The translations under genes were made by a program, and so were the position numbers. From assembly GCA_963749655.1 (NCBI GenBank), contig CAVVOB010000014.1, positions 167,452-231,451 on the forward strand: a DNA stretch of 64,000 nucleotides, written 5' to 3'. Of this stretch, positions 1-64,000 are shown piece after piece. Under the pieces are notes generated by a model that worked only from the letters and a program-made list of their open reading frames with translations, searched no databases and was not told the origin of the DNA. The first letter of the stretch is position 1. Each line of letters opens with the position of its first letter. The stretch is from Nitrospirota bacterium. Lineage in GTDB: Bacteria > Nitrospirota > UBA9217.

Positions 1-163
1 TGACAGCCGTGTAATCAATGCCCCGGCCGTCGCAGAGGAGCAGTTCGTCGCCGGCCTTCATGCGCAGAACTGCGCCGATGTGCCGCACGTCTTCGCCTGC
101 GATGGTGATGCTCTCGCCCGAAACCTGATCAGGAGATATGAAGAAACGGGGAGGTCTTGACAT
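1..163 (-). CDS. rsmE: 16S rRNA m3U1498 methyltransferase RsmE, 5' part (runs off window edge)
   Basis: Manual translation from ATG at 163: MSRPPRFFISPDQVSGESITIAGEDVRHIGAVLRMKAGDELLLCDG, the typical RsmE N-terminus (RFF, H..VLR..GD). Confidence 0.85.
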   Translation of the reverse strand, partial: MSRPPRFFISPDQVSGESITIAGEDVRHIGAVLRMKAGDELLLCDGRGIDYTAV

Positions 164-172
164 GGCAAAAAT

Positions 173-207
173 CAGTTTTGAGTTTTTAGTTTAAAGTTTC
201 GAGTTGA
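173..207. repeat. 7-mer tandem array (NAGTTTN), single arm
   Basis: cagtttt gagtttt tagttta aagtttc gagttga. Confidence 0.7.
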
Positions 208-330
208 AGTCACAACTCTGAGTTCATAATCCGGAGTGCTGGTTCGAAAATCCGAATCAAGGTTCACCGTACCTGGCTCAAAATCAATGGCCCCGCATGA
301 GAATACGCGCCTTTTCTGCGGTGCTGTCCC

Positions 331-1814
331 TCACGCTTTCGGCTTCGGCTCCCTGGCCCTGTCCTTCCCGCCCCGTCTCCTCCGCCTTTTTCTTCCCGGT
401 TTGAAGCGCTTCTCCTGGCCCTTCTGCACTTCTTTTTCCTCAGCCGGCGCAAGCGGATGGGTCTTGATGAATTCCTTCCACCAGGCGCGCAGCTCCCTGT
501 TTTCGTCCGTGGCCTCGCTCGTGAAACGAAGATACTCATAGGCGTCTTCGAAGCCGGGACGCCTCAGGAAGTAGCGGGGGTGCTTGCCTTCGCGCTTCGC
601 GAACCGGTGCTGGTTCCAGTACATGTCGCGCATCGCAAGCCCGATCTTCTTGGGGATCATTACGCGCCGGGCCTGTTCCGTCATGGCTTCGCTGACCGCC
701 CTGGTCACGGCATCAAGTGCCGCTGTGCCGCCCTTTTCCTGCAGCTCCGTTGCCCTCTCTTCCAGATACTGGCCGTAAAGGAGGCCGAAGAGGATATGAG
801 GCGGAACCGTCCGCCCCGCCTGTATGTAGGTATCCACCCATTCAAGCGCCTTCCCGATCCAGGTGTGCGGGAAGCCGCCGTTCTCCGTGTCCACCCACGC
901 ATTCAGGCCCGGGAAGATCACGCCGAAGAGCCCGGTCTTCCTGAGCAGCTGGTAGGTCTTCTCGCCTTCTCCGAGCAGAAAGAGCTTGAGCACCTCTTCG
1001 TACATCCGCGCCGGAGAGGCAAGGGCCACCTTGTCCTTCAATTCCAGCATCGCATGCCACGTATCTTTTTCGATCTCGAACCCGAGCATGGCGGCAAAAC
1101 GCACGGCGCGGACCATCCTGACCGGGTCCTCGGTGAACCTGACGACGGGATCGCCGATGGTGCGGATGAGGCCCTTCCGGAGGTCTTCCATGCCGCCCAC
1201 GTAGTCAATGACCGAAAAGTCCGCGATGCTGTAGAAAAGGGCGTTGACGGTGAAATCGCGACGCAGGGCGTCCTCTTCGGGCGTGCCGAAAACGTTGTCG
1301 CTCAGGATCATGCCCTCTTCGGTCTTGAGCATGCGCGGCAAACGGGGCCGCCCCTTGGCTGATAGGGGGGAGATGCCGGTGCCTCTTCCCCGCCTGCAGA
1401 GGGCGCAGAAGGATCCGCGATGTCTACGACCAAAGGTTCGGCCGGCGTTGGTGCGGGCTGCTGCTCCGGCGGGGCCGCTTCCGCAACTTCCGGCGCCTCC
1501 GGCGCATTGGACCGGAACGTGGCGACTTCGATGATCTCGTTGTCGAAATGAATGTGGGCCAGGCGGAACCGCCTGCCGATGAGGCGGCAGTTGCGGAAGA
1601 TCTTCTTGATCTCGTTGGGCTTCGCATCCGTGGCGATGTCGAAATCCTTGGGTTCCCGGCCGAGCAGAAGGTCGCGTACGCCGCCGCCTACAAGGTAGGC
1701 ATAGTGGCCCTTCTCTTTCAGCCGGTAGAGGACGCGCACTGCATTGGGGCTGATCCACTTGCGGGAAATGCTGTGCTCGGAACGGGAAATGATCGTGGGC
1801 TGTATCGGTGTCAC
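331..1814 (-). CDS. pcnB: Poly(A) polymerase I (frame break near 1350-1370)
   Basis: ORF 1308..1814 has [14 protein letters not shown] and the PAP signature [11 protein letters not shown]; frame 331..1965 continues with [18 protein letters not shown] and a basic C-terminal tail. Confidence 0.9.
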
Positions 1815-1937
1815 GGGATGATATTAACACATCTTGAAAGGAAAGGCAAAGAGACAGCATTTTTCGCGCAGGGACGCAGAGGCGCGGGAAAAACCGTCCA
1901 TCGATGGACACCAGTTGACCGTACTTCTTTTTCTTTT

Positions 1938-2004
1938 GCCGGTTCAGGCTTGTAGCCTGAACCATGGATTAAGGTTTTGGTTCAATCTGCAAGATTGAAC
2001 CAGC
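1938..2004. repeat. REP-like palindrome doublet, copy 1
   Basis: ggttcaggc-ttgta-gcctgaacc followed by ggttcaatct-gca-agattgaacc; related copy at 54186..54250. Confidence 0.65.
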
Positions 2005-2087
2005 GCGAACTGCAAAAGATCTCGCCCTTCGGCCGAGATGACGGTGTTCTTATATTGGTACCCGGCAACCTACCTTCACCGGTTTTT

Positions 2088-2141
2088 CATTCCGCACTCC
2101 GCACTCCACGTTCCGCATTTGGGGTACTCCGCATTCCGCAT
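2088..2141. repeat. 7-mer tandem array (TCCGCAY)
   Basis: cat tccgcac tccgcac tccacgt tccgcat ... tccgcat tccgca; same unit at 13371, 28910 and 29460. Confidence 0.75.
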
Positions 2142-3761
2142 TTAGAACAGCCCCATCTGCTTGTCCGGCCCCTTTTGCTTCTTTATTTTATCTGGGGCCA
2201 TAATTTCAGAGAAAAGGCCTTCCGGGATCTCGCGCAGAAAGGGCGAGGGGGCAGGCGCAAGGCGCTGTCCGTAGAGGAAGCGGCTGCGGCCGTGAACAAG
2301 GAGCAGTTCGTCCCTGGCCCGGGTCATGCCCACATAGAACAGACGCCGCTCCTCTTCGACGTCAATGTCGTCCTGCATGATGGTGCAGGGAAGGAGGCCC
2401 TCTTCCACGCCGGCTATGAACACAACGGGAAACTCCAGCCCCTTGGCCATATGGAGCGTCATGAGCGTGACCGCGTCGGCGCGGGGGTCGAAGATGTCCG
2501 CGGGCGAAAGAAGCCTGTCTTCAGGTGAGCCCGAAGGCGGCGGTTCAGGCATCTCCCCCTCGCCGGAGAGGAATGACCGGAGATAGGCCATCGTTTCCTC
2601 TAGCTCCTTTGCCTGGACGCTGCTCCTGCGGCCGATGACCTGATAAGGAATGCCGGAGGCGCTGAAAGCGTCCTCCAGGACTTTTGCCTGTCCATTGGTC
2701 CTGAAGATGACGGCAAAATCGCCGAAGCGGCTGGCGGCAAGGCCGGTATCGGGCCCCTTTCTGCTCTGTCTCATCTGATGATGGCTCGTTCCGCCCATGC
2801 GCGCCTCGATCTCGCTCACGACCGCCGCGGCCTCGGCCCGTTCGTCCTGCACGGAGAGGATCGTTATCGCTGCGCCGCGGCCTCGCACGGGAACAAGTTC
2901 CTTTTCGATGCGCCGACTGTTGTTCCTGATCACTCCGTCCGCAGCCCGGAGGATCGTGTCGACTGAGCGGTAGTTCTCCGTCAGCGTGATCCGCGCGGCG
3001 TTCGGAAAATCATGTTCGAAATTCAGAAAATTTCCGAGGTCCGCCCCCCGGAAGGCATAGATTGCCTGGTCGGAATCGCCGACAGCGCAGACATTGGACG
3101 ATCGATGGGAAAGCTTCCGGAGGAGCCGGTACTGCGCGGGGTTGATGTCCTGGTACTCGTCGATGATGATATGGGAGAACCGGTCCCGGTAGGACTGCGC
3201 AAGGTCGTCGTTCTCAAGGACGGAAACGGGTATGGTGATGAGATCGTCGAAATCGAGGGCGTTCCGCTGCCGCAGCGCGGACTGATAGGAGTCGTAAAGG
3301 GGAGTCAGTTCTTCATCAAGCCGGTCCTGAAAATTCTTTATCCTCGAGATCCGCTCGGCCGTGTTCTTCCCGTCCCTGGCCGAACCCTTCATCAGGGACC
3401 GCAGCAGCGCGATCTGTTCTTCGCGGGAATAGATGACCGGATCGTGCAGGTGATGCTGTCTGATGATCGAAAGGCCGAAGAGATGGAAGGTCCCGATGAA
3501 GACCGCGGCTGCATCCCTGTTGAGCAGGGCCGTGGTACGCTCCCGCATTTCCCGCGCCGCGCGGTTCGTAAAGGTCACGGCAAGGATGCTCTCGGGCCGC
3601 ACGCCCCGGTGGATAAGCCAGGCGATCCTCCGGACGATGGTAAGCGTCTTGCCCGTGCCCGGGCCGGCGACGACCAGCAGGGGTCCGTCAGTGGTCGTGA
3701 CGGCGAGCTTCTGTCGATCGTTCAGACCGTCGAGTATGGAAGAGGCGTCGTTGCTCATCAC
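2142..3761 (-). CDS. UvrD/PcrA-family SF1 helicase, compact form
   Basis: AGPGTGKT, TFTNRAA, DEYQD, GDSDQAIYAFRGA, ENYRS, TLHMAKGLEF and YVGMTRA motifs; C-terminal QMGLF. Confidence 0.9.
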   Translation of the reverse strand: MMSNDASSILDGLNDRQKLAVTTTDGPLLVVAGPGTGKTLTIVRRIAWLIHRGVRPESILAVTFTNRAAREMRERTTALLNRDAAAVFIGTFHLFGLSIIRQHHLHDPVIYSREEQIALLRSLMKGSARDGKNTAERISRIKNFQDRLDEELTPLYDSYQSALRQRNALDFDDLITIPVSVLENDDLAQSYRDRFSHIIIDEYQDINPAQYRLLRKLSHRSSNVCAVGDSDQAIYAFRGADLGNFLNFEHDFPNAARITLTENYRSVDTILRAADGVIRNNSRRIEKELVPVRGRGAAITILSVQDERAEAAAVVSEIEARMGGTSHHQMRQSRKGPDTGLAASRFGDFAVIFRTNGQAKVLEDAFSASGIPYQVIGRRSSVQAKELEETMAYLRSFLSGEGEMPEPPPSGSPEDRLLSPADIFDPRADAVTLMTLHMAKGLEFPVVFIAGVEEGLLPCTIMQDDIDVEEERRLFYVGMTRARDELLLVHGRSRFLYGQRLAPAPSPFLREIPEGLFSEIMAPDKIKKQKGPDKQMGLF

Positions 3762-4298
3762 TGCCTGCGGCCGTCGTCGATCACGAGTTTGTAAGTCGTG
3801 AAGCTCTCTCTGCTGTAAATCCCCGGCATGGCGTGGTCCCCGGGGGCAAAGTTAAAATTGACGTCCTTGACCCCGGGATGCTCAGTCAGTGTGTAGGTCA
3901 CCTCTGCGAGGTAATCCTGGGCGCCCGATGAACCCATGGTCCGGGTCAGGTACCGGTCGTTCAGGATTTCTATGCTTGCCGTGTGCCCTTCGATCTTCTG
4001 CAGGATGACCCTCGGGAACTCCGCTTTCATCCCGTCCCCATGCGGGTGGAGGACTTCCTCATCCTCGACGGCTTTGTTCAGGGCGATGATCAGCTTGTTC
4101 ACGTCTTTTTTGACGTCATCCACGTGTCTGCCGCGGACCAGCAGATCCGCGCCGTCCTCAGGGCCGCTCTCTGTATGCCAGACGTAGTTGCTGTTGTAGA
4201 CGATCGTTTCATTGGTCTTGAAAAAGGTGTACGACCGCGAAGAACGCGACGATAAAAGCCGCGCCGAGCATCAATGCAACGATGATTTTCTTGGCCAT
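3758..4298 (-). CDS. Membrane-anchored hypothetical protein, GerMN-like C-terminus (frame break near 4210-4235)
   Basis: ATG 4298 gives hydrophobic MAKKIIVALMLGAAFIV; the frame of ORF 3758..4123 extends upstream as IVYNSNYVWH; GSSGA..YL..V.YTLTE..GV..V.F pattern. Confidence 0.55.
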
Positions 4299-4313
4299 GA
4301 AAACCTCGGAAAT

Positions 4314-4346
4314 CAGTTTAAGTTTTGAGTTTTTGTTTTTAGTTTT
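4314..4346. repeat. 7-mer tandem array (NAGTTTT), single arm
   Basis: cagttta agtttt gagtttt tgttttt agtttt. Confidence 0.6.
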
Positions 4347-4383
4347 CTGCCGCGAACAGAACAAAGCAACAGCGAAGCTGTTT

Positions 4384-5656
4384 CTACAGCAGCTTCATCT
4401 GCCCCTTGATCTCCTTGCGCTCCACGTCCTCGAAGATTCTGACCTTGCCGAACTCGCCGTCGTAGCCCGGCGCGATATGGACGCTGCCGCTCCGCATGCG
4501 CGCGATCGCCTCGCGGAGCAGACGGGGTCCCGGCCCGTTCGATGTCGTCGAGGGGAGCATCCATGAGGATGCCGAATTCATTCCCGAGTTTTTCCAGGAG
4601 TGCATGGTACTGGGCCTGCACCTTCTTGGTATTCACTCCGCATTTCAGCCCCTCGGCAATGATCTCCGGAAGGGGAATGATGGAGGTGAACGGCGGCGCC
4701 CCCTCGGGTCTGAACCCCAACTCCCGGTCAGCGAGCTTCTCCACGCGATGCATCACGCCCACGGTCACTTTCCGGGAGCAGACCGGGCACAGGTAGTCGT
4801 AGTGGATGGTCTCCCCGGGCGCCAGGCTCACGCCGCAGTCCCGGTGTCCGTCGTAGTGGTACTTCCCTTCCTCGGGGAAGAACTCGATGGTCCCGGCAAA
4901 TCCCTTCTTCGTTTTGATGGCCGCAACAAGGGACGGATAGGCGATGTCCGTGTTCAGGATGTTCGCTTCGCGGCCGATCTTGGCTGCCGAGTGCGCGTCG
5001 GAGTTCGAAACGAGCGTGAGGCGGTCCAGGGCCGAAAGGCGCCAGTTCATAGGCGGATCGGACGACAGGCCGGTCTCGATAGCATGGATGTGCGGGGTCA
5101 GGTCCTCGAAGCATTCCTCGAGGTGGTCGAATCCCGAGGCCGCGCCGAAGACCGAGAAATGCGGCGTCCAGGCGTGGGCCGGGATGAAGAGGGCGTCAGG
5201 GGCCGAATCGAGCGTGATCCTGAGCAGCTCCTTTGCGTCCAGTCCGAGGATCGGTCTGCCGTCGGAGTGGAGGTTGCCGATCCTGGCGAGCGCGAGATTC
5301 AGGCGCGCGGCGCTCGCGAAGTCCGGGACGAGGATGACGGAATGGATCTTGCGGGTCCTGCCGTTCTTGCTGTAGATGCAGCTGATCTCGGCCGAGAGGA
5401 TGAATGATACTTCGGACCGGCAGGCTGCAGGCACGCCGTCGGCGTGAAAATTATTTTTGAGCGCGAACAGACCGTTGCCGAGCGGCTCGAGCTTGCTGTC
5501 CAGCTCCTTGAGCCATTCGGGATGGGTAAAATCTCCGGTGCCGATGACCCGTACGCCTTTGAGCTGCGCCCATTTCCAGATGCCTTCGGGGCACATGTCG
5601 CTGCTCGTCGCGCGCGAATAGTGGGAGTGGACATGGAGGTCGGCGATGAATTTCAT
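4384..5656 (-). CDS. Endonuclease Q family PHP-domain protein (frame break near 4530)
   Basis: ADLHVHSHYSRATS, GTGDFTHP, PAHAWTP, ETGLSSD, SNSDAHS, GKYHYDGHR, CPVC; the C-terminus PGYDGEFG...QMKLL lies in ORF 4384..4605. Confidence 0.88.
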
Positions 5657-5748
5657 GGCCGATTATACCATGAAGATTATTTTTTTAACATGGATTTGAG
5701 CGGGCAACTGATGACGGATTCACGGAACAGACATTGAATAATATTTTT

Positions 5749-5834
5749 ACCGCAGAATTCGCAGATGGACGCAGAAAAAACAAATTCGTTCGCAAACGGT
5801 TGTCCCCTTCTGCATATTCTGCATCTTCTGCGGT
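5749..5834. repeat. Inverted-repeat element of 9-mer units
   Basis: accgcagaa ttcgcagat ggacgcagaa ... ttctgcata ttctgcatc ttctgcggt. Confidence 0.75.
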
Positions 5835-5862
5835 CAGAAGGTTCTAAAGTTTGTGACATTTT

Positions 5863-5948
5863 ACCGCGAAGACGCAAGGGACGCGAGGAAATCCGTGTCA
5901 GACTGAAGAATCTATTGATTTCCTAGCGACCTTCGCGCCCCTCGCGGT
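5863..5948. repeat. Inverted-repeat element of 9-mer units
   Basis: accgcgaag acgcaaggg acgcgagga ... tcctagcga ccttcgcgc ccctcgcggt. Confidence 0.75.
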
Positions 5949-5973
5949 TCGATCTTTTTGATTGCTCCGTGAC

Positions 5974-6004
5974 AAAAAAAACGGCTCCCCTTTCAGGGAG
6001 CCGT
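5974..6004 (-). terminator. Rho-independent terminator of yeeE
   Basis: 9-bp stem acggctccc/gggagccgt followed on the minus strand by a T run. Confidence 0.8.
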
Positions 6005-6033
6005 CCGTGATTCGTCTGATGCGCTGCTGCTGA

Positions 6034-7146
6034 TTAGTCCTGCATGGGCTTGATGAGCTTGAAGTACACCATCGTCCAGTTGCCGAGGATGATGGAGACG
6101 ATGGCCACGAGGCTCGAGATCGCCATGGTGGACATGCCGGTTACGCCGTGGCCGAGGTTGCAGCCGCCGGCGATGACCGCACCGATGCCCATCAGGATGC
6201 TGCCGAAGAACACCGTCAGGAACTCGGCTGCCGGCGGAATCTTCCACTTGAATTCCTTGAGGGCCAGCGCGCTCAGCCATGCGCCGAAGGGAACGGACAG
6301 GATGAAGAACATGCCCCACGATCCGCGGAAGATGCCGAGGAAGCTGAACTCGGGGTAGCTCGAATGCGTGCTCTTGGTGAGGAGAACGCTGAAGAGCTCC
6401 CGGATCGGGCCGCTCACGGCCATGCCGCGGGGATAGCCGCCGAAGTAGGAGGAAACCCACCAGGCAACGATGGTCAGAACGCCGATCAGAACGCCCGTCG
6501 TCCCCCAGGCAAAGCCCTTTGATCTTGCTTTAAACTCCGGCTTGCCCGCGATCACGAAAGCCAGGACCGCGATGCAGAAGACCGCGATCGTGATCCATTT
6601 CGCCGTCATGCCGCCGCCGAAGAGGTCCCAGAGCGCCGGGCCGCCCGACCCGTTGATCTCGACCTTGAAGCTCTTGAGGTAATTGTTCACCGGGCTCAGC
6701 AGTCCGTCGGCCGTCATCACCGCGCCGAAGAAGAAGCCGAGGATCGCGATGAGGGCCGACAGCTGGCCTTCACCGATGCGGTAGACGATGCCGCTTGCGC
6801 ACCCGCCTGCCAGAACGATGCCGAGGCCGAAAAGGAATCCGCCGAGGACGTTCGCGACCGGCACAAAGCTCTGGCGCATGAGGTTCGTCGCCTCCAGGGC
6901 GCCGGTATCGGTGTTGATCACCTGGAGAAGCCCGAAGTCCTCCATCAGGTTGGACCCGAGGATCGCAACAACGAGGGCCAGCAGATAGGCCCGGAAAAGC
7001 GTGTAGTCCTTCATGAAGATGATATCGCGGAACGCGGAATTCAGGCAGAAGCGCCCTTTCTGCAGAATGTAGCCGAGTGCGAGACCCATCAGGATCGCGG
7101 TCCCAAAAGATACAATGCTGCTATGCAACATAATCTTCCCCTCCAC
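6034..7146 (-). CDS. yeeE: YeeE/YedE (TsuA-like) thiosulfate/sulfur-compound transporter
   Basis: Multi-TM protein with GRFC, LAGGCASG and IAGGCNLGHG Cys motifs. Confidence 0.88.
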   Translation of the reverse strand: MEGKIMLHSSIVSFGTAILMGLALGYILQKGRFCLNSAFRDIIFMKDYTLFRAYLLALVVAILGSNLMEDFGLLQVINTDTGALEATNLMRQSFVPVANVLGGFLFGLGIVLAGGCASGIVYRIGEGQLSALIAILGFFFGAVMTADGLLSPVNNYLKSFKVEINGSGGPALWDLFGGGMTAKWITIAVFCIAVLAFVIAGKPEFKARSKGFAWGTTGVLIGVLTIVAWWVSSYFGGYPRGMAVSGPIRELFSVLLTKSTHSSYPEFSFLGIFRGSWGMFFILSVPFGAWLSALALKEFKWKIPPAAEFLTVFFGSILMGIGAVIAGGCNLGHGVTGMSTMAISSLVAIVSIILGNWTMVYFKLIKPMQD

Positions 7147-7580
7147 CCATTAATTAGTATAGTTATATAGATTTCTTTTCCCCCTGCCCTTGCAACAGGC
7201 AGGGTGTTCCGCACCGCCCCCTCCTATGGAGAGCTGATGCACACGGGCCCCGGTGAACTGCTCTTCCGGGACCGTGTTTCTATTGACGGACGGCGCCGAA
7301 AAATCAAGGCCGACAGACGGTCATCGCGTCAACAACCCCTTGTGAAGACTTTTTCTCTTCCCCCCTCCTTTTCCGGAATTTGGTCCCTATCAATCATGAA
7401 GCCCCTCCCCAGGGGCTCTAAATCCTTAACAGGTTGCTTATCTTTATAAATTGCTAAACTATATTACACTAAACACGAAAAAAAGTGAAGGGTCTCGTCG
7501 CACTGATTTCTGACGAGATCCTTCACTCTGGGTGGACTGAAAAAACAGGGTTTTTTTACGCTGCCCATGCGCAAGCAGGT

Positions 7581-8105
7581 CTAGCTGCTTCCCTTAAGGT
7601 TGACCGCTGCAGCGGCGGACCAGGCATACTTCTCCGCTTCCGTCGGGTTCTTCGCAACGAGCACCGGCACCGGCGCGTTCTTTTCCATGTCGCTGCTCAC
7701 GGAGCCGGAGATGAGGCGCTGCATGAGGGTCTTGCCGTTGTAGCCGGTGATGATGAGGTCCGCGCTCTCCTCCTGGGCGACCTTCGCGATCTCCTCGGAA
7801 GGCACGCCGTCACGGACGACGGTCTTCACATTGACCAGCCCGCCGTTGTCCAGCTCTTTTTTGTAGAAATTAAGGATCTTCTGAGAACGCTGATCGAGCG
7901 CTTCCTTGTACTCGGTGCCTTTCAGGGACTCACGCAGCGTGTTCCGCTCAGCATCGCCGAGCATATCGATCATCATGGACTTGCCTTCGAGCTGCTGCAC
8001 ATGGACGAGAACCACCGTCTCCGGCGGGCGGACCATGTTGCGAAATACCGACAATACCGCCTTGGAACCCTCTGTTTCATCTACCGCGATCAAAACCTTC
8101 TTCAT
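7581..8105 (-). CDS. Universal stress protein (UspA domain)
   Basis: KKVLIAVD, G.P.EEI.KVA, ADLIITG, GSVS..PVPVLV. Confidence 0.88.
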   Translation of the reverse strand: MKKVLIAVDETEGSKAVLSVFRNMVRPPETVVLVHVQQLEGKSMMIDMLGDAERNTLRESLKGTEYKEALDQRSQKILNFYKKELDNGGLVNVKTVVRDGVPSEEIAKVAQEESADLIITGYNGKTLMQRLISGSVSSDMEKNAPVPVLVAKNPTEAEKYAWSAAAAVNLKGSS

Positions 8106-8153
8106 TGTGAACCTCCCTTTTTTGTTTTCTTTTATTTTCTTCGAATGTTAAAA

Positions 8154-8738
8154 TTAATGAACCAGCATGCCCCTCTGGAGAATGAATCCGAGAAGGAACA
8201 GCGCTACCATGATTGCCGTGGTTACCGACACTGCTGCATAGGCATCCTTCTTGGTGTACGGCTCTTCGCACATAAGCGGCCTCTTTGCAACGAGGACCGG
8301 GACTTTTGCCCTGGCCTCTACGTCCCGGGCGACCTTGCCGGTGATGAACCGGTCGAAACCGCGCCTTCCGCTCTGGCCGAGAATGACCATCTCAGCGCCT
8401 TCCTCCTCCGCAACCTTGAGGATTTCCTCGGCAGGGATGCCGTCCCGGGTCAGGGTCTTGAGTGTGGACTTCCCGTCGAGAGTCAGTTCCTTGGAATAGA
8501 ACCCGAGGATCTTCTGCGACCGGCTGTCCAGGGCTTCCTTATGATCGGTTCCGGACAGCATGTCCTTCAGGGTCGAGAGCTCCGCATCGCCGAGCATGTC
8601 GATCATCATAGACCTGCCCTCAAGCCTCTCGACGTGGAGCAGAACGATTTCCGCCGGCTGATGAACGAAGTTATGAAATACCGACAGCACGTTCTTGGAA
8701 CCCTTTGTGTCGTCAACCGCAATCAGGATCTTTTTCAT
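8154..8738 (-). CDS. Universal stress protein with C-terminal transmembrane helix
   Basis: Close paralogue of 7581..8105; ATG 8738 preceded by GGAGG; hydrophobic tail AAVSVTTAIMVALFLLGFIL. Confidence 0.85.
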   Translation of the reverse strand: MKKILIAVDDTKGSKNVLSVFHNFVHQPAEIVLLHVERLEGRSMMIDMLGDAELSTLKDMLSGTDHKEALDSRSQKILGFYSKELTLDGKSTLKTLTRDGIPAEEILKVAEEEGAEMVILGQSGRRGFDRFITGKVARDVEARAKVPVLVAKRPLMCEEPYTKKDAYAAVSVTTAIMVALFLLGFILQRGMLVH

Positions 8739-8800
8739 GATTCCTCCGAAACAGGTGAGATAGTAATTTATGTGTTCATGTGTTATACTTCCTCTACTAA

Positions 8801-8817
8801 AGCAATCGCTATGCCAA
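8801..8817 (-). promoter_or_regulatory. sigma54 -24/-12 promoter for the usp pair
   Basis: Minus strand TTGGCATAGCGATTGCT matches TGGCAC-N5-TTGCW; lies next to a divergent sigma54 activator gene. Confidence 0.8.
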
Positions 8818-8981
8818 ATCACAGGCAGCTTATTTTCCTTTATTTTCATCATATTACTACTCATTATAATTTCGTGTTGACAATTATATGTTAAAATGAT
8901 AATTAACGTTAAGGGTGTTCACTTAACAATTAACACCATGCTAACTAACACGTTTCACAATTCAACGCAAAAGGAAACGCC

Positions 8982-10325
8982 ATGATCGATGAATTTTGCA
9001 AGGATCCGAACTTTCTGATCAACGTGTTCGAAACCATGCGTGATGGCCTGATGATCGTGGACAAGGACGGCAATATCCTTTTCTTCAACCGGGCGGCCGA
9101 GGAGATCACCGGGTACAGCAAGCAAGACGTGGTCGGGAAACAGTGCACCATTCTCGACAGCGACACCTGCGTTGTTTTGACCGAGGAGGGAAAACAGAAG
9201 AACTGCGCCATCTTCAAAACGGGCTCGATCGAGAACAAAAAATGCCGGATACGCGCAAGCGACGGCCGGGCCGTCTACCTCCTGAAGAACGCAACGATCC
9301 TGAAGGACGAAAAAGGAGAGATGATCGGCGTGGTGGAGTCCCTGACGGACATCACCTCGCTCTATATGAAGGAAATGGAGCTCGAGGAGCTCAAGCAGGA
9401 GCTGCGGCAGGAATACTGGTTCATGGGACTCCTGGGAAAGAGCGGCCCGATGCAGAAGCTCTTCGAGCAGATCCGAAACGCTGCCGTGAGCGAAGCGCCG
9501 GTCCTGATCTGCGGCGAGAGCGGCACGGGGAAAAACCTTGTTGCCCAGGCAATCCATTCGCTCAGCAGACGCAAGGAGGGCCCCTTTGTCGCGCTGAACT
9601 GCGGGTCGCTGAACGACTACCTGCTCGAAAGCGAGCTCTTCGGCCACAAGAAAGGGTCCTTTACCGGCGCGGTGAGCGACCGGATGGGCAGATTCGAGGC
9701 TGCCAACAACGGGAGCATCTTCCTCGATGAAATCGGCGACATGCCGAAGGTCATGCAGGTGAAGCTGCTGCGGGTGCTGGAGGAAAAGGTCTTGGAACGC
9801 GTCGGCGACCACCGGCCGGTGAGCGTCAATGTCAGGCTGATCTCGGCAACAAACAAGGACCTGAACGCCCTGGTCAATTCGGACTTTTTCCGGGAAGACC
9901 TGCTCTACCGCATCAATTCCATCCTGATCAAGGTCCCCCCCCTCAGGGCGCGGACCGAGGACATTCCGGTAATCACTTCGCACTACCTGAAAAAGATCTC
10001 CCACATCAACAGCAAGGACATCAGGCGAATAAGCCCCGATGCCCTCGATGTCATCGTCAACTACAGCTGGCCCGGCAATGTGCGGCAGCTCATCAATGCC
10101 CTGGAGCACAGCGCGATCACCTGCCGCGGAGACGCGATCGAACTGACCGACCTGCCCGATTATGTGTTCGATAAAAAGGCCGAGGAAAAGGAACAGGACA
10201 TGGACCGGCAGAAATTGGAGACAGCGCTTTCCATGAACAAGGGCAACCGCACCCTGACGGCAAAACAACTGGGCATCAGCAGGGTCACGCTCTGGAAACG
10301 ACTGAAGGAACACGGAATCGAGTAA
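8982..10325 (+). CDS. PAS-domain sigma54-dependent transcriptional activator
   Basis: PAS N-terminus, GESGTGK, ESELFGH, GSFTGA, FLDEIGD, WPGNVRQL, Fis-type HTH. Confidence 0.92.
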   Translation: MIDEFCKDPNFLINVFETMRDGLMIVDKDGNILFFNRAAEEITGYSKQDVVGKQCTILDSDTCVVLTEEGKQKNCAIFKTGSIENKKCRIRASDGRAVYLLKNATILKDEKGEMIGVVESLTDITSLYMKEMELEELKQELRQEYWFMGLLGKSGPMQKLFEQIRNAAVSEAPVLICGESGTGKNLVAQAIHSLSRRKEGPFVALNCGSLNDYLLESELFGHKKGSFTGAVSDRMGRFEAANNGSIFLDEIGDMPKVMQVKLLRVLEEKVLERVGDHRPVSVNVRLISATNKDLNALVNSDFFREDLLYRINSILIKVPPLRARTEDIPVITSHYLKKISHINSKDIRRISPDALDVIVNYSWPGNVRQLINALEHSAITCRGDAIELTDLPDYVFDKKAEEKEQDMDRQKLETALSMNKGNRTLTAKQLGISRVTLWKRLKEHGIE

Positions 10326-10556
10326 TCCCGCATCCGGCTGTCGTCCGCCTGCCTGAACGATCTTTTCGCAGCCACCGACTTTCCGCAATAATCTACCGCC
10401 GCTGTGCACGCTTCAGGGTTGCCGCGACCCTTCACAATTTTTCAGGGGGAAAACGTTCAGTCCCCCGGTTCCGACACCTCATTGAAAACGCAATAACACT
10501 ATCCGTTCCGAAAGGAGGTCCGCAAACCGGAATCGTTCACAAACAGGATCCGTTAT

Positions 10557-11645
10557 TTATCTGGGTCGAAGCGCGAAATATTCCTTCAGCAAGGCGGGAG
10601 CAAGACGGGGATTAAACAGGATATTGGTCATGAAATAGCATTCATGGGTACAGTAGCATTCGTTGTTCATGATCGAAGCATTGACGCGGCGGGCGTTTCC
10701 CGAACGAAGGACCTTTCTTATATCATATTCGAACTCCCGGACATTGCCGAATGAGCTCGTGAGGATTTCGCAGGGATAGACGTCCCCCGATTCCGAGAGC
10801 ACAAGATTCAGCCTTCCTGCGTAGCAGGGGATGAGCCTTTTCTTGTCCGTCATGATCCGGTGGATCAGGCGCCTCTGAAGGATATCCTGGGCAGCCTTGA
10901 GCCTGCCCCCGCGGAAACGGTATACCGGCGACTTCCCCGACTGCAGGTTCTTTTCCAGTTTCAGCACCGCATCATGATACTTGCCCATGTCCACACTGCC
11001 GAACTGCTTGTCCTGGAGATTGCCGCGCACCAGGGAGATAGTATGCGTTCTCACGGCGGAGAGTCCTGCCACAAAATCGATGATCTCATCCATGGTGCTC
11101 TGGTTCTCCGAGCAGAACACCGTGTTGATCCCGAGCTCGAGATTTCCGTATTGTTCGATCAGCGGCAGGACCTTCCGGTAGGTCTCCATGGTCCGCTCGA
11201 AGCTGCCCGGCGTATTGCGGACCCCGTCGTGGGCCGCTCCCACGCCGTCCAGGGACAGCTTGAGCGCTATTATGCTTTTTGGGCAGGCGCGCAGGACCGC
11301 CTCCATCCGGTCGCGGATCACCTCGGAGAGAAGACCGTTTGTGGGGAACAGCATGATGGCCGGACTGGTATTCCGATAGAAAGTCGTCGCGATCTCGGCA
11401 AGATCATTGCGAAGAAAAATTTCCCCGCCCGAAAAGGCCAGCCAGAGAAGATTGCCGAGGGAACGCGAAACTTGCTCGACCTCCGGCAGCGACAGTTCCG
11501 GACCGGCCTCGGACAGGGCGTCATCGGACCTGAGATAGAAGCAGAAGGGACACCGGGAATTGCACCGTCTGGTCACGAAGTAGGTGAGATGGATGGGCCT
11601 CCCCTTCCGGAAAACATGACCTATATGTCTGAATGGTGAGTACAT
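10557..11645 (-). CDS. Radical SAM protein with SPASM/twitch-like C-terminus
   Basis: CNSRCPFC, SGGE, CYAG...GDVYPC...CYCTHEC. Confidence 0.88.
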   Translation of the reverse strand: MYSPFRHIGHVFRKGRPIHLTYFVTRRCNSRCPFCFYLRSDDALSEAGPELSLPEVEQVSRSLGNLLWLAFSGGEIFLRNDLAEIATTFYRNTSPAIMLFPTNGLLSEVIRDRMEAVLRACPKSIIALKLSLDGVGAAHDGVRNTPGSFERTMETYRKVLPLIEQYGNLELGINTVFCSENQSTMDEIIDFVAGLSAVRTHTISLVRGNLQDKQFGSVDMGKYHDAVLKLEKNLQSGKSPVYRFRGGRLKAAQDILQRRLIHRIMTDKKRLIPCYAGRLNLVLSESGDVYPCEILTSSFGNVREFEYDIRKVLRSGNARRVNASIMNNECYCTHECYFMTNILFNPRLAPALLKEYFALRPR

Positions 11646-11694
11646 AATAATAAGCCGGATTAGGATGTTCTCTTCCCGGCGGATAAGAGAATTT

Positions 11695-11799
11695 ACCGCA
11701 GAGCTTACTGAGTGCACAGAGAAAGGCAAGATAAAGTTCTTATAATCGCCTTAATTCTGCTTTTTTGCTACCCTCTGCGATTTCTGCCTCCTCTGCGTT
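11695..11799. repeat. Inverted-repeat element of 9-mer units
   Basis: accgcagag cttactgag tgcacagag ... ctctgcgat ttctgcctc ctctgcgtt. Confidence 0.7.
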
Positions 11800-11803
11800 A
11801 AAA

Positions 11804-12805
11804 TCATCTTTCGCTTGTCCGCTTGCGAAGAGCGAAGCGGACCACGCCCCGCACGACCCCTGTCCAGATTGCCGCAGGATATACCATACTATAATACAGT
11901 CCCGCCCGAAAGGCGAACCAGCCGTCCCCGGCCCGTGAAAACGCTCTGAATATATGCCTGTTGAGCGCAGCAGCAGCGCCCGCCCAGACCAGCAGGAGGG
12001 GGAGCACAAAAGTCCCCTGTCCCGCTAGAAAGACAATGGACAGGGACAGGAAGGCGGCCAGCCAGAATATGCCGTTGAGCTTCATCTCCCGCGAAGCGGT
12101 GCCTGAATCAGCAAGGATGTCCCGGTTCGCAAGGGAATACTCGATCCAGTAGCGCGTTTTCTTGACGGCGTTTCGCAGGGACTTCCCGAGGGTGAAGTTG
12201 AAAATGTGCCGGACGCGGAGATCGGGGTTCATGATGAGCCGGTAGCCGGCGCTGCGGAGTCGATGGCTGAACTCGACATCTTCCAGGATGGGCATGAAGT
12301 CTTCACGGAACCCGCCGATCTTCCGGAAGATCCCGGCGTCGATGACCAGAGCGTGCGTCGCAAGGTAATCGGGATTTGCGCAGTTCCTGGTCTCCGAATA
12401 ATTGATGAAGGCGGACTGGAAATGGCTGAAGAATCCCGGATCGTAGGGCGACGCCTCGTAGGTACCCCCCATGGTAACGCCGGGTTGCTGCCCGGCCAGG
12501 GCCTTCCGGAGGACGGGAAGGGTATCTTCCTTCAAGATGCAGTCTCCGTCGATAAAGAACAGGAGATCCCCGCGGGCGGCCGCGGCCCCTGCATTCCTGG
12601 CCCCGGCAGCGCCGGCATGATGGTCCAGGGGAATGAAGGTGCAGGGAAATTTCCGGATCAGATCAGGGGATCCGTCCACAGAGCAGTCGTCGACCACGAT
12701 TACTTCGCAGTCCCTGTCCTGGACCGTGCAGGCCGCTGCCAGGCATGTCCCGATCGTCGCGCCGCCGTTGTATGTAGGAATGATTATCGAAATAAGAGGA
12801 TTCAT
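11804..12805 (-). CDS. Glycosyltransferase family 2 with C-terminal TM helices
   Basis: ISIIIPTYN, VVDDCSVD, ARNAGA, FIDGD, IGGFRE, LEDVEF. Confidence 0.9.
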   Translation of the reverse strand: MNPLISIIIPTYNGGATIGTCLAAACTVQDRDCEVIVVDDCSVDGSPDLIRKFPCTFIPLDHHAGAAGARNAGAAAARGDLLFFIDGDCILKEDTLPVLRKALAGQQPGVTMGGTYEASPYDPGFFSHFQSAFINYSETRNCANPDYLATHALVIDAGIFRKIGGFREDFMPILEDVEFSHRLRSAGYRLIMNPDLRVRHIFNFTLGKSLRNAVKKTRYWIEYSLANRDILADSGTASREMKLNGIFWLAAFLSLSIVFLAGQGTFVLPLLLVWAGAAAALNRHIFRAFSRAGDGWFAFRAGLYYSMVYPAAIWTGVVRGVVRFALRKRTSER

Positions 12806-12874
12806 GGGAAAGCCTTCGGTCCGGGGCCGTGAGAGCCCGCTGCTGCAGCGTACACACCGGCTCCTGTGGCCATT

Positions 12875-13258
12875 TTACAACAGCGATAGAACCGTCAACA
12901 CTATCACGGCTAAAGCAAAGCCGAACCCGATGACGGCTGCTGTCTTGCGATTCCGGAGCTCGGTGGCTTTCCCTCTGTCCAGGAACGGCGCAAGAAGCAG
13001 AACGCTGAAAGCGAACCCCGGCAGCACAACAGCGCCCACGAAGGTCCACCGGCCGGGAAAATACTTCGTCAGCTGATAGAGGAACAGAAAATACCACTCA
13101 GGCCGGGGGCTGTATTGCGCTGAAAAATCGATCTCCCTGCCGACGGCAGGCGGAAACAGCGTGGCCAGGATCAGGACCGCCTCGACCGTGAACAGCGCGA
13201 CAACGGTGATCTCAAAGAAATAATAGGGGAAGAATTTTATTTCGTTCTTTTTTTCCAT
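12875..13258 (-). CDS. Cytochrome b C-terminal part (subunit IV/PetD-like)
   Basis: FFPYY, PRPEWYFLFLYQL (Qo-site PEWY), PFLDR; three TM helices. Confidence 0.85.
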   Translation of the reverse strand: MEKKNEIKFFPYYFFEITVVALFTVEAVLILATLFPPAVGREIDFSAQYSPRPEWYFLFLYQLTKYFPGRWTFVGAVVLPGFAFSVLLLAPFLDRGKATELRNRKTAAVIGFGFALAVIVLTVLSLL

Positions 13259-13280
13259 CAGGCTGCCGCAATCCTGTCTC

Positions 13281-13401
13281 AAGTTTCGAGTTTCAGATTT
13301 CAAGTTTCAAGCGGAATTCGCGATTGCACTCCGGCCCCTTGCTACCGGCTACTGGACCCTTGCCTTATTAATTCCACATTCCGCATTCCGAATTCCGCAA
13401 T
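13281..13401. repeat. Two 7-mer arrays (NAGTTTC and TTCCGCA types)
   Basis: aagtttc gagtttc agatttc aagtttc at 13281; attccac attccgc attccga attccgc at 13371. Confidence 0.65.
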
Positions 13402-13403
13402 TT

Positions 13404-14048
13404 CTACATTCCCCCTGAGATCCCGATCCTTCTTAATATATGGAAATGCACCCACAGAAAAAGGGCGGTAAGGAGCGGGAACCACAGCATATGCATGCTG
13501 TAGAACCTCAGGAGCGTATGCCCCGATACTTCGGCGCCCCCGCGGACGAAGGACGACAGAACGGGGCCGATCACAGGAAGCGATCCAAGCATGTTCGTTC
13601 CCACCACCGTGGCCCAGTACGCCTTCTGGTCCCAGGGCAGGAGATAGCCGGTGAACCCGAACGCGAGCGTCATGACGAACAGCAGCGCCCCGGCCACCCA
13701 GTTCAGCTCACGGGGGTTCTTGTAGGAGCCGGTGATGAACACCCTCATCATATGAAGGATCACCATCACGACCATGAGGTTCGCCGCCCAGTGGTGCACG
13801 GAACGGAGCAGCCGGCCGAGCGGCACCGTCTGCTGCAGCTGCTGGATGCTGCGGTAGGCGTCGGCCTCCGATGGGATGTAATGCACGGACAGGAGCAGTC
13901 CGGTCAGGACCTGCATCAGAAACAGCGTGAACGTGATGCCGCCGAAACAGGTGAAATAATTGATCCAGCCGGGCACGGGCTTGTCCATGATGCGGCGGTG
14001 CCTGCTGGTAAAACCCAGGCGCGTATTGACATGTTCGATAATCTTCAT
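13404..14048 (-). CDS. Cytochrome b6-like N-terminal part (QcrB/PetB)
   Basis: YFTCFGG (heme ci Cys), QVLTG, RSVHHWAANLM, LHMMRVF, GYLLPWDQKAYWAT, RFYSMH, HF. Confidence 0.92.
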   Translation of the reverse strand: MKIIEHVNTRLGFTSRHRRIMDKPVPGWINYFTCFGGITFTLFLMQVLTGLLLSVHYIPSEADAYRSIQQLQQTVPLGRLLRSVHHWAANLMVVMVILHMMRVFITGSYKNPRELNWVAGALLFVMTLAFGFTGYLLPWDQKAYWATVVGTNMLGSLPVIGPVLSSFVRGGAEVSGHTLLRFYSMHMLWFPLLTALFLWVHFHILRRIGISGGM

Positions 14049-14160
14049 GAGATAGCTCGGATCACCGCAAAGGTACCCATTTCAACGCAGACTCCACATC
14101 GGCATTTCTTCGCGTCAGAAAAATTCTTTCCTCTCCGGAGAGAATTCGACGTTTAAGCGG

Positions 14161-14613
14161 TCAAACTTTTACACCGGCCAGAATCATCCCATCCTGCATT
14201 TTAACAGGGAAGCGCGTGAGCGGCGCAGGAGGCGGACCGGCAATATTTTTGCCGCTCAGATCATAACGGCCGCCATGGCAGGGACAAACGAACTCCCCTT
14301 TTTCTCTCTGGTAATTGACAAGACATCCCAAGTGCGAGCAGGTTGCAGAGAATACGATCGGCCCTGATGGAGAGGAGACGATGAAGACCCGGCTCTTTCG
14401 TTCCTTGCCCCCTGCCATAAACACCAGCTCGGCTTTTTTTATGCCCAGCCGCGGGACATCATCCTCGGCAATGAGGGGAAAGAAAACCAGTTCCTTTTTC
14501 CGGTCATGAGCCGGCGAGAACACTTCGATGGCGGGAAGCAGGAAGCCGAGACCCAGGAACGCAAGCACGGCGGCGATCGCCTTTTTGATGAAATCCCGAC
14601 GGCCTGTTTCCAT
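14161..14613 (-). CDS. Rieske iron-sulfur subunit (QcrA/PetC-like)
   Basis: Tat-like RRDFIK, CSHLGC and CPCHGG. Confidence 0.92.
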   Translation of the reverse strand: METGRRDFIKKAIAAVLAFLGLGFLLPAIEVFSPAHDRKKELVFFPLIAEDDVPRLGIKKAELVFMAGGKERKSRVFIVSSPSGPIVFSATCSHLGCLVNYQREKGEFVCPCHGGRYDLSGKNIAGPPPAPLTRFPVKMQDGMILAGVKV

Positions 14614-14912
14614 GAGTTTATATACTACGATCAATGAAGCCTGTCAACCGGGAAAGCGCGGAAGCACGTGTGAAACGGGCTCTCCTGCGGGCATTCAAGC
14701 GTGCGCGACTGCCGTCGTCCTTTCGCACGAGGTTGCGCGAAGAGGACCCCATACGATTTTCTCTCTTTTATGATGTTTATAAAACAGTGAGGCACTTTCT
14801 ACCCAAGCGGCGGTCTCGTCCGCGGGAAATAGACCCATGAATCCGGACCTCCCTGCGCAATCCCTGCAGGCCTGACAACGACGGCCGTACAAGCCCATGA
14901 AAAAATAATATA

Positions 14913-14941
14913 TTGACAAAGCTGCTGTTCTGCGGTATAGT
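14913..14941 (+). promoter_or_regulatory. sigma70 promoter upstream of rho
   Basis: TTGACA-17 bp-TATAGT. Confidence 0.75.
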
Positions 14942-15289
14942 TTTTTTTATCATAAACAATACGTCCTAGCCAACAACCCCAATTACTGCCAAATCCGACA
15001 CACAGAAAATAAGAACCATCGGGAAAAAAACACAGACCGCGGCAAATAGACAGGAAGGCGCTATCACCCGAACGAACCGGCAGCCGTCGTTTACGTACCA
15101 TCTCCAGAATATCTAAAACCACGCAAACCGACGACCCAAGGCACAAACTCCCCTTACTTTTAGAATGCCATGACCTACAGCGATTGAAGAATCGCCGACT
15201 ATGCACGAACTCCGGAGTATTATTAAATTACATACCCGCCCTAATCACGCCCTATCTGCCCGCAGGACTGCGGGCCAAGGAGTATCCAC

Positions 15290-16537
15290 ATGAATTTAGT
15301 AGAACTGAAAGGCAAGAAGATCGCCGAGCTTACCGCCATGGCGGACGAACTGAAGATCGAAGGCATCAGCGGCCTGCGCAAGCAGGAGCTGATCTTCGCC
15401 ATACTGCAGGCCCAGACCGAAAAGAACGGCATGATCTTCGGCGAAGGCGTGCTCGAGATCCTGCCGGACGGATTCGGCTTCCTCCGGGCGCCGGATTACA
15501 ACTATCTGCCCGGACCGGACGACATCTACGTATCCCCCTCGCAGATACGGCGGTTCAGCATCCGCACCGGCGACACGGTCTCCGGCCAGATCCGGCCTCC
15601 CAAGGAAGGCGAACGCTACTTCGCCCTGCTCAAGGTCGACGCCATCAACTACGAGGACCCGGAGATCTCCCGGTCCAAGATCCTCTTCGACAACCTGACC
15701 CCCTACTATCCCGAAAAGAAGATCAAGCTCGAACATTCACCGACCGACTATACGACCCGCGCCATGGACCTCGTCACCCCATCGGCATGGGCCAGCGCGG
15801 TATGATCGTGGCGCCGCCCCGGACCGGCAAGACCATGCTGCTCCAGGCCATTGCCAAGGCCATCCTGAAAAACCATAACGACATTAAGCTGATCGTGCTC
15901 CTGATCGACGAACGGCCCGAAGAGGTCACGGACTGGGCAGCGTCAGGTCAAGGCCGAGATCATCAGCTCCACCTTTGACGAGCCGCCGCAACGGCATGTG
16001 CAGGTCGCGGACATGGTGAGCGAGCGCGCAAAACGCCTGGTGGAGCACAAGAAGGACGTGGTGATCCTGCTCGACAGCATCACCCGCCTGGCCCGGGCGC
16101 ATAACGCCATCATCCCGGCCTCGGGCAAGGTCCTCTCCGGCGGTCTGGACGCGAATGCGCTCCAGCGGCCGAAACGGTTCTTCGGCGCAGCCCGCAGCAT
16201 CGAGAACGGCGGCAGCCTCACCATCCTCGCGACGGCGCTCGTGGACACCGGCAGCCGCATGGACGACGTGATCTTCGAAGAGTTCAAGGGCACGGGCAAC
16301 ATGGAACTCCACCTCGACCGGAAGCTCGTGGACAAGCGCGTATTCCCGGCCATCGACATCAACGCCTCGGGCACCCGCAAGGAAGAGCTGCTCGTGGACA
16401 AGGACGACCTGAACCGCATGTGGGTGCTCCGGAAGGTACTGAACCCCCTGTCCACCGTGGAAAGCATGGAGTTCCTGCTCGAGAAGCTGAAACAGAACAA
16501 GACGAACAGGGATTTCCTGGATTCCATGAACAAGTAG
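15290..16537 (+). CDS. rho: Transcription termination factor Rho (frame breaks near 15780 and 15940)
   Basis: [74 protein letters not shown] spread over three frames. Confidence 0.95.
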
Positions 16538-16640
16538 ATTTTACTTGATATTCCGTGGTGATTGGTATATTATTCCCGCTCTCATCAGCGAGGGCGGCAG
16601 TTTTTCGGCTTTCGCAGTAATTCTTTAGGAGGATCAGGTC

Positions 16641-16839
16641 ATGAAAGAAGGCATTCATCCCGACTACAAGGTGGCAACAGTAAGCTGCGCCTGCGGGGAA
16701 AAGTTCACCACCAAGTCGACGAAAGAGAACGCTCCGGCTCGACATCTGCTCGGTCTGCCATCCGTTCTTCACCGGCAAACAGAAGCTGATCGATACGGAA
16801 GGCCGCGTCGACAAGTTCCGGAAAAAATACGCGAAATAG
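16641..16839 (+). CDS. rpmE: 50S ribosomal protein L31, Zn-binding type (frame break near 16730)
   Basis: [13 protein letters not shown] then, in a shifted frame, [32 protein letters not shown]. Confidence 0.92.
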
Positions 16840-16904
16840 CATCGCCACCGGCGGCCCTTCGGCCGCCTTTCTTCTGGAAGAACAAGCCCCGTGAGGTTTC
16901 TGCT

Positions 16905-17817
16905 TTGTCAGAAAAAGTGCAAATAGGCGGCCAGGCGGTTCTCGAAGGCGTCATGATGCGCTCTCCCCATGCCTATACCGTTGCGGTGCGCAAGGGGGGG
17001 AAGCCCGACGCCGAGATCGCCATCTTTCGCCAGACCATCCTGCCCATCGGGGAGCGCTTTCCGTTCCTGAAGACCAGGATCGTCCGGGGTTCGGCCGCGC
17101 TCTTTGAGGCCATGTGGCTCGGCATCCGGGCGCTGAACTTTTCGGCCAACGAAGCGCTCGAAAGCGACGAGGACGGGAAAAAAGAGGAGATCGGGCCGCT
17201 TGCCATGGCCGGCACCATGATCGTGGCGCTCGCCTTTTCTCTCGGGCTGTTCCTGGCGCTGCCCGCTCCTGCTCACCAGCCTGCTCGGCGCTCAGTACTG
17301 CGGCGGTCAACCGGCACAGCATCCTGTTCAACCTCACCGACGGCGCGTTCCGCGTGGTCCTGTTTCTGGGATACGTATCCGGCATTTCCTATATGAAGGA
17401 CATCCGCCGGGTCTTCGAGTATCACGGCGCCGAACACAAGGCCATCGCAGCCTACGAGGCCGGGGTCGAGCTCACGGTGGAGAACGCCAGGCCCTACTCC
17501 CGCATCCATCCGCGCTGCGGCACCAGCTTTCTGCTGACCGTGGTCGCGATTTCCATCTTCTTGTTCTCGCTCATCCCGGGCGTCCTGGCCCTTCTGGGCA
17601 AAAGCAGCTGTCACGGATCGTGCTGCTTCCCGTGATCGCCGGGCTGGGCTATGAGTTCATCAAATACAGCGCCAAACAGTGCAACAACCCGCTGATCCGG
17701 AAACTGATGCAGCCGGGCCTCTGGCTGCAGCGCCTCACGACGCGGGAACCGTCGGATGACCAGATAGAAGTGGCCATCACGGCGATGCGTGAAGCCCTCG
17801 CCATGGAACCCCGCTAA
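16905..17817 (+). CDS. DUF1385 domain membrane protein (frame breaks near 17270-17290 and 17610)
   Basis: [41 protein letters not shown]; usual rpmE-DUF1385-prfA synteny. Confidence 0.88.
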
Positions 17818-17833
17818 GGCGGGGTTTTTTGTT
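17807..17833 (+). terminator. Rho-independent terminator
   Basis: aaccccgc-taag-gcggggtt followed by ttttgtt. Confidence 0.7.
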
Positions 17834-17857
17834 GGAAGAGCAAATCCACTATCAGGC

Positions 17858-17926
17858 AACCACGGATTAACACGGTTTGTAAAATCCTGCCGCCTTTCTT
17901 GCTTTCATCCGTGTTCATCCGTGGTT
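17858..17926. repeat. Inverted-repeat element of 9-mer units
   Basis: aaccacggattaacacggtt ... atccgtgttcatccgtggtt. Confidence 0.8.
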
Positions 17927-17940
17927 AATGGTTCACAACT

Positions 17941-19012
17941 ATGCTAAGAAAACTCGAAGCTGTTGCAGAAAAATACGATGAGCTGACCAGGCTCCTGTCC
18001 GACCCGGGCGTTGCTGCCAACCACCAGCAGTACCAGAAGTATTCCCGGGAGCGGTCGGAGATTGAAGACGTGGTGAACCACTACCGCGCCTACAAGGACC
18101 TGGAAAAACAGATCGAGCGAAGCCGGAGGAGATCACCAACGACAAGCAGTCCGATCCCGAACTGCGCGCCATGGCCGAAGCCGAGCTCAAGGAGCTTTCG
18201 GCCGAAAATCGCGCAGATGGAGCAGGAGCTGCGGCTCATGCTGGTGCCCAAGGACCCGCGCGACGACCAGAACGTCTTTCTCGAGATCCGCGCAGGCGCA
18301 GGCGGCGACGAGGCCGGCCTCTTTGCCGCGGAGCTCTTCCGCATGTACTCGCGCTACTCGGAAAAGAAGCGCTGGAAGCTGACGCTCCTCGATATGAGCA
18401 CCACGGGCGTGGGCGGGGCAAAGGAAGTGATCGCCCAGATCCAGGGCAAGGGCGTCTTCAGCAGGCTCAAGTACGAAAGCGGCGTTCACCGGGTGCAGCG
18501 CGTGCCGACAACGGAAGCCAGCGGCAGGATCCACACCTCGACGGTGACCGTGGCGGTGCTGCCCGAGGTCGACGACGTGGACGTGAAGATCGAGCAGAAG
18601 GACCTGCGCATCGACACCTACTGTTCCTCGGGCCCCGGCGGCCAGTGCGTGAACACGACCTACTCCGCGGTCCGCATCACGCACATCCCGACGGGCGAGG
18701 TCGTCGCGTTCCAGGACGAGCGCTCGCAGCTCAAGAACCGCGAAAAGGCCATGAAGATCCTCAAATCGCGTCTGCTCGAAAAAGAGCGCGAAAAGCGGGA
18801 TGCCGAGACCGCCCAGCGGACCGCAAGTCGCAGGTCGGCACCGGCGACCGCAGCGAAAAGATCAGGACCTACAATTTTCCGCAGAGCCGCGTGACCGATC
18901 ACCGCGTCGGAGTTTCACTCTACCGGATCGATGCCGTCATGGACGGCGATATCGACGAGTTCATCGACGCCCTCACTTCGGCGACAATGCGGAACGGCTG
19001 AAAAACCTGTAA
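17941..19012 (+). CDS. prfA: Peptide chain release factor 1 (several frame breaks)
   Basis: [25 protein letters not shown] (PxT, RF1), [32 protein letters not shown]. Confidence 0.95.
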
Positions 19013-19014
19013 AG

Positions 19015-19108
19015 CAGTTTTTAGTTTTAGTTCTTAGTTTTCAGTTATCAAACAGGGAAAATCCAAAGCACCAAAACTTAAAACTCGCAAACTCAAAACT
19101 CAGAACTG
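19015..19108. repeat. Inverted-repeat element of 7-mer units
   Basis: cagtttttagttttagttcttagttttcagtt ... aaaacttaaaactcgcaaactcaaaactcagaactg. Confidence 0.85.
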
Positions 19109-19119
19109 TTTTTAAAACC

Positions 19120-19989
19120 GTGACTCTCATTGAAGCAATCAACGATGGGGCGGCGAAACTGGCGGCAGCGGGCATAGACTCCGCCCGGCGAGACGCCGAG
19201 CTTCTGCTCTGCCACGCTGCGGGAAGGGACCGCGCCTGGCTCCTGGCCCATATCCGGGACGGGTTCGACGAAAAGCGCCACGGGGCCTTCAAAACTGCGA
19301 TTGAGCGCAGGGCAAAACGTGAACCGGTCCAGTACATCACGGGAAAGCAGGAATTCTGGGGTCTCGACTTTCACGTTGGTCCCGACGTCCTCATTCCGAG
19401 GCCCGAGACCGAGCTGATCATTGAAACGGCCCTGGAAAAACTGACGGACCGGAGCGCGTCGCTCCGGATCATCGACCTCTGCACCGGTTCCGGCTGCATT
19501 GCCGTCAGTCTGGCGAAAGAGCTTTCCATGGCCCATCTGTTTGCAACGGACGCATCAGAGAAAGCCCTCGCCGTGGCCCGGGAGAATGCAGAGCTGCACG
19601 GCGTTTCACGCAGCATCGATTTTGCGGAAGGCGATCTGTTCGAACCCCTGGAACTGCTTGACATCCACGGCCGCGTTGATATGATTGTCTCGAACCCGCC
19701 CTATGTTCCATCGGGAGACCGTCCCACGCTCCAGCCCGAGGTCAGGGACTATGAGCCGGCCATGGCGCTCTTTGCCGGCCCCCGGGGAACGGAGATTCAT
19801 AACCGCATTCTCGATCGGGCCCCGAAGTTCCTGAAGGAACGGGGCGTGCTGATCATGGAAATGGGAATCGGCCAGACGACAGCGCTCCAGGCAGCAGCAG
19901 AACGGACGAACGCGTTCAAAGAAATCGAAATAAAGAAGGACCTGGCAGGAATCGAACGGGTGATCGTAGCAAAGAAATATAAGCTTTAG
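19120..19989 (+). CDS. prmC: Release factor glutamine methyltransferase
   Basis: EPVQYITG, VLIPRPETE, DLCTGSG, SNPPY; follows prfA. Confidence 0.95.
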   Translation: MTLIEAINDGAAKLAAAGIDSARRDAELLLCHAAGRDRAWLLAHIRDGFDEKRHGAFKTAIERRAKREPVQYITGKQEFWGLDFHVGPDVLIPRPETELIIETALEKLTDRSASLRIIDLCTGSGCIAVSLAKELSMAHLFATDASEKALAVARENAELHGVSRSIDFAEGDLFEPLELLDIHGRVDMIVSNPPYVPSGDRPTLQPEVRDYEPAMALFAGPRGTEIHNRILDRAPKFLKERGVLIMEMGIGQTTALQAAAERTNAFKEIEIKKDLAGIERVIVAKKYKL

Positions 19990-19993
19990 AGCA

Positions 19994-20069
19994 GCCACGA
20001 ATTACACGAATTTTCACGAAGAAGACCTAAACCTCATCCAATTCGTGTCAATTCGTGATAATTCGTGGC
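19994..20069. repeat. Inverted-repeat element of 9-mer units
   Basis: gccacgaattacacgaattttcacgaa ... attcgtgtcaattcgtgataattcgtggc. Confidence 0.85.
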
Positions 20070-20082
20070 AAATAAGGTTTTC

Positions 20083-21330
20083 ATGAAATCAATCTACATC
20101 AACGGCGGGAAAAAACTCTCCGGTGAAGTATCGATCAGCGGCGCGAAGAATGCGGCGCTGCCGATCCTCGCGGCCGGCCTTCTGTGCGCGGGCAAGCACC
20201 GGATCGCGAACGTTCCGCAGCTGGCCGACGTGACCACCTTCGGAAAGATCCTCCAGAACATGGGAGTGACCTTCGAGCGGCAGGACCACGAGATCATCAT
20301 CGATTCCACGGGCCTTGCGACCCCGGAGGCGCCTTATGATCTCGTGCGCACCATGCGGGCGTCGGTGCTCGTGCTCGGCCCCCTCGTGGCGCGCATGGGC
20401 AGAGCCCGGGTGTCCATGCCCGGCGGATGCGCCATCGGCGCGCGGCCGATCAACCTGCACCTCATGGGGCTCGAAAAACTCGGCGCAACCGTCGAGATCG
20501 AGCACGGCTACGTCGTCGCTTCGGCGAAGAAGCTCCGCGGCGCTCATATCAATTTCGACACCGTCACCGTAACGGGCACCGAAAACCTCATGATGGCGGC
20601 GGCGCTGGCAGAGGGCGAGACGGTCCTCGAGAACGCCGCACGGGAGCCCGAGATCGTCGACCTCGCGAACGCGCTGATCGGCATGGGCGCGCTGATCGAA
20701 GGCGCGGGCACGGACATCATCAAGATCCGCGGCGTCGAGCGCTTGAGACCCATGGACTATACCGTCATGCCCGACCGCATCGAGACAGGGACCTTCGTGA
20801 TCGCCGCGGCCATCACGGGCGGATCGGTCCTGATCAAAAACTGCTCGCCGGGCCACCTCGACGCGGTGCTGGCAAAGGTAACGGAAGCAGGGGCCTCGAT
20901 AACAGCCGGGCCCGACACGCTTCACGTAACCGGCCCCCGCGTCATCAAGCCGGTCAGTGTCAAGACGCTGGAGTACCCCGGCTTCCCCACGGACATGCAG
21001 GCGCAGTTTATGAGCCTCATGACCCTGGCGGACGGCACGAGCGTGATCAACGAGACCATATTCGAGAACCGCTTCACCCACGTTGCGGAGCTCCGCAGGA
21101 TGGGGGCCGACATTGAAGCCGACGGCCGCACCGCCATCGTCAAGGGCGTGGCCAGCCTGTCCGCCGCGCCGGTCATGGCAACGGACCTCCGCGCCAGCGC
21201 ATCGCTCATTCTCGCGGGCCTCGCGGCCCAGGGCCAGACCGTGGTGTCGCGCATTTACCATCTGGACCGCGGGTACGACAACATCGAGGAGAAGCTGTCG
21301 GCGCTCGGAGCGGATATTAAAAGAGTATAG
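20083..21330 (+). CDS. murA: UDP-N-acetylglucosamine 1-carboxyvinyltransferase
   Basis: [45 protein letters not shown]. Confidence 0.97.
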
Positions 21331-21335
21331 TTCAT

Positions 21336-21409
21336 AACCACGGATTGACACGGTCAAAGACTCGAGGAGCACCGATTTCATCCGTGAAAATCTGTGCTCA
21401 TCCGTGGTT
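21336..21409. repeat. Inverted-repeat element of 9-mer units
   Basis: aaccacggattgacacgg ... atccgtgaaaatctgtgctcatccgtggtt. Confidence 0.8.
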
Positions 21410-21430
21410 GCTGCCTTATTGAGGATTTTC

Positions 21431-22724
21431 ATGAAGATCATCGATTCACAGCAGCAGGACATTCTGACCGGAGCTCAAGCGCATCATCAACCGGGGCGAA
21501 ACCGCGACGGAAGAAGTCGCCCTTGCGGTCAAAGAAGTCGTCGAAGCCGTACGCAAGCAGGGCGATCCCGCAGTGCTCGAATTCACCGAGAAGTTCGACA
21601 AGGTGAAGCTGACGCATAAGGACATGAAGGTCTCCCCTGAGGAGATCAGGGACGCCTACTCCAAGGTAGAAACGAAAAAAGTCGAGGCCCTCAAGCTCGC
21701 TGCCCAGAACATCCGGGCTTTCCATGAGAAGCAGAAACTGAGCTCCTGGGTCAGCCAGGAAGCCGACGGTGTGATACTGGGCCAGCTCGCGCGGCCGATC
21801 AGGAGCGCCGGCATCTACGTCCCCGGCGGAAAGGCCTGCTACCCGTCGTCGGTGCTCATGAACGTGATCCCGGCGAAGGTGGCGGGCGTGGAGCAGCTAA
21901 TCATGTGCTCTCCCGCGCCGGGCGGCAACCTCAACCCCTACATTCTCGTGGCTGCGGACATCGCCGGCGTGAGCGAGATCTACAAGATCGGCGGCGCCCA
22001 GGCGGTCGCGGCCATGGCCTACGGCACCGCGACGATCCCGAAAGTGGACAAGATCGTCGGTCCCGGCAATATCTACGTGGCCACGGCAAAGCGGTACGTC
22101 TTCGGCCAGGTGGACATCGACATGATCGCCGGACCGAGCGAGATTCTCGTCATCGCCGACGACTCGGCAAACCCCGAATTCGTCGCCTCCGACCTGCTGT
22201 CGCAGGCGGAGCACGACGAGCTCGCCTCGTCGATCCTCGTGACGACGTCGCGCGACATCGCCGCAAAGGTGGATGCCGAGGTCGAGCGGCAGCTTGCGAA
22301 CCTGTCGCGAAAAGAGATCGCCCGCAAGGCCATCGACCGCTTCGGCGCCATCATCGTCGTCGCCGATCTTCAGCAGGCAGCCGAAGTGTCGAATTCCATT
22401 GCGCCGGAGCACCTCGAGCTTGCGGTGGAAAAGCCCTTCGAGCTTCTCGCGCACATCAGGAACGCAGGCGCCATCTTTCTGGGACATTTCACGCCCGAAT
22501 CGGTGGGCGACTACATCGCCGGTCCGAACCACGTGCTTCCCACGGGCGGCACGGCCCGGTTCTTCTCGCCCCTTTCCACCGACAGCTTCATGAAGAAATC
22601 GAGCCTCATCTTCTACACGCGGGAAGGCCTGGACAAGGTCGGCGAGGCGGTGATGCAGATCGCCGATGTCGAAGGGCTCGAAGCGCACGGTAATACGATC
22701 AGGCTCAGGATGACGAAAAAGTAA
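21431..22724 (+). CDS. hisD: Histidinol dehydrogenase (frame break near 21465)
   Basis: GIYVPGG, GGAQAVAA, GPGNIYV, AGPSE, DLLSQAEHD, APEHL, GPNHVLPT. Confidence 0.95.
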
Positions 22725-22729
22725 TTTCT

Positions 22730-22876
22730 AACCACAGATGAACACGGGTGCGGCTTTTTCCGCACTCACAGATGGAGCTTTCAGAAATGATCAAAAGAAG
22801 CGGCAGATTGATAAATCCACACTTCACCGTGTTCATCCGTGGTTCAATGCGATGTTATCTGTGTTAACCAGTGGTT
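22730..22876. repeat. Inverted-repeat element(s) of 9-mer units
   Basis: aaccacagatgaacacggg ... accgtgttcatccgtggtt, plus a second right arm atctgtgttaaccagtggtt. Confidence 0.75.
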
Positions 22877-22904
22877 ATTAAATTTTTTTATAAGGAGAGG
22901 TACA

Positions 22905-23825
22905 ATGCCTCCAAAATCGAAAGTCAAAGCCTCAAAGACCATGGTTGCTTCCAACCAAAAGCTCAAGCTCGGCCTTCCCAAGGGGAGCCTGCAGGAGTCG
23001 ACCTTCAAGCTCTTCGGCAAGGCCGGCTACCGCGTGCAGGTCAGCTCGCGAAGCTACTATCCGACCATCGACGATCCGGACATCAGCTGCATCATGGTCA
23101 GGGCGCAGGAAATGGCCCGGTACGTGGACAACGGCATCTTCGACGTGGGTCTCACGGGCAAGGACTGGATCCTGGAGCAGAACGCCGACGTGGTGGAGGT
23201 CGCGGAGCTGCGGTATGCCAAGGGCGGCCTGAACCCGGTACGGTGGGTCGTGGCCGTGCCCGAGGACTCCAAGATCAAGTCAGTCAAGGACCTCAAGGGC
23301 AAGCGCATCGCCACGGAGCTTGTGGGGTACACGAAGCGCTATCTGAAATCAAAGGGTGTGACCGCTGATGTCGAATTCTCCTGGGGAGCCACGGAAGTAA
23401 AACCGCCGCAGCTCGCGGACGCCATCGTTGAGTTGACCGAGACGGGCAGTTCGCTGAAAGCCAACAAGCTCCGTATCGTGGAAGTGATGCTCGAATCCAC
23501 CACCCGCCTCGTCGCGAACAAGAAAGCCTGGCAGGACCCGTGGAAGCGGAAGAAGATCGAGAACATGGCCATGCTGCTCCAGGGAGCGCTCGCGGCCGAG
23601 GAAAAGGTCGGCCTCAAGATGAATGTGCCGAAAAAGGCGCTCAAGGACATCTGCGGCATCCTGCCGGCCATGCACTCTCCCACGATCTCTCATCAGGCCG
23701 ATCCCGCCTGGGTGAGCCTGGAGGTCATGCTCGACGAAAAGCAGGCCCGGGACCTGATCCCGCGGCTGAAGCGACGGGGAGCCTCGGGGATCATCGAGTA
23801 TCCCCTGAACAAGGTGATACCGTAA
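22905..23825 (+). CDS. hisG: ATP phosphoribosyltransferase, long form
   Basis: [36 protein letters not shown]-terminal regulatory domain; AGGAGAGG RBS. Confidence 0.95.
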
Positions 23826-23833
23826 CAGACATG

Positions 23834-23864
23834 AAAGGCGGCCCGATGGCCGCCTTTTGTATTT
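23834..23864 (+). terminator. Terminator after hisG (possibly bidirectional)
   Basis: aaaggcggcc-cgat-ggccgccttt followed by tgtattt. Confidence 0.75.
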
Positions 23865-23878
23865 CCGGGTTTCAACCT

Positions 23879-23966
23879 CGTAGGTCGGGCTGAACGGTTC
23901 AGGTGAATCCCGACGCTTCACAATCAGTGATGTTGGGCACGATGAACCTTTTTTGACCGACCTACG
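23879..23966. repeat. GTAG-type REP doublet
   Basis: cgtaggtcgg ... ccgacctacg inverted ends with internal palindrome. Confidence 0.7.
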
Positions 23967-23997
23967 GAGTTCGACTAATTTTCATCGACTAAAGAGT

Positions 23998-24612
23998 CTA
24001 TTTTATTAATTGCCATCTAACCCCATCAAATTTGACAGGTATAAAATCTTTATTTTCATAAACACCCGCTTGCCCATCTTTAGATACTGAATCGTACCAC
24101 CGTCCGTTTAACCAAATTTGTGCATGCTTATTATCAGGAAGAGACAACTTCAGATCGGGCTGCCCATCCATATTAAAATCAGCCACTTCACCTGATAAAG
24201 AACCTTTATCGTCAAAAGTCTTGTAAGATATTTTATGAAACAAACCATTCTTATCCTGATCCTGAAGAGTAAAAATAACTTTAGAAGAATCGTCCTGTAA
24301 TTTTTCACTGAACAAATTCAGCCCAAAGCCATCCTGAAAAATGAGAAAAGGCCCCTTTTCTGTCCAGATAAATAAAGTATCACTGCTGCCCTCCGCAGGA
24401 ACAGCAATCTTATAGAATCCCAAATTGCATATCTTCGCCTTCTTGATCCAGTCGCCTCCCAGTAGCTGCATGATTTTCGCTTCCTCTTTAGTTCGACCTT
24501 GCGACAAGTCTCCAATAACGCAGTCTGGGCCTGCGGTGACAGCGTAGGGGAAAAACACCCCAAGAGCACTGATTAATGAAGTCGCGGCAATGATATGTTT
24601 TACAAATTTCAT
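23998..24612 (-). CDS. AT-rich exported hypothetical protein
   Basis: Signal peptide-like N-terminus, GGAGG RBS, DQDKNG and DFNMDGQPD acidic loops; antisense to the his genes. Confidence 0.75.
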   Translation of the reverse strand: MKFVKHIIAATSLISALGVFFPYAVTAGPDCVIGDLSQGRTKEEAKIMQLLGGDWIKKAKICNLGFYKIAVPAEGSSDTLFIWTEKGPFLIFQDGFGLNLFSEKLQDDSSKVIFTLQDQDKNGLFHKISYKTFDDKGSLSGEVADFNMDGQPDLKLSLPDNKHAQIWLNGRWYDSVSKDGQAGVYENKDFIPVKFDGVRWQLIK

Positions 24613-24713
24613 TTTATTTACCTCCAACAACCACTATTCGATATGACTTACGGTAGCATACATCAGTAGAAGTGGTCAACATTTTACTACAACACCTGAT
24701 ACCTCCGTCGTTG

Positions 24714-24803
24714 GTCATTCCGAAGAAGCAACACGACTGAAAAATCTTGCTCGAACCATGCCGGGAGCTTGAAATAAAGATTTCTCGCTTTGCTCGAAAT
24801 GAC
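24714..24803. repeat. GTCATT...AATGAC palindromic repeat element
   Basis: gtcattccga...aaatct / agattt...tcgaaatgac; related to 28343..28416. Confidence 0.65.
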
Positions 24804-24926
24804 AGCGACAGGCGAATCCGCGATGACTGTTGATGATGCCTCTCCCCCTACAAAATAGCCTTTTCAACCGCCAAAACCCGCAATTTTCCCTTGTACCATA
24901 CGGCTGATTCTTGTATAGTGCAGAAT

Positions 24927-26003
24927 ATGCCGATAAAGAAATCAAAAGACATCCTGTCGCTCATCAAGCCCAACGTGCGCAAGCTCGCAGCCTATCATGT
25001 GGACGAGACACCGGTTCGCATCAAGCTTGACGCCATGGAGAACCCTTTTCCCCTGCCGGAGAAGGTGAGCAACGACGTTGCGAATGCAGTCAAGAAATCG
25101 CTGATCAACCGCTACCCCGATCCCTCGGGCAAGGAGTTGAAAAAAGCGATCGCTTCCTACTGGAAAATGAAACCGGGCCAGATGCTTCTGGGCAATGGTT
25201 CGGACGAGCTGATCCAGGCGATCGTCCTTGCTTTCGGCGGGCCGGTGCTCGTTCCTGCACCGACCTTTGCCATGTACGACATCACCGCGCGGGCGCTGGG
25301 GCAGAACGTCGTAACCGTGCCGCTCGATAACGCGTTCGACCTCGACACCGATGCTATGATCAAAAAAGCGAAGTCATCACGAACCAGGGTGATCTTTCTC
25401 GCTTGCCCGAATAATCCCACTGGCAACAGATTCCCGGACAAGGCAATCAGGAAAATCCTGGCAAACACGAACGCTGCCGTGATCATCGACGAGGCATACT
25501 ATAGTTTCTCCGGCAAGTCCTATCTCAAGGACCTGAAGAAGTATCCCAACATGATCATTCTCCGCACGCTTTCGAAGATAGGCTTTGCCGGACTCCGGAT
25601 CGGCGTGCTGGTCGCTTCCGAGAGCATTGTTAATGAGCTGAACAAGATCAGGCTGCCTTACAATATAAACAGCCTATCCCAGGCCGTCGCTGTTGCCGGA
25701 ATGAAGCACCGGGATATCGTGGACCGCCAGATTTCCCTGTTGATTTCGGAACGCGAAAAGCTCTATAATCGGCTCCTGGCGCTGGAAGGCGTAATGCCCT
25801 ATCCTTCTGAAACCAATTTTTTGTTGGTCAGAACGAGAGGGGATGCATCGAAGATCCACAAAAAACTGAAGCAGGCAGGCATCCTCGTCAAGAACCTGGA
25901 CAAACCGGGACCGCTCAAGAGCTGCCTGCGCGTCACTATCGGCACGCCGGAAGAGAACAACGAGTTCTTCAGAGTGTTCAAGAATCTATCGGCCACGAAT
26001 TAA
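24927..26003 (+). CDS. hisC: Histidinol-phosphate aminotransferase
   Basis: NRYPDP, GNGSDELI, PNNPTG, DEAY, RTLSK, LRVTIGT. Confidence 0.95.
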   Translation: MPIKKSKDILSLIKPNVRKLAAYHVDETPVRIKLDAMENPFPLPEKVSNDVANAVKKSLINRYPDPSGKELKKAIASYWKMKPGQMLLGNGSDELIQAIVLAFGGPVLVPAPTFAMYDITARALGQNVVTVPLDNAFDLDTDAMIKKAKSSRTRVIFLACPNNPTGNRFPDKAIRKILANTNAAVIIDEAYYSFSGKSYLKDLKKYPNMIILRTLSKIGFAGLRIGVLVASESIVNELNKIRLPYNINSLSQAVAVAGMKHRDIVDRQISLLISEREKLYNRLLALEGVMPYPSETNFLLVRTRGDASKIHKKLKQAGILVKNLDKPGPLKSCLRVTIGTPEENNEFFRVFKNLSATN

Positions 26004-26151
26004 CAGGGATTGACACAGACTGAAAATAAGAGGGACGTTCAATTCGTGCAAATTCGTGAAATTCGTGGCAAAGAAAATCTTTCAGAATCTTTAAGAATCT
26101 ATTAGCCACGAATTATTACGAATTAAAATATTGACGTGAACAATTCGAGGC
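25992..26151. repeat. Two tandem 9-mer inverted-repeat elements
   Basis: gccacgaatt...aattcgtgcaaattcgtgaaattcgtggc (25992-26069, overlaps the hisC stop) and gccacgaatt...aattcgaggc (26105-26151), each preceded by aagaatctat. Confidence 0.75.
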
Positions 26152-26166
26152 AAAAAGGAATCATCA

Positions 26167-26757
26167 ATGGCCCGCAAAGCAACGATCGAACGCAAGACTA
26201 AAGAAACGGACATCAAGATAGCCCTGGACCTCGACGGGACGGGCCAATACAGCATCAAGACGTCGGTCCCTTTCATGGACCACATGTTCTCGCACATCGC
26301 GAAACACGGTTTTTTCGATCTCACGATCAAGGCGAAGGGCGACATCGAGATCGACGACCACCACACGGTCGAGGACCTGGGCATAGCCTTCGGCCAGGCG
26401 CTCAAGAAGGCCCTCGGCGACAGCAAAGGCATCAGGCGCTACGGAGATGCGACCGTGCCCATGGACGAGACCCTGGCACAGGTGGTAATGGATCTGTCCG
26501 GCAGGCCGTATTTAAAGTACACTGTCGAGCTGCCGAAAAAATACAAGCTGAAGAGCTTCGACCCCGGCCTTGCCGAGGATTTCTTCCAGTCTGTTGCGAA
26601 CCATGCAGGGATGAACCTCCATATCCGCCTCCATTACGGCCGCGACGTTCACCATATGCTCGAAGGGATCTTCAAGGCCTTCGGCCGCGCCCTGGACCAG
26701 GCCACGAGCCTCGATCCCAGGATCAAGGGCGTGCTCTCGACCAAGGGAAAAATCTAA
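26167..26757 (+). CDS. hisB: Imidazoleglycerol-phosphate dehydratase
   Basis: [29 protein letters not shown]. Confidence 0.97.
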
Positions 26758-26761
26758 AAGA

Positions 26762-26825
26762 CGTGAAAGGTGAAAAGTGAGCAGTAAGGGGACTTCTTCT
26801 CACGCTTTACTTCTCACGTTTCACG
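26762..26825. repeat. Inverted-repeat element of 7-mer units
   Basis: cgtgaaa ggtgaaa agtgagc agtaagg ... tctcacg ctttact tctcacg tttcacg. Confidence 0.75.
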
Positions 26826-26834
26826 GTATTGGAC

Positions 26835-27477
26835 ATGATCGCCATCATCGACTACGGAATGGGAAATTTACGGAGCGTTCAGAAGGGCTTCGAGCGCATG
26901 GGCCGCGAGGCGGTTGTCACCGGCGACCCGCACACGATCCTGAGCGCGTCAAAGGTCGTGCTGCCCGGCGTGGGCGCCTTCCCCGACTGCATGAGGAACC
27001 TGCAGGAATACGGCCTCATCGACGCGGTGCAGAAAAGCATCCAGTCGGGAAAGCCTTTTCTCGGCATCTGTCTCGGGCTCCAGCTCCTTTTCACGGAGAG
27101 CGAGGAATTCGGGATCTCGAAAGGCCTGGATATCATCAAGGGCCGCGTCGTCCGCTTCAAAGGATCCTGAATTCGAAACTCAAAACTCAAAACTCGAAAC
27201 TGTCTCAAGGTTCCCCACATGGGCTGGAACTCGGTTTCGATCAAACGTCGTGCGCCCGCGCTTGCAGACGTGCCTGACGGGAGCCATTTTTACTTTGTCC
27301 ATTCCTTCCACGTCGTGCCCGAGGACAAAAGCGTCATCGCCACGACCACGGAGTACGGCGCCGAGTTCGTTTCGAGCATCTGGAAGGACAACATCTTCGC
27401 GTCCCAGTTCCATCCCGAAAAGAGCCAGGCGCTTGGGGCTGTCGATTTTGAAGAGGTTTGGAGAAATGAAAGGATAG
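26835..27477 (+). CDS. hisH: IGP synthase glutaminase subunit (stop at 27168 and frame break near 27435, probably errors; 7-mer repeat in a loop)
   Basis: DYGMGNL, LPGVGAF, GICLGLQ, KVPHMGWN, YFVHSF, QFHPEKS. Confidence 0.92.
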
Positions 27478-27479
27478 AG

Positions 27480-27562
27480 CGTGAACCCGTAAGGTGTAAG
27501 GGTAAGGAGTAAGGAGAAAAATCCTGCCCTTCCCCCTCACTCCTCACGCCTAACGCCTCACG
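27480..27562. repeat. Inverted-repeat element of 7-mer units
   Basis: cgtgaac cgtaagg tgtaagg gtaagg agtaagg ... cctcact cctcacg cctaacg cctcacg. Confidence 0.75.
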
Positions 27563-27572
27563 GAACTACACG

Positions 27573-28319
27573 ATGCTCATCATTCCCGCTATCGATTTAA
27601 AAGAAGGCAAATGCGTCCGGCTCCAGCAAGGGCTCATGGACAAGGCAACAGTCTACTCCGACGACCCGGGGACCACGGCCAGACACTGGGAGTCCCAGGG
27701 AGCGGAGCTGCTGCACGTCGTTGATCTGAACGGCGCCTTTGCGGGCGTGCCGAAGAACCTCGACGCGATCAAGGCGATTCGCGGGGCGATCAAGATCCCC
27801 ATCGAAGTCGGCGGCGGCATCCGCGATATGGCCACCATCGAAACGCTCGTCGCCATCGGCATCGACCGGATCATCCTGGGGACCGCGGCGATCGAGAACC
27901 CCGACTTTGTCCGGGAAGCCTGCAAAAAGTTCCCGGGCAGGATCATCGTCGGCATCGACGCCAAGGAAGGCATGGTCGCGATCAAGGGCTGGGCAGAAGT
28001 GACGAAGGTAAAGGCCGTCGACCTCGCCATCCGGATGCAGGAGCACGGCGTCATTGCGATCATCTACACGGACATCAAGCGCGACGGCATGCTCTCGGGG
28101 CCCAACATCGAGGCCACGCGGGACCTGGCCAAGGCGCTCCATATCCCCGTAATCGCATCGGGCGGCGTCCACACCATGAAGGACATCGAGAACCTGCTGA
28201 CGGTGCGGCATGCCGGCGTGAGCGGGGTGATCACGGGCAAAGCGATCTACAGCGGTTCGCTCGACCTGAAAGAAGCAATCACTTTCGTCAAGATGAACGA
28301 TAATCGCTGCGCGAGATAA
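27573..28319 (+). CDS. hisA: ProFAR isomerase
   Basis: IPAIDL..GKCVRL.QG, LHVVDL, GGGIR, TDI.RDG, IASGG. Confidence 0.96.
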
Positions 28320-28342
28320 CAGTAAACATCCCCATTCCCGAT

Positions 28343-28416
28343 CGTCATTCCTGAGAAGGCAGGAATCCAGTGTCTCACAAAGAATCCCTGGATTCCGGTC
28401 CAGGCCCGGAATGACG
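28343..28416. repeat. GTCATTCC...GGAATGAC palindromic repeat element
   Basis: cgtcattcctgagaaggcaggaatccag ... ctggattccggtccaggcccggaatgacg. Confidence 0.75.
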
Positions 28417-28435
28417 GCATAAAAGAGAATAACAA

Positions 28436-29296
28436 ATGCTAACCAAACGCATCATTCCCTGCCTCGACGTAAAAGGCGGCCGGGTCGTCAAGGGCGTCAG
28501 CTTCGTGAACCTGCGCGACGCGGGCGATCCCGTGGAGATCGCGAAAGCCTACGACGAGCAGGGCGCCGACGAGCTCACCTTCCTCGACATCACCGCATCC
28601 CATGAGGAGCGCGGCATCATCCTCGACGTGGTGCGCAGGACCGCCGAGCAGGTCTTCATGCCCCTCACCGTGGGCGGCGGCATCAAGGTGCTCGACGACA
28701 TCAGAAACCTGCTCCTGGCCGGCGCGGACAAGGTCTCGATCAACACCACCGCGGTCCACGACCCCGAATTCATCAAGTCCGCGTCGCTCCGTTTCGGCAG
28801 CCAGTGCATCGTCGTGGCGATCGACGCCAAGCGCGTCGTAGCCCATGATCCCGACTTCAAACCGCCCCTCACCTGGGCCGACGACCCGAAGTATCAGAAG
28901 CTCTTTTTCTTCCGACTCCGCACTCCGCATTCCGAACTCCGCACTGCCCCCTGGGAGGTCTACACCCACGGCGGCAGAAAACCCATGGGCATCGATGCCG
29001 TGGCCTGGGCGCGCAAGATGGAGGAATACGGCGCAGGGGAGATCCTTCTGACGAGCATGAACCAGGACGGGCAGAAGACCGGCTACGACCTGGAGCTTAC
29101 GCGGACCGTCTCGGAAGCGGTCACCATCCCCGTGATCGCCTCGGGCGGGGTCGGGAACCTGGAGCACATTTATGACGGGTTCGTGAAAGGCAAGGCGGAC
29201 GCCGCGCTTGCGGCTTCGATCTTCCACTTCAAGGAATATACCATCAGGCAGGCGAAAGAGTATTTGAGGGACCGCAACGTCCCGGTGCGGTTGTAG
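28436..29296 (+). CDS. hisF: IGP synthase cyclase subunit with ~30-aa loop insertion
   Basis: [44 protein letters not shown]. Confidence 0.96.
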
Positions 29297-29328
29297 CCTT
29301 CACGTTAAAAACCAAACACTGCAGCTGG

Positions 29329-29442
29329 AACCACAGATGAACACTGATGAACGCAGATGGAGGAAAGTCAAAAGCTCCAGAATTTGTGACACTGCAATAC
29401 TGAAGTTTGTTTATCTGTGTTTATCCGTGTTCATCTGTGGTT
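29329..29442. repeat. Inverted-repeat element of 9-mer units
   Basis: aaccacagatgaacactgatgaacgcagat ... atctgtgtttatccgtgttcatctgtggtt. Confidence 0.85.
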
Positions 29443-29481
29443 AACTGCTTCGTTATAATGATTCCGAATTCCGCATTTCAA

Positions 29482-30466
29482 TTACACATAGTCTTCCCGC
29501 CGCACAATTCCCTGCAGCGGCTCTCCCCGCAGATACCGCTTTCACGTTCTCGACTGCCAGGCGGGTCCCTTTCTCGTTCATACCCGGAACGATCCCCGAA
29601 TTATGGGGCGATCCCAGCACGTTGGGCAGCGAAAAAAACGGGCGATTGATGCGAAATGCTCCGTGCGAAAACGGCTCAATCCACCAGGCGTCGATGCCCG
29701 CCATGAAGCCGGGATGTTCCACGAGGTGCTCGTACAGCGCCCCTTCGTCGATGATTGCGCCCCGCGCCACGTTGATCAGGATGGCATCCGGCTTCATCCA
29801 GTCGAGCTCCCGCCTGCCGATAAGGCCGCGCGTCGCCTTCGTGAGCGGGAGGGATATGACCACGACATCCGAAGCGGCCAGCACCGTGCGGAGGTGCGCC
29901 ACGGTCCCGACGAACGCCACGGGATCCCCCGTCCGGCCGCTCGTATTCACGGCGTAGATCTCCATTCCCAGTGAGCGCATCAGCCCTGCCGTGGCCTTGC
30001 CGATGCCGCCGTACCCCAGGATGCCGCATATCTTGCCGCGCAGCAGGCGGTTGGGACGCGCCTGGTTGAACTCGCCCTTGCCGAGATTGCGGTGCTCCTG
30101 GACAAGGTTCTTTGCCAGCGCAAGGACCATGGCGAGGACGTGCTCCGCCATGGGCTCGGCGTAGGCGCCGACGTTGCTCGCGATCACGATGTCGGGCCGG
30201 AGCCCTGCATAGGGCACGGCATCCGCGCCTGCGGAAAGAAGTTGGATCAGGCGGACATTTTCAAGCAGGCCGAGTTCGCTCGGCCCGAGCTCCTTCGGAA
30301 TGTTCCAGGACAGGAGCACCCGGGCGTCGAGCAGCGTCTGCTGCCGCAGGCCCTCGGGCTGGTCCGTGAGATAGGACACTTTCACGCCTTCACCGAAGAG
30401 CTGCTTGATCAGCTGGCGGTTGGCCTCCTTCACCCTGTGCGTTATGACGACATGGGGCATTTCCAT
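29482..30466 (-). CDS. D-isomer-specific 2-hydroxyacid dehydrogenase (frame break near 29540)
   Basis: GILGYGGIG, LPLT..TRGLI, LINVARG, SPHNS; shifted frame gives the usual end KRYLRGEPLQGIVRREDYV. Confidence 0.88.
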
Positions 30467-30569
30467 CGACGGTCCGATTCCTTTTCTCTGTTGTCCGTGC
30501 TCCCGCGGTCCGAACCCGCTCTCTATCTATAAGTATACGACGGTTGCCGGACAGCGGCGCAGAAGGCCT

Positions 30570-30724
30570 GTGGAGCCTCCTCCGGCATCCCGACCTGTCG
30601 GGACTAAAGTTGACGCGACCTCCCGGAACTGCGAACTCGCGCATGCGTGACACATTCGTGTCACGTGCGAGTGAGCGCTTTCCACCCCCGGCAGGAGCCG
30701 GGGGATGCCAAGGCGCGGGATTGC
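30570..30724. repeat. Structured dispersed repeat, copy 1
   Basis: gtggagc...ggcgcgggattgc; near-identical copies at 36387 and 41707. Confidence 0.92.
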
Positions 30725-30773
30725 CGGACCTTTCTTCCTTTACATTCATACTTCAATATGCTAATAATTCCCC

Positions 30774-33524
30774 ATGAAATCGTTCTGTTGTGCCTTTTTT
30801 GCACTGTGCTTCCTCTGTGCGGCCCTGCCTGCTTTTCCCTCGGAAACATCGTACGAGGGGCTCACCATAAAACAACTCATTCTCAAGGATGACCTCGGCA
30901 ACAACCTGGCAGGAAAAGGCCAGATTGACGAACTCGTCGGCATAAAAGCGGGAGCCCCCTTCTCGGGCGCTGCAATCCGGAAAAGCCTTTCTCTCCTCTA
31001 CCTCAAAGGGACGTACCGGGACATCCGCGTCGAAGCCATTCCCGAGAACGGCGGTGTACGGCTCGAATATACCTTCGAGCTGATAACGGTCGTCGACAAG
31101 GTCGTGGTGCGAGGCACCTCCGCCGTTTCGACAAGCACCATCACCGAGGCGCTCCCGACGATCGCCGGCAGGGAGCTTCGCCAGAACAAACTGTCCGACT
31201 TCCGGACCGATATCGCCACGCTCTATCAGGCGCAGGGCTATTACGACGCGGTGGTGTCCTTCCATGTCGTTCCGCTCAAGGACCCTCACCATGTGGAACT
31301 GCAGATCGATATTGCAGAAGGAGCACCCACGCTCATCGCGGAGATCTCCTTTGAGGGGAACAAAGTGTTCACGAACAAGGAGCTTCTCGCAGTCATGAAA
31401 AGCCGTGTCGGGAAGCCTGTCAGGCGCGATCTGCTCCTGGACACCGACATGGAGGCAATCGTCAAGAAATACGCAGCTGCGGGATATCCGGCCGCGAAAG
31501 CAGGGCCGGTCAACATGAGCTTCCGGAACAACAAGGCCTACATCAGCGTTCTTGGGAGCGAAGGTCAGCACGTATCGGTCAAATTCACGGGCAACCATGA
31601 ATTCAGCTCCCGGAAGCTCGGCAAAACACTGCTCATCTGGTCCGAACACGACATTTCCGACGCCGTAATCGACAGCAGCACGGACAAGATCAAAAGCATG
31701 TACCGCGAACAGGGCTATGCCGACATCGCGGTTGAGGTAAAGAAGACGGAGGCTCCGGGAAGCCTGGACCTCGATATCTCGATCACCGAGGGACCGCGCA
31801 TCGTGGTCGACGCCATCGTCCTCCGGGGCAACACGGTATTCCCGTCCCCGGAGATCAAGAAACAGATGGCCTTGAAGGAGTCCGGCTGGTTCCGGTCGCG
31901 GCCCTTCCGGGAAGACCTGCTGGACAAGGATGTGGACAACCTCCGCGACCGCTATCTCGAGGCGGGCTATCTCTCCGTCGCGGTCAAAAAAAATGTGGCC
32001 CGGAGCGCCGACGGAACCGAGGCTCTGGTGACGATCGACATCACCGAGGGGGCGCAGACGAAGACAGGCGCAGTGGTCTTCGAAGGAAACACGGTCTTTA
32101 CAGCGGCCGAGCTCATGGATAAGGTCAACCTGAAGCCGGGAACACCCTTCAACGAGCGGATCCTGGATGAGGACAAATACCGGATCCTTTCCGCCTACTC
32201 GGGCAAAGGATATTTGTATGCGCGGGTTGATGCGGAAAAGACGTCCGCAGGCAGCAGCGTCGGCATCCGGTACCGGATCACGGAAGACCAGCCCGTTCAT
32301 ATCGGCAGGATCATCCTTCGGGGAAACATCCGCACGAAAGACTATGTCATTATGCGGGAGCTCCTGGTGAAGCCCGGCGACGCCTACGACTACGGGGCGA
32401 TCCTTTCGAGCCAGCAGCGCATCTATCACCTGGGGTACTTCCGCTTGGCCAAAATCGAGCCCGTCCATCCCGGTTACCGGGAACCGACCGAGGACATGCT
32501 CCTGACCGTCGAGGAGCGGCCCGCGGGGATGGGAGAATTCGGGTTCGGGTACGGGGATCTCGATCGCCTGAGGGGGAGCGCGGAGGTGGGATACCGCAAC
32601 CTCTGGGGAACTGCCGAATATACGAGCGTACGCTACGAGCAGAGCGACATCCTCAAGCGGGCGATCTTCAATTACAAGAAACCATGGTTCCTGAACCGAA
32701 GAATCGAATCGACCTTCAGCCTCGTATGGTCCGATTCGGAAAAACTGAACTCCGATACGCGGGAGATCTACTACAAGTCCCGCAAGACCGCGGCCTCCTT
32801 CGGCATCCAGAAGACATACGGCAAGCTCACGCCGTCGATCACCTACGAGTTCGAGAATGTCGTCAACTATGACGTGCTGGAAGCCGCCCAGATAACGACC
32901 GAGGACAGCGGGAGAGTGCTCGTCAGCAGCCTGAGTCCCGCCCTCATCCTGGACCTCCGCGACGACGTCTTCAACCCCCGCCGGGGATCGCTCTACGGCA
33001 TCATTCTGAAGGAGGCCCTTCGCGAGCTCTGGTCGCAGGCCGAATTTACGAAACTCAGCGTGCAGGGAAGCTGGTTCCTTCCCGTCGGCGACAACGTGAT
33101 CGCCCTTTCCGCCCGGGGCGGAGCAGCCTGGCCCTACGGCGGCACGGCCGAGGTCCCCCTGCACGAGCGGTTCTACGTGGGCGGCAGCACCACCGTGCGC
33201 GGCTTTACGCAGGACTCGATCGGCCCCAGCGCCCTCGATGCAAACGGCAACCCGGTGCCGCAGGGAGGCGCGAGCATGGTGGTCCTGAACGCCGAGTTCA
33301 GGGTGAATCCCGGTGAAGGCCTGGGGTTCGTGCTCTTTACCGACGCGGGAAATGTGTGGCCGGGGCAGGAGATGAACCTGAACAGCCTCCGGGCATCGTA
33401 CGGCGCGGGCATCCGGTACGGCACTCCCATCGGACCGCTCAGGATCGATTACGGACAGAAATTCCATCAGCTCCCGGGAGAAAGTCCGGGAGAGCTGCAC
33501 TTCAACATCGGGAACACGTTTTAA
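30774..33524 (+). CDS. bamA: Outer membrane protein assembly factor BamA family
   Basis: Signal peptide, repeated POTRA domains, GGSTTVRGF, GIRYGTPIGPLRIDYG, terminal Phe. Confidence 0.9.
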   Translation: MKSFCCAFFALCFLCAALPAFPSETSYEGLTIKQLILKDDLGNNLAGKGQIDELVGIKAGAPFSGAAIRKSLSLLYLKGTYRDIRVEAIPENGGVRLEYTFELITVVDKVVVRGTSAVSTSTITEALPTIAGRELRQNKLSDFRTDIATLYQAQGYYDAVVSFHVVPLKDPHHVELQIDIAEGAPTLIAEISFEGNKVFTNKELLAVMKSRVGKPVRRDLLLDTDMEAIVKKYAAAGYPAAKAGPVNMSFRNNKAYISVLGSEGQHVSVKFTGNHEFSSRKLGKTLLIWSEHDISDAVIDSSTDKIKSMYREQGYADIAVEVKKTEAPGSLDLDISITEGPRIVVDAIVLRGNTVFPSPEIKKQMALKESGWFRSRPFREDLLDKDVDNLRDRYLEAGYLSVAVKKNVARSADGTEALVTIDITEGAQTKTGAVVFEGNTVFTAAELMDKVNLKPGTPFNERILDEDKYRILSAYSGKGYLYARVDAEKTSAGSSVGIRYRITEDQPVHIGRIILRGNIRTKDYVIMRELLVKPGDAYDYGAILSSQQRIYHLGYFRLAKIEPVHPGYREPTEDMLLTVEERPAGMGEFGFGYGDLDRLRGSAEVGYRNLWGTAEYTSVRYEQSDILKRAIFNYKKPWFLNRRIESTFSLVWSDSEKLNSDTREIYYKSRKTAASFGIQKTYGKLTPSITYEFENVVNYDVLEAAQITTEDSGRVLVSSLSPALILDLRDDVFNPRRGSLYGIILKEALRELWSQAEFTKLSVQGSWFLPVGDNVIALSARGGAAWPYGGTAEVPLHERFYVGGSTTVRGFTQDSIGPSALDANGNPVPQGGASMVVLNAEFRVNPGEGLGFVLFTDAGNVWPGQEMNLNSLRASYGAGIRYGTPIGPLRIDYGQKFHQLPGESPGELHFNIGNTF

Positions 33525-33529
33525 AAACG

Positions 33530-33676
33530 GAGTTTTTAGTTCTTAGTTTTTAGTTATTAGTTTAGACCAAAGTTCGAATTTCATGCCGAAAGAATAGATC
33601 TCGCGGCAGCTCGTGTCCTTGAACGGTTTATGACAGAGGTTAAAACTAGAAACTCAAAACTTAAAACTCAAAACTG
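33530..33676. repeat. Inverted-repeat element of 7-mer units
   Basis: gagtttttagttcttagtttttagttattagttt ... taaaactagaaactcaaaacttaaaactcaaaactg. Confidence 0.85.
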
Positions 33677-33767
33677 CACCTCGTATCTCTCTGTACTAGA
33701 CAGCATGTTCGTGCTATTATGTATGCAGAAAATCTTGCAGAAAAACGCTTCTGAAGGTGCCTGACCA

Positions 33768-35703
33768 TTGAACATTCACCGCAAAATAATCACCATCGTG
33801 GCCGTCGGTATGGCCCTCTTCCTCGTCATCGTGATCCTTTCGCTGTTCAGCCTGATGTCATCCTTTTCCGGAGTCATGACGCAAATAGATTCCTATACGC
33901 AGTACATGCACAGCATCCAGGACGTGGAAAAAGAAATGAAGGGGATGACCGCCGGCATCAGCCAATATGTCCGGCGCAAGGACCCCCAGCATTCGGCAGC
34001 GTACCTGACGTCGCGCGCGGCATGCCCATCGATTGCTCGACGATCTCGACATGCGCAACAGCGACCGGCAGGAGCGCGACCTGCTGATCTCCCTCAAGCT
34101 TGCACTTAAAGCCCTCGACAAGGACGCGGACCAGATCTTTTCCCTGCGGGACCCTGCAGGTGCGGACCGGACGCGCGCCCACAGCCTTGTGGTCGATATG
34201 GACGGCATCCTTGCGAAAAGGGAAGCGGAAATCGAGAACCACTTCAAGGAGGTCCGTGCGGAACAGACGAATATGCTCGCGGGGTACTTCTACTTCCTGA
34301 GGACCCGGGTCGTGCTTCTCCTTCTGCTTATCCTCATCACTTCGATCAGCTTCCTTCTCGGATTCGGCCTCTATCTCCACCGCAAGGTCGCAGTGCCCCT
34401 GGGCGAGCTGTGGAAAGGCGCCACCGAGATCAGCCGGGGCAACCTCGATTACCAGATGCGGCTCAAGGGAACGAGCGATGTGGCCCAGCTGGCAGAGCAG
34501 TTCAACGATATGGCCCAGAAGCTGAAGAGCTCCTACGGCGAGCTCGAGAAGAAACTGCTTGAACGCACGAACGAGCTGGCTGCCATCGACTCCGTGGCGC
34601 TCACGCTCGGCCAGTCGGGGAACCTCAAGGACATGCTGTCAAGGTCCCTCGACAAGATCCTGGAAAGCCTCTCGGGGCTGGAGCCCCGCGGCGGCGCGTT
34701 CCTCTGTCATCCCGACGGCGAGACCCTCCGCCTCGTGGCCCACAAGGGGCTGCCCCCGGAATTCATCCAACAGGAGGAAACGATCGGCATGGGAGAATGC
34801 CTCTGCGGCATGGTGGCGCAGACCGGGGAGATCCTGTACTCCGAGCACGGCTGCTCCGATCCCCGGCATTCCCGGGGCAAGGAAGCTGCCGACCACTCCC
34901 ATATCATCATCCCGATCAAGTCGCGCGGCATCGTTCTGGGCGTCGTGTTCCTCTACCCCCAGAAGGAGTTTACCCTCAAGCCGTCCGATCTCCAGATGCT
35001 CGAAACGATCGGCACCCAGCTCGGCATGGCGGTCGAGAACCTGCGGTTCTATGCGGAAGTGAAGGAATCCAGTGAGAAGTTCTGGGACCTCTTCGAGAAT
35101 TCCCTCGACATCCTGCTGACCACCGACGCCTCGGGAACCGTGACGGCGGCGAACAAGACCGCCGAGACATTCTCCGGGTATACCAAGAGCGACCTCATCG
35201 GCAAGAATATCCTTGACGTTCTCACTCCCGAGGGCGCCGAAACCGCCAAGCGGATGCTCCGCGGCGACACGGACGTTGCGGGCCAGGTTGTCGAGTTCGA
35301 AGTGATCAAACGCGACAGCAGCAGGGCCTTTGTCGAAATGAGCGGCCGCAGACTGATCACGCAGACTTCCCGGGGCGGGTATCAGATCTCCGCGCGGGAC
35401 ATGACGGAGCAGCGGCTCCTCAGGGAAAAAGTCCTGAGGGCCGAGCGGCTCGGAGCGATCGGCGAGATCGTGATCGCCGTCCGCCACGAAATCAACAACC
35501 CCCTGACCACCGTCATCGGGAACATCGAGCTCCTGATCGAACGCTATGGCGACCGGAACGACGACCTTTCGGCACGGCTCCAGACCATCCTGAACAACGC
35601 CCTCAGGATCGCAGAGATCGTGAAGCAGCTGAAAGGCATCAAGCGTGACAAGGTCGTGGAGTACGTTCAAGGCGTGCCCATGACCGACATCAAGCAGGAA
35701 TAG
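33768..35703 (+). CDS. Membrane sensor HAMP-GAF-PAS-HisKA lacking an ATPase domain (frame break near 34025)
   Basis: Two TM helices, HAMP (LAEQFNDM), GAF (GECLCG), PAS, RHEINNPL, then a stop about 70 aa later. Confidence 0.85.
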
Positions 35704-35710
35704 GAGCGCC

Positions 35711-36364
35711 ATGGTACCCGTACTTCTCCATCGCCGCCCGGCGAGGCCCCCATACGCTGCTCTTCTGCTGCTCTTCCTGCTCATTCTCCCTCCGGCTGTT
35801 CAGGCCGAAGTGGTGGACCACATCGCCGCCGCGGTCAACAACGAGGTGATCACCGCAAGCGAGCTGGCGCAGGTTGTGGCGCTGAACGTGCGCATCGGCA
35901 AGCCCGAGCCGGACCGGAAAAAACTGGAGTCGGAAACGCTCGAAGGGATCGTCAATCGCCGGCTGCTGATACAGGAAGCCAGAAGACTCAAGTTCGTCGA
36001 AGTATCGGACCAGGAGGTCGCCGCCGATTTAGACAGGATCAAAAAGCGGTTCGGGTCTCCGGAGGATTTTGCCGGCTTCTTGAAAACAACGGACCTGACG
36101 GAAGATGAGCTGGCCCGTATGCTGGGGGAGCAGCTCCTCGTCGAAAAATTCGTCGAAAAAAAGATCGGGCTCTTCGTGCGGGTGACCCGCGAGGACGAGG
36201 AACGGTTTTTCACGGACCATGCCGACCGCTTCAAGGGCAAGCGGTTCCAGGACGTTCAGAAAAACATTACAGCGCTGCTGACCGACCGCAAGGTGGGTGA
36301 GCAGCTCGACCAGTACGTGGCCGAACTCCGGGGCAAGGCCGAAATCCGTATAAACCGGCCCTAG
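35711..36364 (+). CDS. SurA N-terminal domain protein
   Basis: AEVVDHIAAAVNNEVITASEL ... ELRGKAEIRI; close to bamA. Confidence 0.8.
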   Translation: MVPVLLHRRPARPPYAALLLLFLLILPPAVQAEVVDHIAAAVNNEVITASELAQVVALNVRIGKPEPDRKKLESETLEGIVNRRLLIQEARRLKFVEVSDQEVAADLDRIKKRFGSPEDFAGFLKTTDLTEDELARMLGEQLLVEKFVEKKIGLFVRVTREDEERFFTDHADRFKGKRFQDVQKNITALLTDRKVGEQLDQYVAELRGKAEIRINRP

Positions 36365-36386
36365 CGAACCGTTCCCGGCCCTACTC

Positions 36387-36584
36387 GTGGAGCCCCCTCC
36401 GGCATCCCGACCTGTCGGGACTAAAATTGACGCGACCTCCCGCCTGCACCCGGCGTTTACGAGTGCGGATGCGCGGAGCGCCAGGTGGAACTGCGAACTC
36501 GCGCATGCGTGACGCGTTCGTGTCACGCGCGAGAGAGCGCTTTCCACCCCCGGCCGGAGTGGGGATGCCAAGGCGCGGGATTGC
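36387..36584. repeat. Structured dispersed repeat, copy 2 (about 43-nt internal insertion)
   Basis: Same ends as copies 1 and 3, with extra gcctgcacccggcg...cgccaggt. Confidence 0.92.
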
Positions 36585-36631
36585 GCCGGGGTAATAGGGA
36601 AGGCAAAAACACAAAGAAAGACGGAGGAACC

Positions 36632-37576
36632 ATGCGCAATCTTTTTGCCGTCATTGTTCTCGGCCTGGCCCTGGCCGCCTCGGCCGGCTGCACGCTCCTC
36701 AAGGTCAATATGACCCCGGAAGTGCAGCCCCTGGAAGAACGCGCGATCTCGGGCAGCGGCAGCGACAAGATCGTGCTGATCGATCTTTCGGGATTCATTT
36801 CATCGTCGCGGGAAGGCGGTTCGTCCCTGGGCTCCGGGAAGCGTCCCGGCCTGCTCGCACGCATGCGGGAGGAGCTTGACCGAGCCCGGCAGGACCGCAG
36901 CGTGAAGGCCGTCGTGCTCCGCGTCAACAGCCCCGGCGGCAGCGTGACGGCGTCGGACGTGCTGTATCACGAGCTCAGGCAATTCAGGCAGGACACGGGA
37001 GCGAAGCTCGTGGCCCACATCATGGACCTGGGGACGTCGGGCGCATATTACGCAGCTCTTGCCGCGGACCGGATCACGGCCCAGCCCACGAGCGTCACGG
37101 GCAGCATCGGCGTCATCATGTACCGCCTCGATGCAACGGGCCTCCTGCAGAAAATCGGCATCCAGGGCGTCGAAATCGCCTCGGGAGAGCACAAGGGCAT
37201 GGGCTCGCCCCTGCGGCCGGCAACGAACGAGGAGCTGGCCCTTTTCCGGAACATCATCGACAACATGCAAGCGAGGTTCATCGATACGGTGGTCGAGGGA
37301 CGCGGGCTTGCACCGGATGTCGTGAAGAAACTCGCCGACGGCCGGATCTATTCGAGCCGGGAGGCGCAGGCTGCGGGGCTCATCGACGGCATCGGCTACC
37401 TGGACGACGCCGTCGCGCTGGCCCGGAAGCTCTCGAACCTGGAGCGCGCGTCCGTTGTCACGTATTTCCGGCCCGGCGAGTACCGCGCGAACGTCTATGC
37501 GTTCAATCTCGTCAATATCGACATGAGCGCGCTGACCGAACCCGGGGCCCACTTCCTGTACGTCTGGTGGCCATGA
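36632..37576 (+). CDS. sppA: Signal peptide peptidase SppA (S49), lipoprotein
   Basis: SAGC lipobox, LRVNSPGG, TSGAYY, TGSIGV, ADGRIY, GLIDGIG. Confidence 0.9.
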   Translation: MRNLFAVIVLGLALAASAGCTLLKVNMTPEVQPLEERAISGSGSDKIVLIDLSGFISSSREGGSSLGSGKRPGLLARMREELDRARQDRSVKAVVLRVNSPGGSVTASDVLYHELRQFRQDTGAKLVAHIMDLGTSGAYYAALAADRITAQPTSVTGSIGVIMYRLDATGLLQKIGIQGVEIASGEHKGMGSPLRPATNEELALFRNIIDNMQARFIDTVVEGRGLAPDVVKKLADGRIYSSREAQAAGLIDGIGYLDDAVALARKLSNLERASVVTYFRPGEYRANVYAFNLVNIDMSALTEPGAHFLYVWWP

Positions 37577-37584
37577 TCGTTTTT

Positions 37585-37863
37585 AACCACCGATCAACAC
37601 GGTTAAATGCCGATGATCCTCAGTACGGCAGTTGGAACCAAGTGAAGGTTCGTAAAGGTATGATAAACACAGATGAAAAACAAAATCAGGAACAGACCTC
37701 ATTTCGGTGTCGCACCCGCCTGGTGAATCAGGCTTTTGATTTAACGTTCGGATTTATCCGTGTTTATCCGTGTGCATCAGTGGTTAACTGTTTTTTTCAG
37801 GATGATGCGAAGCCTCAAATGATCACGGTGCCGGTTTTGTTTTTACCCTGTTCATCCGTGGTT
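37585..37863. repeat. Nested or degenerate 9-mer inverted-repeat elements
   Basis: aaccaccgatcaacacggtt ... atccgtgtttatccgtgtgcatcagtggtt ... ttcatccgtggtt. Confidence 0.7.
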
Positions 37864-37952
37864 ATGCGCACGTTTCAACTCTTGTGATTCATGACAGTTG
37901 ACAGCGGTTCGGACACTATGATATGGTTAGAGCGATGAGAGAGGAGGCATGC

Positions 37953-38432
37953 ATGAGAAACGTTCGGGTAAGTGTCGTTGTGCTGTCACTTCTTCTGGGG
38001 CTGGCGCCCCTTGCCGCGTACGCTGCGGAGGAGGACCTCTTCGACACCAAGGCCGCTGCAGGGCATGTGGAAAAGGGGGTGGCCGAACTGAAGGCAAAAA
38101 ACTATGACGCCGCCGTTGCGGAGTTCGAAGAGGCGGCCTCCATCTCGCCGGAAGCCGAGGCTTACTACTATCTCGGTTACGCCTATTACATGAAAGGCAG
38201 GGCCGGAGACGAGGAAAGCCGGAAGCTGTCCCTCGAGAATTTCGACAAGGCCTTTGAGCTCGATCCGGGTTTCACGCCCACGCGGTACAAGCCGGCTGAA
38301 GCACCGCCCAAGGCAGAGGCGGAAAAGTTCGATAAAATCCCGGCGCAGACGCCCGCAGCGAACGTCGAGTCAACGCCTTCTGCATCGGCCCCCCCCGCGC
38401 CGCAGCCGCACGCGGAGCAGCCCAAGCAATAG
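37953..38432 (+). CDS. Exported TPR-repeat protein
   Basis: Signal peptide, AEAYYYLGYAYY, AFELDP, Pro/Ala-rich tail. Confidence 0.8.
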   Translation: MRNVRVSVVVLSLLLGLAPLAAYAAEEDLFDTKAAAGHVEKGVAELKAKNYDAAVAEFEEAASISPEAEAYYYLGYAYYMKGRAGDEESRKLSLENFDKAFELDPGFTPTRYKPAEAPPKAEAEKFDKIPAQTPAANVESTPSASAPPAPQPHAEQPKQ

Positions 38433-38435
38433 GAG

Positions 38436-39191
38436 CTAGCCCAGTCGGAGGCCCTGCGTAACCTGCTGTTTAATGAAGGCCTTGATCAGCTCCTGGTCTT
38501 CCGGCCTGATGCGGACGATCTTGATGCCCATCCCCGCCGCACGGGTCGGATCGATGTCCTTCTCCGTTGAGTACAGCACGATCCCCTCGATTCTGATCGC
38601 AGCATTCCCGAGAAACAGAGTGACCGGCACCTGCGTTCCCTTCGTCTTCGGATTGAAGGTGCTCACGTAGAGGCCGTGCTCCGACAGCGCCGTGACGAAG
38701 TCTTTCCCCGGCGCCACCGGGCCGGCCTTTTCCCCGACCGTCACATTCAGCCTGGTTCTGAGCCTGATGTATCCGCGGGGTGTCGGTTCCGTCGCCTTCT
38801 GGATCGTCGCGTAGAGAGCATCAGGGTCGACCGGCTTTTTGACGAACGCCGCCGCTCCTGCCTGAAGGCAAAGCTCCCTGATCGACGGGTCCTTCACCGG
38901 GCCGTAGACGATCACCGGGACCGCTTTCGTCTTCACGTTGGCCTTGATCGCTTTCAGCAGATCGAGGCCGCTCATCTTTTCCACTTTTACCTCCGTCAGG
39001 AGGAGCGACGGGAGGGAAATGTTCATGATCTCCAGCGCCTCTTCAGCCGATCTGGTGGTATAGATGGTATAATCGAGCCGCTGCAGAAGCATGCTCATAT
39101 AATAGAGGTGCTCCGCATCTCCGTCAACGATGAGCAGGAGCCGCTTCTTTCGTTCATCAGAGTGTGTTGTCGACTTTGGCGCTTCCGCCAT
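38436..39191 (-). CDS. Atypical receiver domain + PilZ domain protein
   Basis: LLIVDGD, LLLTE (Asp replaced by Glu), KPVD; RGYIR and ALSEHG PilZ-like motifs, GMGIK. Confidence 0.82.
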   Translation of the reverse strand: MAEAPKSTTHSDERKKRLLLIVDGDAEHLYYMSMLLQRLDYTIYTTRSAEEALEIMNISLPSLLLTEVKVEKMSGLDLLKAIKANVKTKAVPVIVYGPVKDPSIRELCLQAGAAAFVKKPVDPDALYATIQKATEPTPRGYIRLRTRLNVTVGEKAGPVAPGKDFVTALSEHGLYVSTFNPKTKGTQVPVTLFLGNAAIRIEGIVLYSTEKDIDPTRAAGMGIKIVRIRPEDQELIKAFIKQQVTQGLRLG

Positions 39192-39194
39192 GGT

Positions 39195-39536
39195 TCATTC
39201 CTCCTTGTCAAGACTGTTTCCCCCTGGTATGGGGAGAATGACTTCACACGCCTCTGAACGTCTCTTCGGAACGGCGCAGGTCAGGGCCTCCAGGGCGCTC
39301 AGGAGCCGGAGGGCGTCCTCGCGGCTGGCGCCGCAAAATTCTTCCGATGCCTGGTACGAACCGCACACCGCGGGCCGGCCGGGCTGCTCGTAAATTCCGC
39401 ACCGATGGGCCTCGGTCAGATGCAGGCACTTTGTTCCCGCCGGTTTCCCCGCCGGCATCCCGGGAAGAGACGACGACAGCGAGGGCGCTATGCAGCAGGC
39501 TCCGCAGCCGATGCGGCAGGCCATTGTTTTCCTCAT
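39195..39536 (-). CDS. YkgJ-family cysteine cluster protein
   Basis: [22 protein letters not shown]...RPAVC. Confidence 0.85.
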
Positions 39537-40561
39537 GCCTGGAAAAGCTTCCCCTGCACGAAGGCCGCGAGGCTTTTCGTCCGGCTGAGCAATTTTTCAA
39601 ATTCCCTGAAATGCAGCGACTGGGGTCCGTCGGACAGGGCCTGCTCGGGTGCGGGATGGATCTCGACCATGGCGCCGTGGGCGCCGACGACGATTGATGC
39701 GAGAGCCGCAGGGGCCACCAGGTCGCGTTTGCCCGTTGCATGGCTCGGATCGAAAATAACCGGAAGATGAGTCATTTTTTTTACGAGCGGGATGATGGCG
39801 AGGTCGGCGGTGTTTCGGGTCGCGTTCTCAAAGGTCCTGATCCCCCGCTCGCACAAGACCACGTCGGGATTGCCGTTCAGCAGGATATATTCCGCCGAGC
39901 CCAGCCACTCCTCGATGGTGGCTGACAGCCCGCGCTTCAGGATCACGGGCTTGCGGATCTTGCCGACCTCGGTCAGCAGGTCGAAGTTCTGCATGTTCCG
40001 GGCGCCGATCTGGAGGATGTCGACCTTGTCGGCCACGATCTCGACGTGCTCCGGGCTCACGATCTCGGTGACGACCAGGAGCCCTGTCTTGCGCCGTACC
40101 TCGTCGAGCAGGTCCAGCCCTTCCTCGCGCAGTCCCTGGAAACTGTGGGGGCTGGTGCGGGGTTTGTACGCACCGCCGCGCAGCACGCCGACGCCCGTCT
40201 TCTTCAGGAAGACCGCCGTCTTCATGAGCTGGTCCCTGCTCTCGACCGCGCATGGCCCCGCGATCATCAGGAACGGCGACGCGCCTCCCACCTTGATCCT
40301 TCTCCCGAGGTCAACGACCGTGTCTTTGGGATGAAAGTCGCGGCTCACGAGCTTGTAGGGCTTCGTGACGTGGATGATCTCCTGGACCGCCTTGTTGCCG
40401 CGGAGCGGAGAATCGTCGATCCAGCCCTGGTTGCCGATGACGCCGATGGCCGTGCGCTCCGCGCCCGGGATGGCGACGGGCATGAATCCCATCTTCGTTA
40501 TCACGTGCTTGATCTGTTCCACGTCCTTTGCCGTGGCAGCATGGCGCAATACGATCAGCAT
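39533..40561 (-). CDS. aroF: DAHP synthase type I-beta with N-terminal regulatory domain
   Basis: [45 protein letters not shown]. Confidence 0.95.
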
Positions 40562-40577
40562 TGTCGGCCTGGTCCTT

Positions 40578-40787
40578 TCACTTTGCCTTTTCCCGCTTCC
40601 TGCGCTCGGTGATCGTCTCGCCGGCGATGCCCCAGTTGTCCGTGTCAACCTCTTCGATGACCACGACCGTGGTCTGCGGGTTCTTTCCCAGGACGTCCCG
40701 GAGCATATCGGTCACCCCCTGGATGAGCTGTTTCTTCTGAGCAGCTGTCGCGCCTTCCCGTGTGATCTTGATGTTCACATAAGGCAT
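40578..40787 (-). CDS. 4-oxalocrotonate tautomerase family protein
   Basis: N-terminal Pro (MPYVNIKIT), QKKQLI, NWGIAG. Confidence 0.9.
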   Translation of the reverse strand: MPYVNIKITREGATAAQKKQLIQGVTDMLRDVLGKNPQTTVVVIEEVDTDNWGIAGETITERRKREKAK

Positions 40788-40859
40788 GATCAACCTCCCT
40801 GCGACGTTCTTATTAACTCCCGTTCTTCGCGCCTTTGCGTCTTTGCATGAAAAAATGGT

Positions 40860-41645
40860 TCAAAAGATCGTGCCGCCGATGTGGCTCATGGTCAGGCCCT
40901 TGGTGATCTCGCGCTTGATGAAGGACCTGATGACGGCCTGGTCTTCGGGATTGATGCGGGCGAACTTGATCCCCATGCCCGGCGTCTTGAGCGGCCCCTT
41001 GCCCCGGTCGAAGCTGTAGAGGACCATGCCCTCGACCTTGATCTTCGAATCTTCCAGAAAGATCGTGATCGGGACCTGAAGCCCCATGGGCCTCGGCTTC
41101 GTAGTGCTCACGAACATGCCCTGTTCCGACAGGGCGGTGATGTAGTCGCCGATTACGAACGCGGCGGCGTCCTTTTCCTCTCCCACGAGCACGTTCAGGC
41201 AGGTATTGAGGCGGATGTACTGACGGGGCAGGGATTCCGTGGCCTTCTGAATGGCGGCATACAGAATGTCCGGCTCCACGGGCTTCCAGAGGTAGGCAGC
41301 GCATCCGTCCTTCTGGCAGGCGGCCTTTATCTCCGCGTCTCTTGAGGCGGTGAGGATGATCACGGGAATAGAGAACGTCCGGGGGTTGCGCTTGATCTTG
41401 CCGAGCAGCTCGGTCCCGCTTGTGCCTTTCAGGACCGCTTCGGTCAGGACGAGGGCCGGGTGGGCCACGTCCACGATCTCGAGGGTGTCTTCAGCGATCT
41501 TCGTCGTATGAATGTCATAATCGAGCCGTTGAAGCAGCATGCTGGTATAGTACAGATGGGAGCTCTCGCTGTCGACCACGACAAGGAGGCGCTTCTCCCG
41601 CTCCCCTGATCGAGGTTTCGTATCCGGTGCTCCTTCGTTTGCCAT
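40860..41645 (-). CDS. Atypical receiver domain + PilZ domain protein (paralogue of 38436..39191)
   Basis: LLVVVDSE, LVLTE, KPVE; RQYIR, ALSEQG, PGMGIKF. Confidence 0.82.
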   Translation of the reverse strand: MANEGAPDTKPRSGEREKRLLVVVDSESSHLYYTSMLLQRLDYDIHTTKIAEDTLEIVDVAHPALVLTEAVLKGTSGTELLGKIKRNPRTFSIPVIILTASRDAEIKAACQKDGCAAYLWKPVEPDILYAAIQKATESLPRQYIRLNTCLNVLVGEEKDAAAFVIGDYITALSEQGMFVSTTKPRPMGLQVPITIFLEDSKIKVEGMVLYSFDRGKGPLKTPGMGIKFARINPEDQAVIRSFIKREITKGLTMSHIGGTIF

Positions 41646-41706
41646 GGACCGTCCTCTCTCACTATGTTCACGAGAATGCCGTCTCCGGCTTGCTGAATAA
41701 TCGGGA

Positions 41707-41858
41707 GTGGAGCACCCTCCGGCATCCCGACTTGTCGGGACTAAAATTGACGCGACCTCCCGGAACTGCGAACTCGCGCGTGACACGTTCGTGTCACGCG
41801 CGAGTGAGCGCTTTCCACCCCCGGCAGGAAGCCGGGGGATGCCAAGGCGCGGGATTGC
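41707..41858. repeat. Structured dispersed repeat, copy 3
   Basis: gtggagc...ggcgcgggattgc. Confidence 0.92.
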
Positions 41859-41875
41859 GGCTGCCCTGTCATAGA

Positions 41876-42493
41876 TCAGATCGGCAGTCTGATTTTATAC
41901 CTCATCGCGAACATCCGCAAGATGAATGTTGCGGCAATACAGGCCGTCACGGCGGATATGTCGCTGCCGCCGGTGTAGACGACGCCGAGATAGACCCAGG
42001 CGCCGAGAAAGGCGCAGGTTGCGTAGAGCTCCGTCCGCTGGAAAACGTAGGGGATCTCGTTGCAGACCACGTCCCGCATCACGCCGCCGAAAACGCCGGT
42101 AATGACCCCGAGGAGCGAGGAGATAAAAAGGGAGCAGCCGAGCTGATCAGCGACCGATGCGCCGGAGGCGCTGAAAGACCCGAGACCCAGGGCGTCGAGG
42201 GCCAGGACCACGTTCACCATGCCCTTTCCCTCGAAAAACTCCTGTGCCAGGAGGCTGGAAACGATCGCCAGAGCAAGCAGCAGGACGGCATATTCATAAT
42301 GCTGTATCCAGAAAAGCGGGTGGCGGTTCAGGATGATGTCACGCAGCGACCCGCCGCCCAGGGCAGTGACCATACCGAGGGAGTAGACGCCGATGAGGTC
42401 CATTCCCTTCTTTCTCGCGGAATAGTACCCCGTCAGCGCAAAAGCGATGATGCCGAGGACCTCGATGGCCTTTATGAGCGTGGTCATGTGCAT
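41876..42493 (-). CDS. Trimeric intracellular cation channel family (UPF0126/YadS-like) protein
   Basis: AFALTG, TALGGGSLRD, LDALGL, TGVFGGVMRD, ELYA. Confidence 0.9.
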   Translation of the reverse strand: MHMTTLIKAIEVLGIIAFALTGYYSARKKGMDLIGVYSLGMVTALGGGSLRDIILNRHPLFWIQHYEYAVLLLALAIVSSLLAQEFFEGKGMVNVVLALDALGLGSFSASGASVADQLGCSLFISSLLGVITGVFGGVMRDVVCNEIPYVFQRTELYATCAFLGAWVYLGVVYTGGSDISAVTACIAATFILRMFAMRYKIRLPI

Positions 42494-42714
42494 AGAATCT
42501 TTCTAATTATAGCAGTGCAGTTTGATAAACGATAGTGCAAATGGAAGATAAATATAATCCCCTATTCTCCATCGCCTGCCCGCGACAAACCCGTACGACT
42601 ACGTTGACATCGTTTTGAATCAGGCATATATTCGTCTTGTAAACAGGCGGGGCACCAATCATCGCCAAGCCGAATAACCCGAATAACATCGAAACGCACG
42701 AAAGGAAGGACAAG

Positions 42715-45408
42715 ATGCATAGAAAACTGCTACGGAACCGGGTCCTCATTATTGCTGCTGTTGCGGCGTTCGTCCTCCTTGCCGGCGCAAGAGAGTTCAT
42801 CTCCTTTGCAAAGGATTGGCAGTTTTTCCGCGAAACCGGCTTCATCGAGGTCTTTACCAGGACCTACATCGCAAAACTGCTGACCGGGCTCGCGTTCGGC
42901 GTCACTGCGTTCCTCGCTGTCTTCATCAACCTTTTCGTTGCCGGAAAGCGAAAGTTCCCGTTCAGCGGTTTGAATGTCCTCTGGGAAAGCATGCCGCAGC
43001 TGCCGCGCATCGATATCAGCCGGCTGACGAACGTGATATCGCTTTTGGTATCCGTCGCCGCCTTCCTGTTCGCCTTCCCCATCGGCTCGCAGTATTGGGA
43101 AAAGTCGCTTCTCTTTCTGAACAGCGCGCCTGCGGGCCTTGCCGATCCCCTTTTCGGCAAGGACGTCTCGTTCTATCTGTTTCAATATCCTTTCATCGAC
43201 GCGATGAACACCATGCTGCGCGTCCTGATCGTAATAGCCGCAGTCCTGACAGCGATAATCTATTTTGTCCGGGGCGGCGCCGTGCTCATGGACAGGTTCT
43301 TCTCCGTGGATCCTTTTGTAAAGCGCCACCTCGGCGTCCTGGTCTCGCTCTTTCTTCTCAGCCTTTCGTTCAGCTTCGTTCTCGACCGCTACGGACTGTT
43401 GACGGCGGAACACGGCGTCCTCTACGGCGCCTCGTACGCCGATGTGCACGCCCGGTTGTCGATGCTCCTGGTCATGGCCGTGCTCTCCGCTCTTGCCGCG
43501 TTCGTGGTGCCGGTCTTTGCTGCGCGCGGTTCCCTGCTCATACCGCTCGGTGCGCTCGGCGTTCTGCTGGGTGCGTCCATCCTGGGGCTGCAGGTCTATC
43601 CCTCGACCCTGCAGAGTTTTAAAGTATCGCCGAACGAGATCGTGCTGGAACGGCCCTACATCGCGGAGCATATCAGGTTCACCCGGTACGGCTACGGCCT
43701 GGAGAACATGGAACTGCAGCCCTTTGCCGCGAACAAACAGCTGACCATCGCCGACATCCGGAAAAACCTGGCGACCCTCCAGAACATCCGGCTCTGGGAC
43801 GAAGCGCCGCTCCTCAAGACGTACAGCCAGCTGCAGCAGATCCGGACCTACTACCACTTCAGCGGCGTGGACAATGACCGCTATACCATAGACGACAACT
43901 ACCGCCAGATCATGCTGTCTCCCCGGGAGCTGTCCTACGCCGACCTGCCGGAGAAGTCGTGGATCAACGAACGGCTTGTCTTCACCCACGGCTTCGGCCT
44001 GGCCATGGGCCCCGTGAGCGGCATCACCAAGGAGGGGCTTCCGGAATTCTATATCAAGGACATCCCGCCCGTATCGACCGTGGGGCCGAAGGTAACAAGG
44101 CCCGAGATCTACTACGGCGAAAGCCCGAACGACTACGTCATCGTGAACACAAAAACAAAGGAGTTCAGCTATCCCACGACGGAAGGAAACGTCTACAGCG
44201 TCTATTCGGGAAAAGGCGGCGTCCGGCTTTCGTCGCTCCCGATGCGGCTCCTGTATGCCGCGGCCTTCGGGAACTTCAATATCGTCCTGTCGAGCGACGT
44301 GACCAATGAAAGCCGGATCCTGTATAACCGGAAGATTTCCGAACGGGTGGAGGCGCTTGCGCCGTTCTTGTCCTACGATCCCGATCCCTACCTGGTCATC
44401 GCAGACGACGGCAAATTGTTCTGGATCATCGACGCTTACACAGAGAGCGGCAACCTCCCCTATTCAAAACCGATTATTAGAGGGACCAACTATATCCGCA
44501 ACGCGGTCAAGGTAGTCATGGACGCCTACGACGGCACGGTCTCGTTTTTTGTTGTGGACCAAAAGGACATCCTGACAAAGACCTATGCCGCAATATTCCC
44601 GACGCTGTTCAAACCGATCAGCGAAATGCCCGCGGACCTCCGGAGGCACATCCGGTACCCCCGGGCGCTCCTCAAGATCCAGGCGCGGATGTTCACGACC
44701 TTCCATATGACGGACCCCTCGGTTTTCTACAACAAGGAGGACCTCTGGGAGGTGCCGACCTACCGCGAAAAGACCATCGATCCCTATTACCTCATCACGA
44801 AGCTGCCGGGGTCGAACGACGAAGAATACATCCTGCTCCTGCCCTTCACGCCGTCGAAGCGGGACAACCTGGCCGCCTGGATGGCCGCGCGAAGCGACGG
44901 CGAGAACTACGGCAAGGTCACGGTCTACACCTTTCCGCGGGACCGGCTCGTCTTCGGGCCGCGCCAGATCGACGCCCGCATCGACCAGGACTCCTACATC
45001 TCGCAGCAGCTCACGCTCTGGGGCCAGCACGGCTCCGATGTGATCCGCGGGAGCCTCCTCATCATCCCCATCGAGGACTCGCTCATCTACGTGCAGCCGC
45101 TCTTTCTGGTGGCCACGGACAAGGGCGGCCTGCCGGAACTGCGGAGGGTCATCGTTGCCTACGGGAACAACGTGGTCATGGAAGAGACACTCGATGCCTC
45201 GATCCAGCGCCTGTTCACCGGCTCGCTGCCGAGCATGCGCATGACGGAAAGCGGCGAGGCAGCGGGCAAACGGCAGCCGAGGGACCTGGGCGCCCAGGCG
45301 CTGGAGCAGCTGCGCAAGGCAAAGGAAGCGCTCAGGAAAGAGGACTGGGCCGGCTACGGGAAATACCAGAAAGAGCTGGAAGACACGCTGCGGGAATTGG
45401 CGAAGTAG
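42715..45408 (+). CDS. UPF0182 family membrane protein
   Basis: DPLFGKDVSFYLF, GASYADVH, NIRLWD, LVFTHG, PEIYYGE, NYIRNAVK, GPRQI, LPELRRV. Confidence 0.92.
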   Translation: MHRKLLRNRVLIIAAVAAFVLLAGAREFISFAKDWQFFRETGFIEVFTRTYIAKLLTGLAFGVTAFLAVFINLFVAGKRKFPFSGLNVLWESMPQLPRIDISRLTNVISLLVSVAAFLFAFPIGSQYWEKSLLFLNSAPAGLADPLFGKDVSFYLFQYPFIDAMNTMLRVLIVIAAVLTAIIYFVRGGAVLMDRFFSVDPFVKRHLGVLVSLFLLSLSFSFVLDRYGLLTAEHGVLYGASYADVHARLSMLLVMAVLSALAAFVVPVFAARGSLLIPLGALGVLLGASILGLQVYPSTLQSFKVSPNEIVLERPYIAEHIRFTRYGYGLENMELQPFAANKQLTIADIRKNLATLQNIRLWDEAPLLKTYSQLQQIRTYYHFSGVDNDRYTIDDNYRQIMLSPRELSYADLPEKSWINERLVFTHGFGLAMGPVSGITKEGLPEFYIKDIPPVSTVGPKVTRPEIYYGESPNDYVIVNTKTKEFSYPTTEGNVYSVYSGKGGVRLSSLPMRLLYAAAFGNFNIVLSSDVTNESRILYNRKISERVEALAPFLSYDPDPYLVIADDGKLFWIIDAYTESGNLPYSKPIIRGTNYIRNAVKVVMDAYDGTVSFFVVDQKDILTKTYAAIFPTLFKPISEMPADLRRHIRYPRALLKIQARMFTTFHMTDPSVFYNKEDLWEVPTYREKTIDPYYLITKLPGSNDEEYILLLPFTPSKRDNLAAWMAARSDGENYGKVTVYTFPRDRLVFGPRQIDARIDQDSYISQQLTLWGQHGSDVIRGSLLIIPIEDSLIYVQPLFLVATDKGGLPELRRVIVAYGNNVVMEETLDASIQRLFTGSLPSMRMTESGEAAGKRQPRDLGAQALEQLRKAKEALRKEDWAGYGKYQKELEDTLRELAK

Positions 45409-45536
45409 GTGAAAAGAACCGTGTCAGTCTGTCTGGCGAAGTGTCCATGATGCGTGAAGGCCGATTGATAATCGTGCAGGCGGCGATCTACGGAGGCTCT
45501 TTGCGAACCGCGTGGGGATACCATTCTGGTTGAAGG

Positions 45537-45567
45537 CGCCCACCGCCAGTTCAACTGGCGGTGGGCG
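45537..45567. other. Perfect 14-bp hairpin downstream of the UPF0182 gene
   Basis: cgcccaccgccagt-tca-actggcggtgggcg; no clear U tract. Confidence 0.5.
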
Positions 45568-45669
45568 AGTAATTCTTCCTGAAGTCTGCACTGAGTGGAA
45601 TCGAGAGTTTAATGCAGATTACATTTTCGTTATTGTCACTGCTGTCTATGCGCTGCATTCCTATTCCTG

Positions 45670-45712
45670 ACTCAAAACTGGAAACTAAAAACTCAAAACT
45701 CGGAACTCGAAA
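45670..45712. repeat. 7-mer tandem array (AAACTCA type), single arm
   Basis: actcaaa actggaa actaaaa actcaaa actcgga actcgaa. Confidence 0.75.
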
Positions 45713-46181
45713 CGGAAAGAATTCGTCTACCCCATAAATACCCCGTTGAAATTTTTGACATTCGTATTCATTTATTTTACTGTATGTTCAGAGGAAGGCA
45801 CTCTGAAATGGAAGGACTCATTGGGGAAAGCACGAACTGCTTCAACGTCCCGAAGTCCTCACTTGACAACCCAGTTGACGATAAAATATACTCGCGGCAG
45901 GAATTAGGGTATCAATCTTGCTAGGCTGGTAAAGAACGGAAATCCGTTCTTTACGACTTTGCCAGGGCTAGACAATTACTTTTCTGTAAAAAGGGGCAAG
46001 CTTTTTTGACAATAATTGACCTCCATGATCCCCGCTATAGATAAAAATTTGGATCACCCTTTTCTCCGTGGCCGATAGCCACACATCGTAACTATTTGAT
46101 CTCCCGCTCTCTATCCTGGGTAAAGAGCCCCGAAGGCTAAGTAATTGTGAGAGCAGCGGGGGAAAACTCTTTGATTGGGCG

Positions 46182-46238
46182 TTCCAACCGGGTCGAGTGC
46201 GACGGTAAAACCGTCGCGCCTCACCCCGGGGGTTAATC
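46182..46238 (+). other. attC-like site (degenerate)
   Basis: TTCCAAC ... gcgacggt-aaa-accgtcgc ... GTTAATC, 57-bp imperfect palindrome with unpaired bases. Confidence 0.5.
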
Positions 46239-46290
46239 CAATGATAAAAAAAACGCTTCACTTCACCTACCTACTGGTTGTGGAGGATAT

Positions 46291-47115
46291 ATGAAGACTA
46301 GAGAAATCTTTCATGGTTACTTCGGTATAGAGCTAAAAGGCAAATTTTCGTTGAGAACCATTAGAGGGGCATTGAGAGGAATGTTTTTAATCCGAATTCC
46401 AGGAAAAGTTCGGGACGCACGGTCCATACAGCGGTTTTTCACCATTACAGTGGTGACTCTTTTTCCTGCGCTGATTCTGTTCACTTCCTGCGGTAATAAC
46501 GGCGGAGATACAACAACGCAGCTTGCAGCTCCGACGGATCTCACCGGGGCGATAGTAGGAGGCCAAATCGATCTTACCTGGATGGATAACTCGGCGGATG
46601 AAACGGGATTCGAAATAGAAATGGGAACGTCGTTTTATAAATCAGGTCTTGCATACAACGAGATTGCAACCGTGGGTACGAACGTCACGAACTATTCTGT
46701 AATTTGGCACGGTGGCGAGTACGACAACCTCTATTTCCGTGTTCGGGCATACAACAGCAATGGTTATTCGGCTTACTCGAATGTGTTCTCGACTCCGCCG
46801 CCCTATACACCTGTACCTCCCGCTCCAACGAATCTCGCAGCTGTTGCAATTTCAAGCTCAGAAATTAGCCTCTCCTGGACTGTTGATTCACAGTTCGTGC
46901 AGGAGTTCATCATCGAATATAGCGTAGATCCGACATTTAACGGGGGGGTGCCAGGCGGCGGTACTGACTATCTTTATGATCGTAATGCCACGAGCTATAC
47001 CGTCGAAGGGCTGGCTGCATCGACAACATACTACTTCCGCATTATGGCGAGCAATTACAAGGGAGGGACTTACTCGAACACGGCCAGTGCTGCGACGCTC
47101 CCGGCCGGCCCATAA
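46291..47115 (+). CDS. Fibronectin type III domain lipoprotein (start uncertain)
   Basis: LFTSC lipobox; APTDL..LTWMDNS...FRVRAYN and APTNL..LSW...GLAASTTYYFRI; lower GC. Confidence 0.8.
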   Translation: MKTREIFHGYFGIELKGKFSLRTIRGALRGMFLIRIPGKVRDARSIQRFFTITVVTLFPALILFTSCGNNGGDTTTQLAAPTDLTGAIVGGQIDLTWMDNSADETGFEIEMGTSFYKSGLAYNEIATVGTNVTNYSVIWHGGEYDNLYFRVRAYNSNGYSAYSNVFSTPPPYTPVPPAPTNLAAVAISSSEISLSWTVDSQFVQEFIIEYSVDPTFNGGVPGGGTDYLYDRNATSYTVEGLAASTTYYFRIMASNYKGGTYSNTASAATLPAGP

Positions 47116-47238
47116 ACTTTTATCTTAGGAGAACATTAGGGACATAGTGTGCCCAAGGAGAAAGCTCGATTATCGCTGAGGGTATCAACGTTTCAGAATA
47201 AAAGGAATCATACTGCGTAACGCAAGTTTAAGGGAAGA

Positions 47239-47331
47239 TATGGGGCCAGGCTTAGGATATTAGGAATTGACTCATCGAGTGTGCTCTTTAAAAATCGACA
47301 CAAAACCTAATTTCCTAAGCCTGACCCAATA
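47239..47331. repeat. Inverted-repeat element at the intI breakpoint
   Basis: tatggggccaggcttaggatattagg ... cctaatttcctaagcctgacccaata. Confidence 0.7.
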
Positions 47332-47338
47332 GGTCCCC

Positions 47339-47544
47339 CTGCTCCGCGGTTTGATTTTTCGATCGAAGCTTTTCAGCGAACAGCCTTACTTGATCCGCTT
47401 TGGCCTGGGGAGTGGATATTTATCGCGGAAGTCTAGAAAATACCGCAACCACTTCCGATACTCGGCTTGAGAGAAAGCAGACAACCACCGTTGTGTCAGC
47501 ATAGTGTCGAATTCTGCCAGAATATCCTTGGGTATAGGCTGCAT
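47339..47544 (-). pseudogene. intI: Integron integrase 5' fragment (long-form N-terminal extension)
   Basis: MQPIPKDILAEFDTML...EYRKWLRYFLDFRDKY then, frameshifted, DQVRLFAEKLRSKNQTAEQ; resembles N-termini of deltaproteobacterial-type IntI (recalled, not searched); AGGAG RBS; divergent from a gene + attC unit. Confidence 0.65.
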
Positions 47545-47593
47545 GGGCTGGCTCCTGAGTAGATTACCGTCTTGAGATATCCATGTGATTGAC

Positions 47594-47622
47594 ATTATAG
47601 TGAACACATGTTCACCTGTCAA
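47594..47622 (-). promoter_or_regulatory. PintI-like sigma70 promoter with palindromic LexA-like operator in the spacer
   Basis: Minus strand TTGACA-ggtgaacatgtgttcac-TATAAT; spacer contains GAAC-N4-GTTC. Confidence 0.82.
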
Positions 47623-47649
47623 GTGGCGAATAGTTTTTCCGCGCTTATA

Positions 47650-47678
47650 TTGACAGCCCATTAATTGAGTCATAAAAT
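47650..47678 (+). promoter_or_regulatory. Pc-like cassette promoter
   Basis: TTGACA-17 bp-TAAAAT facing the cassette. Confidence 0.7.
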
Positions 47679-47930
47679 ACGCCAAGTTCAACAAGCTGTA
47701 TTAATTTCGTCCCTCCAATACCGAGATACCGTATTTGGATGGACGGATTCTGGAGTTGAAAAAACGCGCGGGGTTTTGCAAAAACGTTAAGATTTCGCCC
47801 TGCCATTTCCGAATTTTCGTAAATGGCAGGGCGGATTTCGTCCCATCAAACACTGGTTCCCTCGGTCGCTTCGCGCCCGACCGAGGGAATGCGGCGGTCA
47901 GGAGCGCAATTAGTCCTTGAAACAACTCAA

Positions 47931-48887
47931 ATGAGAATAATTCCGAGCATGACATCTCTTGTCCTTCTTCTCCTGCCAAATTTGGCGAAGGCATCTTATG
48001 GTGAGCCCTTACCTTCTGTTGAGGCAAACTTCCTGGTCAGCCCTATTGTTATAAATCTCGCAATTGATTTCTATGTGCTGGCCTTTGGGCTCTGTGCGGC
48101 TATCACATTTACAGCTCGGAAGAACCTTGTCACATTCGGCAGGAGTGTCACCTTAACAGCAATTGTTTTGCACGCATCAGGTTATTTGCTTCGATGGAAA
48201 GAACTATACAATCACGGCTGGGGTCGATTTCCGCTTTCAAGTCTGTACGAAGCGTTTATTATATACTGCTTGATGCTCGCTGCAACTTCTCTGTTTCTTC
48301 AAATGCGAACTCAGCGAGAACTTATCGCTCTTTTTTTCCATCCGATTGTAATAGGGATACTTATTTTTGCAGGCGCAACTCAGTCTGCTGGAATCACAGC
48401 TCTTTATGATCCAAGATATTTCTATAAAGCTGAATTACTTGAATCAATAAAATTCACACAGCGTCTGGAGGTTCTAGAAATCCTACTTCTCGCGGCTGGT
48501 TATTGCTTGTTGACGTCAGCAGGGGTCGTTTCTTTAATCTTACTCATATCAAGGATTTCTGCCCGTAAATCAACAACCCATCCCCTCTTCCCTTCGAATC
48601 GTACTTTATATGACTGGAACAAGACGTCGCTTGTTGTTGGTACGGTTCTATTTGCTCTTGGGTTTATCGTTGGACGATATTGGGAAAATTCTGCGTGGGG
48701 CGGATATTGGTTTTGGGAACCGTGCGAAATGTCAGGTGCTATTACTCTAATCACTTATGCGGTCTTCGGTTTGAGGAATAGACAACAAGGCTGGGATACT
48801 AGTAAAGCCACAAATAGATCTATAATTGGTCTTTGCATATTGGCTGCAACTTACTATATTGCCAATCATCTCTTTCGAGGAATTTAG
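47931..48887 (+). CDS. Divergent CcsA/CcsB-like cytochrome c assembly membrane protein (gene cassette)
   Basis: LRW...PLSSLYE and Trp-rich WENSAWGGYWFWEPCE; AT-rich; attC 13 bp after the stop. Confidence 0.75.
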   Translation: MRIIPSMTSLVLLLLPNLAKASYGEPLPSVEANFLVSPIVINLAIDFYVLAFGLCAAITFTARKNLVTFGRSVTLTAIVLHASGYLLRWKELYNHGWGRFPLSSLYEAFIIYCLMLAATSLFLQMRTQRELIALFFHPIVIGILIFAGATQSAGITALYDPRYFYKAELLESIKFTQRLEVLEILLLAAGYCLLTSAGVVSLILLISRISARKSTTHPLFPSNRTLYDWNKTSLVVGTVLFALGFIVGRYWENSAWGGYWFWEPCEMSGAITLITYAVFGLRNRQQGWDTSKATNRSIIGLCILAATYYIANHLFRGI

Positions 48888-48900
48888 CGAAAGTGGGCAG

Positions 48901-48959
48901 GACCAACCTGCGGCTCGACAGCGTCGCGCCAGAAGCGACGCGTCAGCCGCTTGTTGAGC
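48901..48959 (+). other. attC recombination site
   Basis: GACCAAC-ct-gcggct(c)gac-(a)gcgtcgc...gcgacgc-gtcagccgc-tt-GTT with two extrahelical bases. Confidence 0.78.
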
Positions 48960-49172
48960 CTGTAGGAAAAGTCCTGAAAAGGCCTTTTTTGCACTTCCAA
49001 GACAGCGACGAATTTTTGCTGATGCTAATAGGAATGGCGATGGCGACGATTCTGAGCCCTAATGACAGGCTCATTCTCACTCGGCCATCATCGAACGACA
49101 TTGCGGCAGTTTAATCGCGATATGCGAAGACTGGCGCGTTGGGGTTCAAAAAGGGACTTATTCTACAGACTC
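48956..49172. mobile_element. 217-bp MITE, copy 1
   Basis: TIRs gagcctgtaggaaaagt / acttattctacagactc, flanked by GTT on both sides. Confidence 0.85.
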
Positions 49173-49175
49173 GTT

Positions 49176-49392
49176 GAGGCTGTAGAATAAGTCCCCAAAA
49201 GGCCTTTTTTGCACTACCGCGACAGCGACGATATTTTGCTGATGTTAATAGGAATAGCGGTGGTGACGATTCTGAGCACGAATGGCGCGCCTTATCTCAC
49301 CTGGCCATCATTAAACGATACTGCAAGAGTTTAATCGCGTTAAACGAAGCCTGGTGCGTCGGTGTTTTAAAAGGTACTTATTCTACAGACTC
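49176..49392. mobile_element. 217-bp MITE, copy 2
   Basis: TIRs gaggctgtagaataagt / acttattctacagactc (16/17 match), flanked by GTT; colinear with but diverged from copy 1. Confidence 0.85.
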
Positions 49393-49571
49393 GTTATTTG
49401 TAGAAGTACCGAGCTAAATCTAGACCCAACGAGTTGCTCTTTTGGAGCTACTGCGTTACCATCGATGATCACTGGAAATTTTACTCTTGTTGCAACGGCC
49501 ACTCGAACCTTGCAGCGAAAAATCGGGCAGCCACTTCCCGGTCCAGAATTATCCCCTATGGAGTGTTCACC

Positions 49572-50783
49572 ATGAGTACAGATGACCGACTTCATTACAA
49601 TCTTGTTCCTGCCCAGGAAATCTCCCAGCGTGTTTCAAGGCTTCAGTGCCGGTTACAAAAAGGGCCGGAAGATGGCGCACTGATTCTCGATCCCTTGAAC
49701 ATGTATTACTACACCGGGACGATGCAACAGGGGGTTTTCTTTGTCCCAAAGGACGGAGAACCGGTCTTCCTGGTCCGACGAAGTTATGAGCGGGCAGAGC
49801 GGGAAACACCTTTGAAAAGGGTTTTCCCCTTAACAGGGTTCAGCCAACTTCAGGCAACCCTTGCAGAGCTGGGCCTGCTAACCAACATCCTGGGGGTGGC
49901 TGACACAACCCTGTCCGTTTCCGTTTTCAAAACCCTGGCCAAGGCATTTCCCGGAAAAACATTCACGGATATCAGCGGCCTCTTGGGCATGATTCGGGCG
50001 AAGAAGTCCGACTACGAAGTGGGGCTCATCCGAAAAGCCGGGGCGCTGCACGAGATGGTCTATTCCGCCATCCCTTCCATGATTTGCGAAGGGATGACTG
50101 AATGGGAGCTCGGAGCCGAGATTCACAAGAAGATGATGGCAATGGGATACACCGGGATCATGCGGCTTGCAGCGTTTGGCGGAGAGATGTTCATGGGGAT
50201 CGTCAGTTTCGGCGAATCAGGAAACTATCCCACCGCTTCGGTAGGTCCGGGAGGCCTGATGGGGCTTTCGCCGGCCTTCCCCCTGCTTGGGGGGAACAAA
50301 AAACTTGCTAGGGGCGAACCGATATTCGTGGATACCGGGTTCGGGTATGAAGGATATTTCACCGATAAAACGAGGGTCTTCTCCCTCGGCGCTCCGCCCG
50401 TTTCGGCAATGGATGCTCACCAGGTATGCCTGGACATACAGGAGGCCGTCCGAAGCCGCCTCAAGCCCGGCGCCATCCCGTCTCAGATATACGAGGAGGT
50501 CTACAACGAGATCGTGTATCCCCGCGGTTTTGAAAAGCACTTTATGGGTTTCGGCAGCAACCAGGTGCCTTTCCTCGGCCACGGTATCGGGCTGGCTATT
50601 GACGAATTCCCGGCCATTGCAGGCAAGGTACATACCCCCCTTGAGGCCAACATGGTCATTGCCCTGGAGCCTAAGAAAGGATTGGAAGGCATCGGGTTGG
50701 TGGGCGTGGAAAACACCTTCCTTGTCACCGATGACGGAGGAGAGAAACTGACGAGCGGACCGGACGGATTGACGATTGTGTGA
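49572..50783 (+). CDS. Xaa-Pro aminopeptidase family (M24) protein
   Basis: IRAKKSDYE, DTG..YFTDKTR, GHGIGL, EPK, GVENT. Confidence 0.9.
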   Translation: MSTDDRLHYNLVPAQEISQRVSRLQCRLQKGPEDGALILDPLNMYYYTGTMQQGVFFVPKDGEPVFLVRRSYERAERETPLKRVFPLTGFSQLQATLAELGLLTNILGVADTTLSVSVFKTLAKAFPGKTFTDISGLLGMIRAKKSDYEVGLIRKAGALHEMVYSAIPSMICEGMTEWELGAEIHKKMMAMGYTGIMRLAAFGGEMFMGIVSFGESGNYPTASVGPGGLMGLSPAFPLLGGNKKLARGEPIFVDTGFGYEGYFTDKTRVFSLGAPPVSAMDAHQVCLDIQEAVRSRLKPGAIPSQIYEEVYNEIVYPRGFEKHFMGFGSNQVPFLGHGIGLAIDEFPAIAGKVHTPLEANMVIALEPKKGLEGIGLVGVENTFLVTDDGGEKLTSGPDGLTIV

Positions 50784-51218
50784 CCTGTTTTATTCAAGAC
50801 CTGCCCCGGGTCGGAACCGGTTCACCTGAAAATTGTCATTTTCAGAGAGACTGGGGAGCTCTCGTTCAAGAGGCTATCAACTTATAACCCGTAAATCGAC
50901 AGTATTTACGTATTAATACAAACGCATTTAAATTCGTTACTGCTTTGCCCACCTTTGTCCTCTCCCCATCCCCAAGCGCCTGCACGATCTCGCTCGCCGA
51001 GTCTGACCGGTTCATGGCTAGAAATGGATGTAGTTCGCGCCATGTCTCCATGATCCCCGGTTTGTCCGAGAAAATATGCCTTCATCTGCGTCCAACTGCC
51101 GTTTCTGCATTATAAAAAAAATAACACCATTTCGGGGTTCTATTTCTGCGCCGCGGGAAGTGGTAGTATAGATTCATAAGAAGCTGACACAGGTTATCGG
51201 GAAGGAGAGGTGATCGAC

Positions 51219-51769
51219 ATGCCGGTAATCAATGGATTGAATACGGAAAAACTGTCTGGAGATCGTCAATGCGGTCAAGCAAGAACTGGGAAACGGGAAA
51301 GACCGTCTGGACAGCCTCGGCGCGGTGGGTGGACGGATTCCGCGTGGAAACCGAATCCCGGGGCTTCAAGCTGCAGGCTGATGAGCCTGACATGCTCGCG
51401 GGAACGAACACGGCCGCCAACCCCGTGGAGCTGGTGCTTCAGGCCTACGGAGCATGCCTTGCCATCGGCTATGCCATGAACGCAGCGGTGCGCGGGATCA
51501 GGATCCGTGACCTCCGGATCGATGTGGAGGGCGAGATAGACCTTCCCGGGTTCCTCGGGCTTGAACCGCCGGAAAATGTCCATATGGACAGACTGCCGGG
51601 ATATAAGAACGTGACCGCTCGCGTGAAGATCAGTGCCGACGCGGACGCGAAAACGCTGAAAGAACTCCACGACCATGTGGTCAGGACTTCCCCGGTGGGT
51701 GTTACGCTCTCCCGGCCGGTGAAGATCGAGACGGAGCTCGAAGTGCTTGAGGAGCGGTCAGCGGCATGA
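51219..51769 (+). CDS. OsmC family protein (frame breaks near 51255-51280)
   Basis: MPVINGLN.., ADEP.MLAGTNTAANPVE..L.A.GACL, VEGEIDL.GFLG, RTSPV. Confidence 0.85.
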
Positions 51770-51793
51770 GAATCGAAAGGCGTTAAGACCGGT

Positions 51794-51884
51794 TTCGCGC
51801 AAAGAACGCAAAAATCGGCAAAGATAGTATTGTCTGAATTCAGGGTGTATAAACTTTCCTTTGCCGCTTGGCGGTTTTGCGCGA
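51794..51884. repeat. Inverted-repeat element of 9-mer units
   Basis: ttcgcgcaaagaacgcaaaaatcggcaaag ... ctttgccgcttggcggttttgcgcga. Confidence 0.75.
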
Positions 51885-52254
51885 GAATACTTTTTGCTGG
51901 TTCCGGCTCGCCTGGGTTAGGCTACCTTTCAAATCACAAAGTTGCATTTCGGGCACTGGATTCCTCACCGCTTTTTCTACCCGCAACCTTGACAGTAAAG
52001 CGCTGTCGGATATAATCTAAGCATCCTTTCAGATCGCATGCGTTTCATGACCACAAGAGCATCGCGGCACTTTACTCTTCATAAACAACACGCACCAAAG
52101 CTTTTACTAATGCAGATCGTGTTGTGCCTGACGTAAATTCTCTCTGTTGAAGTCGAAGCCCGGATGTGCAGTCTGCAACCGGCTGGATGACTATATGCAA
52201 GGTGTTCGGTCAGCTCCCGTCCGAACGTTAAAACTACCGAAGTCGGAGGACTAT

Positions 52255-53064
52255 ATGAAAAAAGCGATCCTGGTAATCCTGCTGTTGCTCTTCGTCGCCG
52301 GCACGGCATTTTCGGTGACGGGCATCAAGAAAAAAAGACCGCTGCCGCCTGACTACGGACAGGTCGTCATGAACAACAGCTCCGAAAAAGCCAAGATCGC
52401 ACCGGTCGTGTTCGACCACTGGCTGCACCGGATGAGGTATTCCTGCCGGGTCTGCCACGTGGACATAGCGTTCATGATGAAGGCCGGCGGCACGAACGTT
52501 ACCGCAGCCGATAACGCAAAAGGATACTATTGCGGCGCGTGCCATAACGGGAAGATGGTCGTGGACAACAAAAAACTTTTTGCCGCATGCCCGACCAATG
52601 CCGCAGCAGCTGACCCGGACCAGAAGGATTGCAGGCGCTGCCATTCTTTCGGGGTGAAAAATGCCGGAAAGGAATACGATTTTGCCAGGATCACGAAAGG
52701 ATTTCCCCGGCAGCGGTTCGGCAACGGGATTGACTGGGAAAAACTCGAAATTGACGGCACGATAACAATCGTCGATTTCGTCGAGGGAGTGTCGATTAAA
52801 CGGAAGCCGCTGGAAGTGAAAAAGGACTTCGACATCAAGAGCAAGGAAGCCGGCATGCCCAACATCATTTTTTCCCACGAGAAGCACATTGCGTGGAATG
52901 GATGCGAGCTTTGCCATCCGGAGATATTTCTGGGCGTCAAGAAAGGCATGACCAAATATTCGATGCCGGAGATCTACGAAGGTAAATACTGCGGGGCTTG
53001 CCACGGATCAGTGGCGTTCCCTCTGATGGACTGTCAACGATGCCATACAAAACCGGTAGAATAA
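52255..53064 (+). CDS. Hexaheme c7-type periplasmic cytochrome
   Basis: Signal peptide; six CxxCH motifs; FDH..H and FSH..H triheme-domain motifs. Confidence 0.9.
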   Translation: MKKAILVILLLLFVAGTAFSVTGIKKKRPLPPDYGQVVMNNSSEKAKIAPVVFDHWLHRMRYSCRVCHVDIAFMMKAGGTNVTAADNAKGYYCGACHNGKMVVDNKKLFAACPTNAAAADPDQKDCRRCHSFGVKNAGKEYDFARITKGFPRQRFGNGIDWEKLEIDGTITIVDFVEGVSIKRKPLEVKKDFDIKSKEAGMPNIIFSHEKHIAWNGCELCHPEIFLGVKKGMTKYSMPEIYEGKYCGACHGSVAFPLMDCQRCHTKPVE

Positions 53065-53816
53065 ACGCCGCAGCGATCGTTCTGATCGGCTTTGCGGCCC
53101 TTGGTGTCGTGGTCCCCGAGGGAGCGGCGCAGTGGGCCTTTCCAACGCCGCCTCCAGCGGAGGAGTACGGAAACATCCTGATCAACCGCACCTCGGAAAA
53201 GAACGGCGTGAAGCCGGTCACCTTCTCGCACTGGCTGCATCGCAGGAAATACACGTGCCGTGTCTGCCATTTCGAGCTGGACTTCTTCCTGAAGGTCAAC
53301 ACGACGGAGATCACCGAGGAAGGGAACCAGGCCGGGAGATTCTGCGGAAGCTGCCACGACGGGAAGGAGCTGTTCGGGCATACCAAACAGCATTGCGATA
53401 AGTGCCATAACGGCAATCGCGCCGCGGGAAAGGAAAAATTTTCCGAATTGGCATCCCTGCCGGAGGCTCCCTACGGCAACGGAAAAGACTGGTCGCAAGC
53501 AATCAAAAAAGGCCTCATCAGCCCGAAGAACTTTCTGACCATGGAACCGTCGGGGGACATTCAGTTCGACAAGAAGCTTCTGCTCGAGGCGGAGTGGGCG
53601 AATATCCCCCCCGCGATCTTTCGTCACAAGACCCACGTGGAATGGCTGGACTGCAATAATTGCCATCCCGATATATTCAACATCAAGAAGAAGACAACTA
53701 AGCATTTTGAAATGAAATATATCCTTGAGGGGCAGTTTTGCGGCGTCTGCCATTTGAATGTGGCATTCCCCATGCAGGACTGCCACCGCTGTCATCCCGC
53801 CGTAAAAAGGAAATAA
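53040..53816 (+). CDS. Hexaheme c7-type periplasmic cytochrome (paralogue; start uncertain)
   Basis: Six CxxCH motifs (CRVCH, CGSCH, CDKCH, CNNCH, CGVCH, CHRCH). Confidence 0.9.
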   Translation: MPYKTGRINAAAIVLIGFAALGVVVPEGAAQWAFPTPPPAEEYGNILINRTSEKNGVKPVTFSHWLHRRKYTCRVCHFELDFFLKVNTTEITEEGNQAGRFCGSCHDGKELFGHTKQHCDKCHNGNRAAGKEKFSELASLPEAPYGNGKDWSQAIKKGLISPKNFLTMEPSGDIQFDKKLLLEAEWANIPPAIFRHKTHVEWLDCNNCHPDIFNIKKKTTKHFEMKYILEGQFCGVCHLNVAFPMQDCHRCHPAVKRK

Positions 53817-53818
53817 AT

Positions 53819-54163
53819 ATGAGCTCTCTTGTGAAACCGTGCGTGCTCATCCTGTTCATGGCCGTCGTTCTGTCTTACGGACACCCGGCAGTGCACCGGG
53901 GAAGCCCGGTATCGTTCGTTCAGCACAGTCACGCAGCTGCTCAGGCAGCCTGGCAGCGGGAATTTGAGGAGATCTGCTCCAAGACGATGGAAGCGATGGA
54001 CCTTCCGCTCGCTGAATTACGCACATTGATCGAACGGTGCGACAAGCTCCAGGCGGCGATCGACCAGCTGGAGGAAACGCAGAAAAAGGTTTATCGGAGA
54101 AGGCTCAAGATGTGCAGGGATATGTACGTTTTCGCGCTGGAATCGAAGGAGTCAAAGAAATGA
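53819..54163 (+). CDS. Small exported helical protein with three Cys in the mature part
   Basis: Signal peptide; WQREFEEICSKT, ERCDKL, LKMCRDMY; directly after the cytochromes. Confidence 0.7.
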   Translation: MSSLVKPCVLILFMAVVLSYGHPAVHRGSPVSFVQHSHAAAQAAWQREFEEICSKTMEAMDLPLAELRTLIERCDKLQAAIDQLEETQKKVYRRRLKMCRDMYVFALESKESKK

Positions 54164-54185
54164 CCTTGCCGGGGTGCCTGCCTTT

Positions 54186-54250
54186 GCCGGTTCAGGCTTG
54201 CAGCCTGAACCGCCTTTTAGATTTGATTCAATCTGTACTATTGAACGAGC
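54186..54250. repeat. REP-like palindrome doublet, copy 2
   Basis: gccggttcaggcttgcagcctgaacc...ttcaatctgtactattgaacgagc; matches 1938..2004. Confidence 0.65.
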
Positions 54251-54483
54251 ATAGTGTTTGTTTCTAATTGAAACACTGCGTTCCGCCATGCTTGCCCGGT
54301 CTTGCTTACTGTTATCTACAGCCCGCTCCAGCCCGTTTCGCCATGGACCATCCTCACCAGCTTGCTCAGAAAGAACCATTACCTTGCAAAACAAACAACC
54401 CAATTTGAGTTGTTCCGGTTTTTTCCTTCTTTTTGTGTACCAGGAACATATTGAAAAACAATAAACAATAGCAAAGCACTAAT

Positions 54484-54500
54484 TTGGCATCGGTATTGCG
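54484..54500 (+). promoter_or_regulatory. sigma54 -24/-12 promoter
   Basis: TTGGCATCGGTATTGCG upstream of the kinase/NtrC-like pair. Confidence 0.7.
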
Positions 54501-54728
54501 AATTCATAAAATAATAGATTTATTCGATCACGATTGCATCCTCCGTCATTATTAAATCCATTCGTCGAGTAAAAAACTGGTTCTTCCGATTATTCGTATC
54601 CACTCCTTCTGAAGGGCGGGGAGGCATTGTCTATCGGATAAAGAATCTTTTCCATCGGGAAATGGTTCTTCGCGAATTTTTTTAGTTCCACTCTTAAAGA
54701 ACAATCTAATCTCCAGAGCGCAGACACC

Positions 54729-55736
54729 ATGATAAAAATATTGTCTTTCACAGTCGACAGGAACCTCTGTATCAGCTCATGGGGCGAAGAGATTTCCCGG
54801 TTTACCGGTAAACCTCCGGAGATCTGTCAAGGCAGCAAATACCATGAAGTACTTCCGCATATATCTCTAAAAGGAAAAGATGCCCTGGCCGAAGCGGTTC
54901 GGACAAACAAGCCGCTGTTTTTGAAAAAAGTCCATATTCCCTGTCTATTTGCGCACATAGATGCCGACATAGATATCATTCCCGTAAGATCTTCGCAGGG
55001 AAACGCCGAAGAGGTCAACGTTACGTTCTTTCCCACTTCGACCTGCACCGTTGCCCGTAAGCTGGAGCAGTCGCAAAAGCTCATTAACGTCGGAAAGATT
55101 GCTGCCACACTGGCTCATGGCGTCAGGAGCCCGTTGAACGCTATAAAAGGCGCTGTCGTCTATCTCAGGGAGAAATACCGACACGAAGTACCGCTCGTTG
55201 AATTTGCCGAAATCATCGACCAGGAAATCTCCCGTCTCGAGGATTTCATTTCAAAATTTCTCAGCTCATCCGTCTCGAATACGGAGGATCGGGAAACGGA
55301 TATCAATTCCCTGCTGAAGAAGATCGAGCTTTTCATTTCTTTACAGATTTACACGCGCAATATCCGGCCGTTGTTCGAGTTCGGGAACATACCTCCCGTG
55401 ATCGTCAGTTCGTTTCACCTGGAGCAGGCTATTCTCAATGTCATCAATAATGCAATAGATGCCATGAGCAGCGGCGGACAGTTGAAAATCTGCACCTCTG
55501 TCGAGGAACGCAACGGCAAGAACCATGTGGTGATCTCGGTTTCCGATACCGGCCGGGGGGTGGCGCATAAACACATCGGTGATCCTACTTCAGATCAACG
55601 GACTATGAGGAGCGGTTTCGGCCTCTTAATCACCTATGAAATTTTAAAACATTACCACGGCCACCTCGAGATAGACAGCAAAATGAATTTCGGCACGACG
55701 GTCAAGTTGCTCATTCCATCCCGACACACATTATGA
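54729..55736 (+). CDS. Cytoplasmic PAS-like sensor histidine kinase
   Basis: LAHGVRSPL, NVINNAIDA, DTGRG, GFGL, GTT. Confidence 0.88.
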   Translation: MIKILSFTVDRNLCISSWGEEISRFTGKPPEICQGSKYHEVLPHISLKGKDALAEAVRTNKPLFLKKVHIPCLFAHIDADIDIIPVRSSQGNAEEVNVTFFPTSTCTVARKLEQSQKLINVGKIAATLAHGVRSPLNAIKGAVVYLREKYRHEVPLVEFAEIIDQEISRLEDFISKFLSSSVSNTEDRETDINSLLKKIELFISLQIYTRNIRPLFEFGNIPPVIVSSFHLEQAILNVINNAIDAMSSGGQLKICTSVEERNGKNHVVISVSDTGRGVAHKHIGDPTSDQRTMRSGFGLLITYEILKHYHGHLEIDSKMNFGTTVKLLIPSRHTL

Positions 55737-57115
55737 GGAATACTGCCATGACTCCCACCGGGGGAACAGTGCTCATCGTTGATGATGAACGGAATGCGGT
55801 CAAGGTGCTCTCGACGATCCTGCGGGAGGAAGGATACCGCGTTTGCGAGGCAATGAGCGTCGACCATGCCGTAGGCATTCTGCGCAGGGACGATGTAGAC
55901 GCGGTGATCACCGATGTGAAAATGCCCGACAAGGATGGGTTCCAGCTTTTCGACTACGTCTCCCGGCATCATCCCCGTACGCCGGTCCTGTTTTTGACCG
56001 CCTATGGCTCCGTCGAGTCTGCAGTTGATGCCATGACCAGCGGCGCATGCCATTACTTCATTAAGCCTCCGGATTATGACAAGCTTAGAAGCGTCCTCGC
56101 AACGGCGATAGAAAAGAACGCCGCGCATAAAAGACTTGAGGACCTGAACAAGAAAAAGCCTCACCAAGGCAACTCCTGCCTTTTTGTCGGGCAGACGCCG
56201 CAAATGATCGACATTTTGAAAACCATCGAAACAATCAAGGACTCGGAAAGCACTGTTCTTATCCAGGGAGAAACCGGCACGGGGAAGGAGGTAATCGCGT
56301 CCCTCCTGCATCACCGCGGCAAGCGGTTCAACAAGCCCTTCGTCGCCATAAACTGCGCCGCGATTCCCCGGGAGCTCATTGAATCGGAGCTCTTCGGCTG
56401 TGAGAAAGGCGCTTTTACCGGCGCATTAACGTCCCGGAAAGGAAAATTTGAGGTGGCCGGGGACGGCACGCTGCTTCTTGATGAGATCGGGGAACTCGAG
56501 TTCTCAGTTCAAGCCAAACTCCTCCGGGTCTTGCAGGAGAGGGAGATTGAACGTCTGGGAGCGAACAATGCCGTCAAGGTCAATTTCAGACTAGTCGCAT
56601 CGACGAACAAGGACCTGAGACAGGCGGTGGAACGGGGCGCCTTCCGGGAGGACCTCTTTTACCGGCTCAACGTAGTGCAGATAAACGTCCCTCCCCTTCG
56701 GGAAAGAAAACAGGATATTCCGCTGCTGGCCACGGAATTTTTACATGCCTTTTCCCTTCGTGAAAAAAGGCCGCTCTTTTTGTGCTCTGAGGTCATGGAT
56801 ATCTTTATGCGATACGACTGGCCGGGCAATGTCCGCCAACTCAGGAACGTCATTGAACGGACCGCTGTCTTCGCGCAGGGCGAGCGCCTCACGATAAACG
56901 AGTTGCCTGAGGAATTCCATTGCTGCCGCCGGCGCTTATCGGCCGAGAACCCTGTAAAACCGCTGAAAGTTCTGGAGCGCCAGGCTATTACCGAGGCTCT
57001 GCAGGTGTTCCATGGCAACAAATCCAAGGCAGCGCAGAATCTCGGCATATCGAGAAAGACCTTCTACAAGAGGCTCAACGAATCAGCACGTTCGACAGGA
57101 CCCTGGAAGGTATAA
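55733..57115 (+). CDS. NtrC-family sigma54 response regulator
   Basis: LIVDDE, ITDVKMP, GETGTGKE, GAFTGA, WPGNVRQL, HTH. Confidence 0.93.
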   Translation: MRNTAMTPTGGTVLIVDDERNAVKVLSTILREEGYRVCEAMSVDHAVGILRRDDVDAVITDVKMPDKDGFQLFDYVSRHHPRTPVLFLTAYGSVESAVDAMTSGACHYFIKPPDYDKLRSVLATAIEKNAAHKRLEDLNKKKPHQGNSCLFVGQTPQMIDILKTIETIKDSESTVLIQGETGTGKEVIASLLHHRGKRFNKPFVAINCAAIPRELIESELFGCEKGAFTGALTSRKGKFEVAGDGTLLLDEIGELEFSVQAKLLRVLQEREIERLGANNAVKVNFRLVASTNKDLRQAVERGAFREDLFYRLNVVQINVPPLRERKQDIPLLATEFLHAFSLREKRPLFLCSEVMDIFMRYDWPGNVRQLRNVIERTAVFAQGERLTINELPEEFHCCRRRLSAENPVKPLKVLERQAITEALQVFHGNKSKAAQNLGISRKTFYKRLNESARSTGPWKV

Positions 57116-57119
57116 GGGG

Positions 57120-57350
57120 GCCATTTGCGGGCGGCAAGGAATGCAGCAGGAAGCATGGGGGATGTTGTTACAGACGTTGCGTCGCAAAGCAGTTTCAACA
57201 ACAACCCTATTCGTTCCCAGCAGCCTCAGGGCGATGATAGCCAAAAGAGGTCGGGATGAGCTCGGCTTATCGCTTGCTGAAATCGCACGCCATGTTGGGG
57301 TGAATACGTCGGGTATCCGTAAGGCTAATTTGAGATTGGAAGAGGCATGA
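57120..57350 (+). pseudogene. C-terminal remnant of a REP-associated (RAYT-like) transposase
   Basis: RAMIAKRGRDELGLSLAEIARHVGVNTSGIRK HTH fragment followed by a gggaca-caa-tgtccc palindrome and ctaaagtt repeats. Confidence 0.5.
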
Positions 57351-57597
57351 TATGCAATGACACTCGGGACACAATGTCCCTAAAGTTCCCTCCTAAAGTT
57401 CTAAAGTTCCCCTCTGTCCTGCCCCGGATTGATCAGAAAAAAAGATAACATCTATTTCATACCTGAGAACTTATTGCCACAGTTACTGTTAAAGAATACT
57501 GCTAACCGCCTGTTTTACCAGGGAACACACTAAGGCACATATTTTGCAACTTATTGTATTTGAATAATTTCCCTGCTCTCCGGAGAGACGGTTTATC

Positions 57598-59190
57598 ATG
57601 AAGATCAGCACCAAACTACTTATCATTATTGTCCTTGCTACAACTTTAACGGGCATGGCAGCGCTTTACAGCGCCCTTTCCTCTGCCAATCTCCTGGAGA
57701 GCCAGATCAAAGAGAAGTTCATGGCCGTGTCCACCTATGCGATTGAGAAAGTCCACCGGCTCTTTTCCCGGCGCTCCGAGGATATCGCAAAGCTGGCCAA
57801 AGACCCGGTCATCATATCGAGGCGCTCCACTCCTCGTCAGATAACGGAAAAGCTGAGAGACTACAAGCGGCATTTCGGGTCCTATGTTCCTTATGCCTCG
57901 ATAGCGTTCTTCGACCTGAAAAGGAACCGGATCGCCGGCACTGACGGTACCGGCAGCGGAGCGCACGATGGCATCCCGGGATACTGGTCAGCACTGGACA
58001 AAGGCAGAGATTTTGCGCTGGACGTTTCCCGGCCGAATTCGCTGAAGGACGGCGTGTTCCATCTCGCCCACACGGTCAGGGACACAAACGGCGCCGCTTT
58101 CGGAGTCGTCGTGGCTGATATCCCCGTCGAATCTTTGCAGGAGATTGTGAAGCGTCCACTGGGGCTCTTCAAGGTCGACAGCACGTTTAACGTGGATCTG
58201 ATCGATGCGAAAGGTCTGGTCCTTTTTTCCACGCATGACAAGCAGGGCGTGCTCAGGGACCTCTTGCCGGCATACGACGTCATTCAAAAGACAGGGACCG
58301 GAAACGGAGGAGCCGGCACGATACTGCTGCCTGATGCGCCCAGGAAGGAGGACCGGAAGATCGTGGTGTTCGCCCGTGAAGCGAAGGACGCAAGCGACCC
58401 GGGGAATGACTGGACGCTCGTCATTTCCCTTCCAGAGCGGGCGGCCCTGGCGCCGCTCATCGCGCTGAACAACAGGCTTATCGCGGTTTTCATCTGCATC
58501 GGCTTCATCGCGTTCGGCGTCGTCCTGATAGTCTCCCGGACCATAACGAAACCCCTGGCGCGGTTGAGCCTCGCCATAACAGAAGTAGGAAAGGGCAATC
58601 TGGACACCATGGTCGAGGTGTCCTCCTCCGACGAGATCGGCCGGCTTTCCGCTATGTTCAACAAGATGGTACGGGAACTGAGACAACTGCACGATCAACT
58701 GAGAGACGCCGCAACAATAGACAGGCTGACCGGCGCTTTCAACCGGAACAGGATAGACGAAATCTTGCAGCAGGAAGTGGAGCGGACCAGAAGATACCAG
58801 TTCCCTCTCTCGCTGATTCTGTTCGATCTGGACCACTTTAAGGGCATCAACGACACCTATGGCCACCTGAGCGGAGACGACATCCTGAAAGCCGTGGTTG
58901 ACATCGTCAAGGATAATATCCGGCGAACGGACTTTATCGGCCGCTGGGGCGGAGAGGAGTTCATGGTGCTGGCCCCGGGGACCGGCCTGGAGCAGGCCGC
59001 AGAGCTGGCGGACAAGATCAGAAGCCGCATCGAAAGCCATTCCTTTGCAATGGTTGGAGCGGTAACGATCAGTTGCGGAGTGGCTACCTTCAAAGGCGAA
59101 GACAGAAGCATTGACCTCATCAAGAGAGCGGATGACGCCCTCTACCTTGCCAAGGATAAGGGAAGGAACACTGTCGAAATCAACCAGTAA
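57598..59190 (+). CDS. Membrane-bound diguanylate cyclase (Cache-HAMP-GGDEF)
   Basis: Two TM helices, HAMP (DEIGRL..FN.M), DLDHFK.INDTYGH, RRTD I-site, GGEEF. Confidence 0.93.
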   Translation: MKISTKLLIIIVLATTLTGMAALYSALSSANLLESQIKEKFMAVSTYAIEKVHRLFSRRSEDIAKLAKDPVIISRRSTPRQITEKLRDYKRHFGSYVPYASIAFFDLKRNRIAGTDGTGSGAHDGIPGYWSALDKGRDFALDVSRPNSLKDGVFHLAHTVRDTNGAAFGVVVADIPVESLQEIVKRPLGLFKVDSTFNVDLIDAKGLVLFSTHDKQGVLRDLLPAYDVIQKTGTGNGGAGTILLPDAPRKEDRKIVVFAREAKDASDPGNDWTLVISLPERAALAPLIALNNRLIAVFICIGFIAFGVVLIVSRTITKPLARLSLAITEVGKGNLDTMVEVSSSDEIGRLSAMFNKMVRELRQLHDQLRDAATIDRLTGAFNRNRIDEILQQEVERTRRYQFPLSLILFDLDHFKGINDTYGHLSGDDILKAVVDIVKDNIRRTDFIGRWGGEEFMVLAPGTGLEQAAELADKIRSRIESHSFAMVGAVTISCGVATFKGEDRSIDLIKRADDALYLAKDKGRNTVEINQ

Positions 59191-59260
59191 CCATCAGGCC
59201 GGGACGCTCCCGAGTGGAGGCTGTTGCAGCAGTTGCGAAGTGCTCCCCCCTGGCTATCAA

Positions 59261-59318
59261 ACGAAATTTTTGTCCTCCGTAAAGGTCCGCTGCGTCACCC
59301 TGAAATCAAGGACCTGCC
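59261..59318. repeat. 58-bp direct repeat, copy 1 (copy 2 at 60508..60565)
   Basis: 54/58 identical to the 3' end of gene 60504..60974. Confidence 0.85.
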
Positions 59319-59431
59319 TCGTCCCTCCTGTCTGCTCCGAACGCGTTTCGAGAGTGTATCTTGACTACCAAGGCCGTAATCTGATAAGCTCACGCCGTCT
59401 TTTTAACCGGAGGCATGAAGGAGGGGGGAAT

Positions 59432-60441
59432 ATGAAAAAATGGTTAATGATGGTTGTGGTGCTTTCTTTTTTTCAGCAGGGCAGGCGCTTGCAGACGTTT
59501 CCCATGAAGTGATCATCGGCATTGAGGGCGACTCTTCGACCGAGGTCAAGGATTCCCTGGGGAACCTGTCACTCGATCAGTCGGACAATTACAAGGTCAA
59601 GAACTCGCTGTTCCGCGCGCAGTACACACGGTTCTTCGATCCCTTGAAGGACGATGACACGCCCATCGAGCTCAGGCGGTTCCTGCAGCACCCCACCACG
59701 GTTACGACCGGGATCATGGCCCTCGGCCAGACCGTGGAGGACAATACGATTTCCACGTCCAGGACAAATACCGAGACGCAGGCCTCCTTCCTCGTGCTCG
59801 GCGGAGAATACTTCTTTCCGACCAATACCGGCCTCTTCCTGAATCTCCCTCTTGGCTCCGGGAAGTATAAGCAAAAAGTGAATGACGTCTCGCAGGTCGA
59901 CATGGACCTCGACGCCTCCAACTACGAGCTGGGCGTGCGGCAATATCTGGTTCCGAGCGTGGAAGTGCACCTTGCATTCTCCGGCGATTCAACCAGGGGC
60001 AAGCAGGACAGTTTTGAGACCACCCAAAAACGGGCCCTGACCTTGCTGGGTGTAAAGGGAGTGATCGCAAGCACGGTGGGCCTGTCCTTCGAAATCGGCG
60101 GCGGAAAGAGAAAAGCTACGTCAACAGGAAGTCCGGACGAGGATTTCGATGCCGGCCGGATACAGGCAGGAATAGCGGTCTATGCAGGCAAGAACCTGTC
60201 TTTCTCGCTCGATATTAAAGGCGATGCCGCGAAACAGACGGGAATGGCGTCCGTCGAAGAGCATACCGAAAGCACGGCACGGGCTACGCTTGCTGCGACC
60301 TACTGGTTCAACGAGCGCTTCGGCCTGCAGCTTCCGATCTATTCCGAAACGACCGAAACGAAGAACATCATTGCCTCCCTTGAGGCGAAACACACGGAAA
60401 AGAAAGGCGGGATCGGCCTGTACGCGGCATTCCGCTTCTGA
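59432..60441 (+). CDS. Putative outer-membrane beta-barrel protein (frame break in T run near 59465)
   Basis: MKKWLMMVVVLSFF + SAGQALAD signal peptide; amphipathic strands; ends GIGLYAAFRF. Confidence 0.75.
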
Positions 60442-60503
60442 CCTTTGCACAATCGCTGTTTGCAGACACCACTCGCCGCCGGACGGGCGTCCGGCGGCGG
60501 TCC

Positions 60504-60974
60504 TTAGACGAAACTCTTGTCCTCCGTAAAGGTCCGCGGCGTGACCCTGAAATCAAGGACCTGCCACCCACCCTCCAGCTTGATCAGCAAGAGCTGTATC
60601 TCCGCTGCTCCGTCCTCCATTTCAACGGTCCCGGCGTAGTCAGCCGTGATCTCGTAGCCATACCTCAGCGAAAGCGTTATGGTCGACTGCCCCGAGGAGC
60701 CGCCGTATTCCACGAATTTCCCGAGCTGCCGGAGTTCGTCAAAATAGTCAGCGATGTCGTTATAATCAGCGTCCTCATCGTATTCCTTGCTCGCCCGTTT
60801 CTTCAGCTCCTCGACGCTCCAGTCCGTGGCGATGGCGAGAACCGCTGCGTCGGCGTAGGCCCTGCTCTCCTTGTCCAGTTTCTTTCCATAGAGGAACAGC
60901 GCGCCGGCTGCCGCTGTTGCAAGAAGGATGAGCGCGAGGAACATATACCCGAGTATGACGACGATTTTTTTCAT
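60504..60974 (-). CDS. Membrane-anchored hypothetical protein
   Basis: N-terminal TM helix; ATG overlaps the TGA of the upstream cytochrome (ATGA). Confidence 0.75.
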   Translation of the reverse strand: MKKIVVILGYMFLALILLATAAAGALFLYGKKLDKESRAYADAAVLAIATDWSVEELKKRASKEYDEDADYNDIADYFDELRQLGKFVEYGGSSGQSTITLSLRYGYEITADYAGTVEMEDGAAEIQLLLIKLEGGWQVLDFRVTPRTFTEDKSFV

Positions 60975-62917
60975 TGACCCGGCGGGAGCCCCTGTTCCTT
61001 TATTTCCTGAAGCATTCCTTTGATGCTCCCCGGATCGTGAACTGCCATTGCCTTTGCCTCTTTCCACTTCCGCCGGAGCTTCTTCACGTTCTCGCCCTTA
61101 GCCTCTCTTGCCTTGAGCTTCCGGTCGATCGCGCCGAGCGCAGCCTTCGCCTCGCGGCCCTCTGTATCGAGCTTCCGGTACTTCATGGGATCGGACTTGG
61201 GGATCGAGAAGTCTCCGCTCGTCTTCCAGATGTCCCCCAGCCTCATCCACGCGGCAAAGTGCTCGATCTTCCCACCTTCTGTGGGCCTGATCTTCGTTGT
61301 CGCCTTGATGTCCCTGACGCGCAGTCCCTGTTTATCGGCAACGACCTTCTGACTGCCCGCGAAGGGCTCGGCGCCCTGGTTATCGAAATATCGCCACGTG
61401 ACGCGGCTCACCTGCTCCGCGGACCCGTGGCAGCTTTCGCAGGTGCGGGACTTGCCGAGCGGGTGCGCCACCTCTTCGATCTGGAGCCAGGCGAGATAGT
61501 TATTGTTCCCGCCCGGGAAACTGAACGTGCCGAGCTGGGCATAGGCGTCTCGGGTCTCGCCCTTGGGCCAGCGGAACGTGAGGCCCGGCTTCGGCGAGAC
61601 CGTCTGCTTGATGCCGCCGGCGCTGTTCGGCCAGATCTTGACGGGCATCCATCTCCCCTTCTGGTCCTTGATCAAAACGGGCGGACCCTGGGGTCCGTAG
61701 TAAAGGGAATATTTCTTAAAGGGGTTCGGCTTCGACTCGATGTGTCCCGGGCCCCAGGAGGTCATCTCGTACCCGCCGAGGATCTGCACGTGGCAGGCCG
61801 CGCAGGCCACGTTCTTGTGAACGCTTGCGGCCATGGCCTGCTCCACTTCGACGTGGCAGTCCTGGCATGCGGCATTGCGCTCAATATGGCCCATACCCTC
61901 GGGACCGGTCTGATGGCAGTCCGTGCATTCGAGCTTCTTGGACACGTGCACGTCCTCGGGCAACCCTGCCGGCTCGGAGAAGTCCTTGCCCAAATAGCTG
62001 TCTCCTCTTCTCCGCTCCATGGTGCCGGCATGGCAGACGAACGAGCTCCGTCCGCCGCCGGTGCAGTTGGCAGAAGGAGGAATCCTGCTCATTGCATGGC
62101 TTCCCTTCTCGCGGCTCGGCGCATAGTGGCAATCGAGGCACCCGGCGTGGCAAATATTGCACGCCTTCTGCTTTGCGATCGCCTGATCCTGCGAGAGGGG
62201 AAGATTGATCTCCTCGATGATTCTATTGGTGTTTTCGAATGAGAACCTGTCGCCTTCCGCCCTGCCGACCGGCTGGGTGTCCGCAAAGGACGGGCCTCAG
62301 TTATTAGGGCCGTGAACGTCGTCCCAGACTCGCATGGACCGCTGCCGGAAATTGGCGCCCATGATGCTCGTACTGAACTGCTTCACCTGGTCGGGATGAC
62401 AGGACGATTTACCGCAGGTCTTCTCGGCGATCCGGGGATCGTATCCCAGGGTGAGGGTGTTCCGGTCCTGCCACAGCAGCGTCCCGACGTCATAGTCGAA
62501 AGCCCCGCCTGCGATCCGGGGCAGCATCTCGCGGAGACGGTCGTTGCCCGACGGGAGGAGCTGTTTCACATGCCCCTTGCGGGAAATGATGTTGAGATCG
62601 TTGTCGAGGACGATCAGCTTCAACATGCCCTGGTGCGCCCTGGCGGGATCTTCCGACAGGCCGTTGCCCAGATGGCAGTCGCGGCATTCCGTGTTCGGAT
62701 GACGGGCCTCCTTCTGCACTTGTTCGCGCGTCATCACGAACTGCGGATACCCGAGCGACGTCATCTTTGCCTTGTCGGCATGGCAGGCCACGCAGCGATC
62801 GCTTGATTGATAGCCGGTGTAGAAATATGCGAAGACAAGGACAACGGCAAGCTGGAGAGCAAGGACGGTCATACCCAGCCTGGTCCCGAACCAGTTCCAG
62901 AGTTTTCCAATTGCCAT
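60971..62917 (-). CDS. Membrane-anchored multiheme cytochrome c with in-frame TGA (probable selenocysteine, U207)
   Basis: ORFs 62297..62974 and 60971..62092 share one frame, joined by a single TGA and 68 open codons containing CNICH and CLDCH; 8 CxxCH plus CX4CH and CX9CH. Confidence 0.82.
62249..62296 (-). promoter_or_regulatory. Candidate bacterial SECIS element
   Basis: After UGA: CCC-A-GCC[GGUC]GGC-A-GGG hairpin with a G-first loop starting 27 nt downstream; lower stem gUCCUUU/GGAAGGcGAC. Confidence 0.65.
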
Positions 62918-63137
62918 GGGAAACACAATACCATAGGGGGCAAGGCAAGACAATACCAAAAGCCTGAGCACCAAAGACTTACAACGAAGCGCAAAGACGG
63001 AGGAAGCAGACGTGCCAAAATGGCTGCGGTGGATCCTGATCGAGCTATCGCAGCACTTCGCAATACCCCGAACGCTCCACGATTTCAGTCATGGAGTATT
63101 GTAAAAGAATTCACCCGAACGGGGAGGGGAATTTTCG

Positions 63138-63165
63138 AAAAAAAGAAGGGGGCCTTGCGGCCCCC
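63138..63165 (-). terminator. Rho-independent terminator after the porin gene
   Basis: gggggcc-gcaa-ggccccc followed by ttcttttttt on the minus strand. Confidence 0.75.
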
Positions 63166-63197
63166 AAGGGAGGAAGGTTGCAGCTGCAGGAAGCGCT

Positions 63198-64000
63198 CTA
63201 GAACCTGTATTGAAGCATCGCAGTGACCGTATTGAAATCCTGCGAGTCGGAATTCGCTTCCTTGACGAAGTCGGTACTCGCGTACTCAACGGTTATCCTG
63301 AGACTCTGTCCATCGACATAGTAGTTTATGCCCCCTGCGGTCCATTTTATCTTCTGGTCGAGTATATCGAAAAGCGAGGCAAACCTCCATTCCTCGTATC
63401 TCACAAAGGGCTGCACCTTCGTTCCGGGAATGAGATACCCGGCCTTGGCATACCAGCCCTTCTTCTCTCCGTCTATGCCGAGAGCCAGAGGCTCGGGATC
63501 GCTGCCCTTGTAGGCGTTGTCGAAAGCGGTTTCCAGGTACGCGGCAGAGGCTGTGACAGCGCCTCCTCCAAGAGGATAATTGAAGAAGACATCCGCGGTC
63601 CAGGCGGAATAGCTTTTCGCTCCTGTCTTCGCCGTGACGTCGCTGTAGACCGCATCGGGCTCATACTGACCGCCGCCGCCGATTGTAAGGATCTTCTGCT
63701 CTCCGAGGTACGTCCCCTTGTAGCCGTATGCATACTCGGGTTCGAGCAAGGATACATGGACACGCCCCGTATACATAAATGAACTCCTGGGCGCATTGAC
63801 AATATCATCCCTTCCCTTTGAGACCTCCAGGCGATACTGCGATTGTATCTCTGGAATGTTGCCCCAAAGGACCAGCCCCGTGTCACGGCTGTGCTTGAAG
63901 GGCGTATAGATGAAGAGGGAGCGGTCCAGGGAAAGAGGTTCGAAACAGTCTTCGAGATTTTCCCTGGTGAGCTGTATCTTCTGCTTTCCTGCGTAGATGC
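63198..64000 (-). CDS. extI: ExtI-like outer-membrane porin, 3' part (starts beyond the window)
   Basis: LTRENLEDCFEPLSLDRSLF, RDTG..LWGN, YGYKGTYLG, GEKKGWYAKAGY, NYY..GQ.LR, terminal LQYRF; recalled similarity to Geobacter ExtI. Confidence 0.72.
   Translation of the reverse strand, partial: IYAGKQKIQLTRENLEDCFEPLSLDRSLFIYTPFKHSRDTGLVLWGNIPEIQSQYRLEVSKGRDDIVNAPRSSFMYTGRVHVSLLEPEYAYGYKGTYLGEQKILTIGGGGQYEPDAVYSDVTAKTGAKSYSAWTADVFFNYPLGGGAVTASAAYLETAFDNAYKGSDPEPLALGIDGEKKGWYAKAGYLIPGTKVQPFVRYEEWRFASLFDILDQKIKWTAGGINYYVDGQSLRITVEYASTDFVKEANSDSQDFNTVTAMLQYRF

Follow-up and report, generated by a model that had tools for sequence, protein, structure and literature searches.

Does a TGA that separates two adjacent open reading frames (ORFs) end one protein, or does it encode an amino acid within a longer one? 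This question is raised by a locus on the reverse strand (-) of a 64,000-nt stretch of Nitrospirota DNA (GenBank assembly GCA_963749655.1, contig CAVVOB010000014.1, positions 167,452 to 231,451; hereafter the window), and all gene features given below lie on this strand, in window coordinates. The first-pass annotation had proposed that the two ORFs share one frame, split only by the TGA at 62297-62299, and translation bore this out: positions 60971-62917 form a single frame of 648 codons followed by a stop codon (TGA, 60971-60973), in which the TGA at 62297-62299, codon 207, is the sole internal stop and is flanked by the residues VHGPNN-U-GPSFAD, U standing for the putative selenocysteine (Sec). 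The 68 codons that separate this TGA from the ATG at which the listed 373-aa ORF starts (62093-62296) are open and encode two further CxxCH motifs (CNICH and CLDCH), as had been claimed. The start codon (ATG, 62915-62917) is common to all full-length homologues, and orthologues with Cys at the UGA column are uninterrupted proteins of 630–650 aa. We conclude that the two adjacent ORFs are one gene, for a membrane-anchored cytochrome c of about ten haems.

The homologues were informative as to how the internal codon is read. Among 83 distinct homologues (duplicates removed), the column of residue 207 held TGA in 48 and Cys in 35; counted over 111 loci, it held TGA in 70, TGC in 27 and TGT in 12, the remaining two loci being partial and lacking the column. 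Every Cys-type relative was a single protein rather than a pair of genes, so that both checks that the first-pass annotation had suggested for this column came out in favor of its proposal. Cys was present in each of the 22 database homologues spanning the column, in nine paralogues at 36–43% identity and, across 15 representatives, invariantly down to 28% identity, and residue C207 was invariant in 76 aligned sequences. The TGA has been kept in two clades (48 distinct sequences), and in our phylum sample, 46 of the 49 close matches (≥65% identity, spanning residue 207) contained one in-frame TGA, the position of which was confirmed for the fetched loci only. Because Cys-type orthologues are common, Sec is not indispensable to the fold.

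Directly downstream of the TGA, the first-pass annotation had described a hairpin with a GGUC loop 27 nt past the UGA. This placement held for the loop, whose first base is the 27th past the UGA, and the stem begins at the 20th. The apical hairpin (62260-62277) consists of a 7-bp stem with one internal mismatch, in which 62271-62277 pairs with 62260-62266, closed by the GGUC loop at 62267-62270. In the minimum free energy (MFE) fold it caps an extended SECIS-like stem-loop reaching from the UGA to the 3′ end of a weakly supported lower stem (62240-62299). In an alignment of Sec genes, 91.8% of cells in the apical helix could pair, and for the extended stem-loop the figure was 79.0%, compared with 45–53% when the 3′ partners were slid by 1–3 columns. 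The long lower stem was rejected as a conserved element, since its covariation was no better than that of shuffles or slid controls, and we restrict our claim to the apical hairpin.

Within the close clade (42 Sec genes), synonymous entropy at codons +7 to +12 was 0 to 0.39 bits, compared with mostly 0.5–2 bits at nearby variable codons, and the hairpin codons ACC, CCG and GTC each occurred in 42 of 42 genes. At one locus (L051), two synonymous substitutions produced a compensatory change from G-C to U-A in the apical helix. The six genes of the distant Sec clade carried a differently spelled 8-bp hairpin at the same distance from the UGA, with compensatory changes at two pairs, and the GGUC loop had been lost in three Cys-type members that lie inside the Sec clade. 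GGUC also occurs 3′ of the UGA in two other genes of the same genome, selD, where it caps an 8-bp hairpin, and an orthologue of MccSep (see below). The fold energy of the single hairpin sequence was not better than that of shuffles (z = −0.99; 32 of 200 shuffles folded as well), and an Rfam search of 62150-62350 at E ≤ 10 returned no family. The case that the UGA and hairpin occur together by more than chance is made instead by the presence of TGA or Cys at 109 of 111 loci and by the frozen synonymous sites. Judged from these alignments, the region has a feature that characterizes bacterial selenoprotein genes: the UGA is followed immediately by a conserved stem-loop whose apical loop contains G/U.

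We also asked whether this organism could insert Sec, as the first-pass annotation had presupposed. The genome, a draft in 39 contigs that is 86.6% complete, contained all four components of the machinery, each matching above its curated cut-off: selA (611 bits), selB (367 bits), a selD of the Sec type with its own in-frame TGA (355 bits), and selC, a tRNA-Sec with anticodon TCA (62.8 bits) that ARAGORN likewise reported as tRNA-SeC. From the column, the hairpin and this machinery, the in-frame UGA of the gene at 60971-62917 most likely encodes selenocysteine.

This assignment has to be weighed against two ways in which the TGA might not be a Sec codon. If it were a true stop, the locus would encode a 206-residue membrane protein with two to three haems and a separate haem protein of some 370–440 residues, or would be a split pseudogene. 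Gene callers do split the locus in this way, with many products of about 400–430 aa that start past the TGA and the 373-aa one listed for the window, and TGA is also the normal stop codon of this same gene. We nevertheless see only a slim chance of it, as the split comes down to a single codon aligned with an invariant Cys, the 68 codons up to the first ATG are not only open but conserved and carry two invariant haem motifs, the TGA has persisted in 48 distinct sequences of two clades, and synonymous sites in the hairpin that follows it are constrained. A separate downstream product would moreover have no export signal, yet c-type haem motifs, as we infer from cytochrome c biogenesis, need periplasmic maturation.

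Alternatively, the TGA could have arisen by mistake, in sequencing or assembly, from a real TGC, TGT or TGG, a concern fed by the draft state of the genome and by related long-read assemblies that do have frame breaks in the gene, three of them (L074, L084 and L089) with shortened N-termini. Such an error is very unlikely indeed, to the point of being negligible, because 47 other distinct sequences from other assemblies carry the same TGA. In addition, contigs of approximately 90%-similar relatives from two runs span 62241-62917 and, among the differences listed, include no change at 62297-62299, and in-frame TGA codons also interrupt the selD and MccSep genes of this genome. Five sequencing runs were listed, each with less than 0.2 of the words, and no RNA runs were among those listed. 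Of these five, two gave the contigs of relatives just mentioned, and another two gave identical contigs that do not reach the TGA.

The protein that results from reading through the UGA has the length of about 648 aa, the N-terminal membrane anchor and the eight CxxCH motifs that had been described, and additionally contains two stretched variants, CX4CH at residues 168-174 and CX9CH at residues 285-296, both of them invariant. Both of these variant sites are plain CxxCH in paralogues and in proteins of the octahaem tetrathionate reductase (OTR) family, and for this reason the protein likely carries about ten haems. In the AlphaFold2 (AF2) model (pLDDT 84, pTM 0.85), the chain begins with a hydrophobic helix (residues 13-37, 62807-62881) that is predicted to be a signal anchor or an uncleaved signal peptide, followed directly by haem motif 1 (C42-H46, 62780-62794) and then by motif 2 (C78-H82, 62672-62686), both invariant CxxCH motifs. 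NapC/NrfH-type quinol dehydrogenases have a quinol-facing haem immediately behind an N-terminal membrane helix; in this protein the helix spans residues 13-37 and the first CxxCH is at 42-46, and its weak sequence match to NrfH lies elsewhere, at profile positions 338-376. Motif 3, the CX4CH (C168-H174, 62396-62416), corresponds in the alignment to the first OTR-family CxxCH, and its site is plain CxxCH in the paralogues and in 13 of the 15 representatives. Beyond the UGA come motifs 4 and 5 (C253-H257 and C260-H264, 62126-62161), which are invariant and the former of which aligns by hhalign with the second OTR-family CxxCH. Motif 6, the CX9CH (C285-H296, 62030-62065), aligns with a plain OTR-family CxxCH; its residues C285, R290, C295 and H296 are invariant, the invariant pair R303-R304 follows it, and pLDDT is low at this place in the haem-free model. 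Motifs 7, 8 and 9 (C331-H335, C351-H355 and C372-H376, 61790-61927) are invariant, align with the fifth, sixth and seventh OTR-family CxxCH, and lie within a match to Pfam Cytochrome_C7 (residues 321-376 in the ATG numbering, 340-395 in the TTG-start version). The secondary structure of the model further indicates a beta-sandwich domain (residues 383-540, 61298-61771), within which lies the invariant motif 10 (C493-H497, 61427-61441), and a C-terminal tail of three helices (residues 577-642, 60992-61189) that obtained generic helical-bundle matches only. Most structural matches in the VIA comparison were generic helical bundles fitting this tail.

To place the protein among known cytochromes, we compared both its model and its sequence profile with described families. 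The top structural match, which was not one of the helical bundles, was OTR (PDB 1sp3; VIA, Z 9.4, rmsd 3.8 Å over 252 residues), which Foldseek matched at E 1.6e-3, there being nothing in the Foldseek comparison with the PDB at E ≤ 0.001. An hhalign comparison with ten OTR-family proteins gave a probability of 97.75% (E 1.3e-12, 209 columns), aligning seven haem motifs in order, with low confidence in the columns around Sec207. Searches of PDB sequences with two profiles yielded only weak matches to NrfA and NrfH, the best being to the nitrite reductase NrfA at E 2.2e-4, and none to OTR, MccA or MccSep. The OTR model TIGR04315 (cut-off 375 bits) had no match in the genome at E ≤ 0.01 and none to the protein; in relatives it matched other genes on other contigs, and no in-frame stop occurred in any of the matches that were listed for it from 301 Nitrospirota genomes at E ≤ 1e-10. 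Going by the predicted fold and the profile alignment, the protein is a remote relative of OTR: it falls outside the OTR family as delimited by the TIGR04315 cut-off, and at superfamily level it shares the fold and the order of haem motifs. What the family at 60971-62917 adds to this common core is the membrane helix, two N-terminal haems, the CX4CH and CX9CH motifs, and the helical tail. The second haem of OTR is the one that we take to be catalytic. Mowat et al. in 2004 reportedly found a lysine ligand on this haem, and the OTR family is also said, in the title of Atkinson et al. from 2007, to reduce nitrite and hydroxylamine. A 2026 review (PMC13188914) includes in its table of selenoproteins a Sec-containing member of the OTR family, marked “GenBank annotated,” which would give that family a Sec form as well, at a column that may or may not be homologous to residue 207.

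A weaker structural match was to MccA of Wolinella succinogenes (PDB 4rkn and 4rkm; Z 5.9 and 5.5 over 286 and 278 residues), with a poor rmsd of 7.3 Å. MccA is an octahaem haem-copper sulfite reductase with a CX15CH motif, in whose active site two Cys hold copper. The fold match to it covers the greater part of the chain, C-terminal helices included, without a sequence match in the PDB search, and its stretched haem motif and active-site cysteines have possible counterparts here in CX9CH and in the invariant C207 and C285.

Since a multihaem cytochrome with Sec was already known, we examined whether the gene might be another copy of it. MccSep, or ExtKL (GSU2937-2936, NF040886), is a polysulfide-reducing multihaem selenoprotein of Geobacter sulfurreducens, described as a five-haem protein of about 49 kDa whose signal peptide is cleaved and whose Sec lies close to the C-terminus, within an Ig-like domain, in the context DG-U-P (Sci Adv 2026, PMC13510729). 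On another contig of the same genome (C38:159650-160927) lies a true MccSep orthologue that has a UGA of its own and scored 575 bits against NF040886 (cut-off 250 bits); this model otherwise matched two weak places and did not match the gene at 60971-62917, nor its protein at E ≤ 0.01. BLASTP against this orthologue gave a best E of 0.01 over 78 residues, which amounts to no detectable sequence relation. We rejected identity with MccSep/ExtKL on the grounds that the gene is below the NF040886 cut-off and has eight CxxCH motifs plus two variants, Sec at 207 of 648 before haem motif 4, and other flanking residues, and the earlier impression that it differs from ExtKL was confirmed. On the reading preferred here, the two proteins would nonetheless be alike in several respects: both are periplasmic multihaem cytochromes c with a haem domain and a beta-sandwich domain, both have a single Sec at an in-frame UGA that gene callers mistake for a stop, both families include Sec and Cys variants, both occur in Nitrospirota and other sulfur-metabolizing anaerobes, and by analogy they likely follow the same logic of a selenolate next to haem. 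Set against MccSep, the present protein of 648 aa has an N-terminal helix and about ten haem motifs, and its Sec207 lies inside the haem domain in the context NN-U-GPSF.

The family is both large and well conserved: an orthologue of the gene was present in 110 of 301 sampled Nitrospirota genomes, including 50 of the 63 genomes of the window's own family. In the window, the gene is followed by one for a membrane protein of 156 aa (60504-60974), the ATG of which overlaps the stop codon of the cytochrome gene (ATGA) and which matched no Pfam family; a similar ORF of 158 aa follows the gene in 13 Sec-type loci. Across 78 loci, the conserved neighbors were radA, rodZ, RNase R, fabF, DAHP synthase, a TRIC-type channel and a small membrane protein, and no redox partner gene was found in the neighborhood. 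These neighbors are housekeeping genes and are uninformative as to substrate or electron donor. Elsewhere in the genome, dsrA (560 bits), together with the true MccSep, provides a sulfur context.

Taking these lines together, we consider the locus a genuine selenoprotein gene for an OTR-like, approximately ten-haem periplasmic reductase with Sec207 at the UGA, and put the probability of this whole reading at about 0.8. In the proposed mechanism, one mRNA would give the 648-residue cytochrome, with UGA codon 207 decoded as Sec by SelB and tRNA-Sec under the direction of the GGUC-capped stem-loop that starts 20 nt past the UGA. Through its N-terminal helix, the protein would be anchored at the inner membrane or exported across it, in either case facing the periplasm, and would be built of an OTR-like core extended by the two N-terminal haems, the two stretched motifs and the helical tail. 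The quinol pool is a possible source of electrons, which may enter via the N-terminal haems and pass along the haem chain to the haem of motif 4; the selenium incorporation, the topology and the electron donor are all read from sequence. Residue 207 is invariant as Sec or Cys across the superfamily in our alignments and lies in the stretch leading up to motif 4, the counterpart of the second OTR CxxCH, and this position is the reason for reading the protein as a putative periplasmic reductase of sulfur or selenium compounds. It would also place Sec close to a haem, as suggested by the order of segments only. The selenolate may attack a chalcogen substrate (polysulfide, tetrathionate, thiosulfate or selenite), with reduction then freeing the adduct. 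That the substrate would be a sulfur or selenium compound is argued by analogy, MccSep being a known case in which Sec works beside haem on S-S and Se-O substrates (PMC13510729).

The same selenoprotein might, however, perform other chemistry, in that Sec/Cys207, perhaps with the C285 region, could be an axial ligand of a haem or metal, or in that the protein could reduce nitrite, hydroxylamine or sulfite or serve mainly as an electron conduit. There are points in favor of this: across the 15 representatives, no more than five invariant His lie outside the haem motifs (H95, H274, H324, H367 and H485), which for about ten haems means that some need another ligand, and M186 and C207 are likewise invariant. 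The structural match to MccA, weaker though it is (Z 5.9, rmsd 7.3 Å, 286 residues), and NrfA as the best PDB sequence match also fit such chemistry, and the discussion in the MccSep paper calls OTR promiscuous toward nitrogen and sulfur substrates (PMC13510729). Against it, Sec typically takes the place of Cys where the residue is a redox nucleophile, with MccSep as a direct precedent (PMC13510729), the organism has dissimilatory sulfur genes, and the invariant arginines R290, R303 and R304 would fit a pocket for an anionic substrate, although they do not separate one anion from another. On balance we regard such other chemistry as unlikely, if a serious candidate. Returning to the Sec-dependent reductase, we entertain a bolder version of it as a tentative idea that we lean against: Sec may have been recruited a second time, independently of MccSep, into a multihaem active site, where it would ligate or sit directly above the catalytic haem iron, in a membrane-bound enzyme of about ten haems, derived from OTR and nearly universal in one uncultured Nitrospirota family. 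We know of no precedent for a natural His/Sec-ligated haem.

In the papers and curated models found, this Nitrospirota family is not described as a selenoprotein, and it is systematically mis-annotated as two genes, labeled “hypothetical” or “cytochrome c3 family.” Haem selenoproteins were experimentally established only recently, with MccSep in 2026, and this family would add another one, unrelated to it in structure. Curators could base a new family model directly on its Sec column and SECIS pattern, and its natural Sec/Cys pairs within one family offer a test of why selenium sits next to haem. Correcting the annotation alters the predicted respiratory equipment of widespread uncultured bacteria of groundwater, soil and sediment. 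If the bolder version were true, organisms like the present one would run two unrelated haem-selenium enzymes side by side for the respiration or disproportionation of sulfur compounds.

The cytochrome gene forms a single 648-codon frame on the minus strand, running from an ATG at 62915-62917 to a stop TGA at 60971-60973, and its sole interruption is the TGA at 62297-62299 (Sec207), in the context VHGPNN-U-GPSFAD. A mechanical ORF list gives it as two pieces: one ends at this TGA, and the other, 373 aa long, takes its start from an ATG at 62092, within the frame. Separating them are 68 open codons, which encode two CxxCH motifs. The protein carries 8 CxxCH motifs and an N-terminal hydrophobic helix, as well as two more invariant motifs, CX4CH (residues 168-174) and CX9CH (285-296). 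The first-pass annotation had described one frame broken by the TGA alone, with the same open codons and motif counts, and this description was right in all particulars that we checked. Because the gene itself ends in TGA, this codon is still an ordinary stop in the window's own genome (G000). We consider it very probable (roughly 0.9) that this is a selenoprotein gene; the finding is real and its earlier interpretation is supported. The analysis shows a single gene, a Sec/Cys column invariant across the superfamily, a conserved SECIS-like hairpin, Sec machinery and an ancestry like that of octahaem tetrathionate reductase (OTR).

A search of a protein collection found 450 relatives among 7718 candidates; one group is full-length (620-650 aa), and the other consists of proteins of ~400-430 aa, 72-81% identical, that start just after the TGA. 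Cys occupied the UGA column in 22/22 database sequences covering it, and the column was invariant in a 76-sequence alignment. When the DNA of 61 related genomes was read directly, 39 yielded a hit (E <= 1e-30), and exactly one in-frame TGA was present in most hits from the window's own family. Across 111 loci (L021-L131) the column was TGA in 70, TGC in 27 and TGT in 12, and it was absent from 2 partial loci; removal of duplicates left 83 distinct proteins, of which 48 were Sec-type and 35 Cys-type, so that both of the states that had been proposed as a check on homologues, TGA and Cys, were found. In a tree built from the 78 rows that reach 590 aa (five shorter rows were left out), Sec fell in two clades and at least five Sec/Cys changes were required. 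Sec-type rows made up 38 of the 41 in the window's own clade, while the distant clade (~47% identical) had six, within a subclade of 15-16 rows. An orthologue was present in 110/301 sampled Nitrospirota genomes, including 50/63 of the window's family, and a hand count of this 301-genome table gave one TGA in 46 of the 49 close matches spanning residue 207.

Cys was also invariant in nine paralogues of 36-43% identity and in 15 cluster representatives with identities as low as 28%; these representatives came from a library of 1.84 billion, a search of which returned only 184 at E <= 0.001. The nine paralogues (L139-L147, in genomes G007, G021, G022, G028, G029, G035 and G037) are 600-700 aa long with nine plain CxxCH motifs; many related genomes have one to three of them, and a search of G000 with the cytochrome query at E <= 1e-30 found none. 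Four distant members (P0140-P0143) are 712-1152 aa long and have long N-terminal extensions, with extra CxxCH motifs in P0143 and low-complexity Pro/Met-rich stretches in two of the four.

The RNA 3′ of the UGA folds as a long hairpin, whose 7-bp apical stem (62271-62277 with 62260-62266, minus strand, one internal mismatch) is capped by a GGUC loop at 62267-62270. The fold energy of the single sequence was not above that of shuffled sequence (z = -0.99) and Rfam had no match at this stretch; it is comparative evidence, not single-sequence fold energy, that carries the case. In the close clade, across 42 Sec genes, synonymous entropy at codons +7 to +12 was 0 to 0.39 bits, with the hairpin codons ACC, CCG and GTC each present in 42/42; most other variable codons (up to 45 codons upstream or 75 downstream) had 0.5-2 bits. 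Over 47 distinct 69-nt stretches, 91.8% of cells were paired in the apical helix and 79.0% in the whole proposed structure, compared with 45-53% when the partners were slid. Support for the long lower stem was no better than in controls, and we claim only the apical hairpin. One lineage replaced a G-C pair with U-A via two synonymous substitutions, and in the distant clade the six Sec genes carry an 8-bp hairpin of different sequence with a 3-nt loop, at equal distance from the UGA and with compensatory changes at two pairs. The GGUC loop was lost in three Cys-type genes nested within the Sec clade. In E. coli fdhF, SelB contacts the G and U of the apical loop; in G000, GGUC tips an 8-bp hairpin after the UGA of selD and lies 18 nt after the UGA of the orthologue of MccSep (ExtKL), the multihaem selenoprotein of Geobacter sulfurreducens. 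In two metagenome runs, contigs of relatives break or overlap exactly at the conserved hairpin (62241-62270), as would be expected if the stretch were identical among co-occurring strains and made the assembly graph branch.

G000 (39 contigs, 86.6% complete) contains the full Sec machinery: selA (611 bits), selB (367 bits), selD (355 bits, itself interrupted by an in-frame TGA) and a tRNA-Sec (62.8 bits, anticodon TCA by ARAGORN), the four genes that the first-pass annotation had named for a genome search. On contig C39 (55411-63047) selA adjoins selB, with the tRNA-Sec ~4 kb downstream of selB, and the Sec-type selD is on another contig (C21:1685-2611). The genome also has dsrA (560 bits).

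On the cytochrome protein Pfam identified generic multihaem domains only, and NCBIfam matches were sub-threshold (25 bits versus cut-offs of 200). An AlphaFold2 model (pLDDT 84, pTM 0.85) comprised a helix (residues 13-37), a haem domain, a beta-sandwich (383-540) and three C-terminal helices (577-642). Confidence was low across the CX9CH region (residues 285-306), where the chain would wrap around a haem absent from the model; invariant basic residues R290, R303 and R304 lie near this stretched motif. The sole meaningful structural match was OTR (1sp3; Foldseek E 1.6e-3), which VIA aligned at Z 9.4 and rmsd 3.8 Å over 252 residues across model residues 76-575; MccA came next, at Z 5.9 and with a poor rmsd (7.3 Å). 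Profile-profile comparison with 10 aligned genuine OTR-family genes from related genomes gave a probability of 97.75% (E 1.3e-12, 209 columns). In it, CX4CH pairs with the first CxxCH of the OTR family, motifs 4 and 5 with the second and third, CX9CH with the fourth, and motifs 7, 8 and 9 with the fifth, sixth and seventh. Because CX4CH and CX9CH align with OTR CxxCH motifs, and the paralogues have a plain CxxCH at the CX4CH site, we take both to bind haem. In the protein, a membrane helix and two additional haems precede an OTR-like core with eight haems. Sec207 sits between the motifs matching the first and second OTR haems. Mowat et al. in 2004 are said to have described an unusual lysine ligand of OTR's catalytic second haem, and the OTR segment matching the Sec207 region is presumably the source of that lysine. 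As the alignment columns there are of low confidence, we infer, rather than observe, that Sec lies at the catalytic haem.

The N-terminal helix would anchor the protein at the periplasmic face, where haem 1, five residues past the helix, and haem 2 could accept electrons from the membrane side and pass them to the counterpart of OTR's second haem. The selenolate there might attack an anionic chalcogen substrate, on the model of MccSep and OTR. We put a sulfur or selenium compound at about even odds against the alternatives taken together, namely electron transfer alone, nitrogen oxyanions as substrate, or sulfite combined with a metal site. The gene neighbours, which are housekeeping in both clades, give no clue to function and inform on none of these substrates; only the downstream small membrane protein is translationally coupled to the cytochrome gene.

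Upstream, an ORF at 63198-64000 (minus strand) matches Porin_O_P (28 bits) and, as outer-membrane proteins do, has F as its C-terminal residue. It runs off the window at the end of its contig (C14); relatives have radA in this place. Convergent with the operon, a 333-aa ORF at 59440-60441 (plus strand) ends in ...AAFRF; it matched no Pfam family and may be an outer-membrane beta-barrel. The ORF at 57598-59190 (plus strand) encodes a membrane diguanylate cyclase (dCache, HAMP and GGDEF). The downstream flanks of loci L052-L131 contain a cluster of 151 short ORFs on the minus strand (median 125 aa; ~five per locus, 32 loci) with no Pfam match; they could be shadow frames arising from a repetitive gene.

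MccSep is an experimentally established multihaem selenoprotein with five haems and ~49 kDa (PMC13510729). Its G000 orthologue (C38:159650-160927; locus L136:1480-2793) scores 575 bits to the MccSep model NF040886, has one in-frame TGA, and is almost identical to the published Geobacter peptide in its Sec-flanking residues. NF040886 did not match the cytochrome gene, and the best BLASTP between the two G000 proteins (E 0.01) indicated no real similarity, bearing out the difference from ExtKL that the first-pass annotation had put forward. The organism therefore has two unrelated multihaem selenoproteins. The table of a 2026 review has three selenoprotein families related to haem: ExtKL, the GSU2204 family and, labelled "GenBank annotated", a Sec form of TIGR04315 (the OTR model). 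The text of the review mentions none of the Pfam families matching our protein (PMC13188914). TIGR04315 found nothing in G000 at E <= 0.01; in the 301 Nitrospirota genomes it matched other genes, 20 of them above cut-off, with no in-frame stop among the matches listed. Full-text searches of the main texts of papers brought up the MccSep paper, this review and otherwise unrelated work, with no description of the family as a selenoprotein. We would place the family in the OTR/MccA-like multihaem superfamily, as a selenoprotein family not listed before and distinct from MccSep.
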